A stretch of DNA of 64,000 nt from Candidatus Nomurabacteria bacterium (GTDB lineage: Bacteria > Patescibacteriota > Saccharimonadia > Saccharimonadales > CAIOMD01): the NCBI GenBank assembly GCA_020631975.1, contig JACKGO010000008.1, positions 72,446 through 136,445 of the forward strand, in the 5' to 3' direction. The position numbers and the translations under genes were made by a program. Numbering within the stretch: the first letter of the stretch is position 1; every line of letters starts with the position of its first letter. Shown here in pieces: positions 1-64,000 of this stretch. A model generated the notes under the pieces. The model ran no database searches. It had not been told where the DNA came from and worked only from the letters and a program-made list of their open reading frames with translations.

Positions 1-1509
1 TTAATGGACCAGTGGTTTATTAGTATGCAAAAACTAGCTGCACCCGCCATAAAAAATTTACAAAATAAAGAAATTACATTTTACCCAGCCAGTAAACGGC
101 AGCAAGTGATTACCTATTTACAATCTGTCAAAGATTGGAACATCAGCCGGCAAATCGCATGGGGTATACCTATTCCTGCATTCCAAAACATTAACGACCC
201 AGACGATTGGATATTCAACACATCGGTAGACCAAGAAGTCATAGAGTTAAACGGCCAACATTATCGACGTGACCCTGATGTATTTGACACCTGGTTTAGC
301 AGCGGACATTGGCCATTTGTGACGCTTGGCTATCCAGACAGTCAAGATTACAAAGATTTTTACCCCAATAGTGTTATGGAAACAGGCCAAGATATTTTAT
401 ACCAGTGGGTGGCCCGCATGATTTGTATCGGTCTATATGTAACAGGTAAGGCACCATTTAAAGACGTTTACCTGCACGGCATGGTACGGGCACAAGACGG
501 CAAAAAAATGAGCAAGAGTTTGGGGAATGTTATTGACCCTAACAATGAGCTGAGTACATATGGTGCAGATGCCGTACGCGTTGGTATGATAGCTGGTAGA
601 ACGGCTGGCTATAGTGCGGCGTATGCACCCAGTAAAGTGCTTGCCGGCCGAAACTTTTGTAATAAACTTTGGAACATAGCACGGTACTGCGAAACCGTAC
701 TGGGGCCAGATTTTTCACGTGAAAACCTAAAAGCATCGTCGCTTGCAGATAACTGGATTATTGACCGGGCAAATACGGTTATTACAGACGTTAGCAAGTT
801 ACTAGACACGTATCGCTTTAGCGAAGCGTACGACCGCGTTTACCACTTTGTGTGGGACGACTTTGCCGACTGGTACGTAGAAGCCAGCAAAGCGCAACTT
901 AACAAAAATGTGTTGGCGTACGTTTTAGAAGTTGCTCTTAAAATTACGCATCCGTTTGCACCATTTGTGACAGAAACTATTTGGCAAACACTTAGTTGGA
1001 AACAAGAGGAACTATTAATTCGCGCTAGCTGGCCTACTGTAGTAAAAGTAGATGAAAAAGCGGCAACTAATTTTACCGATATTAAAAATATTGTGACTGA
1101 AATACGGTATATAAGTAGCGCGTTGGACGTTAAAAACCCAAGTTTGTACTTTACGAATAATTCATTCCTAAAAGATAACGCTGATATTATCGCCAGATTT
1201 GGGCGGCTAGAAAGGGTAGGGGAAGTAGAGTCGGGCAGGGGACTACACCTTACAACTACCAAACACAACTGTTGGCTAGACATAGATTTGCATACCGCAA
1301 AAGTGTACGTCACAAAATTACGTGTCGCCAAAGAGGAAAAACGTGCACTCATTGAACGGTTGCAACAACGCTTACAAAACAAGGCATATACGCAAAAAGC
1401 ACCAAAAGCCGTTGTGCAACAAACTAAAGATCAAATGTTGCACGAAGAAGAACTCTTAAAAAAACTAGAAGCCGAGCTTACTACTTTTGAAACACTCAGC
1501 CAAAGTTAA
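1..1509 (+). CDS. valS: valyl-tRNA synthetase, C-terminal ~500 aa (5' end lies outside the window)
   Basis: Frame is open to the window edge. KMSKS loop (GKKMSKSLGNVIDP), DWNISRQIAWGIPIP motif, anticodon-binding region and C-terminal coiled coil typical of ValRS. Confidence 0.85.
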   Translation, partial: LMDQWFISMQKLAAPAIKNLQNKEITFYPASKRQQVITYLQSVKDWNISRQIAWGIPIPAFQNINDPDDWIFNTSVDQEVIELNGQHYRRDPDVFDTWFSSGHWPFVTLGYPDSQDYKDFYPNSVMETGQDILYQWVARMICIGLYVTGKAPFKDVYLHGMVRAQDGKKMSKSLGNVIDPNNELSTYGADAVRVGMIAGRTAGYSAAYAPSKVLAGRNFCNKLWNIARYCETVLGPDFSRENLKASSLADNWIIDRANTVITDVSKLLDTYRFSEAYDRVYHFVWDDFADWYVEASKAQLNKNVLAYVLEVALKITHPFAPFVTETIWQTLSWKQEELLIRASWPTVVKVDEKAATNFTDIKNIVTEIRYISSALDVKNPSLYFTNNSFLKDNADIIARFGRLERVGEVESGRGLHLTTTKHNCWLDIDLHTAKVYVTKLRVAKEEKRALIERLQQRLQNKAYTQKAPKAVVQQTKDQMLHEEELLKKLEAELTTFETLSQS

Positions 1510-1523
1510 CATATTTTAATAAG

Positions 1524-1560
1524 CTAAAGAAAAGCCCCCGATATCGCTCGGGGGCAGGCG
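1524..1560. terminator. hairpin terminator between convergent valS and the small minus-strand gene
   Basis: Stem gcccccga (1534-1541) pairs with tcgggggc (1548-1555). A-rich run upstream, so there is a T-run on the minus strand. Confidence 0.6.
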
Positions 1561-1574
1561 TTTGGGGGCAGTGG

Positions 1575-1817
1575 TCATACCATGCCCTTGTAATGGAGCA
1601 TGTGTTGCTTGCCGGTGAATTGAATGGCTTCGTCCATACTGACAACCGGCAGATTGTTCCATCGGCTGCCTTTGGGCAACATCTGCCCGTTGGACGAGTC
1701 GACCGCGTAAGCGATCTTCGCACCACAACTGCAGTGCGTTATGCCGCAGATAAAGTTCATCTGGTGGCAGGCGGTCTCGCTGTTTGTGCGATACACCAAC
1801 ACCCACGTTTCTGGCAT
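1575..1817 (-). CDS. small Cys/His-rich hypothetical protein (80 aa)
   Basis: Internal Met of track ORF 1575..1847 is preceded by a perfect AGGAGG (plus-strand ctcctcct at 1820-1828). Contains CHQMNFICGITHCSCG. Followed by the terminator at 1524-1560. Confidence 0.5.
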   Translation of the reverse strand: MPETWVLVYRTNSETACHQMNFICGITHCSCGAKIAYAVDSSNGQMLPKGSRWNNLPVVSMDEAIQFTGKQHMLHYKGMV

Positions 1818-1888
1818 TGCTCCTCCTAGTGTGGAAAAACATAGCACTGTGCTGCATAAAATATTATATAATATTCAGTCTTTTTAGT

Positions 1889-2764
1889 CTAGCCTTCGTA
1901 GGCAAGGGCTTCTATGATGCGCTTGGCGCCTTCTTCTGGGCGATAATCATCAAACCACAGTACGTGCCACCCAAGCCGTTCCGCAGCCATCAGGTTGGGC
2001 CTGCTATCGTCTATAAGTAATATCTCTGCCGGTTCACAGCCTGCCATATCTTGAGCTGCTTGGTATATTTCTGGTTCTGGCTTAATGTACCCAGCTTCTG
2101 ATGAATCTATAATGGCATCGTACGCAACATCAGGCAAAATATGTGTTTGTAGCATTTGCTGTAACAATCCCGGCATAATGTTAGTCATAAGCCCTATTTT
2201 GTAGTGATCTGCTACCCACGCAACACATTCTTTGAGTTCGGTGATTGGTTCTATATTGGCAAGATAGTATTTACCCCAGTCTATTGATGGGACACCAATG
2301 CGTTTTGCCAAAATTGAGTTAAATTCTTCTGTTGGCATTTGGCCCTTGCAGATATCATCGTTATAGTGCCAAAACATTGCCTCTATACCATCTGCAGACG
2401 CACCAGTATCGGCTGAAATTTGTGTAAAAGCACGCTGAAAAAAACGTACCAATGTACCATTGACGTCAAAGTACACAAACCGAACGCCATTTTTGGCAGT
2501 TTGGTACTGTTTTGCGGGTGCTGCAGGTGCTTGTGTTGTGGTAATACCCGTTAAAGCTTCTACGGTGGTACCCGTAACGGCGGCAATTGTTGCTACAGTA
2601 AAAACACTTGGTGTCTTTATAGCACCACGTTCAATTTTTGCTAAGGTGCTATACGACAAATTTGCAGTATTACAAAGTTCCTGCTGCGTAAACCCAGCCG
2701 CTTTTCTAGCAGCAGCGATTGCCTGCGCTAATATTAATTCTTGGTTAGGACCCACCTCTGACAT
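1889..2764 (-). CDS. fusion protein: N-terminal XRE-type HTH plus C-terminal HAD-superfamily hydrolase
   Basis: HTH_3-like QQELCNTANLSYSTLAKIERG. HAD motif I variant FDVNGTL and motif IV-like LLIDDS. A P/A-rich linker joins the two parts. Confidence 0.8.
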   Translation of the reverse strand: MSEVGPNQELILAQAIAAARKAAGFTQQELCNTANLSYSTLAKIERGAIKTPSVFTVATIAAVTGTTVEALTGITTTQAPAAPAKQYQTAKNGVRFVYFDVNGTLVRFFQRAFTQISADTGASADGIEAMFWHYNDDICKGQMPTEEFNSILAKRIGVPSIDWGKYYLANIEPITELKECVAWVADHYKIGLMTNIMPGLLQQMLQTHILPDVAYDAIIDSSEAGYIKPEPEIYQAAQDMAGCEPAEILLIDDSRPNLMAAERLGWHVLWFDDYRPEEGAKRIIEALAYEG

Positions 2765-2947
2765 TACTTATTATTCTAGCACGATACGGCTAGTAGTATA
2801 CAAATATTGCAAATTAATCTATATTATCGGGCTTGTATTGCAACGAAATAACCGTTGGGTATGAGCAACGGTACACGCATTGACATCCACTACCAAGCCA
2901 AACACACTACTCATCCTCAACACTTTAAATAAATGCTTCTTTTGCAT

Positions 2948-2991
2948 AAAACACATATATTTAACACGGTCGTGTTAAATATATGTGTTTT
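2948..2991. promoter_or_regulatory. perfect palindrome with 21-nt arms (A-tract / stem / T-tract) in a divergent intergenic region
   Basis: aaaacacatatatttaacacg (2948-2968), gt, cgtgttaaatatatgtgtttt (2971-2991). Lies between the HTH-HAD gene and pyrH. Either a bidirectional-terminator-like hairpin or an operator. Confidence 0.6.
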
Positions 2992-3080
2992 TGGTTGTGT
3001 ATTATTAAGGTTGTTACTGGTTTAGTATATGTACGTATGCAATCAAACGAAAGTGTCTATTTAATAGCGAGGAGGAAATA

Positions 3081-3788
3081 GTGCAGCAAAGAGTTATGTT
3101 AAAAATTTCGGGTGAACAATTAGGGTCAGATGAATACACGTTTGACCTTAACTACGCAACCCGTGTAGCCAGTGTAGTCGTCGCGTTACAAGAGGCTGGC
3201 CATAAGGTTGCGTGTGTTATGGGTGGGGGTAATGTTGTGCGCGGTAGTAAGCTACACGCCAATGGCTTTACTAATCAAGTTATTGCAGATCAAATGGGAA
3301 TGCTGGCGACTGTACAAAATGGGTTATTTTTAGCAGAGACACTCAAGCAACAAGGCCTAAACAATATACGACTCTACAGTAATATACCTGTTGAGTCTGT
3401 ATGTGAACGCTTTAGCTACCAGAATGCTGAAGTTTTGTTAAGTAATGGGGGAGTTGTTTTGATTGCGGGTGGCTTGGGCAAGCCAGGTTTTACGACAGAT
3501 ACTGGCGTGGTCGCACAAGCATTTGAGCTGCATTGTCCGATTGTTATAAAAACCACTAAGGTAGATGGTGTGTACGACAAAGACCCAGAGCACCATTCTG
3601 ATGCCGTGCGATATGAACGTATTGCTTATAGTGATGTGCTCGCAAATAAACATATAGCAGTAATGGACAAAGCCGCCATGGCGTTTGCTGCCGACAAGGC
3701 AATCACAATAGGCATTTGCCAACCTAACCCACAAGATGTGTTAGCGCTGCTAGGGGGCGACACGAGCCGTGGCACTTTAGTTAGCTAA
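3081..3788 (+). CDS. pyrH: uridylate (UMP) kinase
   Basis: GTG start with GAGGAGG 6 nt upstream. MLKISGE...GGGNVVRG amino-acid-kinase fold motifs, ~235 aa. Confidence 0.9.
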   Translation: MQQRVMLKISGEQLGSDEYTFDLNYATRVASVVVALQEAGHKVACVMGGGNVVRGSKLHANGFTNQVIADQMGMLATVQNGLFLAETLKQQGLNNIRLYSNIPVESVCERFSYQNAEVLLSNGGVVLIAGGLGKPGFTTDTGVVAQAFELHCPIVIKTTKVDGVYDKDPEHHSDAVRYERIAYSDVLANKHIAVMDKAAMAFAADKAITIGICQPNPQDVLALLGGDTSRGTLVS

Positions 3789-3791
3789 CCA

Positions 3792-4448
3792 CTAAGTTGT
3801 AAATTCTGTTTCAATTTCTACAAATGTGGTCTGCCGAGCATACGCATCAAGCAGCTCATCAACACCAGGCGATAAACGACATCTATCTATCGCGTTTATA
3901 TCGTAAAAAGCACCTTTGGATTTCAGGAGGATGTCGTTTGGTACAGCAACTCGTATAAGTAGTCCGATGTAGTCAGAAATGACACAGCCATGCTGCCTCA
4001 CGACAACATGTGCGGTTCCAAAATAATCAAATTCTATAGACTCAGCCGTCTCACACACCCGTTCGAAAAACTCTCTTTTAGCAGCGGCAAATACTGTTTC
4101 GTCTCGATGCATTTTACCGATGACCAAGCCGCCCATACCTATAAACGGCTGTCGGTGTTTAATTCTAATAAGTACCTGCCCATTCTGATTTATTACAAAC
4201 AATATCGTAAGTACCTGCGGCTGGGAACGCTCTTTTTTTAATGTTGTACTGTGTCTTGCGGCATAGGCAAGCCCTTTATTAGCAAGTGTATAAAAACCAT
4301 CTACTTTTGCAACATACCCAAAAAACAAAAGCTGTTTTAAGTGATACTGATATAAATTACTCTCTACACGTGGTGGGCGCATATCTTTATTACGAAGTGT
4401 CTTAGCTTGTGATAGTTTGTCAAGTATATATAATTGAATATAATGCAT
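3792..4448 (-). CDS. winged-HTH plus Nudix-like domain protein
   Basis: N-terminal wHTH-like segment (LYQYHLKQLLFFGYVAKVDG). Nudix-box-like GKMHRDETVFAAAKREFFERV, approximating Gx5Ex7REUxEE. Confidence 0.5.
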   Translation of the reverse strand: MHYIQLYILDKLSQAKTLRNKDMRPPRVESNLYQYHLKQLLFFGYVAKVDGFYTLANKGLAYAARHSTTLKKERSQPQVLTILFVINQNGQVLIRIKHRQPFIGMGGLVIGKMHRDETVFAAAKREFFERVCETAESIEFDYFGTAHVVVRQHGCVISDYIGLLIRVAVPNDILLKSKGAFYDINAIDRCRLSPGVDELLDAYARQTTFVEIETEFTT

Positions 4449-4570
4449 TGATATAATAATAACAGTTTATTAATGGTATTATTGTCAACTTTATTTGAGT
4501 CAATACTATTTTTCTATATTCGTTCTTATCCTTGTAATAGAATTACACTGTAATCAAGGAGATTAAAAAT

Positions 4571-5158
4571 ATGCGCACACCCGAAAGTATTGTTCTAGTA
4601 GACATGGATGGTGTCATGGCAGATTTTGATGGAAAGGTTCTTCAGGATCTCGAAGATTTGTACCCACACGTGCCAATACCACACCCAAGAAATAGCTTTT
4701 ATATAGATGACGACATGGCGCCAGAACACAAACCAATTGTGCGTGAAATTATATCAAAGCCTGGTTTTTTTACGCAGTTAGGTGTTATTGAGGGAACCCA
4801 TCAAGGCTGGGAATTACTACTAGACGCTGGCTACACACCACAAATATGCAGCGCACCACTCAGAAAAAACCCAACCTGCGAGCAAGATAAACTTGCATGG
4901 CTAGAAGAGCACTTCGTTCCACAATTTGGGCATTGGGTTATAGACACAGCCATCATTACCAAAGATAAGGCAAGTTGTAGCGGGCTAGCAATTATCGAAG
5001 ACCGACCAGAAATTAAAGATGCCCATAGAGCAGAATGGAAGCACGTTGTATTTGACCGAACCTACAACCAAGATGCACGATCGCCGTACAGACTAGACGG
5101 CTGGAAAGATCCGTTTATCATCCCACTATTACGAACCATTGAACAGGAGGTGCTATGA
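4571..5158 (+). CDS. HAD-superfamily 5'(3')-deoxyribonucleotidase-like protein (NT5C-like)
   Basis: N-terminal VLVDMDGVMADF (DxDxV nucleophile motif). Size ~195 aa. AGGAG RBS. Confidence 0.65.
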   Translation: MRTPESIVLVDMDGVMADFDGKVLQDLEDLYPHVPIPHPRNSFYIDDDMAPEHKPIVREIISKPGFFTQLGVIEGTHQGWELLLDAGYTPQICSAPLRKNPTCEQDKLAWLEEHFVPQFGHWVIDTAIITKDKASCSGLAIIEDRPEIKDAHRAEWKHVVFDRTYNQDARSPYRLDGWKDPFIIPLLRTIEQEVL

Positions 5159-5412
5159 GCGAAACTTATGAGGTGCCTTCTGAAGGTTATGAAAAAAGGC
5201 TTGCGTGGGCAGAATACCGTGTAGATAATTTAGTAGCAAAATACTTAGCCATGGCAGATAGAGAATATGCGAAATTCAGAGATGATAGTTGGGATTCTGA
5301 CATTGCTGGCGCATGGTTCACCAAAGAAATGTTAGACGCAAGAAGAAAATACGAACTATATATAACGGTCGCTCACGATATTGCATCTATTATGGGCAAA
5401 GACACAACCTAG
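5155..5412 (+). CDS. hypothetical protein (85 aa), translationally coupled to the nucleotidase gene
   Basis: ATGA start/stop overlap at 5155-5158. No recognisable motif. Confidence 0.5.
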   Translation: MSETYEVPSEGYEKRLAWAEYRVDNLVAKYLAMADREYAKFRDDSWDSDIAGAWFTKEMLDARRKYELYITVAHDIASIMGKDTT

Positions 5413-5414
5413 TA

Positions 5415-5876
5415 TTAGGCGTGATGGTACCCAGTGCCTTTGTTTATCTGTGTGGCCCTGTAGAGCTGCTCTACCAGCAATAAACGTACTAATTGGTGTG
5501 GGAATACTAACGAAGACAAAGACCACACCCAGCTCGCTCGTGAGCGCACGGTGTCATCAACACCATATGCACCGCCAATAATGATGGCTATGTTACGCAC
5601 GGCGTGTAGTTGCATAACATTTAGCTTGGCTGCAAGGGCAGGTGAGCTGATTTGCTCACCGCGCTCGTCCAGTAGCCACACCATATCACTCGGTTTAACA
5701 ATCTGTAACAGTTTTTGTGATTCTTGCTTGCGGGCAGCTTGGGCTGCAAGTGAGCTGGGTGAAACATAACGCCATTCTAGTGTCATAGCAGCTTGTATGC
5801 GCTGTTGGTACGTTTCTATAAGTGTTTTTATGGCTGTATCATGCTTTTTACCAATAGTGATGATGGTAATTTTCAT
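5415..5876 (-). CDS. rlmH: 23S rRNA (pseudouridine1915-N3)-methyltransferase, SPOUT family
   Basis: MKITIITIGK..., IIIGGAYG, C-terminal FPHQLVRLLLVEQLYRA...YHH. Confidence 0.9.
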   Translation of the reverse strand: MKITIITIGKKHDTAIKTLIETYQQRIQAAMTLEWRYVSPSSLAAQAARKQESQKLLQIVKPSDMVWLLDERGEQISSPALAAKLNVMQLHAVRNIAIIIGGAYGVDDTVRSRASWVWSLSSLVFPHQLVRLLLVEQLYRATQINKGTGYHHA

Positions 5877-6059
5877 CTAGTTTGCCATGCCAGCTACAAA
5901 GTCAAAAACAGACCAAAATATTACAAACATAAACACAAACCCAAGTATCGTTACTACAATAGAAGCTCTTGTGTTGCTACCTGTTTGCTTCATCACGACA
6001 TTATATAGCCATGCGCTACCGCCTATGGCAAATAAAAGTGCAGCTACCCAAGACGCCAT
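5877..6059 (-). CDS. small two-TM membrane protein
   Basis: 60-aa hydrophobic ORF packed between HIT and rlmH with abutting or overlapping stop/start codons. Confidence 0.5.
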   Translation of the reverse strand: MASWVAALLFAIGGSAWLYNVVMKQTGSNTRASIVVTILGFVFMFVIFWSVFDFVAGMAN

Positions 6060-6463
6060 TATTCACCCCCTTTGATATACAATTTTTGAGCCATTGCAGC
6101 AAGACGAGCATGATCAGGCTCTTGTTGCATTCTATTTGCATTATAAAAATCATTGGCTACATTACAAGGAATAACATGGACATGAGCATGCGGTACATCA
6201 AACCCTTCAACACGCAAACAAGCACGGGTGGCAGAAAGTGCCGATTTTACTTGTTTCGCAACCTTTTGTACGGTATTAAATAACGCGGCGTAATCTTCTG
6301 GGCTTAAATCATCAAAATGGTCTACTTGTATTTTGGGTACTACGAGTACGTGGCCTGGCTGGATAGGATAGATATCTAAAAAAGCTATGGTTTTGGTATC
6401 TTCATACACTTTATGGCAGGGTATTTCGCCTTTAATAATTTTTGTAAAAATACTGTCTTGCAT
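6059..6463 (-). CDS. HIT (histidine triad) family protein
   Basis: Histidine triad HAHVHVIP and the N-terminal IFTKIIKGEIP motif. Confidence 0.9.
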   Translation of the reverse strand: MQDSIFTKIIKGEIPCHKVYEDTKTIAFLDIYPIQPGHVLVVPKIQVDHFDDLSPEDYAALFNTVQKVAKQVKSALSATRACLRVEGFDVPHAHVHVIPCNVANDFYNANRMQQEPDHARLAAMAQKLYIKGGE

Positions 6464-6465
6464 TG

Positions 6466-7134
6466 TTAATCCTCTACGCTGCCGTCTGCGCCATCTATTA
6501 ATAAATCGTGCACTTTTTTGGCTTGGTCTATGTGAAGACCGGGTATGTAGGCTTCTGATTTTGATTTAAGCACCCCTGTATCAATTGGTGCTCCTGTTGC
6601 GCTACCGGCAGTTTCTATACTAATACGTGCAAAACCAAATATACGGTCTAACACAGTACGTTCTATATTGACGTTTTGTATTTGCTCGTACGGCAAAGAT
6701 ACTTGTCGTTTATGAATCACACCAGATTCTATCTTTAAACCATCTTCGTTAATTTCGTAGGAAAAATTATTATACACAAATAAAGACGTAAGTAAGAGTA
6801 TTAAAAAGTAGCCCATAAGACCAAATACAAAAGGGTACGGCTGTAGTGCGGCGCCTACCAGCAACAACATAAACATTAGAAAAGTTTTACCAAAATAGCT
6901 TACAAAGAAGAAGAATATACCATCACCCTGTAAGTTCTGCTTGGGTATATATGCAACATGTTCACGCAACGCCTGTTTAGGGAGCTGACGCACGAGCTGC
7001 GGATGCTCTACGGGTGGTTCTTGAGCTCTAAAAACTGCTGAAGCGTGGCCATGAGTTGCTGCACCACACTGGGTGCAATAATTGGCACTCGCCGGCACCA
7101 AATTGCCACAGTTACTGCAATATATTTGATTCAT
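6466..7134 (-). CDS. zinc-ribbon plus membrane bPH (YdbS/YdbT-like) domain protein
   Basis: N-terminal CSNCG...CTQCG zinc ribbon, two TM helices, and a PH-like segment LKIESGVIHKRQVSLPYEQIQNVNIERTVLDRIFG. Confidence 0.7.
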   Translation of the reverse strand: MNQIYCSNCGNLVPASANYCTQCGAATHGHASAVFRAQEPPVEHPQLVRQLPKQALREHVAYIPKQNLQGDGIFFFFVSYFGKTFLMFMLLLVGAALQPYPFVFGLMGYFLILLLTSLFVYNNFSYEINEDGLKIESGVIHKRQVSLPYEQIQNVNIERTVLDRIFGFARISIETAGSATGAPIDTGVLKSKSEAYIPGLHIDQAKKVHDLLIDGADGSVED

Positions 7135-7205
7135 ATGTACAGTTTATCACTTTGGGGCGTTGGTGCTTGAAATAATTATCATGACAGATGATAATAAACA
7201 GCCGA

Positions 7206-7295
7206 GGAGAGGTGCAAGAGTGGTTGAATTGGCTTGTCTCGAAAACAAGTGAGCCAGCAATGGTTCCGAGGGTTCGAATCCCTCCCTCTCCGCCA
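7206..7295 (+). tRNA. tRNA-Ser (anticodon CGA), CCA encoded
   Basis: Hand-folded: acceptor GGAGAGG/CCTCTCC, anticodon arm CTTGT-CTCGAAA-ACAAG, long variable arm, T-arm GAGGG-TTCGAAT-CCCTC. Confidence 0.9.
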
Positions 7296-7353
7296 ATTTG
7301 TGAGCCCCGCTTTTATGCGGGGTTTTCAAATTGCTGTGAAAAGTGCATTCGAA
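7281..7353. repeat. tRNA-Ser 3' end plus downstream flank; an inverted homolog lies at 14986-15059
   Basis: The 26-nt block aaattgctgtgaaaagtgcattcgaa (7328-7353) is identical to the reverse complement of 14986-15011. The hairpin and the tRNA 3' end are also similar. Confidence 0.7.
7303..7327 (+). terminator. intrinsic terminator after tRNA-Ser(CGA)
   Basis: ccccgc (7305-7310) pairs with gcgggg (7317-7322), followed by tttt. Confidence 0.6.
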
Positions 7354-7540
7354 CCCGATAGGGTGAAAACTGCCAGTGGCAGTTTGCAAGGCCGGAAACC
7401 CTACGCACGAATGTGCCAGAGTTGAGGCGGGGCCGAAACCGATTGCCAATTGATTGGCAGTAGGATTGTGGCCGAATCCCCCTTTACCAACAGATAAGTG
7501 AAGCAATATAAAAAGCCCTAGACAAACTAGGGGTTTTTAC
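7350..7540 (+). other. structured intergenic segment with its own terminator; possible small RNA of unknown class
   Basis: Local hairpins (aaactgcc/ggcagttt, tgcca/tggca). Ends in the bidirectional terminator ccctag-acaaa-ctaggg plus ttttt (7515-7538). No credible ORF. Confidence 0.2.
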
Positions 7541-7541
7541 A

Positions 7542-7618
7542 TGGTACACCCGGCGCGATTCGAACGCACGACCTCCTGTACCGCAAACAGACGCTCTATC
7601 CAGCTGAGCTACGGGTGC
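7542..7618 (-). tRNA. tRNA-Arg (anticodon GCG), CCA encoded
   Basis: Hand-folded reverse complement: GCACCCG acceptor, D-arm GCTC-AGCTGGATA-GAGC, anticodon loop TTGCGGT, T-arm GTGCG-TTCGAAT-CGCGC. Confidence 0.9.
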
Positions 7619-7652
7619 TTATAAGCAATGGTTACTATACCAGATTAAACGG

Positions 7653-7892
7653 CTACTTACCAGGGTTATTTTGCTTTTTAGCAAGGATAATAATACCCAC
7701 AACTGGTCCAACAATAAATAACAATACTGCTACTGTGCCTGCCAACCAACTTACAATGTTTATAAGTGAAGCTATAACATTATCTTCTGCACTAAAGAAT
7801 AATCTAATAATTACTTGTAACATGGCCATGGCTACAAGTAACGTAGGCCCAGAAAAAATCCACAGTAACCCTTTGGCGGTGCTGCTCATCAA
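7653..7892 (-). CDS. small membrane protein (79 aa)
   Basis: Two hydrophobic helices. Start overlaps the stop of the upstream gene (7889-7892). Confidence 0.55.
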   Translation of the reverse strand: MMSSTAKGLLWIFSGPTLLVAMAMLQVIIRLFFSAEDNVIASLINIVSWLAGTVAVLLFIVGPVVGIIILAKKQNNPGK

Positions 7893-8476
7893 AAGCGCAG
7901 TCTACTACTTAGTTTGTCAGCAAAATCACGTCTTTTTTGGTCGTATGGTACAAATTTACCGAGCGCATCTACAACCAGATCAATCTGATCTGGGGAAACA
8001 TATACCGTAAGGGGCACACTTAATTTCTTTTGTAATAAAAGCTGTATATACGGTATGCCTTCTTCGTTAATAACAGAAAAACTCTTTATTGCATTAAACG
8101 AATATAATTTGTTGCCAATTTGTATGCCACTTGGTGTAATTTCGTACTGTAAAGTTCTTGGCTTAGCGGCTCCGTACACACCAAACAAGGCTGCCATAAC
8201 AAAGACAACAGCTACCGATAATAGTTGCCGTGTAAACACAAACACTACTGCAGCCAGTACAAGAGCGCCACCAACTAAAGTAAAGTACCATTTAGCGCTT
8301 TTATCGTGTTGTACAAATTCAGACGCACTCCAGGCTACAATTGAACCATTTTGAGCAGCGTCATACTGCTGGAAAGATTCTGGGGATGATTGGTCACCAT
8401 CTTCTACTAAATTGCCAGATGTGTAGTTCCATTGCTGAGCAGGGGGTTGTTGTTGCGACGGGTCATTAGGGTTCAT
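7889..8476 (-). CDS. membrane protein with Q/P-rich N-terminus, two TM helices and a C-terminal soluble domain
   Basis: Long ORF with hydrophobic pair WYFTLVGGALVLAAVVFVF / LLSVAVVFVMAALFGVYG. No catalytic motif recognised. Confidence 0.6.
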   Translation of the reverse strand: MNPNDPSQQQPPAQQWNYTSGNLVEDGDQSSPESFQQYDAAQNGSIVAWSASEFVQHDKSAKWYFTLVGGALVLAAVVFVFTRQLLSVAVVFVMAALFGVYGAAKPRTLQYEITPSGIQIGNKLYSFNAIKSFSVINEEGIPYIQLLLQKKLSVPLTVYVSPDQIDLVVDALGKFVPYDQKRRDFADKLSSRLRF

Positions 8477-8549
8477 CTAATGCTTATTTTACACGCTAAT
8501 GGCTATAATTGAATACATTTTGGCGTTCGAGCATACTTCACTTTGCCAT

Positions 8550-8576
8550 AAAATATACCCCAGACAAGCTGGGGCT
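8550..8576 (-). terminator. orphaned terminator, inferred to be the native terminator of tRNA-Ser(UGA) before element insertion
   Basis: ccccag (8558-8563) pairs with ctgggg (8569-8574), T-rich on the minus strand. Lies immediately outside the left att core at 8584. Confidence 0.5.
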
Positions 8577-8583
8577 CATTTTA

Positions 8584-8729
8584 TGGCGCAGTTTTACAAC
8601 CGAGCTAGAACCCATTTTGGCGCAAATGCCTGACGCACTGGCCGAAAACCCCAAAAAACTCCTCGCCTGATTTTCTGAAAGATTTCCCCCGCCGAATTTT
8701 GGAAATTGAGAGGAGTTTTTGGGGTTTTA
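8584..8729. repeat. arm A (146 bp), perfect inverted repeat of 9928-10073
   Basis: Base-by-base reverse-complement match read by eye. Contains an internal ~19-bp stem (aaaaccccaaaaaactcctc / gaggagtttttggggtttt). Confidence 0.9.
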
Positions 8730-8754
8730 GACGCTCTACTATGACAACCGGTCA

Positions 8755-8783
8755 TTGACATAAGAGCAATAATGTGCTAGTAT
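8755..8783 (+). promoter_or_regulatory. sigma70-like promoter for the Fic gene
   Basis: TTGACA (8755-8760), 17-nt spacer, TAGTAT (8778-8783), with TGc extended -10. About 50 nt upstream of the ATG. Confidence 0.5.
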
Positions 8784-8835
8784 CTTAAGCAGTCTAACTA
8801 TAAAATAAAAATACAAGAAAATCGAAAGCTAAACC

Positions 8836-9918
8836 ATGTCGAACGAGATAGTTTCCCATAAAGACAACCGCGCAGAAGATATTACAGAGTTTTTCAACTC
8901 CCAAGAGCAACTCAAAGACTCTACACAGCGTCGTGATTACTTTGAGCACCTAGATGAAAACGAGTTCCTTGATCTTGTCCAACAAACTGCGGGACTTGTA
9001 CGAACTGGTAAGGTAGAAAACCAGCATTTTGATGGCGAAACGGTCGGGTTAATGACGCATGAAGTGCCCGACCAGCGGGAAAAAGAGCAACTTTTGCGCG
9101 ATACATGGACAGTAGCAAAAGAGTTTTTGAGTGATGCCGAAATTCCCGATGAAGATGCACTGGATTATGCTGCACTTACGGTTGCTGGTGGCTTACTGTA
9201 TGCACACCCATTTATGGATGGCAACGGTCGCACTAGTCGAACACTCTCGTACATGATTGCTCGTGGTAACGGTGATAAGCAGGAGTTGCACGACATACTT
9301 GCCGAAACTGGCGGTGGCCGTAACTGGCAAGTCGCACCAGTGCCTCTAGTGACGAGCGGTCAGTCGGTGTTTGAGGGCAAGCAACCGAAATCGATTGAAT
9401 GGGAAGATACATTTGTTGGCGAGGCAGAAGATGCGCTCGGTGGTGCTATTGCCAACAGTAGATATAAAGACGCGATTATTAGAAAGTTTATCGAAAAATA
9501 CGGTGAGTTAGCCGGAGAGCAGATTAAAGGAAGTTCGTTACAGCATGAAGATGGAACTTCTACGCTAAATGGTGAAGAGTTTATTGCCAAACTTGTTAAC
9601 GATCCAGAGGCGGGCATGACAAATGCGGATGAATTGATGAAGTTACATCGTGAAGCCCGCGCCGATTATGTTCACCGGTTTCTTAAAGCAATGCAGCTGA
9701 AAGAAAAGACACAGCTTCGTAGAATCCGCCAAGGAGATTTTGAGATAACCGACCAAGATGATGAATTCCAGAGAGGGCGTAAGCAAACAATCATTAAAGA
9801 GTTTGGAAAGCGTTCCGTTAATGGATTGTTGACACCTGCCGAGCAGCAACTCGTACAGCACCGTTCGTACTCACGAATACGTCATGGGAAAGAACGGGAC
9901 GAAGATATCGCCGCTTAA
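8836..9918 (+). CDS. Fic (filamentation induced by cAMP) domain protein
   Basis: Canonical Fic motif HPFMDGNGRTSR (HxFx[DE]GNGRxxR), 360 aa. Confidence 0.9.
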   Translation: MSNEIVSHKDNRAEDITEFFNSQEQLKDSTQRRDYFEHLDENEFLDLVQQTAGLVRTGKVENQHFDGETVGLMTHEVPDQREKEQLLRDTWTVAKEFLSDAEIPDEDALDYAALTVAGGLLYAHPFMDGNGRTSRTLSYMIARGNGDKQELHDILAETGGGRNWQVAPVPLVTSGQSVFEGKQPKSIEWEDTFVGEAEDALGGAIANSRYKDAIIRKFIEKYGELAGEQIKGSSLQHEDGTSTLNGEEFIAKLVNDPEAGMTNADELMKLHREARADYVHRFLKAMQLKEKTQLRRIRQGDFEITDQDDEFQRGRKQTIIKEFGKRSVNGLLTPAEQQLVQHRSYSRIRHGKERDEDIAA

Positions 9919-9927
9919 CGGCGATGA

Positions 9928-10073
9928 TAAAACCCCAAAAACTCCTCTCAATTTCCAAAATTCGGCGGGGGAAATCTTTCAGAAAATCAGGCGAGGAGTT
10001 TTTTGGGGTTTTCGGCCAGTGCGTCAGGCATTTGCGCCAAAATGGGTTCTAGCTCGGTTGTAAAACTGCGCCA
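9928..10073. repeat. arm A' (146 bp), inverted partner of 8584-8729; also acts as a large hairpin after the Fic stop codon
   Basis: Perfect reverse complement of arm A. Shares the cgcca core (10069-10073) with arm B. Confidence 0.9.
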
Positions 10074-10203
10074 CAAGCAAACTTTTTTGGAAATTGCCGT
10101 CCGCATGGGCGGCTTTTTCTTTGGCTGCGCGGAGCGCCAGCCAGATGTTTTCAGGGGGGAAGTGGGAGCTGGGGCGCGGCTGGAGCCGCGCTTTTTTGGT
10201 TGT
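10069..10203. repeat. arm B (135 bp), perfect inverted repeat of 11757-11891
   Basis: Base-by-base reverse-complement match. Contains a terminator-like gcgcggct-gg-agccgcgc followed by tttttt. Confidence 0.9.
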
Positions 10204-10355
10204 CCGCCATAGGCGGATTTCTGGTAAAATAAGAGTGGACACAAGTTAATTTTCGGAAATTCCGTTTTTTGTAGGCTTTAATAGCCGTCTCGTACAATCT
10301 GGGATTTCCTAGCTTGTGTCCAGCGAGGCGGCTATTTAAGTTCTAGGGGGTAGCG

Positions 10356-12023
10356 ATGGCTGAAAAATATTTCATTTATGCTCGCAAGAGTACCGATGTC
10401 GAGGACAAACAAGTTTTGTCTATCGAGGCACAGATAGCGGAGTTGAAAAAGTACGCCAAAGATAACCAACTAACAGTAGTAGACACTGTTATCGAAAAGA
10501 AGTCCGCCAAAGTGCCGGGACGCCTCAAGTTTGGCGCAATGCTTACTCGAATTGAAGCTGGTGAAGCCAGTGGAGTTATCTCGTGGCACCCTGACCGATT
10601 GGCAAGAAATAGTATAGACGGCGGACAGATTGTCTATCTGCTCGACCAAACGCACCTGCAATCGCTCAAGTTTCCGACATTTTGGTTTGAAAATACCAGT
10701 CAGGGTAAGTTTATGCTGTCTATTGCGTTTGGTCAGAGCAAATACTACATCGACAACCTCGCGGAGAATACGAAGCGTGGTTTGCGCCAGAAAGTACGGC
10801 GGGGCGAGTTTCCGGGGCTTGCGCCTGTTGGGTATATCAACGACGTGCGCATACATACGATTATTACTGACAAACGCCGCGCCCCAATCATCGCGCAAGC
10901 CTTTGAGTTGTATGCTCTCGGCGGTAGCCGCCTGCAAGATATTGCCAAATTTCTGGCAGATAAGGGTGTGAAAACGAGGAGCGGCAAGCACCTCACAAAA
11001 GATATGGTGAAGAAAATACTGACCAATCCTATCTACTACGGACATTTTAAGTATGCTGGCGAGGTACATGAGGGCAAACATACGCCGATTATTAGCAAGA
11101 AGCTGTTTGACTATGTACAGGCGACGCTAGAACGACGCGGACACAAGCGCAAGGGCGCGAACGCGCCCCAAGCCTTGTGCGGCTTGTTGACTTGCGGCGG
11201 GTGCAATATGGCGATTACTGCCGAGAAAAAGATAAAATACCAGAAAAACGGCAATGTACATGAGTATATTTACTACCGTTGTTCAAGGAAACATAAAACG
11301 ATTGCTTGCAAAGAGCCGACCATAACCGAACCCGACCTTGTCGCACAGCTTGCCGACATCTTGCAGGACTACGCCCTGCCGAAGTCGTGGGCGGTAGAGC
11401 TAGAAACAATGCTCGCAGAAGACGAGAAGAAAGCAGAACAAAGTTCTGCGGTGTTTATCACTGACACACAAAACAAGATACAGAGCTTGCAGAGCAAGCT
11501 CCAGCGACTACTCGACAGCTACCTAGACCAAGATATTGACCAACATGCGTACCGTGCCAAGCAAGCCGAGTTGATGAGCCAAAAGAAGTCGCTGGAAGAA
11601 CAAACCAGCAAGCTGACGCTTGCCGCCAATAGTTGGGTTGAACCTATGCGACAGTGGCTCAAAACGGCGATTTCTCTCTGTGAAATCGCAAAATGTGCCG
11701 AGCCAGCGGCAATGAAACAGGCTTTTAGCGAAATTGACGGATTGAACCTGTTTTTAACAACCAAAAAAGCGCGGCTCCAGCCGCGCCCCAGCTCCCACTT
11801 CCCCCCTGAAAACATCTGGCTGGCGCTCCGCGCAGCCAAAGAAAAAGCCGCCCATGCGGACGGCAATTTCCAAAAAAGTTTGCTTGTGGCGGAGAGAGTG
11901 GGATTCGAACCCACGGTACCGTTGCCGGCACGCATGTTTTCAAGACATGTTCCTTCAACCACTCGGACATCTCTCCATACAGGTAGTAAGTATACCAAAT
12001 GTGATGTTGTTGCTAAAGCATAA
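10356..12023 (+). CDS. large serine recombinase (resolvase domain, recombinase domain, zinc ribbon, coiled coil)
   Basis: N-terminal YARKSTD...SIEAQ and HPDRLARN. Zinc ribbon CGLLTCGGC...YYRCSRK. The last ~90 aa are encoded by arm B' and then the antisense of tRNA-Ser. Confidence 0.9.
   Translation: MAEKYFIYARKSTDVEDKQVLSIEAQIAELKKYAKDNQLTVVDTVIEKKSAKVPGRLKFGAMLTRIEAGEASGVISWHPDRLARNSIDGGQIVYLLDQTHLQSLKFPTFWFENTSQGKFMLSIAFGQSKYYIDNLAENTKRGLRQKVRRGEFPGLAPVGYINDVRIHTIITDKRRAPIIAQAFELYALGGSRLQDIAKFLADKGVKTRSGKHLTKDMVKKILTNPIYYGHFKYAGEVHEGKHTPIISKKLFDYVQATLERRGHKRKGANAPQALCGLLTCGGCNMAITAEKKIKYQKNGNVHEYIYYRCSRKHKTIACKEPTITEPDLVAQLADILQDYALPKSWAVELETMLAEDEKKAEQSSAVFITDTQNKIQSLQSKLQRLLDSYLDQDIDQHAYRAKQAELMSQKKSLEEQTSKLTLAANSWVEPMRQWLKTAISLCEIAKCAEPAAMKQAFSEIDGLNLFLTTKKARLQPRPSSHFPPENIWLALRAAKEKAAHADGNFQKSLLVAERVGFEPTVPLPARMFSRHVPSTTRTSLHTGSKYTKCDVVAKA
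11757..11891. repeat. arm B' (135 bp), inverted partner of 10069-10203
   Basis: Perfect reverse complement of arm B. Its last 5 nt are the CGCCA 3' end of tRNA-Ser(UGA). Lies inside the recombinase ORF. Confidence 0.9.
11887..11976 (-). tRNA. tRNA-Ser (anticodon TGA), copy 1, CCA encoded
   Basis: Hand-folded: acceptor GGAGAGA/TCTCTCC perfect, anticodon loop CTTGAAA, T-arm GTGGG-TTCGAAT-CCCAC. Confidence 0.85.
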
Positions 12024-12111
12024 TATGTGTATTTACTGACGATAGTTGTGGGCATTAGAGTAAGGCATAGTAAGCTCAAGGTTAGTAGCTCAATAGAAGG
12101 TTGCGTTTTAG

Positions 12112-12963
12112 TTAGAGATTTAGATTAAGCATGTCTTCACATAAAACAATTACCGCTTTTTTGTTTACGGGTTCTTTTGTATAGCCAAGCTGAGTACCAA
12201 CTTCTTGTGACATCCTATCGAATATATCAACCATACTAAGTGTTGCTTGCCATATTTCTTTTTTTTCACTAGTTGCGCTAATACTATTTATCTCATTTGC
12301 AAAATCAATATCCATAAGCTTTTCTAAATTTCTGCCGTGAACGCCATAGTTAATGCTCCAGTTGTTACTAAGACCCACATACCATGAAAGCATTCTCTCG
12401 AATGATTCATATCGTATAGCGCTTAATAGCATATACCTAGCAAAGGCCGTTTCTCCACGACGCAAGCTTTTTGCTATATAGGGTAAATCCCAATAAAAGC
12501 CATCTACAGTTTCATAAAATTCCCTCTCAGTTGGTTTGGTAACTATGTATTTTTTTAAAGTAGGGTGTACTATTTTGGATTCTATATTATCTTTATCTAT
12601 AATTATCTTGTATCCGTTATTATAGTCTGTGCTATCAAAGTGCTGATTATCAATAATTTGAAAGTCAACCCTAGGAAAGTCTTTAAAAACAACCAGCCTG
12701 GTAAGACTACCCGGAGCAAAGCCAGCATTTCTTGGCATGAGTGGCCACTTTACTAATGTTTGTCCAAAATAGTCTAACCAGTCATCGCTGTTAAATAAAT
12801 GTAAATCTTTTACGATTAATTCTACGTCATAATCTGATAGCTTATCTGGTTTTGAGCTTTTACTGACTCGAGAGCTAGTCAATATCATTGCTCTTACATT
12901 ATCGTTTTGAGTGCCCCAGCGTTCTAACTTTGAAAGTACATCTTGTTCATTGGTTTCAAACAT
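12112..12963 (-). CDS. ant(6): aminoglycoside 6-nucleotidyltransferase, ANT(6)/AadK-type (streptomycin adenylyltransferase family)
   Basis: 283 aa, collinear from memory with B. subtilis AadK. Examples: SDYDVELIVKD...DDWLDYFG versus QDYDISYFVTD...DQWLEIFG, and PTEREF...YIAKSLRRGE versus PTAREF...YVVKGLARNE. Confidence 0.8.
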   Translation of the reverse strand: MFETNEQDVLSKLERWGTQNDNVRAMILTSSRVSKSSKPDKLSDYDVELIVKDLHLFNSDDWLDYFGQTLVKWPLMPRNAGFAPGSLTRLVVFKDFPRVDFQIIDNQHFDSTDYNNGYKIIIDKDNIESKIVHPTLKKYIVTKPTEREFYETVDGFYWDLPYIAKSLRRGETAFARYMLLSAIRYESFERMLSWYVGLSNNWSINYGVHGRNLEKLMDIDFANEINSISATSEKKEIWQATLSMVDIFDRMSQEVGTQLGYTKEPVNKKAVIVLCEDMLNLNL

Positions 12964-13148
12964 GATTCTAGTATAATTTATAACTTACAATTATAGATAT
13001 TTTTGTTTTTAGAATAAGAAAGAGAAAGAGGCATGAACGCACGATGCTAGACTGGCTTTTCTATTCCAACATCTAACTAAAGTTTTGTTCAAATCAGATA
13101 GCTTTGACAGAATTCTAAACACTCTGCTCGGGTTTTAACCTAATTATT

Positions 13149-13206
13149 ACAGCAATTTAAAAACCCCGCAAATACGGGGATCTTAAATTGGCGGAGGAGG
13201 AGGGAT
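13149..13206. repeat. 58-bp direct repeat (tRNA-Ser 3' end plus hairpin flank), partner at 15002-15059
   Basis: acagcaatttaaaaaccccgcaaat...attggcggaggaggagggat. About 5 mismatches between the copies by eye. Confidence 0.8.
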
Positions 13207-13278
13207 TCGAACCCTCGGTACCGTTGCCGGCACGACGGTTTTCAAGACCGTTTCCTTCAACCACTCGGACACCTCTCC
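13189..13278 (-). tRNA. tRNA-Ser (anticodon TGA), copy 2, chimeric acceptor stem
   Basis: 5' strand GGAGAGG but 3' strand CTCCTCC, identical to the 3' end of tRNA-Ser(GCT). This gives an A5:C68 mismatch and a G6:U67 wobble. Confidence 0.75.
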
Positions 13279-13332
13279 GTACAACAAGATAGTATAGCAA
13301 AAAACTACACAAACACTAAAAAGCGTAAAATC

Positions 13333-14262
13333 TCACCCCAAATGCGACTTTTCCGTAACTTTCGCTAGTTCCAGTGTAGCAGTCTCCGGATTATCTTTAT
13401 AATATTGCTTGAATTGAGCTGGGGTCATCATGTCAGGTAACCCCATATGCCATCTACGGTTAATGTAGTGTTTGGTAAATCTGTTGGCTCGTTCCTGTAG
13501 TTCTGCGATGTCTTTTTGTTGGTATTCGCCCCTTGGGAAGCATTCGCTTCTGAGAGATTTGTTGAAGTTTTCAATATGGCTTTGTTCGTTCTTCTTGTAC
13601 GGACGGCTATAACGATGCTCACTGACAGCCTCAACAGCCTCTCGGAAGGTTGTTTGGAACTCGGAGCCGTTATCCGACTGGTGCAATACTGTACGCCCGT
13701 AGAAGGCGTTGTGGATGGCAAAAGCCCCGGCTCCGGTGTTCATCTCTAGGTTAGTACCAATTACTACACTTGGTTCCTTCGTGAATATGTCTATGGCTGT
13801 ATATGCATAGACACCGCCACCCAGGTCTACTGTGTCGTGTTCGATTACTTCTCTTGGGGCAGAAGCTGCCACGAGAGCTTTATGTTTCTTGTAGCGCCGT
13901 ACGCCAACAGCCGCCTTGGTGAAACGTCTGTGAAGATAACGGTAGATAGTGGATAAAGCCAGGCTAATGCCATGGTTTTCTTTGAGTTCTTTACGTATCT
14001 TAGCGCCACACCAGCCAAACTCATTTCTAATGTCTACTATCTTTTGGATGGTGGTTTCTGGTATTTGAGCTTTGGGGCGACGGTGCTTGGCGGTGGTCTT
14101 GCGCTTCAGAAACAACCGGATGCCGATCTGTTTGATCTTTCTTAGCCAACGGTAGACAGTAGCCCTATCGCGGGATACTACCTGAGCTATTTGGTTGATG
14201 GTAGATTCAGCTTGGTACATATTCCATGCTGTTTCGTAGATTGTTAGTGTACGCTTAGTCAT
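13333..14262 (-). mobile_element. IS481-family-like DDE transposase gene (309 aa); IS ends not identified
   Basis: N-terminal HTH (ATVYRWLRK). rve-type core with D (HDTVDLG), D (HQSDNGSEF) and E (SHIENFNKSLRSE). Fills the ~1.05-kb gap next to the tRNA 5' end. Confidence 0.75.
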
Positions 14263-14333
14263 AGCGACACTCCTTTCTTGATGTTTAGTTTGATACCTAA
14301 ACGAAAGTATACGGAGTGTTGCTACCTTTTAGC

Positions 14334-14804
14334 TTACTTTTGTCGCATTTTTAGTGGGAATTTTCCGAAAGGGGCAGTAGCTGGATTGCTGCATTCATAG
14401 ACAGCTTGTATGGCCGGCGTTGAAGGGTTAGCGTATGCAACAAAAAAATCTAATGTACAGTACGTATTGGCAACCTGCTTATAAGCATAGGCATCTGGAT
14501 ACCAATCTTTTCCAGATAGCACATCTTTAAACCATTGCTTAACTTGTAGCTCTTGGTCTTCGCGCTGTGTCCAACCCTGAAACTGTAACTGTGAACTAAG
14601 CTTGTCTGCAACATCTACAGCAGTGTCTTTTTTTACTTGGGTATCAAATGGCATATACGCCTTGTTGGTAACGACACAAGAATAATTACTTGCTTCACTA
14701 CATACAGTAGTTGATTCTATGTTTTCAAAGCCTAGTAGGGCGAGTGGCTTTCCAAGGGCGTTATATTCGCGTGTAAATGTTTTTTGGGTATTATGTTTTA
14801 CCAT
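14334..14804 (-). CDS. hypothetical protein (156 aa)
   Basis: Uninterrupted ORF with no recognisable motif. Confidence 0.5.
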   Translation of the reverse strand: MVKHNTQKTFTREYNALGKPLALLGFENIESTTVCSEASNYSCVVTNKAYMPFDTQVKKDTAVDVADKLSSQLQFQGWTQREDQELQVKQWFKDVLSGKDWYPDAYAYKQVANTYCTLDFFVAYANPSTPAIQAVYECSNPATAPFGKFPLKMRQK

Positions 14805-14822
14805 AAAGTTATTAATAGAGCT

Positions 14823-14912
14823 TCAGATATTAAGTAACATAATGCTCCCTATAAGCAAAAAAATTACACCACTAATAGCGAGCCACGTATGTTTGTTTTT
14901 TGACCCTTTCAT
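14823..14912 (-). CDS. possible 29-aa single-TM peptide (MKGSKNKHTWLAISGVIFLLIGSIMLLNI)
   Basis: Short ORF just upstream of 14334..14804 on the same strand. Below the ORF-track size cutoff. Confidence 0.3.
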   Translation of the reverse strand: MKGSKNKHTWLAISGVIFLLIGSIMLLNI

Positions 14913-15001
14913 ATCAGTATTATATATGTTTTCTTACCACAATAATGTAAAACCCCACACATATTAAGATTCTTATGTAGTCGGTTTCGAATGCACTTTT
15001 C

Positions 15002-15059
15002 ACAGCAATTTAAAAACCCCGCAAATGCAGGGATTTTATATTGGCGGAGGAGGAGGGAT
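15002..15059. repeat. displaced tRNA-Ser 3' fragment (15042-15059) plus flank; direct partner of 13149-13206
   Basis: tggcggaggaggagggat matches the 3' 18 nt of the tRNA-Ser genes at 13189 and 15215, then diverges (gctttcag). Confidence 0.8.
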
Positions 15060-15214
15060 GCTTTCAGTGCGCAGCAATCTTACTCTAAACGAGTTTCTGC
15101 GTGAGATTGCTTGGCGCCCGAAGCCCTCGCTATCGCCAGCTAAAGCTGTCGAGCTCGGGTTCAAATCCCTGCTACAGTAAATCAAGACACCCCCATAAAG
15201 GGGGTGCTTTGATT
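15060..15214. other. 155-bp unassigned spacer between complete tRNA-Ser(GCT) and its displaced 3' fragment
   Basis: Contains stem gcaatct/agattgc, a T-arm-like gggttcaaatccc, and a bidirectional hairpin caccccc-ataaa-gggggtg. No credible ORF. Confidence 0.3.
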
Positions 15215-15307
15215 TGGCGGAGGAGGAGGGATTCGAACCCTCGCACCAGGTTGCCCCGATCTAACGATTTAGCAAACCGTCCCCTTCAGCCACTTGGGTA
15301 CTCCTCC
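15215..15307 (-). tRNA. tRNA-Ser (anticodon GCT), CCA encoded
   Basis: Hand-folded: acceptor GGAGGAG/CTCCTCC, anticodon arm ACGGT-TTGCTAA-ATCGT, long variable arm, T-arm GAGGG-TTCGAAT-CCCTC. Confidence 0.9.
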
Positions 15308-15370
15308 ACTACTAGTGGTAGCTGACAGCTTAAAATTATAGCAGTTAGCAGCTCCTTTTAAAAGAATTTT

Positions 15371-16039
15371 CTAAGGTGTTCTCGCAACGACAGCCACGCG
15401 AACCTCTTGGGCTCCTGCTTTGTATAATAATTTTACTGTAGCGTCTATTGTAGCCCCAGTTGTCACTACATCATCAACTATAAGAAGTTTTTTACCTGCA
15501 ACGTGCCCAGCTATCGGGCGGAACGCATTCGCCAATTGTTTTTTTCTGGTGGGCCTGTCTGCGCCCTTTTGCGTAACAGATGTTACGCGCACTAATGTTT
15601 CTATTACTTTACGCTTTTGCATTTTGGCAAGTGCTTTTGTAACGGCTTGCATATGGTTAAAACCACGCTCTCTGATGTGGCTACCTGTTGCGGGTACATA
15701 TGTAAGCACGTAATCTGAGTCTAGATAGGGTATATTGAGTTGCAAAAAATAGGCAATATCTTTTGCAGCCGAACGTTTATAGTCGAATTTGTACGCCTTG
15801 ATGAGCTTTTTAATAGCTCCTTGGTAATCTGTAGCAATGTATACGGCAATTGGTGCAGATGAACTTTTATGCTGTTGGCATGGGTTGTTATGTTTTGTAG
15901 CTTTGCCACATACATAACAAATACTTGGTAGGGTAGGTAACGTAGCTGCGCATGACTTACACAAAACTGCGCCCTCAGCATTACACACAACACATTGATG
16001 TGGTGCGACTAGTGATAGGGCGGTATCTAAAATGTTCAT
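15371..16039 (-). CDS. comFC: ComF family protein (phosphoribosyltransferase domain with N-terminal Cys cluster)
   Basis: CVVCNA...CKSC...CYVCG zinc-finger-like N-terminus. PRTase motif LLIVDDVVTTGATI. Confidence 0.85.
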   Translation of the reverse strand: MNILDTALSLVAPHQCVVCNAEGAVLCKSCAATLPTLPSICYVCGKATKHNNPCQQHKSSSAPIAVYIATDYQGAIKKLIKAYKFDYKRSAAKDIAYFLQLNIPYLDSDYVLTYVPATGSHIRERGFNHMQAVTKALAKMQKRKVIETLVRVTSVTQKGADRPTRKKQLANAFRPIAGHVAGKKLLIVDDVVTTGATIDATVKLLYKAGAQEVRVAVVARTP

Positions 16040-16155
16040 GTTGTAATAATTATGTTGTGAATATAGCTATTAAAGTTGCTATCTACTCTGTATGTCAGTT
16101 ATAATCTCATGTAAAGATAAAAAATCAAATCTTAAAAAGCTGCAAATAAATAATC

Positions 16156-16638
16156 GTGGAGGGTAACATGGCACGACGTACGGCAGACGATGATCTGTTA
16201 ATGGAAGAAGAGCTAACGGCTGCGTTTTTGGGTGATGAAGATCTAGTATCTCCAGCTGCCGCACCAGCGCAACCAGTCGCAGAAGAAGAAGAATGGGACG
16301 AAAACGAACCAATCTTAGGACAATTGGCGGTTGATGTATACGAAACAAAAGAAAAACTTGTTGTTAAGGCACGAACTGCTGGCGTTAACAAGAACGATCT
16401 AGATGTGAGTATTGCAGACAACACCTTAAGCATTCGCGGGACACTATCTGCGGGTGGCGAAGAAGACGTAGAAAACTACCACTTGCAAGAATGCTACTGG
16501 GGCGAATTTTCTCGTAGCTTAGTACTACCTGTGCCAGTAAAAGAAGATGAAATTGAAGCTGTTTTAAAAGACGGCGTTCTAACCATTAGCTTTACAAAGG
16601 TACAGCAAGACACGGTTAAGAAAATTCAAGTTTTATAA
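16156..16638 (+). CDS. Hsp20/alpha-crystallin small heat-shock protein with acidic N-terminus
   Basis: LAVDVYETKEKLVVKARTAGVNKNDLDVSI...LTISFTK alpha-crystallin domain. Confidence 0.9.
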   Translation: MEGNMARRTADDDLLMEEELTAAFLGDEDLVSPAAAPAQPVAEEEEWDENEPILGQLAVDVYETKEKLVVKARTAGVNKNDLDVSIADNTLSIRGTLSAGGEEDVENYHLQECYWGEFSRSLVLPVPVKEDEIEAVLKDGVLTISFTKVQQDTVKKIQVL

Positions 16639-16657
16639 GTAGTTGCTAAAGTAAAAA

Positions 16658-16687
16658 AGACTTCTGGGTAAAACTAGAAGTCTTTTT
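16658..16687 (+). terminator. hsp20 terminator
   Basis: agacttct / agaagtct stem followed by ttttt. Confidence 0.6.
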
Positions 16688-16691
16688 ATAT

Positions 16692-16722
16692 GTAAAAATC
16701 CCCCTTTTGTAAAAGGGGGATT
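16692..16722 (-). terminator. terminator of the pilin operon
   Basis: aatccccctttt / aaaagggggatt perfect stem, with a T-run on the minus strand. Confidence 0.6.
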
Positions 16723-16746
16723 ACTTAACGTTTGGTGTGCAGCTAT

Positions 16747-17166
16747 CTAGGATGCTGTGTTGGCAACGTTGCCAAGTACAAACTTCACAATAACCTGCGC
16801 AAGCGCCACGATGATAAGACCTACTATTGCGTACAATATGGTGTTCTTTGCAGAAGTAACGCTACCGGCATCACCACCGCTGGTAATGTAGCGGAAACCG
16901 CCATAGATAATCATGATGACAGAAACAACACCAACAACCCAAGAAAAGATATTAATGATGAGGTTTACCGTATCATTAACACCTTCTGATGCTTCGTCAT
17001 TGATATTTGTACAGTCGCCAGCAGTGTTAGGTGCTTGCAAGTTTGCGCCACCACACAGGCCACTTTGAATATCACTTTGAGCAATTGCTATAGCAGGAAC
17101 GGTCAATGGAGCGAGCATACCTACAGCTGTGAATGCCGCTATTATTAATGTTTTTAGTCTGTTCAT
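16747..17166 (-). CDS. VirB2/TrbC-like T4SS pilin paralog 1 (139 aa)
   Basis: Signal peptide, variable Cys-containing region, conserved core IINIFSWVVGVVSVIMIIYGGFRYITSGGDAGSVTSAKNTILYAIVGLII (TM-loop-TM). Confidence 0.75.
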   Translation of the reverse strand: MNRLKTLIIAAFTAVGMLAPLTVPAIAIAQSDIQSGLCGGANLQAPNTAGDCTNINDEASEGVNDTVNLIINIFSWVVGVVSVIMIIYGGFRYITSGGDAGSVTSAKNTILYAIVGLIIVALAQVIVKFVLGNVANTAS

Positions 17167-17250
17167 GTAAATTCCTTATTTAACGTTAGCTTATGATACT
17201 TTTTTACCATATATTAATGTTTTTGTAAATATATAATCGTTCGTTCACTA

Positions 17251-17457
17251 TTTAGGTTACATTACCAAGCACAAAAAGCACAAGTACTTGCGCGAGTGCG
17301 GCGATTACCAAACCAACCAGTGCATAGACAATGGTATTTTTGGCGCTTGTTACTTTACCAGCATCACCCCCGCTAGTGATATACCGAAAACCACCAAATA
17401 TGACCATAATGACCGATACCACACCAACGATCCATGAAAAGATGTTGATGATGTCTT
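17251..17457. repeat. ~207-bp direct repeat (3' halves of pilin genes 2 and 3), partner at 17645-17851
   Basis: Near-identical by eye, with about 4 substitutions. Offset 394 bp. Confidence 0.85.
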
Positions 17458-17623
17458 CTACCAGAGTGTTAACTTTTGCTGGTGCGCTGCCCGCACATTG
17501 GTCACCGGTACATGTAGCTTCGACACCTTTTTTTATCTGTGCATAGCTCGTAGTAGTTGTAAGTACAGGGCCTACGAAAGCAAATGTTGCGAGTGCTGCT
17601 AGGCCTATTAAAAACGCTTTCAT
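17252..17623 (-). CDS. VirB2/TrbC-like T4SS pilin paralog 2 (123 aa)
   Basis: Same architecture. C-terminal 68 aa identical to paralog 3. Confidence 0.75.
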   Translation of the reverse strand: MKAFLIGLAALATFAFVGPVLTTTTSYAQIKKGVEATCTGDQCAGSAPAKVNTLVEDIINIFSWIVGVVSVIMVIFGGFRYITSGGDAGKVTSAKNTIVYALVGLVIAALAQVLVLFVLGNVT

Positions 17624-17644
17624 TTTTTTACTCCTTTATTTATC

Positions 17645-17851
17645 TTTAGGTTACATTACCAAGCACAAAAAGCACAAGTACTTGCGCGAGTGCCGCGATT
17701 ACCAAACCAACTAGTGCATAGACAATGGTATTTTTGGCACTGGTTACTTTACCAGCATCACCCCCGCTAGTGATATACCGAAAACCACCAAATATGACCA
17801 TAATGACCGATACCACACCAACGATCCATGAAAAGATGTTGATGATGTCTT
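17645..17851. repeat. ~207-bp direct repeat, partner of 17251-17457
   Basis: See partner entry. Confidence 0.85.
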
Positions 17852-18044
17852 GCACGAGGTTGTTTGCTTTTGCCTTAACACCTATTTTATTGCCCTCGCT
17901 GTCGTACTGCTGGCAGTTACCATCCGGACACGTAGCATTGATGCCATCTGTTACTGGGCTAGCGTATATGGGTAAACTCAATGCTGGCAGGGCAGCGGCA
18001 CTTAGTCCAAACACTGCTACGATTACTAAAAAGAGTTTTTTCAT
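17646..18044 (-). CDS. VirB2/TrbC-like T4SS pilin paralog 3 (132 aa)
   Basis: Same architecture. Variable region carries CPDGNC. Confidence 0.75.
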   Translation of the reverse strand: MKKLFLVIVAVFGLSAAALPALSLPIYASPVTDGINATCPDGNCQQYDSEGNKIGVKAKANNLVQDIINIFSWIVGVVSVIMVIFGGFRYITSGGDAGKVTSAKNTIVYALVGLVIAALAQVLVLFVLGNVT

Positions 18045-18057
18045 TTTATATCCTTTA

Positions 18058-18459
18058 TTAGTTTAATAACTTTGCTATTGCAAATAATATCAACCGATTT
18101 GCTAATACAACAACCACTAACCCAACAAGTGAGTACAATATAGTCTGCCGCCCAGTTGCTGCCTTTTGCGGTTCACCAGCGCTGGTAATGTACTTAAAAC
18201 CACCAAATATAACCATAAAAACTGCAAGCGCACCTGCTACAAAAGATAATATATTAATTATTCTCTTAATAAGAATTAGTATTGCGTTATCGCCCGGGTC
18301 GGCGTCACTACCTTTATCGTAGCCTTTACATAGTGAACTGGTTGGGTTGTTTTTGCACACTTCGGTTAAATCTTCTGTTGCGCTCGCAGCCATCGCTAAA
18401 GGACTTATGGTCAAAAAAAGTAGTGCTGTGGCGAATAAAGATGTCAAAAACATTTTCAT
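18058..18459 (-). CDS. VirB2/TrbC-like T4SS pilin paralog 4 (133 aa)
   Basis: Signal peptide, CKNNPTSSLC, core INILSFVAGALAVFMVIFGGFKYITSAGEPQKAATGRQTILYSLVGLVV. Confidence 0.7.
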   Translation of the reverse strand: MKMFLTSLFATALLFLTISPLAMAASATEDLTEVCKNNPTSSLCKGYDKGSDADPGDNAILILIKRIINILSFVAGALAVFMVIFGGFKYITSAGEPQKAATGRQTILYSLVGLVVVVLANRLILFAIAKLLN

Positions 18460-18468
18460 ATGTATGTG

Positions 18469-18747
18469 CTACGTCACCCTATTAAATATAAACAGAACAA
18501 TGACTTGGGCAAAAAATATTACAACCAACCCCGCTACGGCATATATAATCGCACGGCGAGCTTGGGCAACCTTTTCTGAATTACCCTGCGAAATAATCAG
18601 TTGTATACCAGAATAGACAACCATAATGACGGCAACTGCTCCAAAAATAGCGAGAACGTAATTTAAAATCGTGCCAAAACTATTTGTGTTTGTTTTTGGT
18701 AAATAATCAGAACTAATTATTGCTGAAAATGTGTATAAAATATTCAT
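18469..18747 (-). CDS. VirB2/TrbC-like T4SS pilin paralog 5 (92 aa, short N-terminus)
   Basis: Core LNYVLAIFGAVAVIMVVYSGIQLIISQGNSEKVAQARRAIIYAVAGLVV. No obvious long variable region. Confidence 0.65.
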   Translation of the reverse strand: MNILYTFSAIISSDYLPKTNTNSFGTILNYVLAIFGAVAVIMVVYSGIQLIISQGNSEKVAQARRAIIYAVAGLVVIFFAQVIVLFIFNRVT

Positions 18748-18749
18748 AT

Positions 18750-19259
18750 TTAGGCGAGTCCTCCGGCAATAAAGCCAACTATTTGCGACGCGATAACTGC
18801 AATTACCATACCTACCAAGGCATTAAACAGCGTTGTTCTGGCAGCGGCAATTTTTTGCGGTTCACCATCGCTCGTAAGTAATTTAAAACCGCCCCAAATA
18901 ATCATCACTACAGCAATAACGCCTGCTACATATAGAAGGATATCAAATATCCCCATAAGTATTAGAATAATGACTGTTCCACCTAGGCCATCTGTTTTAA
19001 TTTCACATTGCCCATTTACTTTTTGCCCCGGCAAGTACTGATACCAGGTTGGAAGAGGCAGACCTCCGCTACCTGGCCGGCATTTATTACCTTCTGCCTG
19101 TATGTTTGCTTCTGTTCCATCTGCTTGACGGGGGTTTTCTGGATTATCTGATTGCGCAACAACATGCACCGTAGACGGTACTATACCTAGCACAGCAATA
19201 CCCATACTTGGTACGAGTAATAGTGCTAGGCTTGTGAGAACTTTGGCAACGAGCTGCAT
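18750..19259 (-). CDS. VirB2/TrbC-like T4SS pilin paralog 6 (169 aa from Met at 19259)
   Basis: Start chosen at MQLVAKV (signal-like), overlapping the upstream stop (TAATG). Core FDILLYVAGVIAVVMIIWGGFKLLTSDGEPQKIAAARTTLFNALVGMVI. Confidence 0.7.
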   Translation of the reverse strand: MQLVAKVLTSLALLLVPSMGIAVLGIVPSTVHVVAQSDNPENPRQADGTEANIQAEGNKCRPGSGGLPLPTWYQYLPGQKVNGQCEIKTDGLGGTVIILILMGIFDILLYVAGVIAVVMIIWGGFKLLTSDGEPQKIAAARTTLFNALVGMVIAVIASQIVGFIAGGLA

Positions 19260-19633
19260 TAAAACACGCCCCCCGGTATTAACCACTGTATAAAGGCGTA
19301 CAAAAAGAAGTAGGCCACTAAACCAAATACAACGTTCCATATTTTTTCTTTAGCCGCTTGTACGTTTTGTGCGTTGTCTCTTGCTGTCATGTACTGTATG
19401 CCTGCCCACGCAATCATGACAGAACCACCAGCTAATATTGTTACAGAAAGCACATTAATAAAAAATTCTATCCATTTAATTATTGGGTTATCTTTAATGT
19501 CAGATGCAGTAGTTTGACCATTAGTTGGTGAAGGCTGTTTTAAGCCCTGCGCATAGGCAGCTTGTGTTGCAGGCATGGTAGTACCGCATAAACTTGCCGC
19601 TGCAATTGCTAAAATAAATAATGTTTTTTTCAT
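19259..19633 (-). CDS. VirB2/TrbC-like T4SS pilin paralog 7 (124 aa)
   Basis: Signal peptide, core FINVLSVTILAGGSVMIAWAGIQYMTARDNAQNVQAAKEKIWNVVFGLV. Confidence 0.65.
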   Translation of the reverse strand: MKKTLFILAIAAASLCGTTMPATQAAYAQGLKQPSPTNGQTTASDIKDNPIIKWIEFFINVLSVTILAGGSVMIAWAGIQYMTARDNAQNVQAAKEKIWNVVFGLVAYFFLYAFIQWLIPGGVF

Positions 19634-19826
19634 TTTTAATCAATATACTTTACCCACTTATTAAACCATAAAATTAGCTTGTAATACACAGTCTACTTTT
19701 ATATATAGTGCTACGCATTGTAATTCACTAGCTTTATAAATCTATTACAATTAATGCATGGTGTCATTTTACCTGTAGAGACTTTTGCTCAAAATGCAAT
19801 AAAATGGTAAATTTTATATAGTAGTT

Positions 19827-22658
19827 ATGCTATTAAAACAAACCCAGAAGACTCTTAAACTACTTTTACCATTGTTGGTAATTTTTGCTTTTGCTATGAC
19901 TCATTTTTCTACTGTTGCATTTGCGGCAGGTGATTATGTAGATGTAGACCGTGACAACACCTTATTTTATTACAATGCTGACAAAAATGTTTTTCTCGCC
20001 GTCAGAGATGGTAATATAGTTATCTTTGGCAAAGAGGCTGGTAATGATAATGGATGGAAGCAAAAGGTCGACCTTTACGGCAAGGGTACTATAGACTGTT
20101 CTTCACGTATACAGATAGATAAAGCTATCAATCCAAATATTTTTAACCCTCTCGTAAATAGAGCTGTGCTCTACGAAGCTGGAGGAAACAACTGTGCGGA
20201 CGAAAACTATCATCAAGGTGCAATTGATCTACAGAATGAAGATGAATCAGTTACAAAGGCAGCCCAAAATATTAACTGGGGTAACGAACCGCTCGGCTGC
20301 CCTAAATTCGGTAATATACCAAATAACGCTAATAAAAAAGATCTCAATTATAACTGCCCAAACGGTGGTGCGGTTATAAAAGGCGTATATGACAAAAATG
20401 AAAAAATTGATACACCACGACTAGCAAGTGCTAACGCAAGTGCTTGTGGTGATGTAGCAGGTGCTTTTGGGTGGTTAATATGCGAACCTGCCGAGAAAAT
20501 TGGAGATTTTACCATGTGGTTCGAAAAGCAACTGTATACTTTGTTGCACATAAATGAACTGCCCTTGGCTGCTGATGGTGGTGTTTACCAAGCTTGGGCA
20601 AGTATTCGAACTGTGGCAACAACAGTATTGGTGCTCGTGGCGCTTGTTGCAATTGCCTCCCAAATATTTAATTTTGATTTTATTAGTGCCTATACTATTA
20701 AAAAAATAATACCCAAAATAGTTATCGCTACCATTTTGATTTTCACATCGTATTATCTTGCAGCAATGGGTATTGCGTTTGTGAATGCGCTTGGTGATGG
20801 CGTAAATGCTCTTATTTTGGCGCCTTTTCCTGATTTAATGGACGCTTATAATCAAAACGAAACGATATCTTTTGTACTTAGCAATATTTCTGGTATTGGT
20901 GGTGGAGAAGCTGGGGTTGCGGGTGGCATAATTGTAGGCGCAGGTATAGCAGCAATAGGTGGGGCTGGATTGTTCGGGTTGCTCATACCAATTATACTTG
21001 TAATAGGCGCGGTGGTTGTCGCGTTTATTACACTTGTACTAAGAAAAGTATTTATATTAGCACTCGTACTCATTATGCCCCTTGCAATTGTGGCATGGAT
21101 ACTGCCTGGTACGCAAAAATGGTTTGATAGCTGGTGGAAGCTCTTTTCTAAACTACTCCTTATGTACCCATTAGTCATCGGCTTGCTCGCAGTGGGTAAG
21201 GTAGCTGCATATTTAATAGCTACCGGCACAGAATCAGTTACAGCTGCTGCACTACCACAAGTATGGAATGTTTTGGCTGTGAATGGGCAGGCATCTATAG
21301 TTATTCTAATGGTGCTGATAGCTTATTTTGGCCCCTACTATTTTATTCCAAGTATGTTTAAAACAGCAGGTGGTGTGTTTGGAAAAATCACCAGTGGCAT
21401 GCAAAGCTTTGGAAGTAAATACGCACGTAAAGGCGGCGAAGCGTCAAGTAAGTGGGTTGGTGATAGAGCAGCCTCGAGATATAGGCCAGGTGCAAAGGGA
21501 GCACGAAAGTTCATTGGAAACTCTGCCATTAGATTGGGTACTGGAAAATTACTACCCACCCAATCAGGTGCACGCGCAATAGCTAGCCGCGGTGTAAACT
21601 TTGAAAAAGAAAGATTGCAGCAAGCTGAGTTTCTGCATGGCCAGGCCGAAAGATCTATGGATCACAACACATATTTAGACTATCTTGAAAAAACAGGATC
21701 AAGCAGAAGCATATATGACAGACAAGCTGCTCACAATATACTCGTTAGGCAAAAGGGCTATGATCAGCTAGAAAGATTGCGTGATAGAAACGGAGAAGAA
21801 GAGTGGAATAGGATGATAAGTGTAGGCGATACATACTCAGCTATCAAATCAACAAATAGGAGTGTACTAACATCTGATACTGCACTGGCCATAGAAGACG
21901 GTAGTATCTTTGATGACACTGAAGAAAAGAAGCAATTATTAAATAAGTACTATAATGCGGCACGTTCTCAAGGTGTTACTAACCTAAGCCAAGATGAGTT
22001 CGTAACTGACCTAAAGACTAGGGCAGGAACTAAAGACGCTGTCAGAGAAGCGAGAAAGGTTGACAAGGCAAAAATAATTCAGGAGATGAGTGGTGACGAG
22101 ATTATAGCTTCACATGATAGCATTTACTTTAGTCAAGACTTTGATAGTGATGGAAAGCCAAAACCAGATAAAATTCATAACGTTCAGTTTATGTCTGATG
22201 CATCAAAAGAGAGTATAGCTATCAATCAGAACCTAGTTGGTCGCGCAACTGCTACAGCAAAGCGAGAGCTTGGCCTTTCTGGCGGAGGCGGTGGTTCTGG
22301 TGGTGGTGGTAACTCAGGTCCTAGTTCTGGCGGAGGCGGTGGTTCTGGTGGTGGTGGTAACTCAGGTCCTAGTTCTGGCGGAGGCGGTGGTTCAGGCCAA
22401 TCGGCACCAGCAGGACCCGGATATGTAGCACCAATGCCACCGCCAACACCGGGAACAGCCTACACAGGACTAACGCCACCAGCAGCACCAGCAAAGGTAG
22501 TCCTAGACGAGACTTCAATCAGAGAATTGGCCAATAATGTAAGAGAGTCAGGCGGCAAAGGTTTGTCCAAAGAAGATAGAAGAGATATATCGCAAGAAAC
22601 CGCTGAAAGAATAGAAAACATCGAAAGAACCAGGAACGACGATGGACCCCCGGTATAG
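19827..22658 (+). CDS. VirB6/TrbL-like polytopic T4SS membrane protein with large N-terminal exodomain and G/S-rich C-terminal tail (943 aa)
   Basis: Signal/TM, ~230-aa Cys-containing soluble region, then at least 6 hydrophobic helices (residues ~260-520), then a long hydrophilic tail with GGGGSGGGGNSGPSS repeats. Confidence 0.65.
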   Translation: MLLKQTQKTLKLLLPLLVIFAFAMTHFSTVAFAAGDYVDVDRDNTLFYYNADKNVFLAVRDGNIVIFGKEAGNDNGWKQKVDLYGKGTIDCSSRIQIDKAINPNIFNPLVNRAVLYEAGGNNCADENYHQGAIDLQNEDESVTKAAQNINWGNEPLGCPKFGNIPNNANKKDLNYNCPNGGAVIKGVYDKNEKIDTPRLASANASACGDVAGAFGWLICEPAEKIGDFTMWFEKQLYTLLHINELPLAADGGVYQAWASIRTVATTVLVLVALVAIASQIFNFDFISAYTIKKIIPKIVIATILIFTSYYLAAMGIAFVNALGDGVNALILAPFPDLMDAYNQNETISFVLSNISGIGGGEAGVAGGIIVGAGIAAIGGAGLFGLLIPIILVIGAVVVAFITLVLRKVFILALVLIMPLAIVAWILPGTQKWFDSWWKLFSKLLLMYPLVIGLLAVGKVAAYLIATGTESVTAAALPQVWNVLAVNGQASIVILMVLIAYFGPYYFIPSMFKTAGGVFGKITSGMQSFGSKYARKGGEASSKWVGDRAASRYRPGAKGARKFIGNSAIRLGTGKLLPTQSGARAIASRGVNFEKERLQQAEFLHGQAERSMDHNTYLDYLEKTGSSRSIYDRQAAHNILVRQKGYDQLERLRDRNGEEEWNRMISVGDTYSAIKSTNRSVLTSDTALAIEDGSIFDDTEEKKQLLNKYYNAARSQGVTNLSQDEFVTDLKTRAGTKDAVREARKVDKAKIIQEMSGDEIIASHDSIYFSQDFDSDGKPKPDKIHNVQFMSDASKESIAINQNLVGRATATAKRELGLSGGGGGSGGGGNSGPSSGGGGGSGGGGNSGPSSGGGGGSGQSAPAGPGYVAPMPPPTPGTAYTGLTPPAAPAKVVLDETSIRELANNVRESGGKGLSKEDRRDISQETAERIENIERTRNDDGPPV
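22281..22394 (+). repeat. 48-bp tandem repeat, about 2.4 copies, encoding GGGGGSGGGGNSGPSS
   Basis: ggcggaggcggtggttctggtggtggtggtaactcaggtcctagttct repeated at 22281, 22329 and (partial) 22377. Confidence 0.9.
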
Positions 22659-22667
22659 GATAGATGT

Positions 22668-23789
22668 ATGGCGACATATAAAGTAATACAAGACGTAGAA
22701 GCAGAAGATAAGATACTAGGGCCCCTAAGCCTAAAGCAGCTTATCTTTGCCGCTATTGCGGCAGGTTCTATATTTATTGCTTTTAGGATTGTGGTTGCAA
22801 CTGGGGTTATATACACTGCTATTCCGTTTTTGCCATTTATATTAGTTTTTGGCGTGTTGGCGGCACCTCTTGGGCGTGACCAGCCAACAGAAATGTGGTT
22901 GGCGGCACAAATACGTTTTTACACCAAGCCGAGGGTCCGTATATGGGACCAAAGTGGTATTAAAAACTTAGTGAACATTACTGCACCTATAAGAATAGAA
23001 AAAATTTACACCGATGGCTTAAACCAAAATCAAGTGCGTAGTCGGCTAAAAGCACTTGCTTCTACCCTAGATAGCCGTGGCTGGGCGGTAAAGAACGTAG
23101 ATGTAAATATGTATACCACGCCTGGCTACGCCCAATTTAATTCTGATAGAATTATAGACCCGGTTAGCTTGCCAATAACTGTCAGCGACATAGATGTGCG
23201 TGCTTCTGACGATATTTTAGATGTAGCAAACAATGATACCGCCCAGCATTTTGATAACCTTATGCAAACGGCAGCACAGACCCATCATCAAGAATTAATG
23301 GCAAAAATACACAGCGCTGCAGCGCAGCAACCAAGTGCAGCCTTGCCTCGTAACGATGCAGATGATGACGCCCTAAACTATACGCCACCAGCAGCTACAC
23401 CGCCTTCATATGACACACCACCGCCCCAACAACAAGCTACCATACCTACAGATCAGCCCATACATGAAATTACCCAAGAAGATGAACAAAAAATTATCGA
23501 ACACGCTAAACTCGAACGCCAACGCTCTGAAGTACAATATGCATCGCATCATAAAGTTGTCCTAACACCTCAGCAGCAAGCAGATTTAGCAAAACAGCAA
23601 GCACTTAAAGACCAAGAACAAGCCAAAGAGGCAGCAGAAAGCCAGCCCTCCCAGCAGACACACCTTTCAAAGACTGATACAATAGAACTTGCTAATGCTA
23701 ACCTGAAGGTATCTACAATTGCTGGTCTTGCCAAGCATAAAACACAAGAAAAGCAGGACCCAACAGAAGTTGTAGTGAAGCTTCATTAA
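22668..23789 (+). CDS. PrgI/VirB3-like T4SS membrane protein with long Q/P-rich C-terminal extension (373 aa)
   Basis: N-terminus YKVIQDVEAEDKILGPLSLKQLIFAAIAAG followed by two TM helices, as in PrgI-family proteins of monoderm T4SSs. Confidence 0.6.
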   Translation: MATYKVIQDVEAEDKILGPLSLKQLIFAAIAAGSIFIAFRIVVATGVIYTAIPFLPFILVFGVLAAPLGRDQPTEMWLAAQIRFYTKPRVRIWDQSGIKNLVNITAPIRIEKIYTDGLNQNQVRSRLKALASTLDSRGWAVKNVDVNMYTTPGYAQFNSDRIIDPVSLPITVSDIDVRASDDILDVANNDTAQHFDNLMQTAAQTHHQELMAKIHSAAAQQPSAALPRNDADDDALNYTPPAATPPSYDTPPPQQQATIPTDQPIHEITQEDEQKIIEHAKLERQRSEVQYASHHKVVLTPQQQADLAKQQALKDQEQAKEAAESQPSQQTHLSKTDTIELANANLKVSTIAGLAKHKTQEKQDPTEVVVKLH

Positions 23790-23819
23790 GGGGTGGGACC
23801 CTCGTTATAGCCCATAAGA

Positions 23820-24677
23820 ATGTACCCAGATCAACAAAATCAACAACCAGTTGCACAAAATCAGTATGGACCGCCGGCTGCCGGGATGCCTCAACCTGGC
23901 GCACCCGTTGTAGGGCAGATGTCGGCATCTTCCAACGAAGCCGCCACTGCGCCCAAAAGCAACCCAAATAGTACCCAAAACGTGCTACAAATTGCAGAAA
24001 TAAGAGACGGCGTGGCCATTATGAATGATGGGTCGTTTAGGTCGGTACTAATGTGCCGGAGCATTAATTTTGACCTTATGAGCCCAGAAGAACGCGAAGG
24101 CGTAGAATACGCCTACCAAAACTTTTTAAATTCGCTGTATTTTGAAGTTCAAATACTCGTTAGGTCAAGTAAAGTAGACATTCGGCCATACCTAGAAAAA
24201 TTAGATAAAATACGCTCCGAGCACGACAACATGCTCCTAGGTGTTTTGATGGAAGATTACATAAACTACATAGCAGCGCTCGCCGACCAAACCAATATAA
24301 TGGATAAAAAGTTTTACATTGCTATTCCGTTTTACAGCAGCCTAGACACCCGAAAGGTTGCCCAAGCCAGCAAAAGTGTACTTACAACCATATTTGGCCA
24401 CAAAGAACAGGTAGTAACGATAGACGAAGCCACCTTAGAGGCTGCCAAAACAGAACTGAAAAACCGAGCCCAAACGGTGCTTTCTGGGCTCATGCAATGT
24501 GGTGTACAAGGTGCTGCACTAGATACCCAAGAACTAATTGAGCTTTATTATGACGCCTACAACCCAGATACTGCCACCCGCCAGCCCCTAAAAAACTTTG
24601 CAGATTTAACTGCGCCGGTGGTAACTAAAGGGCAAGGTAATGCTGCCCAGCCAAACCTAGATAGGGAGATGCAATAA
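23820..24677 (+). CDS. T4SS-associated protein resembling a VirB4 N-terminal domain; Q/P-rich N-terminus (285 aa)
   Basis: IAEIRDGVAIMNDGSFRSVLMCRSINFDLMSPEEREGVEYAYQNFLNSLYFEVQILV pattern. Stop abuts the virB4 start. Confidence 0.4.
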   Translation: MYPDQQNQQPVAQNQYGPPAAGMPQPGAPVVGQMSASSNEAATAPKSNPNSTQNVLQIAEIRDGVAIMNDGSFRSVLMCRSINFDLMSPEEREGVEYAYQNFLNSLYFEVQILVRSSKVDIRPYLEKLDKIRSEHDNMLLGVLMEDYINYIAALADQTNIMDKKFYIAIPFYSSLDTRKVAQASKSVLTTIFGHKEQVVTIDEATLEAAKTELKNRAQTVLSGLMQCGVQGAALDTQELIELYYDAYNPDTATRQPLKNFADLTAPVVTKGQGNAAQPNLDREMQ

Positions 24678-26555
24678 ATGGGTCTTTTTAAGAAAAAAAA
24701 GCAGCAGCTTGACCCTGTGGCGCTTGCCGAACAACAACGTTTGCAAGAACAACAAGAAGTTCAGGCGGCATTCCAAAAAGGTGTTACTGCACTCCGTGAC
24801 TTTATTGCACCAAGTAGTATTGAATTTAGTAGTAGTTATTTTCAGATTGGTACCCGTTTTGCACGGACTTACTACGTTTTTGGCTACCCCAGGCAAATAC
24901 ACACAGGCTGGATAAGTAGCTTTGTAAATATAGACGAAGTAGTCGATTTATCGTTATTTATTTACCCGGTAGAAAGCCAAGTTGTACTAGAAAACCTACG
25001 TAAAAAAGTATCACAGCTAGAGGCTGGCCTACAAATAGATGCCGAAAAAGGTAGGGTACGCGACCCAGGTAAACAAGCCGCCATACTAGACGCAGAAGAA
25101 CTGCGCGATAAACTACAGGTTGGTGAAGAAAAGTTCTTTCGGTTTGGTATGTATTTTACCGTGTATGGCAACTCGCTAGATGAACTCGATTTTGTAAGCC
25201 ACAAGATAGAATCTATGCTTGGCCAACAGTTGGTGTTTAGTAAACCTGCCAGCGCCCAGCAAGAACAAGGTCTAAACAGCACAATTCCACAATTTGTAGA
25301 TCAGTTGCAAATTAGAAGAAATATGAACACCGGCGCTATTGGCACCAGTTTTCCGTTTACCAGTGCCGATTTAAGTGACGATCACGGTATTTTATATGGC
25401 ATAAATATGCACAACAGTGGCTTGGTGATATTTGACCGCTTTAGCCTAGAAAATGGCAATAGCGTTGTATTTGCTAAATCTGGTGCAGGGAAAAGCTTTG
25501 CCGTAAAGCTAGAGGCTTTGCGTAGCCTTATGTTGGGTGTAGAAATATTTATTGTAGACCCAGAAAACGAATATGAACGTATGAGTGAAGCAGTTGGTGG
25601 GGCATACGTAAAACTCAGCCTAAATTCGCCAACCCGTATTAACCCGTTTGATTTACCACTAGTCGTAGATACAGAAGAAGCAGATAATGCCTTGCGCAGT
25701 AACCTTATAACCTTACATGGACTGTTGCGTTTGATGATGGGTGGTGCACAAGCCCAAATGGCCGCCAGCCAAGGTTCGGTGGTTGCACCAGCGCTTAACC
25801 CAACAGAAGAAGCAGATTTAGACGCCGCGCTATTAGAAACCTACGCTAAAGCGGGTATCACCAACGACCCATTAACCCATAACAGTACCCCGCCAACCAT
25901 CCACGATTTATACGACACCTTGCTGCATATGGGGGGCACAGGTCCACAACTTGCCCAGCGACTACGCAAATATACCACTGGTACGTTTTCTGGTATTTTT
26001 AGCCAGCAAAGTAACGTAGATATTAACAACCCGTTTGTCGTGTTTAATATTCGTGACCTAGAAGATGAACTACGCCCCGTGGCAATGTATATTGTGCTTA
26101 ATTACATTTGGAATAAAACAAAGTCAGATCAAAAAAGGCGAATGCTAGTAATAGACGAAGCCTGGCAACTGATGAAATACGAAGATAGCGCCAGTTTTAT
26201 GTTTAGCTTAGCTAAAAGAGCCCGTAAGTATAATTTAGGAATCACCACTATTTCGCAGGATGTAGAAGACTTTATGAGTTCACGCCTTGGGCGGGCCATT
26301 GTGGCTAATGCATCTATGCAAATTTTACTAAAACAATCTGTAAGTGCCGTAGACGTATTGGCAGATGTCTTTAAGCTCACATCAGAAGAAAAAAAGCGCC
26401 TCAGCCAGTTCCCGGTTGGGCAAGGACTCTTCTTTGCTGGGCAAAGTCACGTGCATATACAAATTGCTGCCAGCCCATCAGAAACAAGCCTTATAACAAC
26501 CAACCCAGAACAAATAAAACTACTCGAAGACCAAGGCCAAATACCCGTCAGATAA
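24678..26555 (+). CDS. virB4: VirB4/TrsE-family T4SS ATPase (625 aa)
   Basis: Walker A FAKSGAGKSF, Walker B MLVIDEAWQL. N-terminal YFQIGTRFARTYYVFGYPRQIHTGWIS typical of VirB4/TrsE. Confidence 0.9.
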   Translation: MGLFKKKKQQLDPVALAEQQRLQEQQEVQAAFQKGVTALRDFIAPSSIEFSSSYFQIGTRFARTYYVFGYPRQIHTGWISSFVNIDEVVDLSLFIYPVESQVVLENLRKKVSQLEAGLQIDAEKGRVRDPGKQAAILDAEELRDKLQVGEEKFFRFGMYFTVYGNSLDELDFVSHKIESMLGQQLVFSKPASAQQEQGLNSTIPQFVDQLQIRRNMNTGAIGTSFPFTSADLSDDHGILYGINMHNSGLVIFDRFSLENGNSVVFAKSGAGKSFAVKLEALRSLMLGVEIFIVDPENEYERMSEAVGGAYVKLSLNSPTRINPFDLPLVVDTEEADNALRSNLITLHGLLRLMMGGAQAQMAASQGSVVAPALNPTEEADLDAALLETYAKAGITNDPLTHNSTPPTIHDLYDTLLHMGGTGPQLAQRLRKYTTGTFSGIFSQQSNVDINNPFVVFNIRDLEDELRPVAMYIVLNYIWNKTKSDQKRRMLVIDEAWQLMKYEDSASFMFSLAKRARKYNLGITTISQDVEDFMSSRLGRAIVANASMQILLKQSVSAVDVLADVFKLTSEEKKRLSQFPVGQGLFFAGQSHVHIQIAASPSETSLITTNPEQIKLLEDQGQIPVR

Positions 26556-26636
26556 GATATGGTAACCAGATTCTGTACCATGCGCATTCATCGTGTTTAT
26601 GGTATACTATAAGAGAAAATTGGGTAAACAACTCGC

Positions 26637-29573
26637 ATGCCAAAAACACTAACAAATCCAGACAACAAAGAAGGTACAAATAGCGACCCTAAAGAGGGTC
26701 AATTTGATGATAGTTATTGGGAAAATAAGTTTCGATCTCCCGCTATAGATGATTCTGATAAAAACATTTCTAGTTCTAGTTCTGCACAAGGTGATTCATC
26801 TCTTGCAGAAACAGAAACCCAACAAGAATCAGCTAACTCTAATTCTTTATACTCGACAGACGATAGTGAATCACAATTCATTCGTTCATCAATGAAAGAA
26901 AAAAGTAAGTTTTATTTCGCATTAATCAAAAAGAGAAAATCACTCCTATTTATTTTTGCAATAGCTGTTCCAACACTGGCATTTGTTGTAGGTTCGCTTG
27001 GACCGCTTAAATTTCTGCATATGTCCGAAATGCTCCAAGATCTTAGTTTTAGTAACCAAGAGATATCTATGTCTCATAGAATCCGTAATTTAGTCGTATA
27101 TTCACAGCTAGCTAGAGGTGGCGATGGAAAGCTTGAAAATACTCGATTAGGCACAATAGAAGCTTATAGAGCTGGGAAAATAGATAAAAAATTAGCAAAA
27201 AGTGGCCTGAAAATGGAATATTCGAGACCAGGGGGCAAATTTGAAAGGATTACACTTAATTTAGATGACATGCCTGATGATTTAAAACAAGATTTAAAAG
27301 GTGTAAAATCTGATGCTGACAGGAATGCAAAAATTGCCAAAAAGTTTGGTGTAGATATTAAATCAATTGAAAGATCCGGGAATGTGATATCAATTAAAGC
27401 TGGTGGTACGTTCAATAATCGTACAATAATACATAAAATGCTGGCTATTTCGCCTGATTTTGATAAAAGAGCTGCTGCGTGGGCTGCGAGACCATTGATA
27501 AAAAGGTCGAACGCGACTTATAATCCTAATACCAAAATAAGAGAAGCTGTAAAATCGTCTGCCGCTGAAACATATAAGAAGTTTCAAGACAGTCGCAGGG
27601 CACGACTAGCAAGTGCAACTAAGGATGTTGACCTTCATGGTAAGAGTGGTAGTAAATTGTTTAAGGAAATAGCGTCAAAAACAGTGACTTCGGTAGGTCA
27701 GATTGTGACTGAAGCAGGCACGATAATTGGTGCAGTTGTAGCGGTCGTACAGCTAAGTTGCACTGTTCGTGATTCTGCTGACCAAATAGCAAATATACAA
27801 ACTCTTAATAAGGTAATGCCAATGATGAATGCTGCAAACGAACTTATTTCAGTTGCTAGTAAAATGAAAGCAGGTGATGATATTGATTCAGAGTTTTTAA
27901 ATAATTACAGCAAAAATTTTAATTCTTCTGACAATGGGGTTGATGGCAACTGGAATAACGCTACTTTAATAAAGTACGCAAACAGCGTAAGCAGTGGTGT
28001 TCCTATTAATGATGACTATGAAACGGAGCAGACGTTTCAACGATATCCCGAACTTGATCCAAATAATAAAAAATTCATTCAGAAGGCAAACAATATTATT
28101 GAATTTGCTGACACCCAATACAATCAAGCAATGCTATCAATACCTATGTTTGGACAAATTATACAAGCATATAACGCTTTACCTTTGGACGATATAAAAC
28201 CCACTGATTTAAGTTGTGGTGTGGTTAATTTGCCTGGCGATATATTAATGAAAGTAGTAGATACAGTTGGAGGTTATAGCCCTCTTTATCAAATCGTTAA
28301 AGGGAAGTTCGAAGAATTGGGTAATGCAATAATTGGCTGGATTGCTGGTTCTGCAATTGACTTAACTGAAGATAAATATGCTGGAGCACCCTATGCAGAA
28401 GCGGTATTCTTGGGTGGAAGATATATGGCGAATGAATCGTCTATGAGTATGGGTGGGCAACCATTAACTGATGCGCAAGAGGTTAAACAAAACGAGATTG
28501 TAAGAGAGTATAGAGCCATTAATGACGAGCGCAATTTTATTGCAAAAATGTTTGATATTAAAGATTACCGTAGTCCGGCAGCACAAGTAGCAAGCAGTAT
28601 TTATGCACAAGACTCTCTTGAAACAGTAGCAGCTATTCCTCAAAGAACATTGTCCAATATTAATAGTGTGTTATTTAAAAAAGTAAACGCCGCACCACCG
28701 CCATCACAAGTATTTTATGGCGTCCCTATGGTTGGTTTTGATCTAGATAGATTAGATAAAGATGCATATGAAAACCCTTATATAAATGCCGAGTATGTAT
28801 ACGATAACTTAAGTAATGATCCTGATAAAAAAGCTCATTTCGAAGAATGCACCGGAATAGAAATAACTGCCAATTATGACTTTATAACACACTCGTACGA
28901 AGACGAAAATAATCCTACCGCTTTATATCTACAACCAGATTATGAATCTAGATGTAAAGACATGGATACAGATGAAGTATTGTTTCGTACTAGATTACTC
29001 GCATTTGACACCCTAACACTAAAAAGCTTTAGTTGTCTCGAGTTTGATGATGAAGAATCATGCAAAGAATTATTACCCTACGACACCAACAACGAAGACA
29101 CTGGCGACGGCGAGGAAGACTCACAAGATAAATTTGTTTGGCCGCTCAAAACCGACATTAAAATTAACTCGTGCTTTAATCAACCCCTGAGTAAAGGACC
29201 CCACCCTGGACTGGACTTTTATGCAAACATGAACACACCCGTATTTGCAGTCGCCAGCGGCGAGGTTGTCGGCCAATTAGGCGGTTCATACGGCATAGTT
29301 GAAATCAAACACAATGATGAACTTTACTCTGTATACGAACACTTGAGCAGCATTGATGTAAGAAAGGGGCAAAAAGTAGACACGGGGCAAAAAATTGGCT
29401 CATCGGGCCAGACCGGATCACCTGGTGCTCCGCATCTACACTTTGGGTTTACAAAAGATGTAAGCGTATTTGCGTACGCACAAATGGGTCAAGGGAAGAT
29501 AATTAACCCGCTTAGGTATTTAAATGACAACCAAGACTATAAACAGTGCTCAGCAAAGCCGGAAATTCAATGA
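26637..29573 (+). CDS. 978-aa membrane-anchored protein with C-terminal M23 (LytM-type) peptidase domain
   Basis: TM at about residue 100 (LLFIFAIAVPTLAFVVG). C-terminal HPGLDF...EHLSS...GSPGAPHLHFG M23 metallopeptidase motifs. Confidence 0.8.
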   Translation: MPKTLTNPDNKEGTNSDPKEGQFDDSYWENKFRSPAIDDSDKNISSSSSAQGDSSLAETETQQESANSNSLYSTDDSESQFIRSSMKEKSKFYFALIKKRKSLLFIFAIAVPTLAFVVGSLGPLKFLHMSEMLQDLSFSNQEISMSHRIRNLVVYSQLARGGDGKLENTRLGTIEAYRAGKIDKKLAKSGLKMEYSRPGGKFERITLNLDDMPDDLKQDLKGVKSDADRNAKIAKKFGVDIKSIERSGNVISIKAGGTFNNRTIIHKMLAISPDFDKRAAAWAARPLIKRSNATYNPNTKIREAVKSSAAETYKKFQDSRRARLASATKDVDLHGKSGSKLFKEIASKTVTSVGQIVTEAGTIIGAVVAVVQLSCTVRDSADQIANIQTLNKVMPMMNAANELISVASKMKAGDDIDSEFLNNYSKNFNSSDNGVDGNWNNATLIKYANSVSSGVPINDDYETEQTFQRYPELDPNNKKFIQKANNIIEFADTQYNQAMLSIPMFGQIIQAYNALPLDDIKPTDLSCGVVNLPGDILMKVVDTVGGYSPLYQIVKGKFEELGNAIIGWIAGSAIDLTEDKYAGAPYAEAVFLGGRYMANESSMSMGGQPLTDAQEVKQNEIVREYRAINDERNFIAKMFDIKDYRSPAAQVASSIYAQDSLETVAAIPQRTLSNINSVLFKKVNAAPPPSQVFYGVPMVGFDLDRLDKDAYENPYINAEYVYDNLSNDPDKKAHFEECTGIEITANYDFITHSYEDENNPTALYLQPDYESRCKDMDTDEVLFRTRLLAFDTLTLKSFSCLEFDDEESCKELLPYDTNNEDTGDGEEDSQDKFVWPLKTDIKINSCFNQPLSKGPHPGLDFYANMNTPVFAVASGEVVGQLGGSYGIVEIKHNDELYSVYEHLSSIDVRKGQKVDTGQKIGSSGQTGSPGAPHLHFGFTKDVSVFAYAQMGQGKIINPLRYLNDNQDYKQCSAKPEIQ

Positions 29574-29613
29574 TATCCTATGAACAACTACATCAAATTA
29601 TTAAATAGAAATT

Positions 29614-31428
29614 ATGAAAGTCACTCAAACCAGTATGAAAATATCTAGAATTATTCAATTTATTGTGCTGGCGGTTTTTGTTTTTAGTTTAGGATTAAAC
29701 ACGGCTTATGCCGAAGACAAACCTACTACCCAAGACATGATAAATAAAGGCATTTATTATTATGACCCGGTTGTTGCATGCATTGACCCAGACGAAGCAG
29801 ATGAAGCACAGGAAGTTGGATCTGTGTTGTTTGTAGGCGATTCAATTTTGGTCGGAACACAAGATGCAATAAAAAATAAACTAATCGATCAAAATATCGC
29901 AAGCGATAGAATAATCTTTGACGGTGAAGTATCTCGCTCTATCAACAAAAAAGGCCAAAGTGATGGGGAGAGCGGCATAGACGCATTAAAGAAAAACAAA
30001 AATATAATAAAAAATGCCAATACGGTAGTTGTTGAATTGGGTACAAATGGCGGCATTCAAAAAGACGATGTAAAGAAATTGATTGATACAATAAAAGATA
30101 TTAATAAAAAGGCAAGCATATATTGGGTTAATATTGGTGTAACACGTGATGATTTGGATAAAATAGAAAAGGATAGCAACAAAGTACTAGATGACACTTA
30201 TAAAGATCAAGGGTTTACTATCATAGACTGGGCACAAGAGGTAACTAACGCAAACAAGCAATCAATTACACTACTGGAGGATGGTGTACACACGAATGAA
30301 AAAGGTAAGAATGCTCTGGCTGAAATCATAACAAATAAAATTAAAGATAGCGCTACTCAGCCGCTTTCATCATTTAGCTTGAACACGAACTATAACACTA
30401 AAACCACAACCGGTCGTGCTGCAAAAATATGGGCCTATTTAACAAGTGACGAAGGTCTACAATTAACGCCAGTCCAGGCAGCCGGTGCTTTGGGTAACCT
30501 CGAGCAAGAAAACTCGTTATTTCACCCAAAGGTTACCCAAGGTGGCGGCAGATCAAATGAGGTCATTGTGGATGGTTCAACCGGATATGGAATTATGCAA
30601 TGGACTAGCTCAGGTAGACAGCAGGGATTAAAAAGTCATGCCGAAAAAATAGGTAAAAGTTCTGGTACTCTTGACGCTCAACTGTCCTACATAAAACATG
30701 AACTTAATAATGGCTATGAAAGTACCCTAGATCGTTTAAAAGAAGTTAAAGACGACCCTATAGAAGCCGCCTTTGTATGGCATGGTGCTGGTAATTTTAA
30801 CATCCCGGGATTAACACCAACACCCGGCTTTGAGAGCTCTGGTGACACCGAGAGTGTAGTCAGAACCGAAAGGGGCGGTAGTGCAAAAAAATGGCTTAAT
30901 AAATTTGGCGATAAAAATTTGCAATACTCCTCAGATGATACCGATTGTTACCAGTCAATAGACAACTCAGATATCGGCGTAGAGGGTTCAAAAATTTACA
31001 CCGACAGCCCTATGTCAATACCAAAAGGTAAGCAAGTCGCCGAACAAGCCAAGCGCTGGGCAAAAAACGACCCTAATTGCGGCTTTCACGGCAGCAATGG
31101 TTGCACAAGGCAGTGCCTGGGTATTGTTTCTGATTTATGGAAATCAGTCGGTAAGGGTATGGTGAGTGGTGAAACTGCCTGGGACGCCTATAAAAGATAC
31201 AGAGACAATGGTTGGGTCAACAAAAATAAAGAAATACCAATCGGCGCTATTATGTGGTCTGCAGAAAAGGGTAACGAAGGAGACGGCCATGCCTACACTT
31301 ACATTGGGAATGGTTTAATTGCATCCAACGATATAGAAGAATCTGGGAAATACTCAATAGTATCAGCGGATGAAATAGAAAAAAAGTGGGGACATACGTT
31401 CTATGGATGGAGTGAGTGGCATGGATAA
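29614..31428 (+). CDS. secreted three-domain cell-wall hydrolase: SGNH esterase, phage-tail-lysozyme-like domain, NlpC/P60- or CHAP-like domain
   Basis: Signal peptide. LFVGDSILVG and EDGVHTN (SGNH blocks I and V). AAGALGNLEQENS...GYGIMQWT (lysozyme-like). NGCTRQC...DGHAYTYIG (Cys/His papain-like). Confidence 0.7.
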   Translation: MKVTQTSMKISRIIQFIVLAVFVFSLGLNTAYAEDKPTTQDMINKGIYYYDPVVACIDPDEADEAQEVGSVLFVGDSILVGTQDAIKNKLIDQNIASDRIIFDGEVSRSINKKGQSDGESGIDALKKNKNIIKNANTVVVELGTNGGIQKDDVKKLIDTIKDINKKASIYWVNIGVTRDDLDKIEKDSNKVLDDTYKDQGFTIIDWAQEVTNANKQSITLLEDGVHTNEKGKNALAEIITNKIKDSATQPLSSFSLNTNYNTKTTTGRAAKIWAYLTSDEGLQLTPVQAAGALGNLEQENSLFHPKVTQGGGRSNEVIVDGSTGYGIMQWTSSGRQQGLKSHAEKIGKSSGTLDAQLSYIKHELNNGYESTLDRLKEVKDDPIEAAFVWHGAGNFNIPGLTPTPGFESSGDTESVVRTERGGSAKKWLNKFGDKNLQYSSDDTDCYQSIDNSDIGVEGSKIYTDSPMSIPKGKQVAEQAKRWAKNDPNCGFHGSNGCTRQCLGIVSDLWKSVGKGMVSGETAWDAYKRYRDNGWVNKNKEIPIGAIMWSAEKGNEGDGHAYTYIGNGLIASNDIEESGKYSIVSADEIEKKWGHTFYGWSEWHG

Positions 31429-32989
31429 CAATATCTATATAAGCAGTACTAATAGTAATCCAAAAAACCATACTCTATCGTTAATTATTAAAATTGTTGT
31501 TTCAATAATAGTATTATCAGTAGTTTTAATTATATTGTTTTTCATAAGCACTAGGGGTTATTTAAGTGTAACTTCAAATAACACAAAAGTATCCCTGTCT
31601 TTAGTTAATCAATTTAGTCAAAAAGATGTAGGAAATTATACTGATGGCAATAAAATGCTCATAAAGAAAAACGACTACACGCTTTTGGTACATAGTGCTA
31701 ATAAATCATATATTAGCAGCGTTAATACCAAAGGGTTTTTTCAACACACTAACGTTAATGCTCAATTAACACCGTCAGTTAAATCCAGCGTCATCGCAAC
31801 AAATCCATATCAATGTACATTTACCATGAACGATATTGTTTATAGTCATTGGTGTTTAGACAATTCAGAATATGATGGTCAAAACAATCAAGAAACTTCG
31901 CTGAAAAAACAGTATTTTGACAGCACTAACGAGGTAATACAAACTAAAGATTTTGTGTTTTTATCAAATAACCAAAAACTGTTAAGTCTGGCGCAAGTAA
32001 GCAAAAATGAAGTTTGGATGATAATAAAAACTTACCCAGTTGTGGACGATGCCGAAACGTCTCAAGAACCGTTTATTGAATTAAGAAAATATATTAATGG
32101 TGACTTTGGATCGCCGATTGACACACGAAGCATTGATAGTATCGAGTTAGGTAATATTAAACCTTATCAAGAAGGCTATGTTCTATATAGTAAAGATTCC
32201 GTGACTGCATACTATCTTGAAAGCTTTGACTCCACGATGCAACCAATATCATTTGAACAATTACCTAAACTAGACGACTATGGTTTTGATATTGTTGTTG
32301 CCGGAGATTACATAACATACTATTACAAAAATAGGCTTAGAGATTCAGGGTCGGATAATAAACCACAAAAACTATCAATTAGCAGTGTTTATAAATTAAA
32401 AGAAAAAAATACATATATAACAAACTATGAGTATACGTCCGCATTTGTTTGCCAGAAAGATACGTTATGCATATTCCTTAAGGATAAAAGTGAGTTCATT
32501 ATTCAAAATAATAGTAGTCGTACTTTATTCAAAGTTTCTGATTACTTGCCTTATAAAAATAAAGTGATTTTAAACATGATGAATAATGTTGTTATATATG
32601 ACATAGAAACTAATAGTGGTTTTATTGCTTATGAGGGTAGCTCTGATACCAATATATGTGGCATGCAAGTAACTTTAGACTCCATTAGGACATGTGTGGA
32701 TTCTGAATTAACAGATGATACATATGCATTACAATTAGATACTTCGCAATCAGAAACAGTTAATTTATTACATGGCCTGGGCGTTATAAGTAAAAACAAT
32801 CATGTAGATTATGTATCAGCTATTGGCAATACAATCATTATTAACACCAATATCATTGCTGAATATAATGAGGATACTAAAACATACAAAACTGATGCTA
32901 GTGAAAAAGATTATGCAACAAAACTTATCATGCAAAGTGTGTCGGATGCCGGTATAGATCCAAGTCTATACAATATTGTTATAAACTGA
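31403..32989 (+). CDS. membrane-anchored hypothetical protein (528 aa; alternative start at 31421)
   Basis: N-terminal TM (LSLIIKIVVSIIVLSVVLIILFFI). Visibly AT-rich. No recognisable motif. Confidence 0.55.
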   Translation: MDGVSGMDNNIYISSTNSNPKNHTLSLIIKIVVSIIVLSVVLIILFFISTRGYLSVTSNNTKVSLSLVNQFSQKDVGNYTDGNKMLIKKNDYTLLVHSANKSYISSVNTKGFFQHTNVNAQLTPSVKSSVIATNPYQCTFTMNDIVYSHWCLDNSEYDGQNNQETSLKKQYFDSTNEVIQTKDFVFLSNNQKLLSLAQVSKNEVWMIIKTYPVVDDAETSQEPFIELRKYINGDFGSPIDTRSIDSIELGNIKPYQEGYVLYSKDSVTAYYLESFDSTMQPISFEQLPKLDDYGFDIVVAGDYITYYYKNRLRDSGSDNKPQKLSISSVYKLKEKNTYITNYEYTSAFVCQKDTLCIFLKDKSEFIIQNNSSRTLFKVSDYLPYKNKVILNMMNNVVIYDIETNSGFIAYEGSSDTNICGMQVTLDSIRTCVDSELTDDTYALQLDTSQSETVNLLHGLGVISKNNHVDYVSAIGNTIIINTNIIAEYNEDTKTYKTDASEKDYATKLIMQSVSDAGIDPSLYNIVIN

Positions 32990-34088
32990 TGGTGTTGGCG
33001 TGCTGGGCAAAATCTTTTGCCACAACGTCAGCATCGGTAGTGGTAATAATTGTTTGGTGGTCGGTTAGATATGTTGTAAGCGCTTTGCGGCGTGCACCGT
33101 CTAGTTCACTAAAGACATCATCAAGCAGCACTAGAGGCTTTGTGTTGCGCGTTTCATTAAGTAAGGAAACTTCTAGCAGTTTAAGACTCAAAACTAGTGT
33201 GCGTGTCTCTCCGCGGCTAGCAGCCACCTTGGCAGCAGTATTGTCTATATATAAGCTAATATCTTCTCTGTGTGGGCCATAAGACGTAAAGCCACGTTCT
33301 ATATCTTGTGCTAAATTTGATTCTAGTTTACTAAGTAATTCTGATTCGTACGATGAAATAGCAAACGGTGTATTATACTCAACCAAAACAACTGTTTTTT
33401 TTGTGGCAACTGTACTGTAAATGTCACTAATTTGTTCGTTAAAACCACTTATCAGTGCGTGGCGAGCCGCTACAATATAGCCCGCGAGTTCGCTGAGCCG
33501 AATATTCCACACAAATACTTGATCTTTAATGGTGGATGCCCGTTGTTTGAGTAAATTATTACGTTGCATAAGCGCCCGTACGTAGTGCCGCTTTATACTT
33601 GCGAACTGTGGGTCTATGGTTGTGAGAATATCGTCTATAAATTCCCGGCGAAGCTCTGGTGAGCCTGTAAGTAGGCGCATATCTTCTGGTTCAAACAGCA
33701 CGACTGGTAAAATATCTTCAAATTTAAGCCGCTGGCGGTGCACTTCATTTACAGTGTAGCGTCGCTTCACAATGTCGCCGACCCTTTCTAGGCTGACACT
33801 TCGTTTTCTGTTTGCAAGCATGGCTTCTATACGGGCCCAAGGTTTTTCTTGCATAATAACATCTTGCATACTAGCTCTGTATGGGCTGGCACCAGACAAG
33901 AGCAAGACTGCTTCTAGTAAATTGGTTTTACCACTCGCATTTGGGCCTACTACAATATTCACAGCAGGTGAAAGCTCGACCGCAAAATCTTCGTACGACC
34001 GAAAGTGCTGCAGTTGCAGGCTTGTTAGATGATTGATAGTAGATAATGGATTATAGATATCAGACATTATGCGGCCTAAGTAACCCAT
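32979..34088 (-). CDS. recF: DNA replication and repair protein RecF
   Basis: Walker A GPNASGKTNLLEA, SMC-like signature, position downstream of dnaN. Confidence 0.9.
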   Translation of the reverse strand: MGYLGRIMSDIYNPLSTINHLTSLQLQHFRSYEDFAVELSPAVNIVVGPNASGKTNLLEAVLLLSGASPYRASMQDVIMQEKPWARIEAMLANRKRSVSLERVGDIVKRRYTVNEVHRQRLKFEDILPVVLFEPEDMRLLTGSPELRREFIDDILTTIDPQFASIKRHYVRALMQRNNLLKQRASTIKDQVFVWNIRLSELAGYIVAARHALISGFNEQISDIYSTVATKKTVVLVEYNTPFAISSYESELLSKLESNLAQDIERGFTSYGPHREDISLYIDNTAAKVAASRGETRTLVLSLKLLEVSLLNETRNTKPLVLLDDVFSELDGARRKALTTYLTDHQTIITTTDADVVAKDFAQHANTISL

Positions 34089-34416
34089 GAAGTAGTTTAT
34101 GAGTACTATTTGCTTTGTGTAATAGTTCTTTATATTCTAATTTAGTTATAAATTGTAGATCTTTGGCTATAATTAGTTGGTTTTTTACTTCGTAACATGA
34201 ACCATCTGTTATTATCCAAAAGTGTTTATTATCTTTAGCACTAGAACTACTAAATCCTTCTGCAATATTAGATGTTATAGATGCACTTGCTCGTTTTAGT
34301 TGTGAAGTAAGTCCGTAAAGTTCTTCTTTAGGAAACCGAGAACAAGCATCATGTATAGAAAGCACTACACCGTAACCCTCTTGCCAGACCCTTAAATCTG
34401 TAAACGACGTTATCAC
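34060..34416 (-). CDS. four-helix-bundle protein (23S rRNA intervening-sequence protein family)
   Basis: LRVWQEGYGVVLSI...FPKEELYGLTSQLKRASASITSNIAEGF family signature. Overlaps the recF start by 29 nt. Confidence 0.8.
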   Translation of the reverse strand: MITSFTDLRVWQEGYGVVLSIHDACSRFPKEELYGLTSQLKRASASITSNIAEGFSSSSAKDNKHFWIITDGSCYEVKNQLIIAKDLQFITKLEYKELLHKANSTHKLLHGLLRPHNV

Positions 34417-34453
34417 TTATCTAGTATCCAATATCTAACATTCAATATCTAGT

Positions 34454-35548
34454 CTACGATTTAAGCGGCATTACTAGATAGGTTTGCCCGGCGGCCTCTG
34501 CACTTGTAATAACAAATGGTTCTAACTTACCGTTAAAGCCTATAGTAACCTCTTTGGTTCCTATAGTATTGAGTGCATCTAGCAGGTAACGAGAATTCAG
34601 CGTTACTTCACCAGCGCCTTCTACGTGTGCGGGTGCCTTAGATGAGTTTTCACCCAATTGTGATGCAATAGAGGTAATACTTACGACTTTTTCTTCGTCG
34701 TCTACCTTTAGGGTAACGCTACCTGCGCTTTCGCGGGCAAATAGGCTTGATACTTTTGTAATAGACACAAGTTCATCACGGGCTAGTGTAGCGGTTGTGC
34801 TGTAGGTTCGTGGAATAAGTTTTTTGTAATCTGGGTAGGTGGCGTCTATAAGGCGCGTTACCAGTTCTATATCACCAGCTTTAAACAATACTTGTTGTGC
34901 GTCTGCTGTGACAGACACGTTATCTATGGTATCTGGCAAAATTCGTAAGAGTTCTTGCATAGCATCTGCCGGCACAAGAAGTGATATTTCTTGGCTAGTT
35001 TTAATGAGTTTTTTTTCTGCTAATCGGTAACTATCTGTTGCGGCTGCAAACAGTGCTCCATTCACTGTGTGTATATACAACCCCGTTAAAACAGGGCGCG
35101 ATTCGTCATTGCTCGCAGCAAACACCACCTGGTGTAAGCCTTTTTTACATTCTTTAGTAGGGATATTCCAGCTAACAGACTCTGCAAGTTCTGGAAACGA
35201 CGGAAACTCATCTGCCACTACACCGTTAATAGTCGAGCTGTATTGATCGGTGCTGATATGTAATTTATTATCTGTAAGCTCTAGATCTAGCACACCACCA
35301 GGTAAGCTAGAAATATATTCTTGCATGAGGCGTGCCGGTACCGTTATAGCACCTTCTTCTTTTACTTTAGAGCCTATTTTTTCTGTTATGGCAATTTCTA
35401 GGTTGGTAGCAGATAGACTAAGCCGGCCATCAATTGTCTTAATAAGTACATTATTAAGTATCGGTAGGGGGTTGCGATTAGCCATGGCAATCTTGGCAAC
35501 ATTAGATAATGCTTTACTAAGATTTTCTTGAGTAACTTGTAACTTCAT
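34454..35548 (-). CDS. dnaN: DNA polymerase III beta sliding clamp
   Basis: MKLQVTQENLSKAL..., 364 aa three-domain clamp, position downstream of dnaA. Confidence 0.95.
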   Translation of the reverse strand: MKLQVTQENLSKALSNVAKIAMANRNPLPILNNVLIKTIDGRLSLSATNLEIAITEKIGSKVKEEGAITVPARLMQEYISSLPGGVLDLELTDNKLHISTDQYSSTINGVVADEFPSFPELAESVSWNIPTKECKKGLHQVVFAASNDESRPVLTGLYIHTVNGALFAAATDSYRLAEKKLIKTSQEISLLVPADAMQELLRILPDTIDNVSVTADAQQVLFKAGDIELVTRLIDATYPDYKKLIPRTYSTTATLARDELVSITKVSSLFARESAGSVTLKVDDEEKVVSITSIASQLGENSSKAPAHVEGAGEVTLNSRYLLDALNTIGTKEVTIGFNGKLEPFVITSAEAAGQTYLVMPLKS

Positions 35549-35805
35549 ATTACGAGTTTCCTTTCTTAAATATATTATATGTAGTAGTAGTTATAGGGCC
35601 TGTGTATACTGTGTAAAACGAACCATAAACTGGGGTGATTTGCATACATTTATTGTGCATATACTGTGAAATGGCTGAGTACATAATAGGGTATAAGTTT
35701 GCGAAATTATAGCCCGTTTGTTTGGCCTGTGTATACTGTGTAAAACGAGCCAGACTTATCCTCTTTTTATACACATATCTTTGCACCATTAATCCACAAC
35801 CTATA
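35549..35805. promoter_or_regulatory. dnaA-dnaN intergenic DnaA-box cluster (candidate oriC part)
   Basis: 25-bp direct repeat ggcctgtgtatactgtgtaaaacga at 35597 and 35724, each with tgtgtaaaa (reverse complement TTTTACACA). Also TTATACACA at 35767-35775, TAATCCACA at 35790-35798, and an AT-rich stretch at 35565-35595. Confidence 0.55.
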
Positions 35806-37194
35806 TTACGCATATAACCGTTCCTTAATTTCGTTTACTTGGTCTTTTAGTACGCTGTCAAAATGTAATTCTTTTTGGATCTTTTCTACCGAATGTATTG
35901 CTGTGGTGTGATCTTTTCTACCAAGTTCATGAGCAATTTTAGGAAAACTAAGATGCAGCTCGCTACGAAGAAGGTACATCGCTACTTGCCGTGGCACCAC
36001 GATGTCTTTATCGCGTTTGGGGCTGAGTATTTCGTCTATGCCTATTTGGAACTGTTTGGCGGTCCGTTCTACAATTTGTTTAGCAGAAACGTGTTTTGGC
36101 CGTGACTTTATACTGCCAAATAAACCAGCCGCTATTTGCACATCTGGTATGAGACTGCGCATTTCACAAAAGGCAAGCAGTTGGTTTAGGGCGCCTTCTA
36201 GTTCGCGCACGTTACTCTGAAAGTGATTCGCTAAAAATTCCACGACGTCTTGGGGAAGTTCAACTTCGTGCTGTACGGCTTTGTTTTGTAATATAGCGCA
36301 GCGGGTTTCAAAATCTGGCGTGCCAATATCTACAATCATGCCCCACTCAAAACGGCTCCGTAGGCGCTCTTCTAGGGTAGGTATAGATTTTGGTGGCTTA
36401 TCGCTACTTATAATAATTTGCTTGTTTGCTTGGTGCAGTGCGTTAAAAGTGTGAAAGAACTCTTCTTGAGTTTTTTCTTTGCCGGCAATAAATTGCATGT
36501 CGTCTACAATAAGCACATCGGCACTGCGGTAATGGCCTGCAAAATCGGTAATTTTTTTATAGCGAATAGCGTCTAAAAATTCTTGCACAAATTGTTCGCT
36601 GGTTATATAAACGACACGCGCTTTTGGGTTATTGGCGAGCACGCCATTACCTACCGCTTGAATAAGGTGGGTTTTACCAAGCCCAACACCACCGTACACA
36701 AACATAGGGTTGTATTTGGTGCCAGGGTTGTGTGAAATCGCTTGGCAGGCTGCATAGGCAAGTTCGTTATTTGACCCAACAATAAAACTATCAAAAGTGT
36801 AGCGTTCATTTAATCCTTGGCGGTACGAATGGGTAACCGAATTTGAGCCATTTTGCTGACTAATTGTTGTTTGGGTTTGTGGCTTGGCTGTTTGTGTTAC
36901 TACCACCGTATCGTCTTGATTACTTTTTTTACTCGTAGGTGGCGAAATGCCGGCGTGAATTTTAAATTCTAATACGGTACCTTGGTTTGCATATTTAACC
37001 ACAAGTTCATCTAGCAGGGGTTTAAACTTTTTTTCTAATTGTTGTTTTGCAAATATGTTCGCAACCCCAATAACTACTTTATTATCTTCGCTGCGTAGCA
37101 CACGGGTATTTTTAAACCACGTTACGTAACTACCCCTAGACACAGACAGTTCAACCTCTCCAAGTATGGCTTGCCATAATGTATCGTCTTGCAT
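35806..37194 (-). CDS. dnaA: chromosomal replication initiator DnaA
   Basis: AAA+ Walker A GGVGLGKTHL, box VII, C-terminal DnaA-box-binding HTH (DHTTAIHSVEKI). Confidence 0.95.
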   Translation of the reverse strand: MQDDTLWQAILGEVELSVSRGSYVTWFKNTRVLRSEDNKVVIGVANIFAKQQLEKKFKPLLDELVVKYANQGTVLEFKIHAGISPPTSKKSNQDDTVVVTQTAKPQTQTTISQQNGSNSVTHSYRQGLNERYTFDSFIVGSNNELAYAACQAISHNPGTKYNPMFVYGGVGLGKTHLIQAVGNGVLANNPKARVVYITSEQFVQEFLDAIRYKKITDFAGHYRSADVLIVDDMQFIAGKEKTQEEFFHTFNALHQANKQIIISSDKPPKSIPTLEERLRSRFEWGMIVDIGTPDFETRCAILQNKAVQHEVELPQDVVEFLANHFQSNVRELEGALNQLLAFCEMRSLIPDVQIAAGLFGSIKSRPKHVSAKQIVERTAKQFQIGIDEILSPKRDKDIVVPRQVAMYLLRSELHLSFPKIAHELGRKDHTTAIHSVEKIQKELHFDSVLKDQVNEIKERLYA

Positions 37195-37515
37195 GTGCTA
37201 GACGCTCCCCTCTGTATTGCGTTAATGTTGCTGTCTATTAGTGCGATTACTACTAACTATACAGGACGCGTTAATAGTTTTCCACAGTTTGGTTGAAATA
37301 TTTTCTTAATTATAGTGAAACTACCAAAAACAGAGGTCATAGTTATTCACAACGCCATGCAACAGTAAAGAAATAGTGGATAACTTACATAAATATGTGG
37401 ACAAACGAGGCTGCAAACTAGGTTATTCGTGTATTTTTTACTAAGCGTCGTAATGCTTATGTATCTGTTGGTACTTGAGTAATTTATGCGTGCGTGGTAT
37501 AGTATTCAGTTGATT
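37195..37515. promoter_or_regulatory. rpmH-dnaA intergenic DnaA-box cluster (candidate oriC part / dnaA promoter region)
   Basis: TTTTCCACA at 37278-37286, TTATTCACA at 37343-37351, agtggataa (reverse complement TTATCCACT) at 37375-37383, tgtggacaa (reverse complement TTGTCCACA) at 37396-37404. Confidence 0.6.
37475..37503 (+). promoter_or_regulatory. sigma70-like promoter of rpmH
   Basis: TTGAGT, 17 nt, TATAGT, with TGg extended -10. Confidence 0.45.
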
Positions 37516-37653
37516 ATGCCTAAACGAACTCATCAACCAAAAACTCGTAAGCGAGCACGGGCACACGGCTTTATGAAGCGCATGTCTAGCCGCGCTGGCC
37601 GTTTAACGCTTAAAAGACGCCGCCTAAAGGGCCGCGTTAAAATTTCTGCGTAG
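37516..37653 (+). CDS. rpmH: 50S ribosomal protein L34 (45 aa; below the ORF-track cutoff)
   Basis: Own translation: [45 protein letters not shown]. Canonical position upstream of rnpA. Confidence 0.9.
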
Positions 37654-37717
37654 AATTTACCCAATTAACTGCTCGTAAAAGAGAGTATAATCTACTATTA
37701 AGTAAGTAGAACCATTT

Positions 37718-38065
37718 ATGATAGCAAAAAAACATAGATTTTACGGCCAAGGCGGTATTCGCTATATAAACAGAAAAGGATCTACCGTGCGTGGATCGCT
37801 CTTTACTGTGCGTTACGTGCCGAATAAGCGGCCAGCGTCGTATCGGGCTGCTGTGGTGGTAAGTAAAAAAGTAACTAAGTCTGCACCAAAAAGAAATCGT
37901 ATACGAAGGCGTTTGTACGAACTTATGCGTACCGAAATGGGTGCCCGAGTTTTAGGTTACGATATTGTTATTATTGTCTTTAGCGATAAGCTTGCTACGA
38001 TGCCACCCCAAGAACTAAAGGCTCATTTATCTGAAGTTTTGGCGCAAGTAGGCGCTACTTCGTGA
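37718..38065 (+). CDS. rnpA: ribonuclease P protein component
   Basis: Basic 115-aa protein with KAVKRNRIRRRL-like motif (SAPKRNRIRRRLYE). Synteny rpmH-rnpA-yidC. Confidence 0.9.
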   Translation: MIAKKHRFYGQGGIRYINRKGSTVRGSLFTVRYVPNKRPASYRAAVVVSKKVTKSAPKRNRIRRRLYELMRTEMGARVLGYDIVIIVFSDKLATMPPQELKAHLSEVLAQVGATS

Positions 38066-38082
38066 TACACTGGTAGGTAAGT

Positions 38083-39090
38083 ATGTTTCAATTCATTGGT
38101 AGCTTATTCAACGCACTTGTTGGAAGGCCAGTATTTAATCTATTAATTATTATTATAGCGCTACTGCCTGGCCACAACTTTGGTGTTGCTATTATTATCT
38201 TTACAATTATTGTACGGTTGGCGCTGTATCCGCTCCTTAAAAAGCAGCTACATCATGCTATGGCGATGCGCAAATTACAGCCAGAGATTAAACGAATTAA
38301 AAAAGAATCTAAGGGCGATAAGCAAAAAGAATACGCTCTGATGCAAGAGCTGTATAAAGAACGCGAAATTAAGCCGCTGGCGTCTATTGGTATTTTATTG
38401 GCCCAGCTACCCATACTGCTGGCATTGTTTTACGCAATTTCTAAAATTACACAAAATCCAGAAACAATTGTGAGTAACGGCTATTTTTGGGTAGAAAAAC
38501 TCCCATATATTCAGCAGTTAGCAGCTGGTACAGAAACATTACACACTGTATTCTTGGGTTTTATAGACCTGGCGCGTCCGGCGGTAGATAATTCAGTTAT
38601 TTACTGGCCAGCCATGCTACTTGTGGTAGCGAGTGTTATCACTCAGTATATTCAGAGCAAACAGCTTATGATGACAGACAAAAATGCTCGTTCGCTCCGC
38701 CAAATACTAAAAGATAGTGGCAGCGGTAAAGAGGTAGACCAAACAGAAGTTCAGGCAGCTACCAGTAAGTTTACCTTGTATATCATTCCGTTCTTTTTGT
38801 TTGTTGTGGCCATTAACTTAGCATCGGCGTTATCGTTGTATTGGTTTGTTGGCGCATTAGTGGCGATTGTTCAGCAACGCCGTATTTTGCAACAAGATGT
38901 AACCGAAATGGAAGCATCGGTAGATGGTAAAAAAGTAGAAGCAGAAGTAATATCTAAAGAACCAGCCGTTAAGGTAGATAAAAAAACCGGTGTTAAAACC
39001 TACGTTAAACAAGCAGCACCAGAAACTCCTAAACCAAAAAAATCTACCAAATCTACTAAGCGCAAAGCGAAGTCAAAAAAGAGGAGGTGA
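38083..39090 (+). CDS. yidC: membrane protein insertase YidC/Oxa1 family with Lys-rich tail
   Basis: GVAIIIFTIIVRLALYPL...KLQPEIKRIKK motifs and synteny. Confidence 0.9.
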   Translation: MFQFIGSLFNALVGRPVFNLLIIIIALLPGHNFGVAIIIFTIIVRLALYPLLKKQLHHAMAMRKLQPEIKRIKKESKGDKQKEYALMQELYKEREIKPLASIGILLAQLPILLALFYAISKITQNPETIVSNGYFWVEKLPYIQQLAAGTETLHTVFLGFIDLARPAVDNSVIYWPAMLLVVASVITQYIQSKQLMMTDKNARSLRQILKDSGSGKEVDQTEVQAATSKFTLYIIPFFLFVVAINLASALSLYWFVGALVAIVQQRRILQQDVTEMEASVDGKKVEAEVISKEPAVKVDKKTGVKTYVKQAAPETPKPKKSTKSTKRKAKSKKRR

Positions 39091-39599
39091 CCATGAACGA
39101 TTCAATAGAAGAAGCTATACAATATGCTAAAAAATATCTAGAAGATTTATTGTCTTTTTTTGGGTTAAATACAGAAGTCCATGCCACGGCAGAAGACGAC
39201 GTTATAGAACTATCGGTCCCTAGTACCCACATGAACGGCTTTTTAATAGGCCAGCGGGGCGATACCATGCGTGCCTTGCAGTATATGGTAAGCATGTCGC
39301 TTAGGAGCAAGCAGTACGCTTACACACGCGTGAATGTGGATATTGCAGATTATAAAAAACATCGTCAAGACCGCATTGCAGAAACGGCTCTAGAATGGAT
39401 TAACCAAGTAAAAGAAACCAACGAACCACTAAGCCTAAAGCCTATGAATGCGGCCGATAGACGCATTGTGCATAAAGTAGCCGCTGAATATTCGTTAGAA
39501 ACGGTGTCAGAAGGCGAAGGCCGCGACAGACACATTATTATAAGGCCACCAGCTAGCACAGAAGAACCTAGTGCAGACCCAGAAGCACTTGCCGACTAG
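39087..39599 (+). CDS. jag: Jag/KhpB-like RNA-binding protein (KH plus R3H)
   Basis: R3H motif RRIVHKVAAEY...GEGRDRHIIIRP. Overlaps the yidC stop. Confidence 0.85.
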   Translation: MTMNDSIEEAIQYAKKYLEDLLSFFGLNTEVHATAEDDVIELSVPSTHMNGFLIGQRGDTMRALQYMVSMSLRSKQYAYTRVNVDIADYKKHRQDRIAETALEWINQVKETNEPLSLKPMNAADRRIVHKVAAEYSLETVSEGEGRDRHIIIRPPASTEEPSADPEALAD

Positions 39600-39660
39600 G
39601 CCGACAAGCCTATACATAAATAGTACACATACATAAGAGTAATCACGCCTAAAAAGGTGG

Positions 39661-40197
39661 TTATTTCTTGCTTTTTTTCCTACGCTTCGCTGGATTGTTT
39701 TTGGTACTTTTTTTACTTTTCTTTTTTGGTAATTTCTTGGAAGTGCTTTTTGCACCGTCATTCGTAACCACTGCGGTTGTATCAGTTTTATTTGCATCTT
39801 TGTTTTCAGCATTCGTAGCAGATGCATTGGCTTGGTTTTCACCAGAAGGTTGCGATGAGCGCGCATACAAAATAGCAGGGCTAATTAAAACGGCAAATAG
39901 CAACAGCGACATAGCAACCCAACGAAAGTCTGATTTCGTAGCCGATACCGTAGAATCGGCAGGTGCACCAATAACAGTTAAGCGTTGATTTGGGGTGTTT
40001 TGGAGCACCTCTGCACCAGCGTTTTGAGTAATGTTGCTGGCAGGTTGGTTAGTGCCATTTTTTTGAAAATAATCACCACTTACCGATTGTTGTACATCAC
40101 TGGATGGCGTGCCGGTGTTGATAGATTGTTCGGCCGTAGCAGGCGCACTTATAGTAAGCACACCTAACAGCACAAAACTAAATAGAACTTTTTTCAT
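39661..40197 (-). CDS. secreted/anchored hypothetical protein with C-terminal TM and K-rich tail (178 aa)
   Basis: Signal peptide MKKVLFSFVLLGVLTISAPATA, low-complexity S/T/N/Q region, TM WVAMSLLLFAVLISPAILY. Confidence 0.6.
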   Translation of the reverse strand: MKKVLFSFVLLGVLTISAPATAEQSINTGTPSSDVQQSVSGDYFQKNGTNQPASNITQNAGAEVLQNTPNQRLTVIGAPADSTVSATKSDFRWVAMSLLLFAVLISPAILYARSSQPSGENQANASATNAENKDANKTDTTAVVTNDGAKSTSKKLPKKKSKKSTKNNPAKRRKKSKK

Positions 40198-40245
40198 ATA
40201 TATAATAGTATGACCTAAAAATTACAAAACAACAAAATATAGTAG

Positions 40246-41343
40246 CTACATCCCCAGGGCTTCTTCGTACACGGCTACAGATTGCGTAGCCATGCGGTTC
40301 CAGCTAAATGTTTTAGCGTGGTGATAGCCCTTGGTAGTAAGTTTTTTACGCAAGGCACTATCGCTAATTACTAAATCTATTTTTTTGGTCATTTCTAGTG
40401 TATTGGTTGGGTCAAAATATTCTGCTGCATCACCATATACTTCTGGTAAGCAGGTTGCGTTACTGCTTACAACGGGTGCACTATGCAGCATCGCTTCTAA
40501 CCCTGGTAAGCCAAACCCTTCACTTAAAGAAGGAAAGATGTACGCTTGGCAGTTTTGGTACAACCAGCGTAGCTCGCCGTCGGTTACAAAACCGGTAAAA
40601 ATAATGTCTTCTGCCACACCCAACTGCTGGGCATAGTCTACATACGTAGCGTGTATAGGATCTTTTTTACCAGCAAGCACTAACCGTAAGCTGGGATGCT
40701 TCTTTTTTAATGCACTAAAGGCTTTTATAAGCCGGCTGAGGTTTTTGTGGGGCTGTGGCCGGCCAACATACATAATAAAAGATTTACCAAGTAACGCGGG
40801 TAGCGCTTTTGCAGGTTCTTTAAATTCATCGGCTGCTTCTAGGGTAGTAATAATTTTATCAGGACTAATTTTTGTAAACTGCGTAACGTCTTTTTTTACA
40901 TATTCTGTTGGCGTTATAAGTAATTTATTTTTACGAGCGGCAATTTGTATAACCAACCAGTAAGCAGGTAGTTTTGCCCAATATATCCAAGCTGGTTTAT
41001 TGGGGTTTTTATAGCGCACGGTTGTTAAATCGTGAAACGTGCTAACTGACCTACCAAAATACAATATTGGTTGTTGAATCATCGCAAAATGCACTAAATC
41101 TGGCTTTAGCTTGTATAACATTCTGGCGTACCCCAATTGTTCGCCAAAGGTGAATTCTTTGTATTTACAACTTAGCTTAGAAAAGTTTTTGGCACTTGGT
41201 TGCCACGTATCAAAATCTTTTGGTGTTAGCAGCACAATATACTTATTGGCGGTATCTGTTTTTTGCAAATAATGCAGCAGACGCTCTACGTAGCGGCCAG
41301 TGCTGGTTCTTAATTCACGCGCATCTATTACTATTTTTGCCAT
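40246..41343 (-). CDS. glycosyltransferase family 4 (GT-B, GT1 superfamily)
   Basis: C-terminal motif FPSLSEGFGLPGLEAM. Confidence 0.85.
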   Translation of the reverse strand: MAKIVIDARELRTSTGRYVERLLHYLQKTDTANKYIVLLTPKDFDTWQPSAKNFSKLSCKYKEFTFGEQLGYARMLYKLKPDLVHFAMIQQPILYFGRSVSTFHDLTTVRYKNPNKPAWIYWAKLPAYWLVIQIAARKNKLLITPTEYVKKDVTQFTKISPDKIITTLEAADEFKEPAKALPALLGKSFIMYVGRPQPHKNLSRLIKAFSALKKKHPSLRLVLAGKKDPIHATYVDYAQQLGVAEDIIFTGFVTDGELRWLYQNCQAYIFPSLSEGFGLPGLEAMLHSAPVVSSNATCLPEVYGDAAEYFDPTNTLEMTKKIDLVISDSALRKKLTTKGYHHAKTFSWNRMATQSVAVYEEALGM

Positions 41344-41352
41344 TATGCTTTA

Positions 41353-44178
41353 TTATACGCGGTTTTTAGCAGCTATGAGCCGGTAGAACGTAACAGACGT
41401 TATGAAAACGGCAGTGGCAACCATCAAATACACCCACCAGCTTGTGGCTGTACGTTCGCTGAGTGGTTTGCTTTCAACGGCACTACTTACGCCTGCAACC
41501 TGTGTATTGGCGTTTTGTGAGCGTGTAGGTGTAGGGTTAGTTTGCTGTGGGGTATCTTGTGTAGTAGCTGTGTTTGCAGTGGGAGTGTTTTGCACCGGTG
41601 CACTATTTACAGGGTTAAATGGGATCGTGCTGGTTGCTACAGATAGTGATGTAGGGGGTTCATTGCTGATAAATTGTGATAGCGGCGCAGATTCAGATTG
41701 TATTAGCTCTTTTTCTGCTGGTTGTGTTGGAGTAGGTGGCAGATCAATAAAGCCGTCACATGCATCATCTATACCATCTTGGTCTACATCTGTGTTTGAC
41801 GGTTCGCCAATTAGGCATAGCTCTTGGTCGTTTGGCACGCCATCGCCATCTATATCTGCTTCGCTCGCTGCCACATACACAATCTTCTGAATATCAATAT
41901 CCTCACCATTGATAGTTTTGCCAACAAGATGCAATGTGTGAAAGCCAGCAGGAATATCGTCAGGAATATGTATGGTAGCAGATATATTACCATCATCATC
42001 ACTAATAGCTGACCCAACGTTTCTTGGCTCTGAATACATCACTAAACTAAAATTGGTATTGGGGGTTGTGCCATATTGCTGGGTACTAGCGATGATTGAT
42101 GTATCTTTGCCTTGCCATAAAACATCTTCTGCAAAACTGTCATCATATAAATATTGCGATTGATCTGAATAGTCAAAATCATCAATCGTGTCTTGCAAAA
42201 ATGCATCTAACTCTGGTGAAGCTGCACGGACATTTTGTAGTATTGGGTCCGGCATATTAATACTAAAAGATTGTGTCTTTTCTTGAATCACTTTTGCGTA
42301 CATCACGTGCCCAATAATATTTGGGTGGTAACTTTCTTGAGCCAGTGGTCCACCATTACCAATAATGTATGCAATCTCTTTAGGCAAACCAGATGTATTA
42401 CCAGCAGTTAAACCATTAGCTGCAGCTAAGTTACTATCAACTTCGCACAACCTTCTGCCACTAAAGGCGTCTTCTGTATCTATGTATACAACACCCGCTT
42501 CTAGGCTTGCTTTTTTAATGACAGAATTTAAGTAACTTATTAATTTGTTAGAAAATGCAATTTCTTTATTAGACAGCGCAACATTTTTAGCACAATTACC
42601 GTTTTCTTTAGCAATCTGAGGGTAGCCAATAACATATAATTTTGTTTGTGGGCTGCTAGATTTTACTTCTGTATATGTAGTTACAAGGTCTTGGTAGGTG
42701 TTTTGTATAATAGATACTAACTGTTTACGCTGCTGGGTAGACGAGTAACAATCTATGGTGCCAGAAACACACGTAGATACTATCTTAGAAAAACCTATAT
42801 CATTACCACCAATAGAAAGTGTAATTAAACCAGGTTTATAGTAAGTTAAAAAATCGTGTTGACGTCTATTGCCTACGATAAAGTTCGTATATATATAATT
42901 AGAAAAACTTTTATCTAAGAAGCCTTTCGCTTGTGGTTTGTCGTCTATATAGTCCTTATTTCCAATATCAAAAATATCCTTTACCTTAGCACCGCTACAT
43001 GCCACGGATTCTGTGTCCCCTGCGGCGCCTTTATTAGCAATAATATAAGGGTACGATAGCATTGCCAGGTGGCACATATTGGTTCCGTATATATCTGTAC
43101 CGTCTTTATAATTGTATACACCTTCGCCAGAAGCATACGAATCACCCATCGCTAAATAATCTAAAGCACGCTTCTGTACACTGCCTTCGCTAGTAGCATA
43201 TACTTTTTTCAGGGTAAAATGTTGATTATTTACCCAATCTTTATATGCATAAAAGCTAATCGTATTTTCGTTTTCAAATTGCAGGTACCGGAATTGGTTC
43301 TGCAGATATAAATTAGATATGCTGTTTGTAATATCAGATGTGATATTACGCGAGCTACAGCCGGCATCTTGACCTCGTTTGGCAGTACTGTTTGTGCAAG
43401 TATTTGTGTCTATTATTTCTAGTTTATTTTCTCTGCCTGTGTATACGGCTACGTACCGCCCACTTTCAGAAATTGCGAGCATTAGTTCTGGCGAATACCC
43501 ATTTTTGCTGTAGTAGCCAGTACGCAAGTACTGAATAGTATTTGTGACAAGATTATATTTATATATACCGTTACCATTTTGGCTGACTACCCAAGTGTTG
43601 TCTGCAGACGTATTTAAATAGTAGTCAGAAAACAAGTAGGTATTATTTGCATCATCTATAAGGTTATACTGGTCGGTGCTAGTAATGTACACAGTCGTAG
43701 GCGTCTTTTGGTAGTCTGTGATTGCTTTGCTAAAAGCATTTTTAATAATTCTAAGCCGAGCAGAAGATTGTTTACCTTGTATTTCTAGCATACTACTACT
43801 GCCATCTAGTGGTATAAGTTTGCTAGATTGGTTAAGCTTATTAATCACCGGATTTAGCACAGTACCACCTAAAGTTACCATTTTGGCATCGTGAGTTAGT
43901 TTGTACCCGCTAGTATGAACTGTACAAACTGTTTGTTGGGTGCCTGTTTTGTTGCTATAGCTATCGTTGCTACAAGGCCTTTCACTTAATAGATTTGCCG
44001 GTAAGTTACTTTGGTTGTAGGACGTGCCTGCAGATACCGTAACACCTTGTTCCGTATTCCAGTAAGGTGTGCTAGCAATTGCCATGGCGTAGCCAGTAAA
44101 TAGAATAGCAGCAGTTCCTACAACAACCAGCAATAAAACAAATAGTCGCGCTTTATTCTTTACTAAATACACATACAT
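41353..44178 (-). CDS. 941-aa surface protein: SGNH/GDSL hydrolase domain, thrombospondin type-3-like Ca-binding repeats, C-terminal TM anchor
   Basis: GDSL block LAMGDSYASGEG, later block SYHPN. DIDGDGVPNDQE and DVDQDGIDDACD repeats. T/P/Q-rich stalk and terminal TM WWVYLMVATAVFITSVTFY. Confidence 0.7.
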   Translation of the reverse strand: MYVYLVKNKARLFVLLLVVVGTAAILFTGYAMAIASTPYWNTEQGVTVSAGTSYNQSNLPANLLSERPCSNDSYSNKTGTQQTVCTVHTSGYKLTHDAKMVTLGGTVLNPVINKLNQSSKLIPLDGSSSMLEIQGKQSSARLRIIKNAFSKAITDYQKTPTTVYITSTDQYNLIDDANNTYLFSDYYLNTSADNTWVVSQNGNGIYKYNLVTNTIQYLRTGYYSKNGYSPELMLAISESGRYVAVYTGRENKLEIIDTNTCTNSTAKRGQDAGCSSRNITSDITNSISNLYLQNQFRYLQFENENTISFYAYKDWVNNQHFTLKKVYATSEGSVQKRALDYLAMGDSYASGEGVYNYKDGTDIYGTNMCHLAMLSYPYIIANKGAAGDTESVACSGAKVKDIFDIGNKDYIDDKPQAKGFLDKSFSNYIYTNFIVGNRRQHDFLTYYKPGLITLSIGGNDIGFSKIVSTCVSGTIDCYSSTQQRKQLVSIIQNTYQDLVTTYTEVKSSSPQTKLYVIGYPQIAKENGNCAKNVALSNKEIAFSNKLISYLNSVIKKASLEAGVVYIDTEDAFSGRRLCEVDSNLAAANGLTAGNTSGLPKEIAYIIGNGGPLAQESYHPNIIGHVMYAKVIQEKTQSFSINMPDPILQNVRAASPELDAFLQDTIDDFDYSDQSQYLYDDSFAEDVLWQGKDTSIIASTQQYGTTPNTNFSLVMYSEPRNVGSAISDDDGNISATIHIPDDIPAGFHTLHLVGKTINGEDIDIQKIVYVAASEADIDGDGVPNDQELCLIGEPSNTDVDQDGIDDACDGFIDLPPTPTQPAEKELIQSESAPLSQFISNEPPTSLSVATSTIPFNPVNSAPVQNTPTANTATTQDTPQQTNPTPTRSQNANTQVAGVSSAVESKPLSERTATSWWVYLMVATAVFITSVTFYRLIAAKNRV

Positions 44179-44193
44179 TGTCTATAGAATAAA

Positions 44194-44862
44194 CTATACC
44201 TCAGGGTAAATTCTATAGTATTTTACGTGTTTACCACAGCTGATGCCTACACTAGTATTATGTGATCCGTCTACATTTGACGATTCATTATAGCTGGTCC
44301 AGCTGGTACAACTAAAATTGCTGTATGTATAATTATTTTTTGACCAATCCATCTCTACTGAACCTGAAATTTCTGTAAAGTTAGGTTGTTGCTCGTATTC
44401 TATTACATAGAGTTGTCTTGTTTTATCTGTGACTTTTTTGGCTAAAGCTAAGGCCTCATCGCTACTGTTTGTTAAATAAGTTAGGTATATACGTACACTG
44501 CACGCTGCGTCAACTTGACCATATGCATATTTCTCACTCTTATAGCTACAACTCTTTAGGGTATCTGTGGATGCTGGTGGTCCAAGCTTGTCTATAATTG
44601 CGCTGCTTAAGTTTTGTACTTCTTTTTCTGCCTGCGAAAACTGCCACTTTATTAGCGTTGTATAGCCAAACCAGCCTAACGCAACAATCGTAACAACGGC
44701 TAATAGGCTAATCAGGATATGATGCTTCACCCAACCAAGTAGACCATTCAATGTATCTAATATAATACCTTCAGACTGGGCAGGGCGAGACTTAACTTCT
44801 TTGGTAGATGATTTCTTTGCGCGTGGCTTTTTTGTAGTAGGTTTAGTTTTTTTAGTAGGCAT
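44194..44862 (-). CDS. membrane-anchored hypothetical protein, paralog 1 (222 aa)
   Basis: K-rich N-terminus and a TM helix. First 134 aa identical to paralog 2, C-terminal ~80 aa unrelated, last 10 aa (VKYYRIYPEV) shared. Confidence 0.65.
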   Translation of the reverse strand: MPTKKTKPTTKKPRAKKSSTKEVKSRPAQSEGIILDTLNGLLGWVKHHILISLLAVVTIVALGWFGYTTLIKWQFSQAEKEVQNLSSAIIDKLGPPASTDTLKSCSYKSEKYAYGQVDAACSVRIYLTYLTNSSDEALALAKKVTDKTRQLYVIEYEQQPNFTEISGSVEMDWSKNNYTYSNFSCTSWTSYNESSNVDGSHNTSVGISCGKHVKYYRIYPEV

Positions 44863-44879
44863 TAGCGGTATTATAGCAA
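44482..44879. repeat. 398-bp direct repeat (5' part plus 17 nt of leader of the paralog genes), partner at 45264-45661
   Basis: Aligned by eye at offset 782. One mismatch seen (44853 a versus 45635 g, synonymous). Confidence 0.9.
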
Positions 44880-44972
44880 TGCGCGCTAATTAATGCCCGT
44901 TAGAACAATGACTTGAACCAATAGGTACGGTTTATTATCTATTGTACTAAGGCAGTTTATATACTGTATAGA

Positions 44973-45644
44973 TTATACCTCAGGGTAAATTCTATAGTAT
45001 TTCACAGGTTTACCGCAGCTAATACTCACAGACACATTTTTAGATGATTCGCCAGTTTCAATGTAGCCATTAAACTTAACATTACTACTACAACGAAACC
45101 CTTTTTCTGAAAATACACTGCTCTCCTGATAAACTTCACCACTGTTTTCATTTTCAACAAATTTATTATTTGCATGGTAACTAATGGCATGCACTTTAGA
45201 AGCTGTAGCAGATACCATATTGGCAATATTGATTGCTTCACTTACATCTTTAACATCATATATCAATAAAACTCGTACACTGCACGCTGCGTCAACTTGA
45301 CCATATGCATATTTCTCACTCTTATAGCTACAACTCTTTAGGGTATCTGTGGATGCTGGTGGTCCAAGCTTGTCTATAATTGCGCTGCTTAAGTTTTGTA
45401 CTTCTTTTTCTGCCTGCGAAAACTGCCACTTTATTAGCGTTGTATAGCCAAACCAGCCTAACGCAACAATCGTAACAACGGCTAATAGGCTAATCAGGAT
45501 ATGATGCTTCACCCAACCAAGTAGACCATTCAATGTATCTAATATAATACCTTCAGACTGGGCAGGGCGAGACTTAACTTCTTTGGTAGATGATTTCTTT
45601 GCGCGTGGCTTTTTTGTAGTAGGTTTAGTTTTTTTGGTAGGCAT
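44973..45644 (-). CDS. membrane-anchored hypothetical protein, paralog 2 (223 aa)
   Basis: See paralog 1. Confidence 0.65.
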   Translation of the reverse strand: MPTKKTKPTTKKPRAKKSSTKEVKSRPAQSEGIILDTLNGLLGWVKHHILISLLAVVTIVALGWFGYTTLIKWQFSQAEKEVQNLSSAIIDKLGPPASTDTLKSCSYKSEKYAYGQVDAACSVRVLLIYDVKDVSEAINIANMVSATASKVHAISYHANNKFVENENSGEVYQESSVFSEKGFRCSSNVKFNGYIETGESSKNVSVSISCGKPVKYYRIYPEV

Positions 45645-45661
45645 TAGCGGTATTATAGCAA
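45264..45661. repeat. 398-bp direct repeat, partner of 44482-44879
   Basis: See partner entry. Confidence 0.9.
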
Positions 45662-45700
45662 ATATACTGTAGTAACAACTAGGATGTCAGGCTTGTTTTA

Positions 45701-45877
45701 CTACTCTTCGTCTACGCCGGCCAGGCACTCTTGGCAGATGCCTAGTTGCCTTGTCCACTGTACGAACGTTTTGTGTCTGCGATCTTCTGCGCCTGCAATA
45801 TCTTCTTGGTAATAGTTAAACGACAATCTTGGGTGGACACATTCTGCAATACTAATGGGGCAATTTACTACATTCAT
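45701..45877 (-). CDS. small Cys-rich protein (58 aa; below the ORF-track cutoff)
   Basis: Own translation: MNVVNCPISIAECVHPRLSFNYYQEDIAGAEDRRHKTFVQWTRQLGICQECLAGVDEE. Start lies 3 nt after the stop of 45880..46608. Confidence 0.45.
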   Translation of the reverse strand: MNVVNCPISIAECVHPRLSFNYYQEDIAGAEDRRHKTFVQWTRQLGICQECLAGVDEE

Positions 45878-45879
45878 AA

Positions 45880-46608
45880 CTAATCTACAGCTATTGTGCT
45901 TACCATTTCTTCTATAAGTTCTGTACTACTACTCTGTGTGTTGTCTTGGGTGTATTGCACAGTTACTGTAGTTTGCTTGCCCTTAACAACATACAAATAG
46001 GTTGTTTGGCTACCATCGTTGTATACGTACTTTTTTGCCACCTCGCCATTTTTTAGTGGTATGTCGTTGGCTGGCATGTAGCTGGCAAGTAATACTGGGT
46101 CTGCACCGTAGGTGATAACTACGTTTGCATTGCCACTATAGCGCCCAGTTTTGTTCACCAGCTGGGCAGGGTTGGATTGCTTGTATTCTTGGCAGCCGCC
46201 CATACAAGATACAAGTGTTTCTTTGCCACCTTTTTGTACAGCGTAAGATTCGTAGTTCCAGCCATCTACCAGCTTAACAGTGTAGGATTCGTCGTCTGGT
46301 ATGTACAACAACCAGGCATCAGAACTCAGCTCTTCTTGTGGTGGTTCTGGCTGTATTACTTTTTGGTTGGGGTTAGTAAAACTTTTACTATCGGCCACGC
46401 ATTGTTCTGGGTAACTTTGTAGTATTTTGGCATCTTTATCTAGGACACATTCAGCAAAATTAGTAGGAGTCTTTTGTTCTTGAATAATCGCCCAAATTAC
46501 TAACGCAACAATTGTAAACAACAGTACGCTCAATAGCCCAACAAGAAAAGTTAATAGCTTTCTGGTTTTTTTTATACTTTTTTTTGCCTCTTTAAGCTCT
46601 TTATCCAT
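45880..46608 (-). CDS. membrane-anchored hypothetical protein (242 aa)
   Basis: N-terminal TM LLTFLVGLLSVLLFTIVALVIWAII followed by a soluble domain. No motif recognised. Confidence 0.6.
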   Translation of the reverse strand: MDKELKEAKKSIKKTRKLLTFLVGLLSVLLFTIVALVIWAIIQEQKTPTNFAECVLDKDAKILQSYPEQCVADSKSFTNPNQKVIQPEPPQEELSSDAWLLYIPDDESYTVKLVDGWNYESYAVQKGGKETLVSCMGGCQEYKQSNPAQLVNKTGRYSGNANVVITYGADPVLLASYMPANDIPLKNGEVAKKYVYNDGSQTTYLYVVKGKQTTVTVQYTQDNTQSSSTELIEEMVSTIAVD

Positions 46609-46696
46609 CTTTTTAGTATAACAGAGTAATAAACACGTTATGCTTAAGCTTTTGTTTGCAATATAGTGTTGTACAATATATGTAACAGGAGAATGA

Positions 46697-46897
46697 ATGA
46701 ATACGACACCAGAAACTAAACCAGCTAATCCAGGATCTTATAATGAATTCTGCGATACTAAAGATTTTCGTGACAGAAACGAGGCAATGGGCGCATATAC
46801 ACTAGAGTTAGCTGCCTATAGACAGGCTCTAGCAGATTATTACGGTGTTAGCCTAGATGATTTACACGCTGGAAAGTTTAATGCTAAAGCTGGTTAA
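46697..46897 (+). CDS. small hypothetical protein (66 aa)
   Basis: AGGAG-like RBS (caggagaatgaATG). No motif. Confidence 0.45.
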   Translation: MNTTPETKPANPGSYNEFCDTKDFRDRNEAMGAYTLELAAYRQALADYYGVSLDDLHAGKFNAKAG

Positions 46898-47406
46898 CGA
46901 TTGTAATCATCGGCTACGCGTACAATATCAGATTCATCTGATGGATTGGCAATATCTGTGTGCTGCCATATTTCTGCAACTACACCCCAATTATTAAGAC
47001 CAATTAAGCGATGTCTTTTTAGCGCAGAGAACTGAATTAACTCGCCCTCATTAAGCTCAACGGTTTCTGCTGGTTCAGTATCGTCGTCGCTTAATTTAAT
47101 CCCAACAATACCCTCTAAAACTCGCCAATGTTCGGCTCTACGGTAATGATATTGCCAGCTTAAACGTTCGCCTGGTTGAACAATTAAATATTTGGGGCTT
47201 AAACTTTCAAATGTTTCAAATTGATCTTTAATATCCGCAAAATACATATCTATAAAAGCTTCCGCATTACTATTGGCTAATCTAAAATAAGCACCCCATG
47301 GTTTGGTAAAATTAGTATCTACAATTCTAAAACCAATTTCATCAATCATTGATTTTAATTTCTTTATTTGTACTTTTTTATCTGCAACCATCAAGTATGA
47401 CTCCAT
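46894..47406 (-). CDS. cupin-domain protein, mannose-6-phosphate isomerase (type II) like
   Basis: KPWGAYFRL...LSWQYHYRRAEHWRVLEG...RHRLIG cupin motifs. Confidence 0.7.
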   Translation of the reverse strand: MESYLMVADKKVQIKKLKSMIDEIGFRIVDTNFTKPWGAYFRLANSNAEAFIDMYFADIKDQFETFESLSPKYLIVQPGERLSWQYHYRRAEHWRVLEGIVGIKLSDDDTEPAETVELNEGELIQFSALKRHRLIGLNNWGVVAEIWQHTDIANPSDESDIVRVADDYNR

Positions 47407-48527
47407 AAATTGTTTATTCTATTCAAAAAATCCTTAGAACTATTTTCCCAACTAAACTTTTCTAGTAAGCGAGGGTACTTAGAGACAATGTTTTTGCGAA
47501 GTTCATCATCATCTATTAACTGTACTATTTTCTTTGCAATATCCTGGGGATTATCCTTATTAAAATATACAGCCGCGTCTTGAGCGATTTCTTTAAATAC
47601 AGCTATGTTGCTAAGAGCTAGCGGTGTTCTGTGTTGCATAGCTTCAATAATTTGCATTCCAAAACCTTCGTAGTGCGAGGGATAAACATAAACATGAGCA
47701 TTTTCAAATAAAGCACTTTTTTCAGAAGCCGAAACATATCCGGTTTCTACTATATCTACTCCTTTACTGGCGAATTCATTAATTTTTTGCCTTAAGCGTT
47801 CATCTTTCCAGCCTTTATTGCCACTAATTACAAGAGAGTAATCATTTGATATGTATTGCATAGCTTCTACTAAAGTTTCCAAATTTTTTCTCACTTCTGC
47901 CGTCCCCAAGAATAGAATGACTTTTTTGCCGACCACACCTTTGGGTAGTTTTTTTTCTGAAAACCTATGATTGACTACGGGCGGAGTAAGTACACAGGTA
48001 TTTTCTGAACAATAAACATCTTTGACCCGAGTCTCCGTGAACTTAGAAACACAAACAACGAGGTCGCTTCTTTTGATTACCTTTGGCATAATTTTGTTAA
48101 GATATTCCGAATTTTTCTCTGTCAAATACTCTGGATGGTCAATAAAGCATAAATCATGAGTAACTACTATTTGTCTAGTCTTCTTTAAAGAAGGATAAGA
48201 TACATAGTTAGGATAAAGGTGTAAATCATATTTATTATTAAGAAAAAGTTCTATTGGGAACTGTATTCCAAATAATCTGGCAATTGGTCTTATGGCAATT
48301 CCAGGAAAGTGTTTTATTTCAATAAATTTTATGTATGGATACTGTGACTTGATATTTATTTTTTTTCTGCCAGCAAAATTAAAATAAAATCCGTATATAT
48401 CATAGCCTTCTTCAGAAAGATGCTTAGCTAGGTACTCTGTGTAAAGGTTAATACCAGATTTTTTTACTTCAAGCAAAGGCCCAGTATCTAATAGAATAGA
48501 CGGTTTTGGGTTTTTAGTGTTCTTCAT
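47391..48527 (-). CDS. glycosyltransferase family 4
   Basis: YPSHYEGFGMQIIEAM motif. Confidence 0.85.
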   Translation of the reverse strand: MKNTKNPKPSILLDTGPLLEVKKSGINLYTEYLAKHLSEEGYDIYGFYFNFAGRKKINIKSQYPYIKFIEIKHFPGIAIRPIARLFGIQFPIELFLNNKYDLHLYPNYVSYPSLKKTRQIVVTHDLCFIDHPEYLTEKNSEYLNKIMPKVIKRSDLVVCVSKFTETRVKDVYCSENTCVLTPPVVNHRFSEKKLPKGVVGKKVILFLGTAEVRKNLETLVEAMQYISNDYSLVISGNKGWKDERLRQKINEFASKGVDIVETGYVSASEKSALFENAHVYVYPSHYEGFGMQIIEAMQHRTPLALSNIAVFKEIAQDAAVYFNKDNPQDIAKKIVQLIDDDELRKNIVSKYPRLLEKFSWENSSKDFLNRINNLWSHT

Positions 48528-48555
48528 AGCGTATATTATAAGGTATAATTAGCTA

Positions 48556-49371
48556 TTGATGCAGACTATAAGTAAAATCAAAAGTAGATATAGCTATTCT
48601 TGGATCTTGCTACAAGAATTAGTCAGAACAGAATTCAAACTAAAATATCAAGGCAGTGTGCTTGGGTATGCGTGGACGTTACTTAGGCCCTTGGCCTTAT
48701 TCGTTGTACTCTATCTTGTTTTTGTGAAGTTTTTGAGGGTAGGGGGCGATATACCATATTTTCCTATATACCTTTTACTTGGTATTGTTTTATGGAACTT
48801 TTTTTCTGATCTCACAAATGGGGCAATTGGTTCAATTGTATCCAGGGGTGATTTAATACGTAAAATCAACTTTCCAAAATATATAATCGTTGCCTCTACT
48901 TCAATATCTGCCCTTATTAATCTAGGCATAAATCTAATAATAATATTTACATTTATGGTAATATTCGGCTCTAACCCAAGCGTAAGTGCGGTTGTTATTT
49001 TACCTTTATCTATAGGTGTAATCTTCTTAACCGGTATGGGTATAGGGTTTATACTTTCTGCACTGTTTGTGCGCCTAAGGGACCTAAATTATATTTGGGA
49101 AGTAATAATGCAAGCAGGATTCTACGGTACGCCGATTCTGTATCCACTTCAGATATTGCCCGAATATGTTCAGAAAATATTAATGTTAAACCCGGTAGCC
49201 ATCGGTATACAAGAGGCACGGAATACGTTAATAACTCGGGACACTATAACCGCATATGATCTTTATGGTAGCTTCATTGGCTATTTACCATTGCTAATAA
49301 CATTAACGCTTGTGGTTTTTGGTGCGTTATTTTTCAGGAGTCGTTCTAAGGGCTTTGCGGAGGAGATATAA
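48556..49371 (+). CDS. ABC-2 type polysaccharide/teichoic-acid export permease (Wzm/TagG-like)
   Basis: Six-TM ABC-2 pattern with N-terminal ELVRTEFKLKYQGSVLGYAWTLLRPL. ATG at 48559 is an alternative start. Confidence 0.85.
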   Translation: MMQTISKIKSRYSYSWILLQELVRTEFKLKYQGSVLGYAWTLLRPLALFVVLYLVFVKFLRVGGDIPYFPIYLLLGIVLWNFFSDLTNGAIGSIVSRGDLIRKINFPKYIIVASTSISALINLGINLIIIFTFMVIFGSNPSVSAVVILPLSIGVIFLTGMGIGFILSALFVRLRDLNYIWEVIMQAGFYGTPILYPLQILPEYVQKILMLNPVAIGIQEARNTLITRDTITAYDLYGSFIGYLPLLITLTLVVFGALFFRSRSKGFAEEI

Positions 49372-50598
49372 GTGAAACCAAAAGATTATGTAGTTAAAGT
49401 CAAGAACGTGTCAAAGCATTTTATTCTTCCGCATGAGAAAAAAACGTCCGTTAAATCCTTGTTTACGTCACTCTTTAGACATAATGGTTATAGTACAAAG
49501 CAGAAAGCGCTTAAGCAAATAGATTTTACTGTAAAAAGGGGTGAGTTCTTTGGAATCGTAGGGCGCAATGGTAGCGGTAAGAGTACTTTACTAAAAATCA
49601 TTGCTGGGATTTATCAACCAACGACTGGTACCGTAAAAGTTAATGGTAGATTAGTAACATTTATTGAACTTGGCGTGGGGTTCAACCCAGAGTTGACTGG
49701 TCGAGAAAATGTATATCTAAATGGTTCTTTACTAGGCTTTACTAGAAAAGAAATTGACGAGATATACGATGACATTGTTGAATTTGCAGAGCTAGAGGAT
49801 TTCATGGACCAAAATTTAAAAAATTATTCATCCGGCATGCAGGTACGTTTAGCGTTTTCGGTCGCCATCAAAGCAAAGGGAGACATACTAATTCTTGATG
49901 AAGTGTTAGCCGTTGGTGATGAAGCCTTTCAGCGAAAATGTGAGGAGTACTTTAAAGAGATAAAAAAGGATACGACAAAAACAGTAATATTAGTAACTCA
50001 CAATATGGGCGCCGTCAGAAAGTTTTGCGATAGGGCTATGATGATACGAAATGGCAAAATTGCTATTTTAGGCACTCCGGAGGACGTGGCCAATGAATAC
50101 ACCCAAGAAAATTTTAAGTCAACCAGAGATATTGCAAGTGATAAAGATGCTAGTGATGGCCTGAGTGATCGAGTACCATACTTTAAGGTATTGCCAGTTT
50201 CCAAAAGAATATTAAGCAATGAAGACACACTGGTATTTGATATAGAGTATGAAGTGACTGACGACACTCCTGTTCGTGTGTTCTTTTCTATTATTGAAGA
50301 AATGCGTGCGTTTACCATATTGGCGAATGGCACAATGCCAATTAAGGGTAGGGGAAAGCATCGGTTAACTTACAAGTTGCCGTTAAAGTATTTCAATGAC
50401 TCAGACTTATATGTAAACGCAGTAATTGATGAGGTAGACTCAAAAAAACGCATTGCTTTCACTAATTCATCTAACTCATGCAGATTTGCAGTCAGAAACA
50501 AGGTTAGTGACAATGGTTTGCTCAGAAAAGATAACGATATACACGGTAATTGGATTGACTGTAAGGAATATTGTTATAACTTAAAAGAAATAAATTAA
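49372..50598 (+). CDS. ABC polysaccharide export ATPase (Wzt/TagH-like) with ~160-aa C-terminal extra domain
   Basis: Walker A GRNGSGKST, signature YSSGMQVRLAF, Walker B ILILDE. The C-terminal extension has no ATPase motifs. Confidence 0.85.
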   Translation: MKPKDYVVKVKNVSKHFILPHEKKTSVKSLFTSLFRHNGYSTKQKALKQIDFTVKRGEFFGIVGRNGSGKSTLLKIIAGIYQPTTGTVKVNGRLVTFIELGVGFNPELTGRENVYLNGSLLGFTRKEIDEIYDDIVEFAELEDFMDQNLKNYSSGMQVRLAFSVAIKAKGDILILDEVLAVGDEAFQRKCEEYFKEIKKDTTKTVILVTHNMGAVRKFCDRAMMIRNGKIAILGTPEDVANEYTQENFKSTRDIASDKDASDGLSDRVPYFKVLPVSKRILSNEDTLVFDIEYEVTDDTPVRVFFSIIEEMRAFTILANGTMPIKGRGKHRLTYKLPLKYFNDSDLYVNAVIDEVDSKKRIAFTNSSNSCRFAVRNKVSDNGLLRKDNDIHGNWIDCKEYCYNLKEIN

Positions 50599-50859
50599 TT
50601 AATGTATTCGAACATTAACAATCAATGGCAAGAGGGTGATAGCCATTGTGTTTATGTCGTTTTATTAATGATGAGCATAGTGATATGCCGCTAAATATGT
50701 AGTTATTTGATCGGTAAAAAGAATACAGTATTCTAATTACAGAATGTACCAATGTATCTTATAATAAGATAGTAAAATAATAAATTGTTGTACTAAACTC
50801 TAACTCTTATAAGAATAGAAGATCAACTTGTTATATCGTAGTTATAATGAAAGGAAGTC

Positions 50860-52491
50860 ATGAAAACAACCCCTAAAAGACTAATTAAAGCGGCAGCACC
50901 TCATGGATCAGTAGTTCTCTATAGGAATCTAAAGCTTAAACTAGACAATAATTTCAAAAATCGTTCAGAGACAAAAGTATCCAAAAGAAAACTTATGGAA
51001 ATGATTAAATCTGCAAAAAAGATTGAAACACAAATTCATCCAAAAATTATTGTAAGCCTTACAAGTCACGGCCATCGATTAGAAAGTACTGCTCCACTAG
51101 CGATTGCATCGCTTTTTAACCAAACAGTATTGCCAGATAAAATCATACTTTGGCTTGCACATGATGAAAAACAAACATCTTCTTTAATTAAGCTACAGAA
51201 ATTAGGACTAGAGATAAAATTCACAAATGATATAAAGTCTTATAAGAAGCTAATACCAGCATTAAAAGAGTTTCCAGAAAGCACTATAATCACCGTCGAT
51301 GATGATGTTCTTTATCCAAAAGACTGGCTGGAAAAAACAATGATCGAACATGCCAAGCAACCGAATGCAATAATATTTAATAGAGGCAGAGAGATGCTAA
51401 TAAAAAATGGACATGTTCAGCCGTATACAGATTGGCAATTAGTAACAACTGACCATAATAATCATCACTTATTTCTACCTACTGGAATAGGTGGAGTACT
51501 GTACCCACCAAGCTCACTTGACAGTAGAGTGATGAAAGAAAGTTTATTCAAGAAGCTAGCACCACTCGCAGACGACCTTTGGTTTTGGGCTATGGCTGAA
51601 TTAAAGGGTACAAAAAGAGTTTTGGTAAAAGATGGTTTTAGTGACACATTATCTTATGAGCTTGATAATAACAATAGTGAAAGATTATCTATAGTAAATG
51701 TTGATCGAAATAGCCCTAATAATAATGACACTCAATTAGCTAAAATATTAAGGTATTTCCCTGACTTATATAAAAAAATTGGCGCGAACCAAGATCAAAA
51801 TATCGCTAAAGTTATACACAATAATATAGTTACCCAATTTAACATAACAAACCAAAATGATTGGATTCAAAGAATACAGAGTACTACGGGACAGTTTTAT
51901 GAAATTGGGATGCTCATAGACATAGAGAAAAGACTTAAAATATCAGAAAATAATGTCATAATAGATGCCGGTGCATATATAGGAAATCATTCTTTGTTTT
52001 TTGCGACTCATTGCAATGCGAGTAAAGTGATATCATTTGAGCCATCTAGCGAGTCATATAAGTCATTACAAAATAATATTGAGTTAAATGATTTGGATAA
52101 AAAGATACAAGTTTACAATTTTGCGTTAGGTGATAAGATCGATAAAGCCGAAATAAAAGTTGTCGATAAAGATAATAAAGGTGCAACAATGGTTAAAATG
52201 GCGAGCAAGGGGGACGTAAAGGTTGTTACGCTTGATGGTTTTCTACTCAAAGACCTGTCCAAAATTGATTTAATTAAAGTTGATGTAGAAGGTATGGAGA
52301 TACCTCTGCTAAAAGGCGCACTCAAAACAATAGAAAAATTCACACCATTATTATATATTGAGGCGTTCGAACAGAGTCGTTTAAATGAAGTATTAAAAAT
52401 ATTATCACCGCTTGGATATAGTATTGTTGATGTCTTTAATGCAACACCAACTTACCTATTCATGCATAAAGACAAGCTAGCGCATACTTGA
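50860..52491 (+). CDS. bifunctional glycosyltransferase-like (N) plus FkbM-family methyltransferase (C)
   Basis: N: IIVSLTSHGHRL...TVDDDVLYP. C: IIDAGAYIGNHSLFFA...FEPSS...IDLIKVDVEGMEIPLLKGA (FkbM pattern). Confidence 0.7.
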   Translation: MKTTPKRLIKAAAPHGSVVLYRNLKLKLDNNFKNRSETKVSKRKLMEMIKSAKKIETQIHPKIIVSLTSHGHRLESTAPLAIASLFNQTVLPDKIILWLAHDEKQTSSLIKLQKLGLEIKFTNDIKSYKKLIPALKEFPESTIITVDDDVLYPKDWLEKTMIEHAKQPNAIIFNRGREMLIKNGHVQPYTDWQLVTTDHNNHHLFLPTGIGGVLYPPSSLDSRVMKESLFKKLAPLADDLWFWAMAELKGTKRVLVKDGFSDTLSYELDNNNSERLSIVNVDRNSPNNNDTQLAKILRYFPDLYKKIGANQDQNIAKVIHNNIVTQFNITNQNDWIQRIQSTTGQFYEIGMLIDIEKRLKISENNVIIDAGAYIGNHSLFFATHCNASKVISFEPSSESYKSLQNNIELNDLDKKIQVYNFALGDKIDKAEIKVVDKDNKGATMVKMASKGDVKVVTLDGFLLKDLSKIDLIKVDVEGMEIPLLKGALKTIEKFTPLLYIEAFEQSRLNEVLKILSPLGYSIVDVFNATPTYLFMHKDKLAHT

Positions 52492-52628
52492 CTGTTTTAA
52501 TAAGCGTTTATATATAAAATTATATAATCAACAATACACACATATTTCTTTTTATGCATATTAATCTTTAGATTATTTTCCTCAGCTCAAAACATCACTA
52601 AAAATTAAATAATGGTAGAATAATTACT

Positions 52629-53711
52629 ATGAATATCGTAATGGCATCTGATAATAATGGCGTTGAAATGCTAGCGGTTACTCTTTACTCAACAATTAAG
52701 AATAACATTAAAGATAATATTAATATTTTTATAATCCATACTGACATTTCCGCTACTAACCAAAAAGAAGTTTGTAAGTTAGAATCAATAAGAAAAAATA
52801 TTAATATTAAATTCTACAAAATAGATAATAGCTTCTTTAGTGATGTTGAACTTACCAATCAAACTGTTAGTATGCCAGCTTATTATAGGTATTTTGCTCC
52901 TGATATATTAAAAAATGAAGATAGGGTACTATATATGGATTTTGATATGCTATGTATCGATAGTCTATCTCATCTCTATAACATTGATATGCAAGATAAT
53001 TACATTGCTGCCGTTGAAGATTATTACGTTTCTAGCACGGGTGATTACCCAGGTTTTAAGGCAGGAATAAGATTTAATAGCACGGATGTATATTATAATT
53101 CTGGATTGTTATTGATGGATTTAAATAAATTAAGAACTAGCGGTATCATGGATGTGTTTTGGAGAAACATCAGAAATAAGACCAAAATTATACCAAAAAA
53201 ATATAATATATTTGCAGATCAAACCATAACAAACATTACTTTTAAAAATAAAATTTTACAATTAGATTATAGATACAATGCGGTAGTTTCAGTATTTAAG
53301 TATCGACATTTAGACAACCCAGCAATTATTCATTTTTCTGGTAGGGATAAGCCTTTTACTTGTTATGATGATTTTTCGGCAAAATACAGTGATATATATT
53401 ATGACTATTACGTAGAATGTATGTCAGTTTTGGGTAGGGATGCTTCTAAATTACTAAAAAATGCTATGAGGAAATTAGGACTAGAAACGAATAATGCAGT
53501 TGATAATTTAAAGATCTCTCAAAAACTTGCAAAAGATAAGAGTAACCACGTACAGGAACTTTTAAAGCAATTAGAAGAAGAAAAAAAAATAAAAGAAGAA
53601 AAAATAAAAGAATTAGAAGATCATATATACATTATGGAAAATTCAAAATCATGGAAGATAACAAAACCAATAAGAAATATTAAAGAACTCAAAACAAAGA
53701 TCAAGAAGTAA
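52629..53711 (+). CDS. glycosyltransferase family 8 with C-terminal coiled coil
   Basis: GT8 pattern (YYRYFAPDIL, LYMDFDMLC DxD, YNSGLLLMDL, IIHFSG). Tail EEEKKIKEEKIKELE...SKSWKITKPIR. Confidence 0.8.
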   Translation: MNIVMASDNNGVEMLAVTLYSTIKNNIKDNINIFIIHTDISATNQKEVCKLESIRKNINIKFYKIDNSFFSDVELTNQTVSMPAYYRYFAPDILKNEDRVLYMDFDMLCIDSLSHLYNIDMQDNYIAAVEDYYVSSTGDYPGFKAGIRFNSTDVYYNSGLLLMDLNKLRTSGIMDVFWRNIRNKTKIIPKKYNIFADQTITNITFKNKILQLDYRYNAVVSVFKYRHLDNPAIIHFSGRDKPFTCYDDFSAKYSDIYYDYYVECMSVLGRDASKLLKNAMRKLGLETNNAVDNLKISQKLAKDKSNHVQELLKQLEEEKKIKEEKIKELEDHIYIMENSKSWKITKPIRNIKELKTKIKK

Positions 53712-53739
53712 TTATTCCTCAAGTGGTATAATGTAGATT

Positions 53740-55014
53740 GTGAATTTAAAGAATAATAGTAGTAATTTATATTTTGATGTTACCCAATTAGTACATTGGT
53801 CCGGTCCAGTAGCTGGTATACCAAGAGTAATGCTTGAGCTTGCAAAAAGATTTAAGCAGGATAATACAATTTACGTCAGCTGGGTTAAAGAAATTAAAGC
53901 ATATTGTGTAGTAAATCTAGAAGAAACTTTAATGAGAGAAAGCGGTATTATCTATGAAAGTGCTAACCATGCCAGCGCATCAAGTAGCAAATCTAGCATA
54001 AAGAAGCAGACTAAGCGAGTTGCAAAAGCTATTGTATATAGAACGAAATATATTCATCCAGAATTGCCAAATAAAATCATAAGTAAGCACGCATTAGTTA
54101 AGGCACATAACTATACCGTACCAGACATTAAACATAATGATATTGTTTTTATACCTTGGGGGGAATGGTGGGATGAAAATTTTCTTTTAATGCTAGAAAA
54201 TTTTCATAATCAAGGAGTAAAGCTTTCTACAATCATTCATGATGTAGGCCCTATAGTGACACCACATTTATCTGCGCATTCTACAGAAAGTCTTACGAAC
54301 TACTGTAAACGAATAGTTCCGATTTGCGATATAGTGTTTGTAGTATCAAAAAATACAAAAAAAGATTTAAGCAATTGGCTTGTGAGCAATAAAATACCCG
54401 TACCAAAGATTTCGGTCTTTAGACTTGGTGATAATTTTGAAATAAAAGAGCCAAAAACACTAAGTAAAAAAGATAAGATAAGTACAAGCAAGCCGTTTAT
54501 TATGTCAGTTGGCACTATTGAGTTAAAAAAGAATCACATGCTACTTTATTATGTGTATAAACTTGCCATCACTAAGAGCATTAAACTTCCGGACCTTTTT
54601 GTAGTAGGTAGAGAGGGGTGGAAAGCAGACTATTTCATAGATATTGTCACAAATGACCCAGATGTTAAAGATAAAATTCACGTTCTCCGTGGGGTAACTG
54701 ATGAAGAATTGGCCTGGCTCTATAGTAAAAGTGTGCTAACCGTTTTACCTAGTATGTATGAGGGCTGGGGGATACCCATTGCAGAAAGCCTTGCGTATGG
54801 TGTACCAAGTTTAGCAAGTAATGTAACTAGCATGGTAGAGATTGCGCCAGGCATAACGAAACACTTTAATCCATATTCCACCGATGACTGTCTAAAAGCG
54901 ATTTCTGATATGATTAGTAGCATTGATATACAAAAAAAGCGTGCAAAAACATATAGAATGTATTCTTGGGATGAATCTTATTTACAAATATGTAAGGAAT
55001 TAGAAAAGATATGA
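53740..55014 (+). CDS. glycosyltransferase family 4
   Basis: PSMYEGWGIPIAESLAYGVP motif. Confidence 0.8.
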   Translation: MNLKNNSSNLYFDVTQLVHWSGPVAGIPRVMLELAKRFKQDNTIYVSWVKEIKAYCVVNLEETLMRESGIIYESANHASASSSKSSIKKQTKRVAKAIVYRTKYIHPELPNKIISKHALVKAHNYTVPDIKHNDIVFIPWGEWWDENFLLMLENFHNQGVKLSTIIHDVGPIVTPHLSAHSTESLTNYCKRIVPICDIVFVVSKNTKKDLSNWLVSNKIPVPKISVFRLGDNFEIKEPKTLSKKDKISTSKPFIMSVGTIELKKNHMLLYYVYKLAITKSIKLPDLFVVGREGWKADYFIDIVTNDPDVKDKIHVLRGVTDEELAWLYSKSVLTVLPSMYEGWGIPIAESLAYGVPSLASNVTSMVEIAPGITKHFNPYSTDDCLKAISDMISSIDIQKKRAKTYRMYSWDESYLQICKELEKI

Positions 55015-56171
55015 ATGTTATAAAAGTATTACACGTCACCACTCACGACGAAGATTGTGGTATTGCTAAGTATCAGCAAAACTACATTGATTCGTTCACA
55101 AAAAACTACCCGGAGATTGAAAATCAGATTTTCGAATACTCACCAAATAAGACCAAGACTATGAATGAGGCCCAGTTTAATGAAGCTTTGGGTTTGTTTA
55201 AGCAGCAGATAGCCAATTATGACATCCTGCACATTCAGCATGAATTTGGGTTCTTCCAGCATAACGAACTTGAGCAGTACGTAAAATTTGCAAAAAAAAT
55301 GCACAAGAAGGTTATTTTTACTGTTCACACATCACCGGATGTAGTAATCATTATTCCAAAACTTGGAGGCATTGGGCCAAGAAGTATTTATAAATATTTA
55401 CGTGAAAGAAGGCACGCAAACGAATTAATAAAAAGACACGTTATACCTCTCAGGCTGGCTGATATTGTCTTAGCCCATAACGAACTTACAATAAAATCTT
55501 TATTAGAATTTGGAGTTGCTAAAGATAAAGTTATCAGAATAAAGCACCCTATACCTAATCTTATTAGTAGACTTAGTAGCGATGAAATAAAATCAAAACT
55601 AGATTACCATGAAGGTGATATAATTTTTGCTTGTGTAGGTTTTATGCACAAACATAAAGGTCTTTTTGACGCAGTTAAGGCTCTAAACTATCTACCGCAC
55701 ACCTATAAATTGGCTATAATTGGAGGTGTGCATCCTTTTAGTGATTCAGCCGATATCTATAACAAAATTACAGATTTAATAGTTCAGTATAATTTACAGG
55801 ACAGGGTATATATTACAGGATTCATTAAAGAAGATAATCGCTTAAATTCCCTTATACAGGAAGCTATTGTGTGCGTTTATCCTTATGATGGTGTTTATTA
55901 CGGCAAGACTTCATCGGGGGCTCTAAACTTAGCTTTTGCCAACAGTATGCCGGTAATAGCATACCCAACTGCAACAATCAGGGAAATCGCAGAAGATTCA
56001 AAAGGTGCCGCAGTACTTACTGATACGTTCAGTTATTACGAGCTTGCACGAAAATTATTAACAACTAACTTTGAAGAAAAAAGGCAACAGTCGGTGAAAT
56101 ATGCCAAGATTATGTCGTGGAATATGCAAACATCTAAACTAACAAAAATTTATAAAAGTATTATTGACTAA
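55011..56171 (+). CDS. glycosyltransferase, GT-B (GT4-like)
   Basis: ATGA overlap with the upstream gene. GT-B C-terminal pattern (GKTSSGALNLAFANSMPVIAYP). Confidence 0.65.
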   Translation: MNVIKVLHVTTHDEDCGIAKYQQNYIDSFTKNYPEIENQIFEYSPNKTKTMNEAQFNEALGLFKQQIANYDILHIQHEFGFFQHNELEQYVKFAKKMHKKVIFTVHTSPDVVIIIPKLGGIGPRSIYKYLRERRHANELIKRHVIPLRLADIVLAHNELTIKSLLEFGVAKDKVIRIKHPIPNLISRLSSDEIKSKLDYHEGDIIFACVGFMHKHKGLFDAVKALNYLPHTYKLAIIGGVHPFSDSADIYNKITDLIVQYNLQDRVYITGFIKEDNRLNSLIQEAIVCVYPYDGVYYGKTSSGALNLAFANSMPVIAYPTATIREIAEDSKGAAVLTDTFSYYELARKLLTTNFEEKRQQSVKYAKIMSWNMQTSKLTKIYKSIID

Positions 56172-56576
56172 TGTTTTTAAATATGAGGTTTTTATAAATA
56201 AAATAATTCCATACGACTATAATAATAACTGTAATGAATTTTGCCACGTAGCCTGGTAAAGATATATAGTTTGAAAGTATATAAATTAAATAACTACTTA
56301 ATAATATATTAAAAACTGCCAATAAGCTGTAAAAACTAACTGCGTATATTTTTTATACTTATATATGTTTTTACTAAACGACCATTGTCTATTTCCTAAG
56401 AAACTTACTATAAACCCGATAATAAAACTCAATACATTAGATGTGACAATGTTTAAATCTACTAAATAATAGAGTACTATGAAAAATACATACTCACTTA
56501 TAAACGCCATGCCACCTACTAGTAAATATTTTATACCGCTATTTAATTTTGAAGACATATTTCTATTATAGATCAT
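56161..56576 (-). pseudogene. gtrA: GtrA-family flippase-like gene interrupted by a frameshift at a 6-nt homopolymer
   Basis: The 92-aa ORF (56298..56576) stops early. A second frame continues ...FYSLLAVFNILLSSYLIYILSNYISLPGYVAKFITVIIIVVWNYFIYKNLIFKN to a stop at 56161. Adding one A in the A6 tract (plus-strand T6 at 56349-56354) joins the frames. Confidence 0.6.
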
Positions 56577-56609
56577 ACTAATTGTAGATTTGTTATAATC
56601 ATATATGAC

Positions 56610-57308
56610 ATGAGGGTATGTATAATAATTCCAGTTTATAATGAGGGTTCAGTAATTTTAAAAACAATAAAATCTATACAAAATGAACTTCAGCAAATAG
56701 AGCACTTAATTGTAGTGGTAGACGATGGTTCAGCTGATAACACAGATACACAAGCTAGAAAAGCAAAAGGAGTGATTGTAATTAACCATCTTATGAATAT
56801 GGGGGCTGGTGCAGCGACGCGTACAGGTTTGAGGTATGCTAAGAATAACAGTTTTGATTTTGTTGTCACAGCCGATGCTGATGGACAGCATTTGCCAATG
56901 GATATTAAAAAAGTACTTAAGAGTTGTATGAATAAAGACGCAGATATGGTAATTGGCAGTAGATTAATAAATATCGCAAAAGGCATGCCTTGGTATAGAA
57001 GGCTTGGTAATAAAGGCCTAAACTACGTTACGGCACTGATTTTTGGCATAAATGTTACAGATTCACAATCTGGATTAAAAGCTATAAACAAAAAAGCTAT
57101 AAATTTACTAACTTTTGATTCCAATAGGTTTGCGTTTAGTTCAGAAATGATTTGGAGAGCAAAAAGATGCAATCTACGCATTAGTGAAGTTCCAATACAG
57201 GCCGTTTATACACAATACTCATTAACAAAAGGACAGAGTAATTGGGGGGCAATTGATATAATAAGACAGTTAATAAAAAGAAGATTGATCAGGCTGATTA
57301 ATGGATAA
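56610..57308 (+). CDS. GT2 polyprenol-phosphate glycosyltransferase (GtrB/DPM1-like)
   Basis: IIIPVYNE...VVVDDGSADNT...ADADGQH motifs. Confidence 0.85.
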   Translation: MRVCIIIPVYNEGSVILKTIKSIQNELQQIEHLIVVVDDGSADNTDTQARKAKGVIVINHLMNMGAGAATRTGLRYAKNNSFDFVVTADADGQHLPMDIKKVLKSCMNKDADMVIGSRLINIAKGMPWYRRLGNKGLNYVTALIFGINVTDSQSGLKAINKKAINLLTFDSNRFAFSSEMIWRAKRCNLRISEVPIQAVYTQYSLTKGQSNWGAIDIIRQLIKRRLIRLING

Positions 57309-57654
57309 GTATACTTTATTATTAATACTGAACTTGCCTATTGCATTAATGGGTTTGCTTGCAGTACTAGAACAATATCATAAGAAGCGAATAGGCAAAA
57401 TATCTCTCATATTAAAAACCATGTTTTGGCTTTCTGTCATTATTGGCCTACTATTTTCAGATACACTATATGAATATTTAGTAGCTAACAGTCTAACTGA
57501 TAGTACGCCGTTAAGTATAATGGACGTTGTATTAATTACAGGCTTGAATGTATCTCTAGTAATGCACTCAAGCCAATTCATAAAATTGGACAATCTTGAA
57601 AGACAAATTAATGAACTTCATGAAATATTATCAATTAAGCTTTCAAAAAAATAA
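57301..57654 (+). CDS. small membrane protein (DUF2304-like position after GtrB-like GT2)
   Basis: Three hydrophobic helices plus a C-terminal amphipathic tail. Overlaps both neighbouring genes. Confidence 0.5.
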   Translation: MDKYTLLLILNLPIALMGLLAVLEQYHKKRIGKISLILKTMFWLSVIIGLLFSDTLYEYLVANSLTDSTPLSIMDVVLITGLNVSLVMHSSQFIKLDNLERQINELHEILSIKLSKK

Positions 57655-58898
57655 TGAACATAAAAATATTTAGTACTAATAAAAGCTTATTATTAAAAGT
57701 TAGTCTGATATTCTTTGCTACTATAGCGTATCAATTAGACATAGACTATATATACACAATAACATTATTGGCAATTCTTTATATCTCTATTCCTAGGATA
57801 GGAGTAATAAAGAGTAAATTGAGCATATTAATTACATCTTTGTTAGTATATTTTTCTCTTATACAGTTATCAGCAGCAATACAATTTATGCTATTTAGAA
57901 ATGGTGGATTTGAAGCTATAGTAATAACGAATGCGATTCTCATTATAATTTGCATAGTATTGTTTGAAAAAAAGAATAATGAAAAGATCCCAATTTTCAA
58001 CCAACAGGATATGATCTCGTTTATGATCTTTGCGATGTTTTTACTACCTTTTGCTTATATTGCAGTAAAAAAAGGTACATATGAGGCTATTACTAATATA
58101 GGCGGTATTCAGGTAGTCGATTCTACTGTGCATTATGATTCATTGGGCTATGAAGAGACTAGGGGGGGATACCAATATAATAAGAGTTATTATCCGAGGG
58201 GATTTCATGTTTCAACATCGCTTGTCCAATCAGACCTAGGTGTAGTACAGCGTGACTCAAGTTGGAAGACGAACGCTCTAATATACGCTCTGCAGTATCT
58301 TATTTTTGCAGCATTACTAGTGTATAGCACCATATATTTAGCTACTACTTTGTTAAAATATTTTTATCAAAATAGTAATAAAAAGTCATCAACTTACGAA
58401 TATTTTACGTTAGGTATAACATTAGCAATTCCATTATTGTTACTTTACCTTTTTCTATTTGTCCAGCAGGGGTTCTTAAATTATTTTTATGTATCTGCAG
58501 CTATATTATTCGCTTCAACGTTTCTATTTTTAGAAAAAAGAAAAACAATAGGTGAATTGTTGATTTCTAATAGCTTCATAGACAAGATACCATTGGTGTT
58601 CTTTATTTTAATTACAATAGGAGTTTCATACAGTTGGCCGATATTTACCCCAGTATTATTACTTATCATTTTATTAAGTCTTTTAAGTGTAGATAAATTT
58701 AGCATAAGAAAAATAGCTCATATATTGAATTCAAAAAATATTCTCATATTTATTCTAATACTATTCCATCTAGTTGCAATCTATTTCCAGATTCATTACG
58801 ATGCTAAAAATGGGCTAGAAGCAACAGGCGCGCTCAGTAGTTTTAATAGTTTCTTTTTTTACAATATTTTTCATAGGAATTTTATTCTTATATCTTGA
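57654..58898 (+). CDS. polytopic membrane protein (GT-C/GtrC- or polymerase-like), possibly the 5' part of a split gene
   Basis: At least 10 hydrophobic helices. ORF ends 38 nt after a T7 tract (58854-58860). Confidence 0.55.
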   Translation: MNIKIFSTNKSLLLKVSLIFFATIAYQLDIDYIYTITLLAILYISIPRIGVIKSKLSILITSLLVYFSLIQLSAAIQFMLFRNGGFEAIVITNAILIIICIVLFEKKNNEKIPIFNQQDMISFMIFAMFLLPFAYIAVKKGTYEAITNIGGIQVVDSTVHYDSLGYEETRGGYQYNKSYYPRGFHVSTSLVQSDLGVVQRDSSWKTNALIYALQYLIFAALLVYSTIYLATTLLKYFYQNSNKKSSTYEYFTLGITLAIPLLLLYLFLFVQQGFLNYFYVSAAILFASTFLFLEKRKTIGELLISNSFIDKIPLVFFILITIGVSYSWPIFTPVLLLIILLSLLSVDKFSIRKIAHILNSKNILIFILILFHLVAIYFQIHYDAKNGLEATGALSSFNSFFFYNIFHRNFILIS

Positions 58899-58923
58899 TA
58901 ATAATATCAAACTGAAACAAAGA

Positions 58924-59604
58924 ATGAATGTATTAAACGTCGTTATACCGTATGTACTATTAATCGCATTTCTTATGTTAGTACAGTATTATCTAGTAGG
59001 TGAATCCAGGTACTATCTTATAAAAAGCTCTATAATAATGGAGCTTATATTATTTGCTATATTAGTGCCATATTTTATATATCGTGCAAATATACAAAAT
59101 AAAAATCATATGTTAATAGTATATTTACCTGTATTAATGTCATTTCTTACTCTGACATCCATAGGCTACACAAAAACACCATTATTAGAGATTAGGTCAC
59201 TTTATCGTGACTATAACAGCATTAGTAAGCCAAATTACTATGATGAAGATATATCAAAAATAATCCCATTAGCAGTGAACGAGAAATTGCATGACTATAA
59301 TCTTATAGTTCTTCATGCGGACAATAATGGAAACCTATATTCTCATGCGCAGATATCTCGATGGGTAAATGCTATGGGTGTAGCAGATTCATCTAATCCA
59401 AGCTGTTTCTATAACGCATTTAATGAGCTTGCATATACTTCTAATAGCGTTGATAAAGATAATAAGATGATTAAATATATTAAAGAATGTTCTAATCAGC
59501 AGATGCATAAAAACAATGATTACTATATTATTACTGATTCAAATTCTGTAAATATACTTCAGAATAAAATAGATAAAATAGATAATATAAAATACATATT
59601 TTAG
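58924..59604 (+). CDS. membrane protein with C-terminal soluble domain, possibly the 3' part of the same split gene
   Basis: Its frame is open back to 58819 and encodes a TM-like VVLIVSFFTIFFIGILFLYL. Removing one T from the T7 tract fuses it to 57654..58898. Confidence 0.5.
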   Translation: MNVLNVVIPYVLLIAFLMLVQYYLVGESRYYLIKSSIIMELILFAILVPYFIYRANIQNKNHMLIVYLPVLMSFLTLTSIGYTKTPLLEIRSLYRDYNSISKPNYYDEDISKIIPLAVNEKLHDYNLIVLHADNNGNLYSHAQISRWVNAMGVADSSNPSCFYNAFNELAYTSNSVDKDNKMIKYIKECSNQQMHKNNDYYIITDSNSVNILQNKIDKIDNIKYIF

Positions 59605-61421
59605 AATTTTGACAAGTCAACTATAGCTGGCCCATTGTTAAGCCTACCATTACCCCACCATGTTTCAAATACAAATTTATCGTAACTAGTATAGACATTT
59701 TGATATTTCCCATCTGAACTCTTCTCTATGTCTGTAATTCCATTCTGAGATATATGTATAAGTCTTCCTTCAGTTACTTCTTTTCCGTTGCCCCACCAAA
59801 GCTCGCGTACATAGCTTCCATCAGCAATGTACAGTTGATGCACACCGTTAGTAATATTTTTCTCAATTGCTACATTTTTTCTACCGCTCGGAGTAGTGGC
59901 CAGTTGAGCTGCATTACTAAATTTACTATTTTGACGCCACCATGTTTCATATACAGCATTATCAGTTGCCGTATATAAGAGTTCGGTACCATCTGTTAAA
60001 TTTTGCTTTTCAATATCTACAATCTTATTCATAGGCAATACTTTTATACGCTCAATACTACCGTTAACAGGCCATTTCATTCTATATACTTCATAAGGCG
60101 TAGCAACATATACTTCATCTAGACCTAAAGTATCTTTTGCTTTAACCATGTCTACAGCATTTGTAATATTCCATAGTCTAAACCCACCACTTATTGCAGT
60201 AGAATCCTTCCACCAGTATTCATAAGGACCATCATTCGCAAGTACGTACAATTTGAAGACTGTTTCATTATTTTCAATAATCGTTTCATAAATTATTTTC
60301 TTAATATTTTCTTTACTAAGCACCTTAATGGGTTGTCCAAAATTTGAATTAACACCTTGCATTTTGTAAACAGCGTTTGTTGTCGCAAAATATATTGTTT
60401 GGGTGACTCCATCACGTTCATTAATTTTTGTGAAATCCTTTATTTCACCATCCGGAGAATAGAGTATAGTTTTCTTCTGCACACCGTTACTACCAGGCCA
60501 TGAGAACATATCTATTTGCGTTTTTGTACTTGTAAATAACTGTTGAGTATTTGCAATGCTTGATTTAACAATCTGCTTCACTCTGTAGTTATCTCCTGCC
60601 AACGTACCACCGAACCAATCGTTAAAGTATCTCCAAAAGTTTCTATTACCATAAGCGCCACAATCGGCGCTACCATACATATTTGATAAGGCACCAGCGT
60701 TTGGTTGGTAAGGGGTGTAGTTATAAAGGGCGGCGGTTGCAGGGTTCTCTATAAATACTTGCGAGCCACCACAGGCTGCATTAGGACTGTATTGTATATA
60801 GCGTGATACACCCGCTTTGAAATTGTAGCTATTAGGGTAAGCGATATATCTTTTAAGTTGCCACGCGGCACTAGATACTTGATTATAAAAACCATAGTAT
60901 TGGGCATCGCAAGGTGCGGTATCTGGGCAAGCATAGCCCATAGCTTTTTGATACTGCACGTTCCAAGGCCAATTATCTGTGACTAAACCTTGTTCTTTTT
61001 GCAGCATTACAATTAAAACTTGTGGGTTAATACCATACTCTTGAGCAACGTCCCATATTATTTGGGCGGCAGACTTGCCACCGGGGACATTGTAGGTTGG
61101 TCTTCCCGCATTATTTTCTTTTGTATTTATATTTTCTTTATACTCTTTTAGGCACGTCCAGGGTGGCTGATAACTTGGGTTGCTACTCGCTCGCCACCTG
61201 TCACAGGTGGGGACTTTAGCATCTAGGAACTGCTGTATTTGCTGTGCCGTCATAGAATTTTTATTATAAAAGACAGCATCGTCTATAATGCGCCCAGCTT
61301 TCCAATCGTTTGCAGTAACTGCATGTGCTTTTTGGGGTAAGGCAACTGGCAGCAGAATAGTAATCACTAAAAATACCATTGCAGCTGTAAAAGCCTTGTT
61401 TTTTAAGTGCTTAGCAAGCAT
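59601..61421 (-). CDS. secreted protein: conserved N-terminal domain plus about 6-7 Trp-rich beta-propeller-like repeats (lectin-like)
   Basis: Signal peptide (...PQKAHA). Repeats of the form LY.AT..AVYE.WW (LYTATDNAVYETWW, VYTSYDKFVFETWWGNG, LYIADGSYVRELWWGNG, LYVLANDGPYEYWW, VYVATPYEVYRMKW, IYFATTNAVYKMQG). Confidence 0.6.
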   Translation of the reverse strand: MLAKHLKNKAFTAAMVFLVITILLPVALPQKAHAVTANDWKAGRIIDDAVFYNKNSMTAQQIQQFLDAKVPTCDRWRASSNPSYQPPWTCLKEYKENINTKENNAGRPTYNVPGGKSAAQIIWDVAQEYGINPQVLIVMLQKEQGLVTDNWPWNVQYQKAMGYACPDTAPCDAQYYGFYNQVSSAAWQLKRYIAYPNSYNFKAGVSRYIQYSPNAACGGSQVFIENPATAALYNYTPYQPNAGALSNMYGSADCGAYGNRNFWRYFNDWFGGTLAGDNYRVKQIVKSSIANTQQLFTSTKTQIDMFSWPGSNGVQKKTILYSPDGEIKDFTKINERDGVTQTIYFATTNAVYKMQGVNSNFGQPIKVLSKENIKKIIYETIIENNETVFKLYVLANDGPYEYWWKDSTAISGGFRLWNITNAVDMVKAKDTLGLDEVYVATPYEVYRMKWPVNGSIERIKVLPMNKIVDIEKQNLTDGTELLYTATDNAVYETWWRQNSKFSNAAQLATTPSGRKNVAIEKNITNGVHQLYIADGSYVRELWWGNGKEVTEGRLIHISQNGITDIEKSSDGKYQNVYTSYDKFVFETWWGNGRLNNGPAIVDLSKF

Positions 61422-61969
61422 TATTGTTTTACCTCTATTGTTTGCTGTGCGGTACCACTACGGTCTACACTTGTTACTGTTACTGCAAGGTTCCAACTTC
61501 CAGGAGTGAGTTCACCAATAGGTATGTCTAGAGCCTCACAATTGTAATAGGTGCCAGCGTTTACCACATTTTTTACATATTCTTTGCTTGAGCTTCCATT
61601 TGTTAGTGAGATAGTGCAGGTTCCTGTGGTCACGTCTGTTAAAAGAACCCTTACTACAACTGGGCCACCTATATTATCTTGGCCTGCAGCTGTAAGAACT
61701 ACATTAATGGGGGCACCGGTTGAAGCTGGTGCTTTGTTTTGATCTATGGTGCCATCTAGCTTTTTCTGGTTTGTCTCGTCACTGTCTGTTGGGTTTGCTG
61801 GGGTATATTGCACATCATTTACTGGGCGTGGTGCTACGACAACAGTCGCAATAGGCTTGGTATAGAAGTTGGTTATTTGTAATTTTTCTAGGACTACCAA
61901 TATAAAAATCACAGCAAGTGCAATGATCGCCGATATATAAATGATTTTAAATATTTTGGAGTTTTTCAT
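61421..61969 (-). CDS. membrane-anchored hypothetical protein (182 aa)
   Basis: N-terminal TM IIYISAIIALAVIFILVVL followed by a beta-rich soluble domain. Start/stop overlap with the downstream gene. Confidence 0.55.
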   Translation of the reverse strand: MKNSKIFKIIYISAIIALAVIFILVVLEKLQITNFYTKPIATVVVAPRPVNDVQYTPANPTDSDETNQKKLDGTIDQNKAPASTGAPINVVLTAAGQDNIGGPVVVRVLLTDVTTGTCTISLTNGSSSKEYVKNVVNAGTYYNCEALDIPIGELTPGSWNLAVTVTSVDRSGTAQQTIEVKQ

Positions 61970-62053
61970 ACTTTTTTATTTTATCTTATATATTTAAACA
62001 CTACCACATTATTATCTGTTTTGTCAATGTTATTATTCAAAATATGTTGTAAA

Positions 62054-63418
62054 TTAATAGCTACGACCAACACCCAAATATTTGAATCCTAACAACTTAA
62101 TATAGTCTGTGTCATAGTAGTTTACTGCGTCTACCAATAATACACCATCACAATTAGATAGCTCATCGGGATAGCCTAAATACTGGAATTCTGGCCAGTC
62201 TACAGCTATAAATATCGCGTCTTTATTTTTAATAGCATCTTTTGTGCTTTTTGAAAGATTTACGTTTTTGCGTAAATCTTTTTTAGCCTCATCCATGGCC
62301 CGTGGGTCATAAGCTGTTACTATTGCGCCAGCTTTGTCAAGTATGTTTGCTATCTTAACGCCAGGAGATTTACGGGCATCGCTGGTGCCCGCTTTGAAGG
62401 CCAAGCCCAATACAGCAACGTTTTTACCTTTTAGTGTACCCATAGCTTTCTTAGCCTTTTTAGTAATATAGCTGGGCATGCTTTCGTTGATATCTTGCGC
62501 AGCTGTCATTATGGACATGTCAATTCCGTATTGTTCGGCGCTTCTTATTAATCCACTTACGTCCTTAGGGAAGCATCCCCCACCATAACCACGCCCAGCA
62601 TTTAGGAATGATCTGCCAATGCGTTTATCTTCGCCAACAGCATCCATGACTTCTCTTATGTCTGAACCTGTAGCATCTGCAAGTTTTGCTATAGAGTTGG
62701 CAAAAGAAATTTTTAGTGCCAAGAATGCATTTGCCGTTACTTTAGTTAGTTCTGCACTATTGCGTGTTGTGATAATATACTTACCAGGTTTATTTTTGGC
62801 AGGTTTAATGTTAGCAATATTCGCTAACTTTTCACGTTTTTGTTCTACAGATTTATATGTATCTAAAACAGTTTTTGCTGCGAGTTTACTATTACTGCCT
62901 ATAACAATTCGATCAAAGTATAACGTATCTATTATTGCTGTACCTTCACGCAAAAACTCTGGGTTGGATGCGTATTTAATATTACATCCATTTTCATGGA
63001 ATATATCTTCTATTTTTTGACCGGTTCCTACCGGCACAGTACTCTTTTGAACAAAAATACAATTATTTTTAGCCTGCATAGCCACTAGCTCTGCGACTTC
63101 ATAGACGTATCGTAGATTTGAGCTGCCATCAGGGTTTTCTGGTGTCCCTACGCAAGAAAATATAATGTCTGATGAGTCTAATACTGTATGAGCATCGCTG
63201 GTAATCGTTAGATATTTATAATTTAAGGCATAACTCAATAACTCGTTTACGCCTGCCTCAAAGAAAAATGATTTGCCGGTTTTTAGTGTCTTTAAACGTT
63301 TATCGTTATTTTCAATCAGACTGACTTTATAACCTGTATTGGCTAGTACTACAGCTGTACTAAGGCCTACATAACCAGCACCAATAACAGCAATGTTTTT
63401 GATATTTTTGCTTCTCAC
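62054..63418 (-). CDS. UDP-glucose/GDP-mannose 6-dehydrogenase family (nucleotide-sugar dehydrogenase)
   Basis: Rossmann IAVIGAGYVGL. Catalytic-Cys region GYGGGCFPKD. Confidence 0.9.
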   Translation of the reverse strand: MRSKNIKNIAVIGAGYVGLSTAVVLANTGYKVSLIENNDKRLKTLKTGKSFFFEAGVNELLSYALNYKYLTITSDAHTVLDSSDIIFSCVGTPENPDGSSNLRYVYEVAELVAMQAKNNCIFVQKSTVPVGTGQKIEDIFHENGCNIKYASNPEFLREGTAIIDTLYFDRIVIGSNSKLAAKTVLDTYKSVEQKREKLANIANIKPAKNKPGKYIITTRNSAELTKVTANAFLALKISFANSIAKLADATGSDIREVMDAVGEDKRIGRSFLNAGRGYGGGCFPKDVSGLIRSAEQYGIDMSIMTAAQDINESMPSYITKKAKKAMGTLKGKNVAVLGLAFKAGTSDARKSPGVKIANILDKAGAIVTAYDPRAMDEAKKDLRKNVNLSKSTKDAIKNKDAIFIAVDWPEFQYLGYPDELSNCDGVLLVDAVNYYDTDYIKLLGFKYLGVGRSY

Positions 63419-63510
63419 TATCTGTTAATTATAACATATTTGATCGCTATAACATTATACAGAATAATATTGGGAGATATTGATTGCCAAAGGATGTATA
63501 ATATTTAATC

Positions 63511-64000
63511 ATGATTACTGTAATTATTGCGGGGGGTTCGGGGACTCGTTTGTGGCCTCTTTCTACTTCCGACTATCCAAAGCAGCTATTAAAATTAACT
63601 AACGACAAATCAATGGTGCAGAACACTTACGAACGGGCAAGGGCTATATCTGAGCACGTATATATAGTGCCCGACATTAGTCACGCGCATCATATAAAAG
63701 AGCAACTTAGCGATGTGGATGATGATCATTTTGTGGTTGAACCTGGTAGGCGCGGTACAGCTAATGCTATTGTTGCTGCCCTAGTCCACATCGCTAAAAA
63801 GCGTGGTGCCGAAGAACCCATCGCTTTTGTGCATGCAGATCATCATATTCGTGACCTACATGGTTTTACACGTTCTTTTATGACAGCTGCAGAAGTATCC
63901 AGTAGCAGACACGAAATTGCTTTGATTGGCATAGAGCCAACGTATCCAGCGGTAGGATTTGGATACATAGAGCGTGATGGTGAACTTGATGAGTACAGGG
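63511..64000 (+). CDS. mannose-1-phosphate guanylyltransferase-like nucleotidyltransferase (3' end outside the window)
   Basis: Own translation from ATG 63511: MITVIIAGGSGTRLWPLSTSDYPKQLLKL.... Not in the ORF track because it runs off the window. Confidence 0.85.
   Translation, partial: MITVIIAGGSGTRLWPLSTSDYPKQLLKLTNDKSMVQNTYERARAISEHVYIVPDISHAHHIKEQLSDVDDDHFVVEPGRRGTANAIVAALVHIAKKRGAEEPIAFVHADHHIRDLHGFTRSFMTAAEVSSSRHEIALIGIEPTYPAVGFGYIERDGELDEYR

Follow-up and report, generated by a model that had tools for sequence, protein, structure and literature searches.

A putative integrative large serine recombinase element with two mirrored attP modules at a tRNA-Ser gene in Patescibacteria

The window analysed here, a 64-kb stretch of Patescibacteria DNA (64,000 nucleotides), carries at a tRNA-Ser(tga) gene a 3.3 kb element whose only genes are those of a Fic-family protein and a large serine recombinase (LSR). 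The best reading of this locus, in which we have somewhat better than even confidence, is that of an integrative LSR element with two mirrored attP modules and two invertible arcs, for which we propose a toggle of the recombinase tail. The element belongs to a very large family in Patescibacteria and is not a one-off.

The repeat search of the window returned two inverted pairs, I1 (149 nt, 99%) and I2 (138 nt, 99%), which meet at one common 5-bp core (Table 1). Each pair has a single mismatch located just beyond the core, so that perfect stretches of 146 bp and 135 bp remain, and BLAST recovered both stretches in an independent contig. The sequence-only reading had described three cores joined by two arm pairs that looked perfect by eye; the computational alignment upheld these stretches, with mismatches only outside the cores. 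Perfect inverted repeats of this length cannot have arisen by chance in 64 kb. The assignment of the middle site as attP and of the outer sites as attL and attR also proved exact, here and in dozens of relatives: S1 reads flank-TGGCG-A, S2 in reverse reads B'-TGGCG-A and S3 reads B'-TGGCG-tRNA, and all related loci listed have this attL, attP and attR make-up.

The original terminator of the tRNA, a minus-strand hairpin followed by a T-run, now lies 3.3 kb away from it, stranded as had been claimed, and two minus-strand hairpins of arm B' stand as its substitutes. The empty site rebuilt from the outer flanks had been called sensible, and it does resemble a natural one, because the window holds a second tRNA-Ser(tga), 87.5% identical to the occupied gene, that likewise ends in TGGCG and has a spacer and then a hairpin terminator behind it. 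This is an unoccupied attB-like twin site, inverted relative to S2.

Table 1. Features of the element and its surroundings (positions in the 64-kb window)
Feature	Position	Strand	Basis or remark
Inverted pair I1, arms	8581-8729 / 9928-10076		Repeat search
I1, perfect stretches with core	8584-8729 / 9928-10073
Inverted pair I2, arms	10066-10203 / 11757-11894		Repeat search
I2, perfect stretches with core	10069-10203 / 11757-11891
Original tRNA-Ser(tga) terminator hairpin and T-run	8557..8575	-	Left half 'b' of ancestral attB; terminator scan
Core 1, TGGCG	8584-8588	+	S1, attL (b-core-A); read directly, repeats, family loci
Arm A, S1 copy	8589..8729	+	I1 repeat, tail reading frame, fold z = -3.4
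Native tail in arm A, 14 codons and stop	8589-8633		Detached from the gene in the present orientation
Long hairpin with T-run in arm A	about 8645-8728		Downstream of the tail codons
Promoter-like site for Fic, TTGACA-17-TAGTAT	8755..8783	+	Within the cargo arc; promoter/terminator scan
Fic-family protein, cargo gene, 360 aa	8836..9918	+	HPFMDGNGR motif; Pfam Fic, E = 5.8e-8
Arm A', S2 copy	9928..10068	-	I1 repeat; ORF 10024..10242 minus strand; P0126
Spare native tail QFYNRARTHFGANA* in arm A'	codons 10068 down to 10027, stop 10026-10024	-
Core 2, CGCCA	10069-10073	-	S2, complete attP (B'-core-A), inverted; read directly, repeats, family loci
Arm B, S2 copy	10074..10203	+	I2 repeat, terminator scan
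Two terminator-like hairpins in arm B	10096-10113, 10171-10194		Pointing inward, upstream of the recombinase gene
LSR ORF, integrated form, 555 aa	10356..12023	+	Pfam Resolvase, Recombinase, Zn_ribbon_recom
Arm B', S3 copy	11757..11886	+	Final ~43 conserved recombinase codons; I2 repeat, terminator scan
Hairpins in arm B'	11864-11847, 11789-11766	-	Substitute terminators for tRNA-Ser(tga)
Core 3, TGGCG	11887-11891	+	S3, attR; reverse complement of tRNA 3' CGCCA
tRNA-Ser(tga)	11887-11976	-	Integration target, right half of attB; ARAGORN, Rfam
Second tRNA-Ser(tga) with hairpin terminator	13164..13278	-	tRNA search, BLAST, site comparison; tRNA 13189-13278, TGGCG 13189-13193, hairpin 13164-13179
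Unoccupied attB-like twin site	13164-13193

Pfam upheld the identities proposed for both proteins, and the cargo gene is called Fic family protein in NCBI records. The N-terminus of the recombinase is a resolvase-type catalytic domain with the serine nucleophile (PF00239, E = 2e-21), and the YARKST nucleophile motif is near-invariant across 60 homologues. Its C-terminus matches PF07508 and PF13408 and also the A118 integrase C-terminal domain; the latter relationship is remote (E ~6e-9), and the protein does not reach the NCBIfam cut-offs of either CcrB or XisF.

The reading frame of the recombinase crosses attP, so the repeat is more than an att site and comprises the LSR 3' end, attP and terminators. 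The tail comparison indicated that the conserved portion of the protein ends at 11891 and that residues 513-555 of the integrated form are antisense-tRNA read-through; the native 526-aa form and the tRNA-tailed 555-aa form have the same sequence up to the core. The last 14 native residues lie in arm A and follow the pattern x[FLI]Y[ND]xxRT[YH]Fxxxx*. About 50 of 55 loci yielded a 14-aa tail when B'-core-A was read through, most of them with the stop exactly 14 codons beyond the core, and the invariant residues Y, R, T and F show synonymous variation only (TAT/TAC, AGA/CGA, TTT/TTC). The tRNA-encoded tails of the family vary in length from 5 to more than 80 aa. An AlphaFold model has long helices at residues 343-447, in keeping with a coiled coil embedded in the zinc ribbon, and suggests that the tail may be a terminal helix, but the confidence of this model is low (mean pLDDT 64.8).

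In 29 of 30 loci, the distance between the core and the GAAC motif is 4 nt greater in arm A than in the T-arm of the tRNA. It is reported that the zinc-ribbon-domain motif of the LI integrase sites is shifted by 5 bp between attP and attB, lying nearer the centre in attB (PMC3783163), and the 4-nt offset of the window family is a parallel to this shift.

The two copies of the module evolve in concert. The median identity is 100% between the repeat copies of one locus and 85% to the nearest neighbour, and 590 of 603 variant sites are common to both copies. The limits of the duplicated module are kept across phylum-level divergence.

The family is large. Homologues numbered 7915 at E <= 1e-20, and the reference genomes hold at least 488 relatives, almost all of them in Saccharibacteria or other Patescibacteria. 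We surveyed the layout at 80 related loci from Patescibacteria genomes, sampled out of a family of thousands. The B inverted pair surrounds the LSR gene in 66 of the 80, the A pair flanking the cargo is also present in about 27 of the 33 loci with enough upstream sequence, and 50 of the 59 evaluable loci have an overlap of about 5 nt between the outer end of the repeat (B') and the 3' end of a minus-strand tRNA. The tRNA targets cover 24 anticodons, and three loci (L034, L108 and L134) are tandem arrays, showing serial insertion. The cargo of close relatives is unrelated, and its genes face either way relative to the LSR without bias. No conserved second gene that could be a directionality factor was found across the 28 cargo arcs compared, and no recurrent replication gene was found in the cargo of related elements. 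The two-module model leaves one observation unexplained, a third arc flanked by repeats at locus L017.

On these observations we propose the following model. A divergent LSR would drive insertion at the extreme 3' end of the tRNA (NCCA). The element would hold two identical inverted modules of ~276 bp that split it into a cargo arc with Fic and a recombinase arc, each module consisting of terminators, the last ~43 LSR codons (B'), the 5-bp core, the last 14 LSR codons with the stop (A) and a terminator hairpin, and thus forming a complete attP that the LSR reading frame traverses. Insertion by way of the module that follows the LSR gene would give the arrangement flank-core-A ... A'-core'-B-LSR-B'-core-tRNA. 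In this step the native 14-residue tail would be exchanged for antisense-tRNA codons, the tRNA would receive new terminators from B', and one intact attP with a spare gene 3' end would be left, inverted, upstream of the LSR. As the arcs are bounded by perfect inverted repeats and the outer cores are of opposite polarity, each arc can invert. A flip of the recombinase arc rejoins the native tail to the LSR and, we propose, toggles the enzyme between a truncated, chromosome-locked form and a native, competent form.

Any effect of the tail swap on function is an inference, and there is no evidence that activity depends on the 14 residues. A further step, which we put forward only tentatively and consider rather doubtful, is that the swap is a built-in switch of both directionality and activity, replacing a separate directionality factor. 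Integration would then rewrite the C-terminal helix of the LSR with antisense-tRNA codons, which, the T-arm being universal, read ...G-[FLIV]-E-P... in every case. Through the inverted spare module, the cell or the element could invert the arc and so toggle between the integration-competent native form and a form with altered or no site-pair selectivity, and the recombinase would in effect be reprogrammed by the rearrangement of the DNA in which it lies.

Inversion isomers of both segments had been predicted, and they were observed by comparing contigs that are 99.9% identical at this locus and come from independent assemblies of the same strain. In 11 samples the LSR arc has the standard orientation. 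It is flipped in L113, L114 and L115, which are MEGAHIT k=141 contigs, the 135-bp repeat being shorter than k; L120 also shows this flip, as do L091-L093, which carry the native tail. Contigs L102, L103, L125 and L131 have a flipped Fic arc, as does L006 when the arc is judged against the LSR. Since the 146-bp repeat exceeds k=141, some Fic-arc calls could be assembler choices. Both orientations exist in the same strain for the LSR arc and, less securely, for the Fic arc. The upstream B of L091 has diverged, and this contig looks mosaic and may be chimeric. The flipped relatives L110 and L019 have the tRNA immediately upstream of B, and the native tail is present. More than 95% of the elements in reference genomes have the LSR reading into the tRNA, so that flipping is rare or selected against outside this population.

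An empty site at this exact locus was not found, none of the native-tail contigs examined proved circular, and excision was not observed. Excision, the circle with two repeats and integration by attP x attB are therefore inferences. The mobility of the element is likewise inferred from sequence, namely from insertion at the 24 anticodons and from the tandem arrays.

The agent of the flips, either RecA on the 135-146-bp repeats or the LSR at the cores, can only be inferred. With model LSRs, recombination of attP with attL or attR does not take place (PMC3783163), so that LSR-catalysed inversion would be unorthodox, and the near-perfect long arms fit homologous recombination better than site-specific exchange. 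These considerations also lend weight to a rival explanation, unlikely in our judgement but to be taken seriously, in which the integrative LSR element is unchanged but its mirrored modules are duplicated insulator and terminator cassettes without any switching, passive RecA flips occur between repeats of 135-280 bp in a plastid-like manner, and the change of tail is neutral. The arms far exceed the length of an LSR site and are full of terminator hairpins, their concerted evolution keeps them identical as homologous recombination or gene conversion predict, and the unbiased orientation of the cargo agrees with passive flipping. However, the family-wide protein-level constraint on the 14-aa tail and its stop argues that an intact gene matters at some stage. 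In reference genomes the recombinase arc is strongly biased to the tRNA-tailed state while the cargo is unbiased, which argues that the two states are not equivalent, and the conserved module boundaries also speak against passive cassettes.

It could also be supposed that the element is a domesticated phase-variation switch, in which the recombinase is now the invertase of both arcs and the element no longer excises. The population shows inversion only and never absence, and the recombinase lies inside one invertible segment as in Hin, but we regard this explanation as very improbable. Relatives at 24 anticodons, in tandem arrays and with entirely different cargo require repeated integration, and Fic has its own promoter-like site within its arc, so that a flip gives no obvious on/off effect.

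An assembly artefact, or a chimera from mixed integrated and excised forms, can hardly be entertained and is effectively already refuted. It is true that contigs often break at the repeats (29 of the 80 loci have less than 700 nt of sequence ahead of the recombinase gene) and that mosaic-looking contigs exist. Nevertheless, two projects with different assemblers have together yielded at least 14 contigs with the same sequence, layout and junctions, the 66 loci come from unrelated genome projects and include a finished chromosome (CP064994.1, L023) and near-megabase contigs, and the unique-to-repeat junctions must be in the reads. Lastly, two circles with palindromic att sites (A'-CG-A and B'-TGGCGCCA-B), inserted serially at a palindromic CG crossover, would account for the window alone, as TGGCGC contains CG and GC, but we give this virtually no credence and it is refuted by the cores of most relatives (such as TGGTG or TGGTA), which have no palindromic dinucleotide and yet show the same alternating-core layout.

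We return to the integrative element with mirrored attP modules. The sequence-only reading knew of no such layout, and our literature search found no published description of it; the design appears to be previously undescribed. Patescibacteria have tiny genomes and few recognised mobile elements. If confirmed, these elements would be a widespread, so far overlooked class of gene shuttles in this group, carrying highly varied cargo of 1-4 kb to tRNA genes. Three features have not been found described together: an ORF through its own att site, a mirrored spare kept identical by concerted evolution, and two invertible arcs with one common site. With two natural protein isoforms and four natural sites, the old question of how a serine integrase element governs its activity or direction in the absence of an accessory factor becomes directly testable. 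The family is also a large natural collection of serine integrases specific for tRNA ends, whose attP/attB pairs can be read from the sequence. The repeats also account for recurrent contig breaks beside tRNAs in Patescibacteria genome bins.

Compared with known LSR elements (phage A118/LI, phiC31 and Bxb1 integrases, SCCmec CcrAB and XisF), the window family has the same set of resolvase, recombinase and zinc-ribbon/coiled-coil domains, a short core identical in attP and attB, and hybrid attL and attR sites. It differs in that it targets the terminal NCCA of many different tRNAs, has an ORF across attP and a second inverted attP module, and has no conserved partner gene able to serve as directionality factor. 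In Mx8 IntP and SSV-type integrases, attP also lies inside the integrase gene, and integration alters or splits its 3' end (PMC6070905, PMC7253208). These elements resemble ours in this coding attP and in the tRNA target, but they use tyrosine recombinases, whereas the window enzyme has serine recombinase domains only. We know of no Mx8/SSV-type integrase with an inverted spare 3' end that could be re-attached by inversion.

Hin/Gin/Cin segments and shufflons likewise have inverted bounding sites, neighbouring segments with a common site and both orientations in nature, and in Hin the recombinase gene also lies inside the invertible segment. They rely on small serine invertases with an enhancer and Fis or, in shufflons, on the tyrosine recombinase Rci, and their sites are 26-34 bp long. 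A small serine invertase has ~190 aa and a C-terminal helix-turn-helix, which the 526/555-aa LSR does not match; the repeats of the window element are longer (135-146 bp here, 135-280 bp overall) and differ between arcs, and the whole unit is a tRNA insertion. A likeness to the yeast 2-micron plasmid (Flp/FRT) had been suggested, and it holds for the layout only. The Flp enzyme is a tyrosine recombinase on a plasmid that replicates autonomously, with its own origin and partition genes, and amplifies its copy number by inversion, whereas the window element is chromosomal, sits at a tRNA, has no replication gene and carries an ORF through its site. Both nevertheless have two site-bearing inverted repeats that separate two unique arcs, with the recombinase gene in one arc and coexisting orientation isomers.

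A repeat search of the window recovered the two inverted pairs that bound the insertion in tRNA-Ser(tga), here called I1 (arms A and A') and I2 (arms B and B'), primes marking reverse complements. The single mismatch in each pair sits just outside the shared core, so the perfect stretches are 146 bp and 135 bp with the cores counted in, which are the arm lengths proposed by the sequence-only reading. When written in one polarity, the three core-bearing sites are flank-TGGCG-A (S1), B'-TGGCG-A (S2, physically inverted) and B'-TGGCG-tRNA (S3). The assignment of S1 as attL, S2 as an inverted attP and S3 as attR made in that reading fits this composition, and it is also true of every relative locus printed. 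The Fic gene and the large serine recombinase (LSR) gene that it placed between the sites were confirmed by motif and domains. The empty site that it rebuilt by joining the outer flanks has exactly the architecture of the second tRNA-Ser(tga), a natural control within the window, which has the same TGGCG end, then a spacer of 9 nt and a hairpin terminator of its own.

The second tRNA-Ser(tga), which lies 1.3 kb away from the element, provides an attB-like site without an insertion. Because it runs opposite to S2, canonical recombination of attP with attB would flip the segment 10074-13188; this inversion was present in no contig. The tRNA-Ser(cga) of the window is also an empty site, and its equivalent is occupied by sister elements in two other contigs, L011 (standard orientation) and L110 (flipped, native LSR tail).

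Features of the element and its surroundings (positions in the window)
Feature	Position	Strand	Remarks
tRNA-Ser(cga) with hairpin terminator	7206-7330		empty site
Left-flank hairpin and T-run	8557-8575	minus (the tRNA's strand)	terminator scan
Inverted pair I1	8581-8729 / 9928-10076		149 nt, 99%; repeat search
Core 1	8584-8588		TGGCG
Fic-family gene	8836-9918		HPFMDGNGR motif; own promoter-like site
Inverted pair I2	10066-10203 / 11757-11894		138 nt, 99%; repeat search
Core 2	10069-10073		CGCCA
LSR gene	from 10356		domains Resolvase, Recombinase, Zn_ribbon_recom
Core 3	11887-11891		TGGCG; reverse complement of the tRNA-Ser(tga) 3' end CGCCA
tRNA-Ser(tga), occupied	11887-11976	minus
Streptomycin-adenylyltransferase-family gene	12112-12963	minus	PF04439, E = 1.6e-58
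Second tRNA-Ser(tga)	13189-13278; with terminator 13164-13278		87.5% identical to occupied copy
IS481-like transposase gene	13333-14262 (segment 13324-14367)	minus	HTH_32 and rve_3 domains
Run of at least 6 small paralogous genes	~14900-18900 (L002:5804-8316)		PF18895 (T4SS_pilin)
Direct repeat within this run	17251-17479 / 17645-17873		229 bp, 95% identity

In the integrated state, the LSR reading frame crosses B' and the core, then follows the tRNA on its antisense strand and ends at 12023, giving a protein of 555 aa. When B' is read through the core into arm A, as at S2, the gene gains 14 residues (QFYNRARTHFGANA in the window) and a stop, and the exact 526-aa protein with this native tail is present in the database, on three contigs. 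The tail pattern x[FLI]Y[ND]xxRT[YH]Fxxxx plus stop occurs in about 50 of 55 family loci, with the stop exactly 14 codons past the core in most, and its invariant Tyr, Arg, Thr and Phe show synonymous variation only (TAT/TAC, AGA/CGA, ACN and TTT/TTC). Hence the tail is translated and under selection, and the native LSR gene spans attP. The AlphaFold model (mean pLDDT 64.8, too low for more) predicts that the native tail is probably a terminal helix. The tails encoded by tRNAs range from 5 to more than 80 residues and have only G-[FLIV]-E-P, the antisense T-arm, in common.

Because translation of the antisense strand of the universal tRNA T-arm always uses one frame, almost every integrated LSR ends in ...G-[FLIV]-E-P..., whichever tRNA is targeted, which gives database LSRs a misleading "conserved" C-terminal motif and variable lengths. 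The family ranges from about 485 to 650 aa among the 120 best cluster representatives.

As read from its sequence, the duplicated module of about 276 bp is the 3' end of the LSR gene plus its surroundings. B' holds the last ~43 conserved LSR codons and two opposite-strand terminator hairpins directly downstream of the tRNA; the core, the 14 tail codons with their stop and a long terminator hairpin follow, and the end of this hairpin coincides exactly with the inner edge of arm A. In arm A, the Arg-Thr codons contain a GAAC(C) that also occurs in the tRNA T-arm; its distance from the core is 4 nt greater in arm A than in the tRNA at 29 of 30 loci. LI integrase is reported to recognise one zinc-ribbon-domain motif in both attP and attB, shifted inward by 5 bp in attB (PMC3783163). 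By analogy, the 4-nt offset would be consistent with A as an attP-type arm and the tRNA as an attB-type arm. No symmetric counterpart of the GAAC motif was seen by eye in the left arm.

At least 14 contigs, which come from two sequencing projects and different assembly programs, carry the identical 555-aa LSR, and those that span the region have the same layout as the window. The database holds 7915 relatives at E <= 1e-20. In reference genomes, taken one per species, there are at least 488 relatives, almost exclusively from Saccharibacteria or other Patescibacteria. When 80 fetched loci were each compared against themselves, 66 had an inverted repeat around the LSR gene (median length 135 bp, median identity 100%), one copy lying 150-300 nt upstream and the other forming the 3' end of the gene. 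Enough downstream sequence was available at 59 loci, and at 50 of them the outer end of this repeat overlapped the 3' end of a minus-strand tRNA, mostly by 5 nt; the targeted tRNAs cover 24 anticodons and 15 amino acids. Of the 33 loci whose upstream sequence reaches 4.5 kb or more, about 27 have a second, cargo repeat pair (median 178 bp, range 101-283 bp), which abuts the first and encloses an arc of 0.9-3.7 kb. The loci come in part from a finished chromosome (L023, CP064994.1) and from contigs as long as ~1 Mb (971,550 bp). Tandem arrays in which two complete elements are joined as B1'-core-A2 were found in three loci (L034, L108 and L134); L108 had been considered a three-arc chain, which was rejected when its second LSR gene was found.

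A real exception is L017:2250-8518, which has three repeat-flanked arcs in series. The extra arc (1.8 kb, with an inverted repeat of 211 bp) lacks a recombinase and contains a methyltransferase-like gene, and because the cores alternate, the two outermost sites are of opposite polarity. These three arcs are unexplained by a circle with two modules. As its middle repeat is only 86% identical, L017 may be an old, rearranged copy.

The 28 cargo arcs analyzed contain 62 ORFs matching 60 Pfam families, such as NUDIX, methyltransferases, EamA transporters, alanine racemase and HAD hydrolases, and cargo genes show no preferred orientation relative to the LSR. No recurrent cargo gene and no replication or directionality-factor candidate was found in these 28 arcs. 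Close relatives with nearly identical B arms carry unrelated cargo, and high identity extends only over the first 50-95 nt of arm A.

The repeat copies within one locus are identical or nearly so, while the median difference from the closest relative that is not identical is 15%. Where B' differs from its nearest neighbour, 590 of 603 positions have the same base in the element's own inverted copy, and the module boundaries are conserved among LSRs down to 45% identity. These data show an old duplication that is continually homogenised, which requires ongoing exchange between the arms.

The inversion isomers that the sequence-only reading expected were indeed observed for both arcs in contigs looked up through the flanking genes, less securely for the Fic arc. 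Three samples assembled with MEGAHIT (k=141) gave L113, L114 and L115, in which B connects the tRNA-Ser(tga) side to the 5' side of the LSR gene; as k exceeds the length of the 135-bp repeat, the k-mers that make this join have to read across all of it. L120 has the same join, and the native-tail contigs L091-L093 display the flipped state from the other side. Eleven samples carry the LSR arc in the window orientation. For the Fic arc, four contigs (L102, L103, L125 and L131) show the flipped state beside the left flank and L006 shows it relative to the LSR, against about eleven contigs with the standard orientation; the 146-bp repeat that these calls cross slightly exceeds k, and each of them is weaker taken singly. 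When contigs are combined by sample, all four isomers appear: both arcs are flipped in ERZ27309141 and ERZ27309268, the LSR arc alone in ERZ27309162 and the Fic arc alone in L006. In the reference genomes, 50 of 59 loci have an LSR that reads into the tRNA, and a clear flip is seen only in L019, to which the metagenome contig L110 is added. This rarity across the family indicates that assemblers seldom mis-thread the repeat, and thus that the 7 flipped assemblies among 18 in this population are not noise. In L091:1-290, the upstream B is only ~80% identical to the downstream B', and the LSR protein equals that of the window up to the core; this contig is either a recombinant of two related elements or a chimeric scaffold.

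The empty attB and the circular form, which had also been expected, were not recovered. The empty-site junction of this locus would read ...ggggctcatttta-TGGCG-gagagagtggg, and its exact 24-nt junction matched only two unrelated tRNA-Ser loci in metagenome contigs. When looked up through both flanking genes, every context showed the element or a contig end. The contigs of 3.4-3.8 kb that carry native-tail proteins (L091, L094, L134 and L135) have no terminal overlaps and are flipped chromosomal copies, tandem arrays or fragments. Viral contigs gave only two partial matches.

Based on the observed anatomy, the gene spanning attP, the concerted evolution and the isomers, we propose the following account, which we favour with reservations. 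The free form would be a circle of about 3.3 kb (3303 bp core to core) with two inverted modules; excision remains an inference. The LSR would recombine the tRNA end with the module that lies 3' of the LSR gene, whereby integration would remove the native tail, supply the tRNA with new terminators, and leave upstream an intact inverted attP and a spare LSR 3' end. Inversion of the LSR arc would then restore the native gene. That the tail swap has a regulatory effect is a tentative suggestion within this account, the function being only inferred.

The enzyme that inverts the arcs is undecided. The long, perfectly homogenised arms point to RecA-type recombination as the putative route, and model serine integrases are reported not to recombine attP with attL or attR (PMC3783163). 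Exchange at the cores is, however, chemically possible, because each repeat stops precisely at a core and the cores are of opposite polarity. Elsewhere in the family, the strong bias toward tRNA-tailed LSRs may mean that this state is a stable sink in which the truncated LSR acts as a lock; an equally possible cause is that chromosomes with an active integrase beside a live attP are selected against. A single-stranded fold-back, in which pairing of the arms would restore a double-stranded attP in the manner of CTX phage or integron attC, was set aside by argument alone, because double-strand exchange by a serine recombinase with such a hairpin would break the chromosome. Serial insertion through palindromic att sites with a CG crossover fits the window alone and was rejected on the family, as most cores (TGGTG, TGGTA etc.) have no palindromic dinucleotide.

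Beyond the element, the segment between the two tRNA-Ser(tga) copies (11977-13188) has a GC content of 0.32-0.37 against ~0.45 nearby, and may be an older island bracketed by the duplicated tRNA. Its streptomycin-adenylyltransferase-family gene would be an aminoglycoside-modifying gene in a Saccharibacteria genome. The IS481-like insertion is present in the window, L114 and L121 and missing from L002, L005, L112, L113 and L115 (13323 joined to 14368), which indicates a polymorphic insertion within the same strain population. The IS-free contigs have ~123 nt and a repeat of 13213-13323, arranged unlike the window.

Judged on its similarities, the enzyme is a bona fide but divergent LSR, matching the C-terminal domain of A118 integrase at E ~6e-9 and falling below the NCBIfam cut-offs for CcrB and XisF. 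Full-text literature searches gave no description of the family or layout, in line with the sequence-only reading, which was aware of none; a recent preprint merely mentions recombinases beside tRNA genes in a Saccharimonadia genome. The likeness to the 2-micron plasmid drawn in that reading stands for the layout, whereas the recombinase class differs and the element is without a replication function. In Mx8 IntP, the att site lies in the gene, and integration makes a new 3' end and alters specificity (PMC6070905); the SSV-type "suicidal" integrases also have att in the gene (PMC7253208). Both share this trait with the element, but they are tyrosine recombinases and are not known to have a spare inverted 3' end. 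Adjacent invertible arcs are likewise found in Hin/Gin segments and shufflons, while the element has another enzyme class and much longer, arc-specific repeats. Compared with these systems, the element is a novel form of the already known LSR integrative type.

Follow-up and report, generated by a model that had tools for sequence, protein, structure and literature searches.

The nearest precedents for the element described here are the Mx8 IntP/IntX system and the archaeal SSV-type integrases. In phage Mx8, attP lies within the integrase gene, and integration at a tRNA-linked attB gives the gene a new 3' end, by which the properties of the enzyme are changed but not abolished (PMC6070905). 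The SSV-type 'suicidal' integrases carry the recombination site in their own gene, which is broken by integration, and have been stated to be exclusive to archaea (PMC8371274). Mycobacteriophage BPs and its relatives have integration-dependent immunity involving the phage attachment site (PMC4557955). Intragenic invertons link one unchanging gene body to alternative C-terminal ends across inverted repeats (PMC10028968). For the canonical large serine recombinases (LSRs) A118/LI, phiC31 and Bxb1, attP is intergenic and excision uses a separate directionality factor. The tycheposons of Prochlorococcus are small cargo elements found site-specifically at tRNA genes, a minority of them with a large serine recombinase. 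The Mu G segment and the R64 shufflon also combine a constant body with alternative C-terminal ends across inverted repeats, and the yeast 2-micron plasmid is a circle split by two long inverted repeats with FLP/FRT sites into the recombinase and a second segment. For phages of the BPs type, Broussard et al. reportedly described, in 2013, an attP within a gene, where integration changes the C-terminus of the protein and hence its behaviour.

The window, the whole 64,000-nucleotide stretch of DNA that was analysed, comes from a probable Saccharibacteria genome, and the locus under study forms the right-hand end of an integrative element of 3.3 kb located at about 8584-11891 (Table 1). The REC-t reading frame at this end contains a resolvase catalytic domain (PF00239, residues 6-151, E 2e-21) and matches PF07508 (E 9e-20) and PF13408 (E 3e-8). 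Only serine recombinase domains were found with Pfam, and the chemistry is not that of a tyrosine recombinase. In a set of 65 sequences, the catalytic region R10-K11-S12-T13 with the nucleophilic Ser is invariant, as are the zinc-ribbon cysteines C275, C280, C283, C309 and C318. Residues 203-426 align with the C-terminal domain of A118 integrase (E 6e-9), and the coiled-coil insertion, modelled by AlphaFold2 as helices 343-390 and 396-426 (pLDDT 75-91), aligns with the A118 coiled-coil region.

The initial annotation had proposed that the recombinase frame runs without a stop through the att arm and into the antisense of tRNA-Ser(UGA), and this was borne out by the ORF map, ARAGORN and Rfam. 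The frame passes from the 130-nt arm (11757-11886) through the 5-nt core TGGCG (11887-11891) into the antisense tRNA and reaches its first stop at 12021-12023. Codons 468-512 correspond to the repeat arm and core (11757-11891), and codons 513-555 to the antisense tRNA and 47 nt beyond it. The crossover core falls within codons 511-512 of the 526-codon native ORF, and the swapped tail sits about 85 residues past the coiled coil, in an extension of about 50 aa beyond the canonical fold. A sequencing or assembly error that deleted a stop at the end of the gene is refuted, since the identical 555-aa sequence occurs on 14 contigs from independent samples and every homolog reads through the arm. Comparison of C-terminal lengths among the homologs showed no stop near residue 465. 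The alternative ending that had been predicted is present in the mirror-image ORF 10024..10242 on the minus strand, which finishes ...KSLLVAQFYNRARTHFGANA. The tail lengths first given, 18 and 49 aa, had to be corrected: counted from the first differing residue (513), they are 14 aa (QFYNRARTHFGANA) and 43 aa (ERVGFEP...VVAKA), where GFEP is the antisense of the T-arm.

Table 1. Features of the integrated element and its flanks in the window.
Feature	Position	Strand	Evidence
Flank c, terminator hairpin	8557..8575	-	Terminator-like match
Core copy L, TGGCG, left junction (attL = c/a')	8584..8588	+	Three-site alignment, sequence
Arm a' at attL	8589..8729	+	Inverted repeat I1, 149 nt, 99%
Cargo gene, Fic-domain protein, 360 aa, between a'/a inverted repeats	8836..9918	+	Pfam PF02661, E 5.8e-8
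Arm a at site M (inverted intact attP)	9928..10068	-	Inverted repeat
Core copy M, CGCCA, reverse complement of TGGCG	10069..10073	-	Sequence, three-site alignment
Arm b at site M, inverted copy of codons 468-510	10074..10203	-	Inverted repeat I2, 138 nt, 99%
Palindrome TCCGCCATAGGCGGA, inner edge of arm b	10203..10217	.	Sequence, locus comparison
Large serine recombinase ORF, REC-t, 555 aa	10356-12023	+	Pfam Resolvase, Recombinase, Zn_ribbon_recom
Arm b', recombinase codons 468-510	11757..11886	+	Inverted repeat I2
Core copy R, TGGCG, right junction (attR = b'/tRNA)	11887..11891	+	Three-site alignment, tRNA call
tRNA-Ser(UGA), integration target	11887..11976	-	ARAGORN; Rfam, 59.3 bits
tRNA-derived REC-t tail, 43 codons + stop (ERVGFEPTVPLP...VVAKA)	11892..12023	+	ORF, sequence

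In the uninterrupted site, flank c would directly adjoin tRNA-Ser(UGA), from which it is now 3.3 kb away. Joining c, TGGCG and the tRNA gives the same tRNA-terminator layout as in the neighbouring tRNA-Ser (13154-13217), and core copy R is the antisense of the G-CCA 3' end of the tRNA plus one acceptor base. Arm a' holds 14 conserved tail codons and a stop (8589-8633), followed by a hairpin (8646-8664/8710-8728). At site M, arm a includes the T-arm mimic CTAGAACCC; read on the minus strand, 10068..10024 specify QFYNRARTHFGANA and a stop. The alternative ending ...LLVAQFYNRARTHFGANA is encoded twice, at 10024-10068(-) and at 8589-8633(+), and the last 14 native codons with their stop now lie at attL, 3.3 kb from the gene body, leaving the two parts of the gene at opposite ends of the element. 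Arm b has two terminator-like hairpins on the plus strand (10096-10113 and 10171-10194), and arm b' two intrinsic terminators for the tRNA on the minus strand (11864-11847 and 11789-11766). Arm b' and the core make up the right half of an inverted repeat (138 nt, 99%) whose other copy is 10066-10203. Repeats I1 and I2 bracket segments, with inverted cores at the outer ends of the repeats. The palindrome TCCGCCATAGGCGGA is conserved as DNA in related Saccharibacteria loci, where the frames across it give 'nrlwr', 'tang' or 'ppmaa'. A small stand-alone gene at site M (72-aa ORF 10024..10242) was considered and rejected, with no conserved start codon or Shine-Dalgarno sequence across 54 loci; in these, the frame stays open upstream of the repeat for anything between 0 and 62 codons.

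This arrangement is probably explained, in our judgement with somewhat better than even chances, by an attP that occupies the final codons of the recombinase gene, so that integration swaps the tail, and by a twin inverted attP; the tRNA-tailed form would lock the insertion, and a flip would restore the native gene. What the sequences show is where the sites lie: the P side is arm b' (codons 468-510, plus the two terminators of the other strand), the core is the antisense of the tRNA ...N-CCA end, and the P' side is arm a', with its 14 conserved codons, stop and hairpin. Recombination with the tRNA 3' end parts a' from the recombinase gene, and the frame continues into the antisense tRNA; a tail dictated by the tRNA, arbitrary in length and predicted to be disordered, takes the place of the native x[LF]Yxx[AV]RT[YH]Fxxxx. 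A second complete inverted attP (a/b) separates the cargo from the recombinase promoter, and the recombinase body lies within near-perfect inverted repeats of about 135 bp and the cargo within ones of about 150 bp. The initial annotation missed both this complete second attP and the family-wide occurrence described below. The free form would be a circle with two inverted attP regions, produced by attL x attR excision. The enzyme with the conserved tail would be the native, integration-competent form, and the tRNA-tailed one, found in about 95% of genomes, an altered and probably disabled enzyme that locks the insertion. The orientation bias and the predicted disorder of the tRNA tail are indirect pointers to an altered activity. 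The native gene would return if the body were flipped, either via RecA or through action of the enzyme on attP x attR; that attP x attR is not recombined by canonical LSRs counts against a flip by the enzyme (PMC3783163). Read-through from the tRNA promoter as the driver of the flipped recombinase was discarded, as arm b has two correctly oriented terminators in both states.

Two protein forms of the element of the window are found in public assemblies: P0122, which is REC-t (555 aa), on 14 contigs, and P0126, or REC-c (526 aa), on 3 contigs. Their bodies are identical and P0126 ends exactly in ...LLVAQFYNRARTHFGANA, so that the alternative protein predicted at first does exist, and the claim of an att core inside the ORF with a C-terminus that differs between arrangements is supported. 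The C-terminus of the recombinase depends on integration state. The native end is regained in assemblies either in the opposite orientation (tRNA upstream, same strand) or in a tandem array, where the neighbour supplies a'; such arrays are L024 and L081. The recombinase has the opposite orientation in L083, L009, L100 and L167, from different samples, the Fic segment is flipped in L175, and both orientations of both segments occur among the contigs of one strain, all of them in short-read assemblies, in which repeats longer than k can be mis-walked and perfect inverted repeats longer than k make orientation unreliable. L083 was assembled with MEGAHIT with a maximum k of 141, as given in the contig name; since this is above the 135-nt repeat, the join should be read-supported, reasoning from the MEGAHIT k series. 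L167 is a valid walk through the state-A graph, and its upstream 290 nt are a divergent variant. Contig ends of MEGAHIT at site M were not accepted as heterogeneity, the repeat there being 119 nt, equal to the k = 119 step of the assembler. None of the 160 loci yielded a circular contig with overlapping ends, and the 80 metagenome contigs showed no terminal direct overlaps; L097 would be consistent with a circle but is cut within the repeats.

Alternatively, site M could be an autoregulatory operator and insulator, composed of a high-affinity recombinase-binding site and two terminators about 150 nt upstream of the recombinase start, where nothing flips and the contigs in the other orientation are collapsed-repeat walks. 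It would fit the position of site M, 58-226 nt upstream of the recombinase start in most loci, the two terminators by which arm b at M separates the cargo from the recombinase promoter, the single orientation of about 95% of the resolved loci, and the ambiguous walk of L167. However, about 50 bp would be enough for an operator, versus the 280 bp at 98-100% identity across both arms; moreover, L083 crosses the repeat, the tandem arrays show hybrid sites serving as targets, and cargo orientation is about 50:50, which makes this explanation unlikely.

The intragenic, twin attP is not a singular case. The layout is common to hundreds of related elements, and the LSR family is widespread in Patescibacteria. 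In 80 genome loci and 80 metagenome loci with related recombinases (160 loci, Patescibacteria), the layout runs from a tRNA flank through a', variable cargo, a, b, promoter and recombinase to b' and tRNA. Both arms occur as inverted repeats, a with about 150 nt and b with about 135 nt, with identities of mostly 98-100%, and 36 repeats of the genome set are 100% identical. The recombinase lies between inverted repeats (median 135 nt) in 68/80 genome and 55/80 metagenome loci, and its frame enters antisense tRNA in 63/80 and 49/80, respectively. The upstream copy runs in frame into the conserved tail in 54 of 69 loci, the remainder being near-variants or cut by contig ends, and about 30 loci have a second, inverted a arm 0.9-3.9 kb upstream. 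Only 3-7 nt are common to all three sites, comprising TGG, the discriminator and 1-2 nt. Where the repeats have diverged to 77-92% identity, the recombinase ORFs are still intact, and the tRNA-tailed form could therefore still be useful. Repeat divergence was not used as a clock of insertion age, given that L167 shows arm exchange between related elements. At the contig level, 27/80 loci of the genome set start at a contig end that precedes the recombinase by no more than a few hundred bases.

Two neighbouring segments within inverted repeats, and the contigs of one strain with the Fic and recombinase segments both ways, might also suggest a resident Hin/Gin-type phase-variation switch that flips its own gene or the cargo, is not mobile and neighbours a tRNA only incidentally. 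This is highly improbable. The junctions rebuild an intact tRNA plus terminator target, at least 16 tRNA isotypes are targeted, and four different tRNA-derived tails are found among recombinases at least 90% identical to each other. In addition, the GC content of the island is 0.47-0.50 versus 0.35-0.45 in the flanks, the cargo differs and is unrelated between close relatives, tandem arrays occur, and the architecture is that of an LSR, unlike a small invertase.

Regarding the cargo, its kinds include Fic proteins, methylases, helicases, transporters and metabolic enzymes. No conserved accessory or directionality gene was found in 30 cargo regions, where nearly all proteins are singletons by all-against-all BLASTP and Pfam matches are diverse. 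A phage origin was rejected after a viral contig collection gave only 2 partial matches. With hundreds of members and highly variable cargo, the family is probably a route of gene exchange in the reduced genomes of Patescibacteria. Neither these elements nor the twin inverted attP layout were described in the literature searched, whose limited coverage means that this absence does not prove novelty.

The homologs end in two ways, either with antisense-tRNA sequence, in tails of 0 to 124 codons, or with the conserved x[LF]Yxx[AV]RT[YH]F followed by 3-5 aa. Frame 0 is open through b' in 59/59 related loci, versus 16/59 and 22/59 for the other two frames, and it is likewise open across 54/54 junctions. 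The stop is located 3-5 codons past the motif in about 45 of 51 sequences, and the same junction frame and stop spacing are kept across subfamilies with unrelated nucleotide sequence there. Within the extension, W488 and L491 are invariant, and P483, N486, R492, E496 and K497 nearly so. The pN/pS ratio is 0.49 for the conserved tail and 0.68 for arm b', which indicates weak constraint on the C-terminal extension; the tail sequences in this comparison were picked by a regular expression with several residues fixed. The synonymous fraction in the tail is 0.33 against 0.20 expected (z estimated at about 3.8). From these comparisons, the conserved tail is judged to be translated and constrained.

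Order past residue ~467, raised in the initial annotation, was examined with AlphaFold2 models. Of the two tails, the conserved one comes out as a helix (509-525), with a confidence of just 45-59 for residues 477-526, and the tRNA tail as coil, residues 501-555 of REC-t having pLDDT 27-39 and no secondary structure. Since confidence is low after residue 476, the models are usable as helix versus coil only, and structure prediction was dropped as evidence of tail function.

The conserved tail also doubles as an attP half-site, with the T-arm mimic 4 bp further out than in the tRNA: [TA][CA]GAACC begins at nt 22 in a', compared with nt 18 in the tRNA half-site, and the +4 offset is found in 23 of 29 loci. 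For the LI (A118) integrase, the position of the zinc-ribbon motif differs by 5 bp between attP and attB (PMC3783163), and the displacement of a shared motif expected of LSR attP/attB half-sites is observed here, with 4 bp for the 5 bp of the reference. The Arg codon of the tail is almost always [C/A]GA, 'ART[YH]F' being encoded as GCT CGA ACC TAT TTT; because these codons coincide with the P' half-site, DNA-level selection explains part of the tail conservation. Two peptides, KKARLQPRP and KEKAAHADG, arise from the antisense reading of terminator hairpins. Much of the conservation of the tail also stems from roles at the DNA level, as att half-site and as terminators of the other strand. Together with the distance of the tail from the coiled coil, this tempers the suggestion of the initial annotation that the tail may act as a sensor of integration state.

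These DNA-level roles lend some weight to a tolerated read-through, in which the functional protein would stop near residue 476, at the canonical zinc-ribbon end, the rest would be element-end DNA (terminators, att half-sites) translated incidentally, both tails would behave alike and the motif would be kept only as the P' half-site. It would account for the constant spacing between the T-arm mimic and the core, the hairpins beneath conserved peptides, pN/pS values of just 0.5-0.7, the low pLDDT past residue 476, the tRNA-side tails without length constraint, and A118 integrase homology that stops at residue 426, short of the extension. It does not account for the b' frame open in all loci compared with the control frames, the constant junction frame and stop spacing despite unrelated nucleotide sequence, the excess of synonymous change, and the invariant and nearly invariant residues. 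Read-through is considered a credible minority explanation, not the expected one.

If the tail swap of the intragenic attP alters activity, it would be a new route to serine-integrase directionality without a separate factor. A stronger version, to be taken as tentative and rather doubtful, is that the recombinase gene acts as a memory of the integration state: REC-c would integrate and could act on attP x attR, integration or self-inversion would turn its gene into that of the inactive, tRNA-tailed REC-t, and a rare flip, made possible by the twin inverted attP, would rebuild REC-c and re-mobilise the element. If true, LSR directionality would be set by C-terminal recoding, in a bacterial serine counterpart of the 'suicidal' integrases thought to be archaea-exclusive. 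Recognition of generic tRNA features (CCA end, T-arm) via an attP that mimics the T-arm may also interest integrase engineers. In practice, mis-annotation by gene callers and assemblers is expected, as fused tails and as contigs broken at repeats.

Compared with the known systems, tycheposons have other hosts, and neither intragenic attP nor twin inverted repeats are reported for them, unlike the element of the window. As in invertible segments, the crossover sites are within the bracketing inverted repeats; however, in Mu, the R64 shufflon and invertons the recombinase recodes another gene, while here it is its own gene, with one end given by host tRNA antisense, and the enzyme is a 526-555-aa LSR, unlike the small serine invertases Hin/Gin. 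The free form deduced from the integrated structure would resemble the 2-micron plasmid in that it would be a small circle with two inverted sites, but the element has no replication genes, uses a serine instead of a tyrosine recombinase and integrates. In the BPs type, the affected gene is the repressor, the integrase is a tyrosine enzyme and there is no inverted duplicate, and the element differs on all three points.

With A118/LI, phiC31 and Bxb1 the recombinase shares the resolvase domain, the recombinase domain and the zinc ribbon with coiled coil, as well as the displacement of the att half-site motif by about half a helical turn. In contrast to these canonical LSRs, it has its attP inside the gene, with an inverted duplicate, the protein has the C-terminal extension, a conserved accessory gene was not found in the cargo regions analysed, and many tRNAs serve as targets through their generic CCA end and T-arm. 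As in Mx8, the core is inside the recombinase ORF and integration creates a new 3' end; Mx8, however, is a phage with a tyrosine integrase and no spare inverted gene end, whereas here a serine recombinase in a 3-kb cargo element exchanges just 14 residues and a spare inverted gene end is kept. Finally, as in the SSV type, integration leaves the two parts of the recombinase gene at opposite ends of the element. The SSV-type integrases are archaeal tyrosine recombinases with a gene that is divided into a large N part and a large C part, whereas here the host is bacterial (Patescibacteria), the enzyme is a serine recombinase, and just the C-terminal tail is lost, with a spare copy in the element.

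Integration at the CCA end of a tRNA gene swaps the C-terminal tail of the recombinase encoded by the element, as the initial annotation had proposed. The gene product is a large serine recombinase (LSR), as judged by its Pfam domains, and its residues 203-426 align with the A118 integrase C-terminal domain. The frame enters the right arm of an inverted repeat at codon 468 (11757), and from codon 513 it is antisense tRNA-Ser(UGA), where GFEP is GGA TTC GAA CCC, the antisense T-arm. The alternative ending, ...KSLLVAQFYNRARTHFGANA, is likewise visible in the mirror ORF 10024..10242 (minus strand), and the two tails, originally put at 18 and 49 aa, became 14 and 43 aa when recounted from the first differing residue. 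Since the same 555-aa protein (P0122, the tRNA-tailed form, REC-t) was found on 14 independent contigs, loss of a stop by sequencing error, which had been named as one possible refuting case, is excluded. In addition, P0126 (526 aa, the conserved-tail form, REC-c), found on 3 contigs, matches the window protein exactly throughout its body but terminates ...LLVAQFYNRARTHFGANA.

Features of the element and its neighbourhood (window positions unless residues are indicated)
Feature	Position	Strand	Remark
Recombinase ORF	10356-12023	+	555 aa
Resolvase	residues 6-151 of recombinase		Pfam
Recombinase domain	residues 175-261 of recombinase		Pfam
Zn_ribbon_recom	residues 274-330 of recombinase		Pfam
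Inverted repeat b/b'	10066-10203 / 11757-11894		138 nt, 99%
Inverted repeat a/a'	8581-8729 / 9928-10076		149 nt, 99%
Fic-domain gene	8836-9918		bracketed by a/a' repeat
Site L	core 8584-8588		flank c, TGGCG, a'
Site M	core 10069-10073		a, CGCCA, b; inverted
Site R	core 11887-11891		b', TGGCG, tRNA
tRNA-Ser(UGA)	11887-11976	minus	
Second tRNA-Ser(UGA)	13189-13278		
Palindrome	10203-10217		TCCGCCATAGGCGGA
Candidate promoter	10269-10298		TTGTAG-18 nt-TACAAT
Short inverted repeat	10235-10242 and 10316-10323		GTGGACAC / GTGTCCAG
Adenylyltransferase gene	12112-12963	minus	PF04439, E 1.6e-58
Direct repeat	13128-13206 / 14981-15059		79 nt, 84%
Indel	13324-14367		
Pilin-like array	16747-19633	minus	
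Direct repeat in array	17251-17479 / 17645-17873		229 nt, 95%
tRNA-Ser(CGA)	7206-7295	+	
tRNA-Arg	7542-7618	minus	
Hairpin region	7316-7358		95% complementary to 14981-15023

Both inverted repeats meet at a 5-nt core, giving three sites, L, M and R. Flank c is a terminator hairpin (terminator-like match), and joining it through the core to the tRNA restores the tRNA-terminator layout of the neighbouring tRNA-Ser, indicating that L and R are attL and attR of a ~3.3 kb element (GC 0.47-0.50, against 0.35-0.45 in the flanks). Site M is a complete inverted attP, a spare carried in addition to the attP embedded in the 3' end of the recombinase gene. Arms b/b' contain two intrinsic terminators whose orientation fits the tRNA strand, and arm a' contains 14 tail codons, a stop and then a hairpin.

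The palindrome sits precisely where the upstream repeat arm ends on its inner side. Its halves each resemble the tRNA-Ser 3' end (TCCGCCA), and it is conserved at the DNA level in many Saccharibacteria loci, independently of the target tRNA. The short inverted repeat on either side of the candidate recombinase promoter could be an operator; the same hexamers (TTGTAG, TACAAT) are found again upstream in contig L167, where the sequence is divergent.

Recombinase relatives number thousands. Two sets of 80 loci each, one drawn from species-representative genomes and the other from metagenomes, were examined (Saccharibacteria, Moranbacteria, Nomurabacteria, Paceibacterota, Doudnabacteria and others). 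In the genome set, 63/80 ORFs read on into an antisense tRNA, as do 49/80 in the metagenome set; in most of the others the contig ends first. The last 110-185 nt before the tRNA junction have an inverted upstream copy in 68/80 and 55/80 loci, respectively, usually 60-220 nt 5' of the recombinase start, with an identity in the genome set of at least 98% in 52 and 100% in 36. Read on in frame, the upstream copy gives x[LF]Yxx[AV]RT[YH]F followed by 3-5 aa and a stop in 54 of 69 loci, the others being near-variants or cut by contig ends. Arm a has an inverted partner 0.9-3.9 kb farther upstream in about 30 loci. Where present, the three sites share only TGG, the discriminator and 1-2 nt, which is the antisense of the tRNA CCA end.

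The conserved tail is both a protein and a DNA feature. The main rival to the proposed mechanism is tolerated read-through, with DNA-level roles accounting for all conservation. Against it, the recombinase frame has no stop within b' in 59/59 loci (vs 16/59 and 22/59 in the other frames) and none across the junction in 54/54. The stop position is kept across subfamilies with unrelated nucleotide sequence there, W488 and L491 are invariant, and codon periodicity is absent after the stop (19 independent pairs). In the same pairs the tail had a pN/pS of 0.49, a biased value since the tail set was picked by motif, and b' one of 0.68. On the DNA side, the tail Arg is nearly always encoded by [C/A]GA, ART[YH]F is GCT CGA ACC TAT TTT, mimicking the antisense T-arm, and the peptides KKARLQPRP and KEKAAHADG are antisense readings of terminator hairpins. 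Measured from TGG, the start of the T-arm mimic lies at 22 nt in a' against 18 nt in the tRNA half-site, an offset of +4 found in 23/29 loci. With A118/LI integrase the zinc-ribbon motif is likewise nearer the centre in attB, by 5 bp relative to attP (PMC3783163), so a' corresponds to a P-type and the tRNA to a B-type half-site.

Homology to A118 integrase stops at residue 426. In AlphaFold2 models, strands 465-474 close the zinc-ribbon fold, and residues from ~476 on extend past the canonical fold. The conserved-tail form has helices at 487-500 and 509-525 (pLDDT 45-59), and residues 501-555 of the window form are coil (pLDDT 27-39). At this low confidence, the models say only that the native tail, unlike the tRNA tail, looks helical.

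The window's recombinase orientation (state A) is the one found in most resolved loci. Both the opposite orientation (state B) and tandem arrays give the gene back its native end. L083, a MEGAHIT contig with k = 141 in its name against a 135-nt repeat, shows state B in the order housekeeping genes, tRNA-Ser(CGA) (+), b, promoter, recombinase, b' and conserved tail; L009 and L100 look the same, but stop within b'. L167 runs from the P0126 end into an inverted Fic gene and then flank c, a path that an assembler could also take through the collapsed repeats of a state-A genome, its first 290 nt being a divergent variant. L175 carries a flipped Fic segment. In the tandem arrays L024 and L081, it is the a' arm of the adjoining element that supplies the conserved tail of the first recombinase, so a hybrid site served as target.

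REC-c would be the native enzyme, since its gene closes with a stop and hairpin, while that of REC-t runs antisense into the tRNA; no terminator-like site was found downstream of REC-t on its strand. The predominance of state A would follow if REC-t is disabled and state B unstable. The free form is predicted to be circular and to carry two attP regions in inverted orientation; none of the 160 genome and metagenome loci lay on a circular contig, and the viral contig collection gave only 2 partial hits. Gene conversion or inversion would hold the near-perfect repeats identical.

At least 16 tRNA isotypes are targeted across the family, and P0001, P0121, P0122 and P0124, at least 90% identical to one another and in one 90% cluster, have four different tRNA-derived tails; targets are therefore switched rapidly, in keeping with enzymes that recognise features generic to tRNAs. 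Cargo comprises 1-7 genes in either orientation, unrelated even between close relatives: GDSL lipase, EamA transporter, kinases, methyltransferases, alanine racemase, peptidase S58, LexA-methylase fusion, SDH protease, methylase with helicase, and Fic. Arrays L024 (= L094; 3636-10952) and L081 (1367-10250) hold two elements each, with alternating cargo and recombinase modules and intervening cores whose orientation also alternates. If every other core were used for excision, cargo and recombinase would be reassorted, which could explain the unrelated cargo. In addition, 27/80 genome-set loci start at a contig end 74-599 nt upstream of the recombinase start, the upstream inverted attP, where locatable, usually lying within ~150 nt of that end. 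The elements systematically break short-read Patescibacteria assemblies, leaving 1.6-2 kb orphan contigs that hold the recombinase alone.

A streptomycin/aminoglycoside adenylyltransferase gene, in a low-GC (0.35) stretch, lies between the two tRNA-Ser(UGA) genes, which share 83% identity over 113 nt (BLAST: 87.5% over 96 nt); the stretch looks like another segment acquired at the same hotspot. The 79-nt direct repeat (tRNA-Ser 3' end plus terminator) encloses ~1.85 kb and looks like remnant att sites of a further island beside tRNA-Ser(GCU). Positions 13324-14367 are missing from same-strain contigs of other samples (L170, L171, L174), indicating an indel polymorphism. About six small paralogous genes form an array, for which the identical contig L171 carries the annotation T4SS_pilin (PF18895). 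Close upstream are tRNA-Arg and tRNA-Ser(CGA), the latter convergent with tRNA-Ser(UGA) and followed by the hairpin region. With its common trailer sequences, the tRNA-Ser cluster offers several near-equivalent targets.

No description of these elements was found in the literature searched. An attP within the integrase gene is already known from Mx8 integrase (PMC6070905) and from archaeal SSV-type integrases, described as exclusive to archaea (PMC8371274); related ideas are intragenic invertons (PMC10028968) and mycobacteriophage integration-dependent immunity (PMC4557955). In domains and site logic the recombinase is a typical LSR. As read from the genomes, what appears new is an LSR with an intragenic attP, twin inverted attP bracketing the recombinase gene, a half-site mimicking the T-arm, and the distribution of such elements across Patescibacteria.

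Follow-up and report, generated by a model that had tools for sequence, protein, structure and literature searches.

The window, a 64,000-nt stretch of a Saccharibacteria chromosome, contains a tRNA-Ser(GCT)/tRNA-Ser(UGA) interval that spans 6.9 kb. The features of this interval and of the adjacent region are given below (coordinates, strand, description).

15215-15307, minus: intact tRNA-Ser(GCT) gene, the next after comF (ARAGORN; Rfam 55.5 bits)
15179-15214, minus: terminator-like hairpin H1, directly 3' of the GCT tRNA CCA, left end of the mini-cassette (terminator scan match 15207-15187)
15060-15178, minus: structured spacer of the mini-cassette (architecture as in tRNA/hairpin/insert/3'-copy units)
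15042-15059, minus: right end of the mini-cassette, where the last 18 nt of the GCT tRNA (T-loop A to CCA) are repeated exactly
14981-15041, minus: hairpin T2, followed by a type-1 unit that breaks off after its first ~27 nt (GCATTCGAAACCGA) (terminator match 15032-15017)
14334-14804, minus: hypothetical ORF restricted to this species, 146 aa when the IS is excluded
13324-14367, minus: IS481-like insertion sequence, transposase 13333-14262 (Pfam rve/HTH/LZ_Tnp_IS481)
13189-13278, minus: tRNA-Ser(UGA) copy 2, apparent mosaic (ARAGORN tga; Rfam 52.5 bits)
13122-13188, minus: hairpin T3 and following flank (terminator match 13179-13164)
12112-12963, minus: ANT(6)-like nucleotidyltransferase gene, GC 33-36% (Pfam Adenyl_transf PF04439, E 1.6e-58)
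11887-11976, minus: tRNA-Ser(UGA) copy 1, native-type, attachment site of the recombinase element (ARAGORN tga; Rfam 59.3 bits)
10356-12023, plus: recombinase ORF (Pfam Resolvase, Recombinase, Zn_ribbon_recom)
8584-11886, unstranded: large-serine-recombinase element at the copy 1 CCA end (Pfam; junction comparison)
10066-10203 / 11757-11894 and 8581-8729 / 9928-10076: inverted repeats of the recombinase element
~10058-10085: internal inverted attP-like junction of the recombinase element
8836-9918, plus: Fic-family gene
8549-8583, minus: native terminator hairpin, separated from copy 1 by the recombinase element (terminator match 8575-8557)
7542-7618, minus: tRNA-Arg(gcg) (ARAGORN)
7206-7448, plus: tRNA-Ser(CGA) (7206-7295; ARAGORN), hairpin and diverged type-1 module (7363-7448; model R1 34.9 bits, E 2.6e-5)

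The original prediction, made from the sequence alone, had placed three tRNA-Ser genes in this array, and the ARAGORN coordinates agree with it exactly. All three score above the gathering score (29 bits) of the Rfam tRNA model. This includes copy 2, for which one non-standard acceptor pair was flagged. The tRNA-Ser(GCT) gene is 100% identical across strain contigs. Its 3'-terminal 18-mer, ATCCCTCCTCCTCCGCCA, occurs exactly and in direct orientation at 15215-15232, 15042-15059 and 13189-13206 (0 matches in 100 shuffles; 0 expected by chance). The second of these is the displaced 3' fragment that had been predicted, and the spacer before it (15060-15214) indeed measures 155 nt. The sequences that follow the fragment and copy 2 are related as well: 13128-13206 and 14981-15059 share 84% identity over 79 nt, rising to 93% over the 58 nt originally proposed as homologous.

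Between the two UGA copies there are 12 differences, located in the acceptor, the anticodon stem and the T stem. Copy 1 is of the type found in the closest relatives, as three compensatory anticodon-stem pairs are its only difference from the tRNA of L022, and the native UGA tRNA of the sister species L108 has the same sequence as the latter. Copy 2 has the sequence of the tRNA-Ser(UGA) genes of L025, L029 and L030, three other species, apart from TC instead of CT at positions 81-82. The view that the copies are not a recent duplication is thus upheld. Their promoters are alike.

To place this arrangement in context, we compared it with the corresponding loci of 32 other Saccharibacteria species. 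The ancestral-type order is comF, tRNA-Ser(GCT), tRNA-Ser(UGA) and a membrane-protein gene; in relatives, the neighbours of the tRNA-Ser pair are comF, HSP20, pilin genes and the membrane gene. In L049 the gap from comF to the membrane gene is only 396 nt (~0.4 kb), and tRNA-Ser(GCT) lies within 250 nt of tRNA-Ser(UGA) in 21 of the 32 loci. Each of the 32 has a single tRNA-Ser(UGA), none has two, and every complete UGA tRNA among them has a fully complementary acceptor stem. The synteny comparison suggested with the original prediction therefore turned up neither a shared tandem arrangement nor a shared acceptor mismatch.

The mismatch in copy 2 is as predicted: the 5' strand GGAGAGG faces the 3' strand CTCCTCC, giving A5:C68 and G6:U67, and the Rfam score is 52.5 bits against 59.8 bits for the L025, L029 and L030 tRNAs. 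The comparison supports the 3' acceptor strand being the derived, GCT-type part. The sequence beyond it is informative. Both 13122-13188 and the adjoining 12964-13121 are orthologous to the sequence 3' of a displaced GCT fragment in L108, where the order is GCT, hairpin, module, GAATCCCTCCTCCTCCGCCA, T3-type flank, ANT(6), native UGA and recombinase. The ANT(6) gene, correctly predicted between the UGA copies, has an 83% homologue at the equivalent place in L108 and L109; its product scores 172 bits with NCBIfam AadS, below the 450-bit cutoff. Because copy 2 matches three other species and the L108 block corresponds to its 3' end, its terminator and the region upstream of ANT(6), a foreign UGA body appears to have been joined to GCT-type 3' sequence. 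L108 already carries that block (CTCCTCCGCCA, the terminator and the region upstream of ANT(6)) after its displaced GCT 3' fragment, so the UGA body would be the incoming part. The original prediction had the 3' end replaced by an element-borne att copy; the derived GCT-type strand stands, but att delivery does not fit a block that is resident in L108. No donor genome was found in which the hypothetical gene adjoins an intact UGA gene of the copy 2 type.

It might be argued that copy 2 is simply a tandem UGA duplicate with two adjacent acceptor substitutions, the terminators being alike by shared ancestry. From the tRNA alone mutation is possible, since just two adjacent bases separate copy 2 from a perfectly paired tRNA; the case for recombination rests on the co-linear flank. 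The similar promoters of the two copies, and the homology that extends to the tRNA-Ser(CGA) flank, also agree with duplication. However, the 12 differences from copy 1 include compensated stem pairs and the match is to genes of other species, none of the 32 relatives has two UGA copies, and the changed bases are exactly those of the GCT sequence, with a flank beyond them that shares 93% identity with that of the GCT fragment. We therefore regard local duplication as very improbable.

The 18-nt fragment after tRNA-Ser(GCT) closes a 173-nt mini-cassette consisting of a terminator hairpin and the structured spacer. We considered whether the fragment might mark where a gene-carrying island ends and rejected this; mini-cassettes of this type recur at many tRNA genes. 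The spacer has an antisense T-arm-like stretch (15153-15178), the motif GCGAGGG (15124-15130), which copies the 7 nt preceding the GCT tRNA T-loop, and, in the place expected for the T-loop, a 64-nt insert (15060-15123). The spacer (15060-15178) matches no Rfam family. The recurring architecture is tRNA, hairpin, structured insert and exact tRNA 3'-end copy. Exact 18-20-nt 3'-end copies follow tRNAs at a distance of 144-161 nt in L019, L025, L047 and the window, and another such copy is present in L036; metagenome contigs contributed ~11 further tRNA-first units and ~19 fragment-first units. The tRNA-Ser(CGA) unit, on the opposite strand, is another member of this cassette family and has several inverted matches within the window, including 95% between 7316-7358 and the T2 region.

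The best-defined insert is an 88-nt covarying module found beside many tRNA types. It has no Rfam match and is thus a structured element absent from the RNA family library searched. The 64-nt insert is not matched by its covariance model, R1, and fits the same class by architecture only. The module occupies D-, anticodon- or T-loops, where it replaces 2-4 nt and therefore interrupts the exons beyond rejoining. A separate intact tRNA copy always adjoins the module-bearing one.

Instead of being remnants of mobile DNA, such units might be functional small RNAs encoded by the host, or might serve in the processing of tRNA operons, and the hotspot would only reshuffle them. The three module helices are kept, with 20 of 33 pairs showing compensatory changes; six tRNA-Gly loci conserve the same pseudo-anticodon arm 3' of the module; the placement of hairpins and -10 boxes leaves the intact tRNA with a promoter and a terminator; and no module copies were found in viral contigs. 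Set against these observations, the units occur at many tRNA identities, each with the matching fragment, they are present, absent or swapped among near-identical strains, and the interrupted tRNA copies are partly decayed. We consider a host RNA function possible, though rather unlikely.

Both the hypothetical gene and the IS481-like transposase lie within the array, as predicted. The hypothetical ORF belongs to no Pfam or NCBIfam family. It encodes 181-192 aa in strains that lack the in-frame TGA, and its sole homologue is the 192-aa form of the same species. The IS481-like element has ~26-nt imperfect terminal inverted repeats and a 4-bp target duplication (CTTT). Its site is empty in L001, L002, L004, L007, L008, L011, L012 and L015, and filled in L006. 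The element, absent from most sister strains, does not target a tRNA and entered later, by ordinary transposition.

The recombinase element is located beside copy 1, as had been proposed, and exactly at its CCA end. Judging by its domains, the enzyme is a large serine recombinase, and it is the sole site-specific recombinase present; its NCBIfam scores are far under every equivalog cutoff. The ORF frame crosses the junction into the antisense tRNA. Homologues lie antisense beside tRNA-Ser(UGA) in L019, L034, L040 and L108, while that of L039 instead overlaps tRNA-Arg(GCG). Comparison of att sequences left a common core of only 5 nt (CGCCA), and no strain or relative has an empty site. Two ~140-bp perfect inverted repeats flank the recombinase and Fic segments, both of which occur in either orientation in strain contigs, and the recombinase has C-terminal variants among these contigs.

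The presence of this enzyme bears on whether the locus is a classical tRNA-targeting island, the model of the original prediction, built by successive integrase elements that each supply a new 3' end on attP and displace the old one downstream, with copy 2 as a host tRNA carrying a GCT-type 3' end from an element. Three exact 18-nt 3' ends in direct orientation, homologous terminators after two of them and an adjoining site-specific recombinase would all be expected, and such arrays are described in other streamlined genomes. Yet the region from 7 to 16 kb lacks a tyrosine integrase, and it is the CCA, not the T-loop, at which the serine recombinase joins through its short core. Moreover, the GCT-type 3' end, flank and ANT(6) are resident in the sister species, the UGA body is of foreign type, and the supposed 'island' separating the first two repeats amounts to only the 155-nt spacer. 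An origin of this kind thus seems improbable.

The strain contigs compared are 98.2-100% identical and yet differ in the presence of the IS481-like element and in the orientation of the recombinase and Fic segments. In addition, L009 has a second IS at ~14820, in the hypothetical gene, and from the exact end of the GCT tRNA onward L010 carries another hairpin and another cassette. A 189-nt unit, made of 66 nt that repeat the 5' part of copy 2 in truncated form and then a further 123 nt, is present in all 10 strain contigs that cover the junction and missing from the window. This could reflect either assembly collapse over the 66-nt repeat or a real allele. As a separate observation, in L016 the module is immediately upstream of copy 2 and there is no truncated tRNA copy, which a single-event model leaves unexplained. 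An assembler might also have stitched unrelated pieces together at tRNA-end repeats; the missing 189 nt and the many contigs that end at repeats are what this would produce. However, the same junctions (GCT/spacer/fragment, IS ends, copy 2-ANT(6)-copy 1, recombinase arms) recur in many samples and two assembly pipelines, which makes an artefact barely credible.

Taken together, the locus is probably a hypervariable insertion hotspot at a conserved tRNA-Ser(GCT)/tRNA-Ser(UGA) pair, grown in layers from ~0.4 to 6.9 kb. Nearly all layers join within or at the tRNA-Ser 3' part, from the T-loop to the CCA. The predicted hotspot is thereby borne out by the size difference from L049 and by strain polymorphism. 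As for repeated site-specific integrations, the repeated insertions at tRNA 3' ends stand, but the IS481-like element is a plain transposition, the 18-nt fragment closes a mini-cassette and the copy 2 3' end is not att-borne. The locus has a second tRNA-Ser(UGA), of other-species type and with a species-restricted gene on its upstream side, whose body is joined to GCT-type 3' sequence within the T-arm common to Ser tRNAs. The mosaic would have arisen as related-strain DNA entered, with the right-hand crossover in a 19-nt T-arm stretch, CGAGGGTTCGAATCCCTCC, that the donor UGA gene and the recipient GCT gene share without a difference. The T-loop joints may be due either to a site-specific enzyme or to homologous or microhomology recombination. 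The mismatched copy 2 might be tolerated because native copy 1 gives the same anticodon. Mini-cassettes would move or be exchanged through recombination between repeated tRNA parts, and the window would represent the state without the 189-nt unit.

Several known systems resemble parts of this locus. Large serine recombinases include Bxb1/phiC31-type integrases, SCCmec Ccr and XisF. The window enzyme likewise combines Resolvase, Recombinase and zinc-ribbon domains and forms hybrid junctions of a few bases (CGCCA), and related enzymes in other species reuse the same target. In contrast to those enzymes, its target is a tRNA CCA end, and it has an inverted internal attP-like site and invertible gene segments. 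The IS481-like element shares with its family a DDE (rve) transposase with an N-terminal HTH, terminal inverted repeats, a short duplication and strain variability, but is a distant member (104.6 bits against the 224-bit NCBIfam IS481 cutoff). Group I introns in Patescibacteria tRNA genes are self-splicing, reside at position 35/36 and restore a working tRNA (PMC13011429). They too are structured extra sequences in tRNA genes of the same phylum that standard annotation misses. The 88-nt module, however, has no Rfam intron match, uses D-, anticodon- and T-loop sites, leaves exons that cannot rejoin and has an intact tRNA alongside. Finally, integrative elements and their integrase-less derivatives accrete at tRNA genes in streptococci. 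Repeated integration beside tRNA genes also characterizes the tycheposon islands of Prochlorococcus (bioRxiv 10.1101/2020.12.28.424599). Compared with both, the layers of the window mostly lack an integrase, and the tRNA-repeat units are just ~170-190 nt. One joint fuses two tRNA-Ser isoacceptors, and repeated insertions at the tRNA 3' end appear to have left a single tRNA, copy 2, patched from both.

tRNA genes are textbook landing sites of foreign DNA. Saccharibacteria have tiny genomes with a single copy of each tRNA, so events at their tRNA genes must preserve function. Both ARAGORN and the Rfam tRNA model place three tRNA-Ser genes where the original prediction had put them, and all three exceed the Rfam gathering score (29 bits). 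The relevant features of the window are as follows:

15215-15307, minus strand, tRNA-Ser(GCT) (ARAGORN; Rfam tRNA model, 55.5 bits)
15179-15214, minus strand, terminator-like hairpin after tRNA-Ser(GCT) (terminator scan)
13189-13278, minus strand, tRNA-Ser(UGA) copy 2 (ARAGORN; Rfam tRNA model, 52.5 bits)
11887-11976, minus strand, tRNA-Ser(UGA) copy 1 (ARAGORN; Rfam tRNA model, 59.3 bits)
7542-7618, minus strand, tRNA-Arg(GCG) (ARAGORN)
7206-7295, plus strand, tRNA-Ser(CGA) (ARAGORN)

The 18-mer ATCCCTCCTCCTCCGCCA has three exact sites (15215-15232, 15042-15059 and 13189-13206; chance expectation 0), which correspond to the 3' end of tRNA-Ser(GCT), to a displaced 18-nt fragment and to the 3' end of copy 2. 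The spacer between tRNA-Ser(GCT) and the fragment is 155 nt long, and the 58-nt flanks 3' of the fragment and of copy 2 are 93% identical; spacer, fragment and flanks had all been predicted. The predicted gene content was also recovered: an Adenyl_transf/ANT(6)-family protein, an rve/HTH transposase, a hypothetical gene belonging to no family (14334-14804, minus strand) and a Resolvase/Recombinase/zinc-ribbon protein.

To reconstruct the locus, we retrieved relatives with a pattern made from the tRNA-Ser(UGA) body. This yielded 32 loci, 30 of which come from Saccharibacteria or Saccharimonadales/Saccharimonadia MAGs and two from entries under broader titles. A scan with the comF protein across species genomes recovered no relatives. 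Each of the 32 loci has exactly one tRNA-Ser(UGA), and in 21 of them tRNA-Ser(GCT) lies less than 250 nt away, in either order. The surroundings are shared with the window: pilin paralogues, HSP20 and comF lie to one side, tRNA-Arg and the gene of a 195-aa membrane protein to the other. The gap between comF and the membrane gene spans 396 nt, with zero mobile genes, in locus L049 and 6.9 kb (15371 to 8476) in the window. Acceptor stems are perfectly complementary in all complete relatives (GGAGAGG/CCTCTCC, GGAAGGG/CCCTTCC or GGAGAGA/TCTCTCC), and neither the tandem UGA pair nor the acceptor mismatch of copy 2 was found among the 32 loci. The hotspot reading is borne out by foreign DNA inserted at the tRNA pair relative to relatives, by direct repeats of partial tRNAs and by segments present or absent between close strains. 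The locus is thus a tRNA-anchored island with repeated insertions, a kind already known.

Two further features concern the surroundings. The segment holding the membrane gene and tRNA-Arg (window 7206-8476) is flanked by tRNA-Ser genes of opposite orientation, and it is reversed relative to the window in the sister species (L108:14852-15882 and L109:4427-5132) and in several of the 32 relatives. This suggests that inversions between tRNA-Ser genes may have occurred repeatedly around this segment. On the other side, an array of small paralogous genes (window 16747-19340, minus strand; repeat families D1 and D2, 63-95% identity) is annotated as T4SS_pilin in matching contigs. Its neighbours are TrbL/PrgI/TraC/TraG-like, and the whole arrangement is kept in relatives.

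Exact-protein look-ups provided strain contigs of the window species with 98.2-100% identity to the window; they stem from two assembly pipelines and many samples. A simple assembly chimera is ruled out, because the same junctions recur across many of these samples. The IS481-like element (13324-14367) is missing from eight strain contigs and present in one according to contig mapping. Its junctions carry a 4-bp duplication (CTTT) and imperfect terminal inverted repeats of ~26 nt. Terminal repeats, target duplication and an empty site are thus all found, and this layer is plain transposition. The transposase itself falls below the family model (104.6 bits against the 224-bit NCBIfam cutoff) and its Pfam matches (rve, HTH and LZ_Tnp_IS481) are weak. 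Strain L009 has a further IS, encoding a 373-aa transposase, at about 14820 within the hypothetical gene, and in L010 another hairpin and cassette begin right after the CCA of tRNA-Ser(GCT). The hypothetical gene is broken in the window by an in-frame TGA (14805-14905); L003, L006 and L008 have CCC and products of 181-192 aa. In L015 the sequence upstream of about 14820 differs.

The element following copy 1 (8584-11886) codes for a protein with Resolvase (E = 2e-21), Recombinase (9.4e-20) and Zn_ribbon (3.4e-8) Pfam domains, that is, the large-serine-recombinase architecture. Along the tRNA strand, copy 1 ends in ...CTCCGCCA and is followed by arm X, the antisense recombinase gene, an inverted X and TGGCGCAG. 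Then come arm Y, an antisense Fic gene, an inverted Y, CTGCGCCA, the native terminator and the membrane gene. The junctions are hybrid with a short core and no long direct repeat. The sequences CTCCGCCA/CAAGC, CTGCGCCA/TAAAA and, internally, CTGCGCCA/CAAGC have only the CGCCA core in common, which fits the expectation for a serine recombinase. The middle junction is a complete attP-like site, inverted in orientation. A circle of the element, if formed, would join as ...GGTTGTAAAACTGCGCCA/CAAGCAAAC....

An empty site was sought among the strain contigs and none was found, as all carry the element. In distant species the terminator follows the tRNA directly, at a divergence too great for defining the exact joint. 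Recombinase homologues lie antisense by the CCA end of tRNA-Ser(UGA) in L040, L034 and L108; in L019 the homologue adjoins a displaced 3' fragment, and in L039 it overlaps tRNA-Arg. The serine-recombinase layer is an insertion at the CCA end of copy 1. In sister-species locus L109 (3527-3720), a hairpin and a spacer of ~150 nt come after tRNA-Ser(UGA), the spacer ending ...CTCTGCGCCA. The final 8 nt of this spacer are CTGCGCCA, which also stands at the window element's far junction and internal site, and the motif may be the descendant of a decayed tRNA 3' fragment.

Both genes of the element are enclosed by long inverted repeats:

8581-8729 and 9928-10076, inverted repeats round the Fic gene, 149 nt, 99% complementary
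10066-10203 and 11757-11894, inverted repeats round the recombinase gene, 138 nt, 99% complementary

Both orientations occur in natural populations, with the recombinase segment flipped in L001, L006, L008, L011 and L017 and the Fic segment flipped in L103 and L104. The Fic gene has its promoter-like site (8755-8783) within the flipping segment, so that the two move together; by reading of the sequence, the same applies to the promoter-like site of the recombinase. Since these sites flip together with their genes, the inversions neither join nor unjoin promoter and gene and give no impression of an on/off switch; the long perfect repeats may produce them as a side effect. What does change is the recombinase C-terminus alone. 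In the window (10356-12023, plus strand) the recombinase frame continues through arm X and then across tRNA-Ser(UGA) in antisense, giving a 555-aa protein in which the tRNA supplies the last 43 residues. When the segment is flipped, the recombinase is 526 aa long and ends in another 14-residue tail. In L040 and L039, too, the frame of the homologue runs on into an antisense tRNA.

The repeated site-specific integration originally proposed for the locus is therefore upheld only for the serine-recombinase insertion at the CCA end. The IS481-like layer arose by transposition, and the joints located at T-loops are left with no integrase to explain them, as the sole recombinase at the locus is the large serine type, joining at the CCA end.

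The mosaic nature of copy 2 is another matter. As predicted, its acceptor strand GGAGAGG faces the 3' end CTCCTCC, and the Rfam model flags one non-standard acceptor pair. The stem has an A5:C68 mismatch and a G6:U67 wobble and thus does not pair fully, unlike the stems of all complete relatives. The covariance model nevertheless accepts copy 2 as a tRNA (52.5 bits against the gathering score of 29). Only at positions 81-82 does copy 2 depart from the tRNA-Ser(UGA) found in three other species (L025, L029 and L030): it has TC instead of CT, so that CCTCTCC becomes the GCT-type CTCCTCC, at a cost of ~7 bits under the tRNA model. Copies 1 and 2 differ at 12 positions. The tRNA of L022, whose comF and HSP20 are the closest in the set of 32 species loci, is identical to copy 1 except at three compensated anticodon-stem pairs, and sister-species locus L108 has the same tRNA sequence as L022. 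Therefore, copy 1 is of the resident type and copy 2 of a type seen elsewhere.

Locus L108, found through an ANT(6) homologue (83% identity), has the same pilin/HSP20/comF context as the window. Its order is tRNA-Ser(GCT), a hairpin, an 88-nt module, GAATCCCTCCTCCTCCGCCA, a flank co-linear with window 13188-12964, ANT(6), a native-type tRNA-Ser(UGA) and the serine recombinase. From this order it follows that the block of GCT-type 3' end, the terminator hairpin after copy 2 (T3) and the region upstream of ANT(6) is resident and belongs behind the 3' end of tRNA-Ser(GCT). In the window, a UGA body has been joined to this resident block. The 19-nt T-arm CGAGGGTTCGAATCCCTCC, common to all three Ser tRNAs, offers a site for crossing over.

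We infer that the simplest history for copy 2 is uptake of DNA from a related strain. The donor cargo would have comprised tRNA-Ser(GCT), the 173-nt mini-cassette (15042-15214), the 18-nt fragment with its own terminator hairpin (T2, 93% identical to T3), the hypothetical gene and the donor UGA gene. The left crossover would lie in or before tRNA-Ser(GCT), and the right one would have paired the donor UGA T-arm with the recipient GCT T-arm. Such an uptake would explain why there is a second UGA gene, why its tail is of the GCT type and where the T2/T3 pair comes from. The 3' end of copy 2 is indeed of the GCT type, as originally proposed. However, the best explanation of the mosaic is crossing over between two isoacceptor genes within the T-arm that they share, rather than an element-borne att copy. 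There are three weak points. The GCT-type tail of copy 2 is marked by two bases only. In strain L016 an 88-nt module stands upstream of copy 2 without a truncated tRNA copy, which weakens the case for a single history. Finally, a donor lineage was sought through the hypothetical gene and none was found, homologues being absent outside the window species. If the T-arm crossover is correct, the locus would represent a strain-resolved, dated case of two isoacceptor genes recombining in a common T-arm, which could yield hybrid tRNAs as well as rearrangements between tRNA genes.

PF04439 (Adenyl_transf) matches the ANT(6)-like protein over its full length (residues 5-269, E = 1.6e-58), but the protein scores far below both NCBIfam cutoffs that serve for naming resistance genes (AadS 172 bits against 450; ANT_6 134 bits against 420). 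The gene is a distant member of the family, clear by Pfam, and its resistance role is putative. Its GC content (33-36%) is below that of the surroundings. Since the sister species has it at the corresponding position, it predates the copy 2 segment.

The part of the locus that could prove new is a module family found in small units bounded by tRNA fragments. Past the hairpin of tRNA-Ser(GCT) come, in order, an antisense T-arm-like stretch, GCGAGGG, a 64-nt insert, the last 18 nt of the tRNA and a second hairpin. GCGAGGG is a copy of the 7 nt preceding the T-loop of tRNA-Ser(GCT), and the insert stands at the place of the T-loop. For the antisense T-arm-like stretch GAATTCGAACCC we considered whether the other strand encodes an RNA with a terminal T-arm, such as a tRNA or tmRNA; ARAGORN and Rfam find none. 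The plan of hairpin, insert and 3' copy recurs at tRNA-Ser(GCT) of L036 and L108, and an exact 20-nt 3' copy is located 144-161 nt past tRNA-Ser(UGA) in L019 and past tRNA-Arg(GCG) in L025 and L047. In most such units the insert is a conserved 88-nt sequence, GTGAGAA...TTCGCAAGG...AAACTTGTTT...GGGGTCGC...GTGACC, represented by:

L001:11779-11867, 88-nt module in a strain contig
L108:7669-7756, 88-nt module in the sister species (also present in L025, L035 and L036)

Scanning metagenome contigs with the module core revealed 49 more loci (L050-L098). Two arrangements were observed. In arrangement A, an intact tRNA (Ser, Glu, Leu, Val, His, Arg or Tyr) is followed by 68-85 nt, the module and the exact last 20 nt of that tRNA. 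Arrangement B starts with a 5' tRNA part that reaches as far as the D-, anticodon- or T-loop (Gly, Pro, Leu, Val, Ser, Lys, Trp or Glu). Next come the module, 24-75 nt that include the decayed tRNA remainder and a -10 box, and an intact copy of the same tRNA. In every case, across a dozen identities, one side of the module is joined to an exact tRNA fragment, and the intact copy alongside keeps its own promoter or terminator.

Both arrangements have left traces at our locus. Positions 14981-15007 are the start of a type A unit broken off at the hypothetical gene. All 10 strain contigs over the junction carry the truncated first 66 nt of copy 2 plus 123 nt upstream of copy 2, a type B unit. These 189 nt (L001:11714-11902) are missing from the window, at 13213-13278; either the allele is real, as a deletion or an empty site, or the assembly collapsed at the 66-nt repeat.

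The module folds into three hairpins, with compensatory double changes at 20 of the 33 predicted pairs (36 distinct sequences). Its covariance model (R1) finds a single diverged copy in the window (7363-7448, plus strand), beside tRNA-Ser(CGA), and no match inside 11887-15307. The 64-nt insert would accordingly belong to the module class by architecture only. No Rfam family matches the module even at E = 10. A phage origin was dropped as viral contigs yielded zero copies. A group I intron or its relic would require exons able to rejoin; 2-4 loop nucleotides are replaced, so they cannot, and there is no Rfam match. The missing loop nucleotides also speak against an archaeal-type spliced intron. 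The 5' GUGAG, 3' AC and terminal hairpins resemble a group II-like intron, yet on sequence inspection the module is far too small and the domain-5 signature is absent. A scaffold followed by a 20-nt match recalls guide RNAs of transposon-associated nucleases, but such a nuclease gene is not nearby.

The module may be either a selfish element confined to partial tRNA duplicates or a functional small RNA. A new element of partial tRNA duplicates (mobile element or RNA gene), together with a recombinase whose C-terminus is rewritten by integration and self-inversion, is a tentative proposal that we hold to be possible, if somewhat more doubtful than probable. If true, the module element would be a main driver of the tRNA-anchored mosaics seen at the locus; whether mobile or a functional RNA, it would be a new player in the tRNA-gene evolution of these bacteria. 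The locus also shows a route that preserves function: after each layer there is still an intact tRNA that has a promoter or terminator of its own, and the lone damaged tRNA, the mosaic copy 2, is backed up by native copy 1.

The small fragment-bounded units are a recurring class absent from Rfam and from the literature searched, which holds no account of modules linked to tRNA fragments or of Saccharibacteria serine recombinases at tRNA-Ser. The closest report describes tRNA introns of Patescibacteria, which are group I introns at position 35/36 (PMC13011429). In contrast to these introns, the 88-nt module is not spliceable and is always adjoined by an intact copy of the tRNA.
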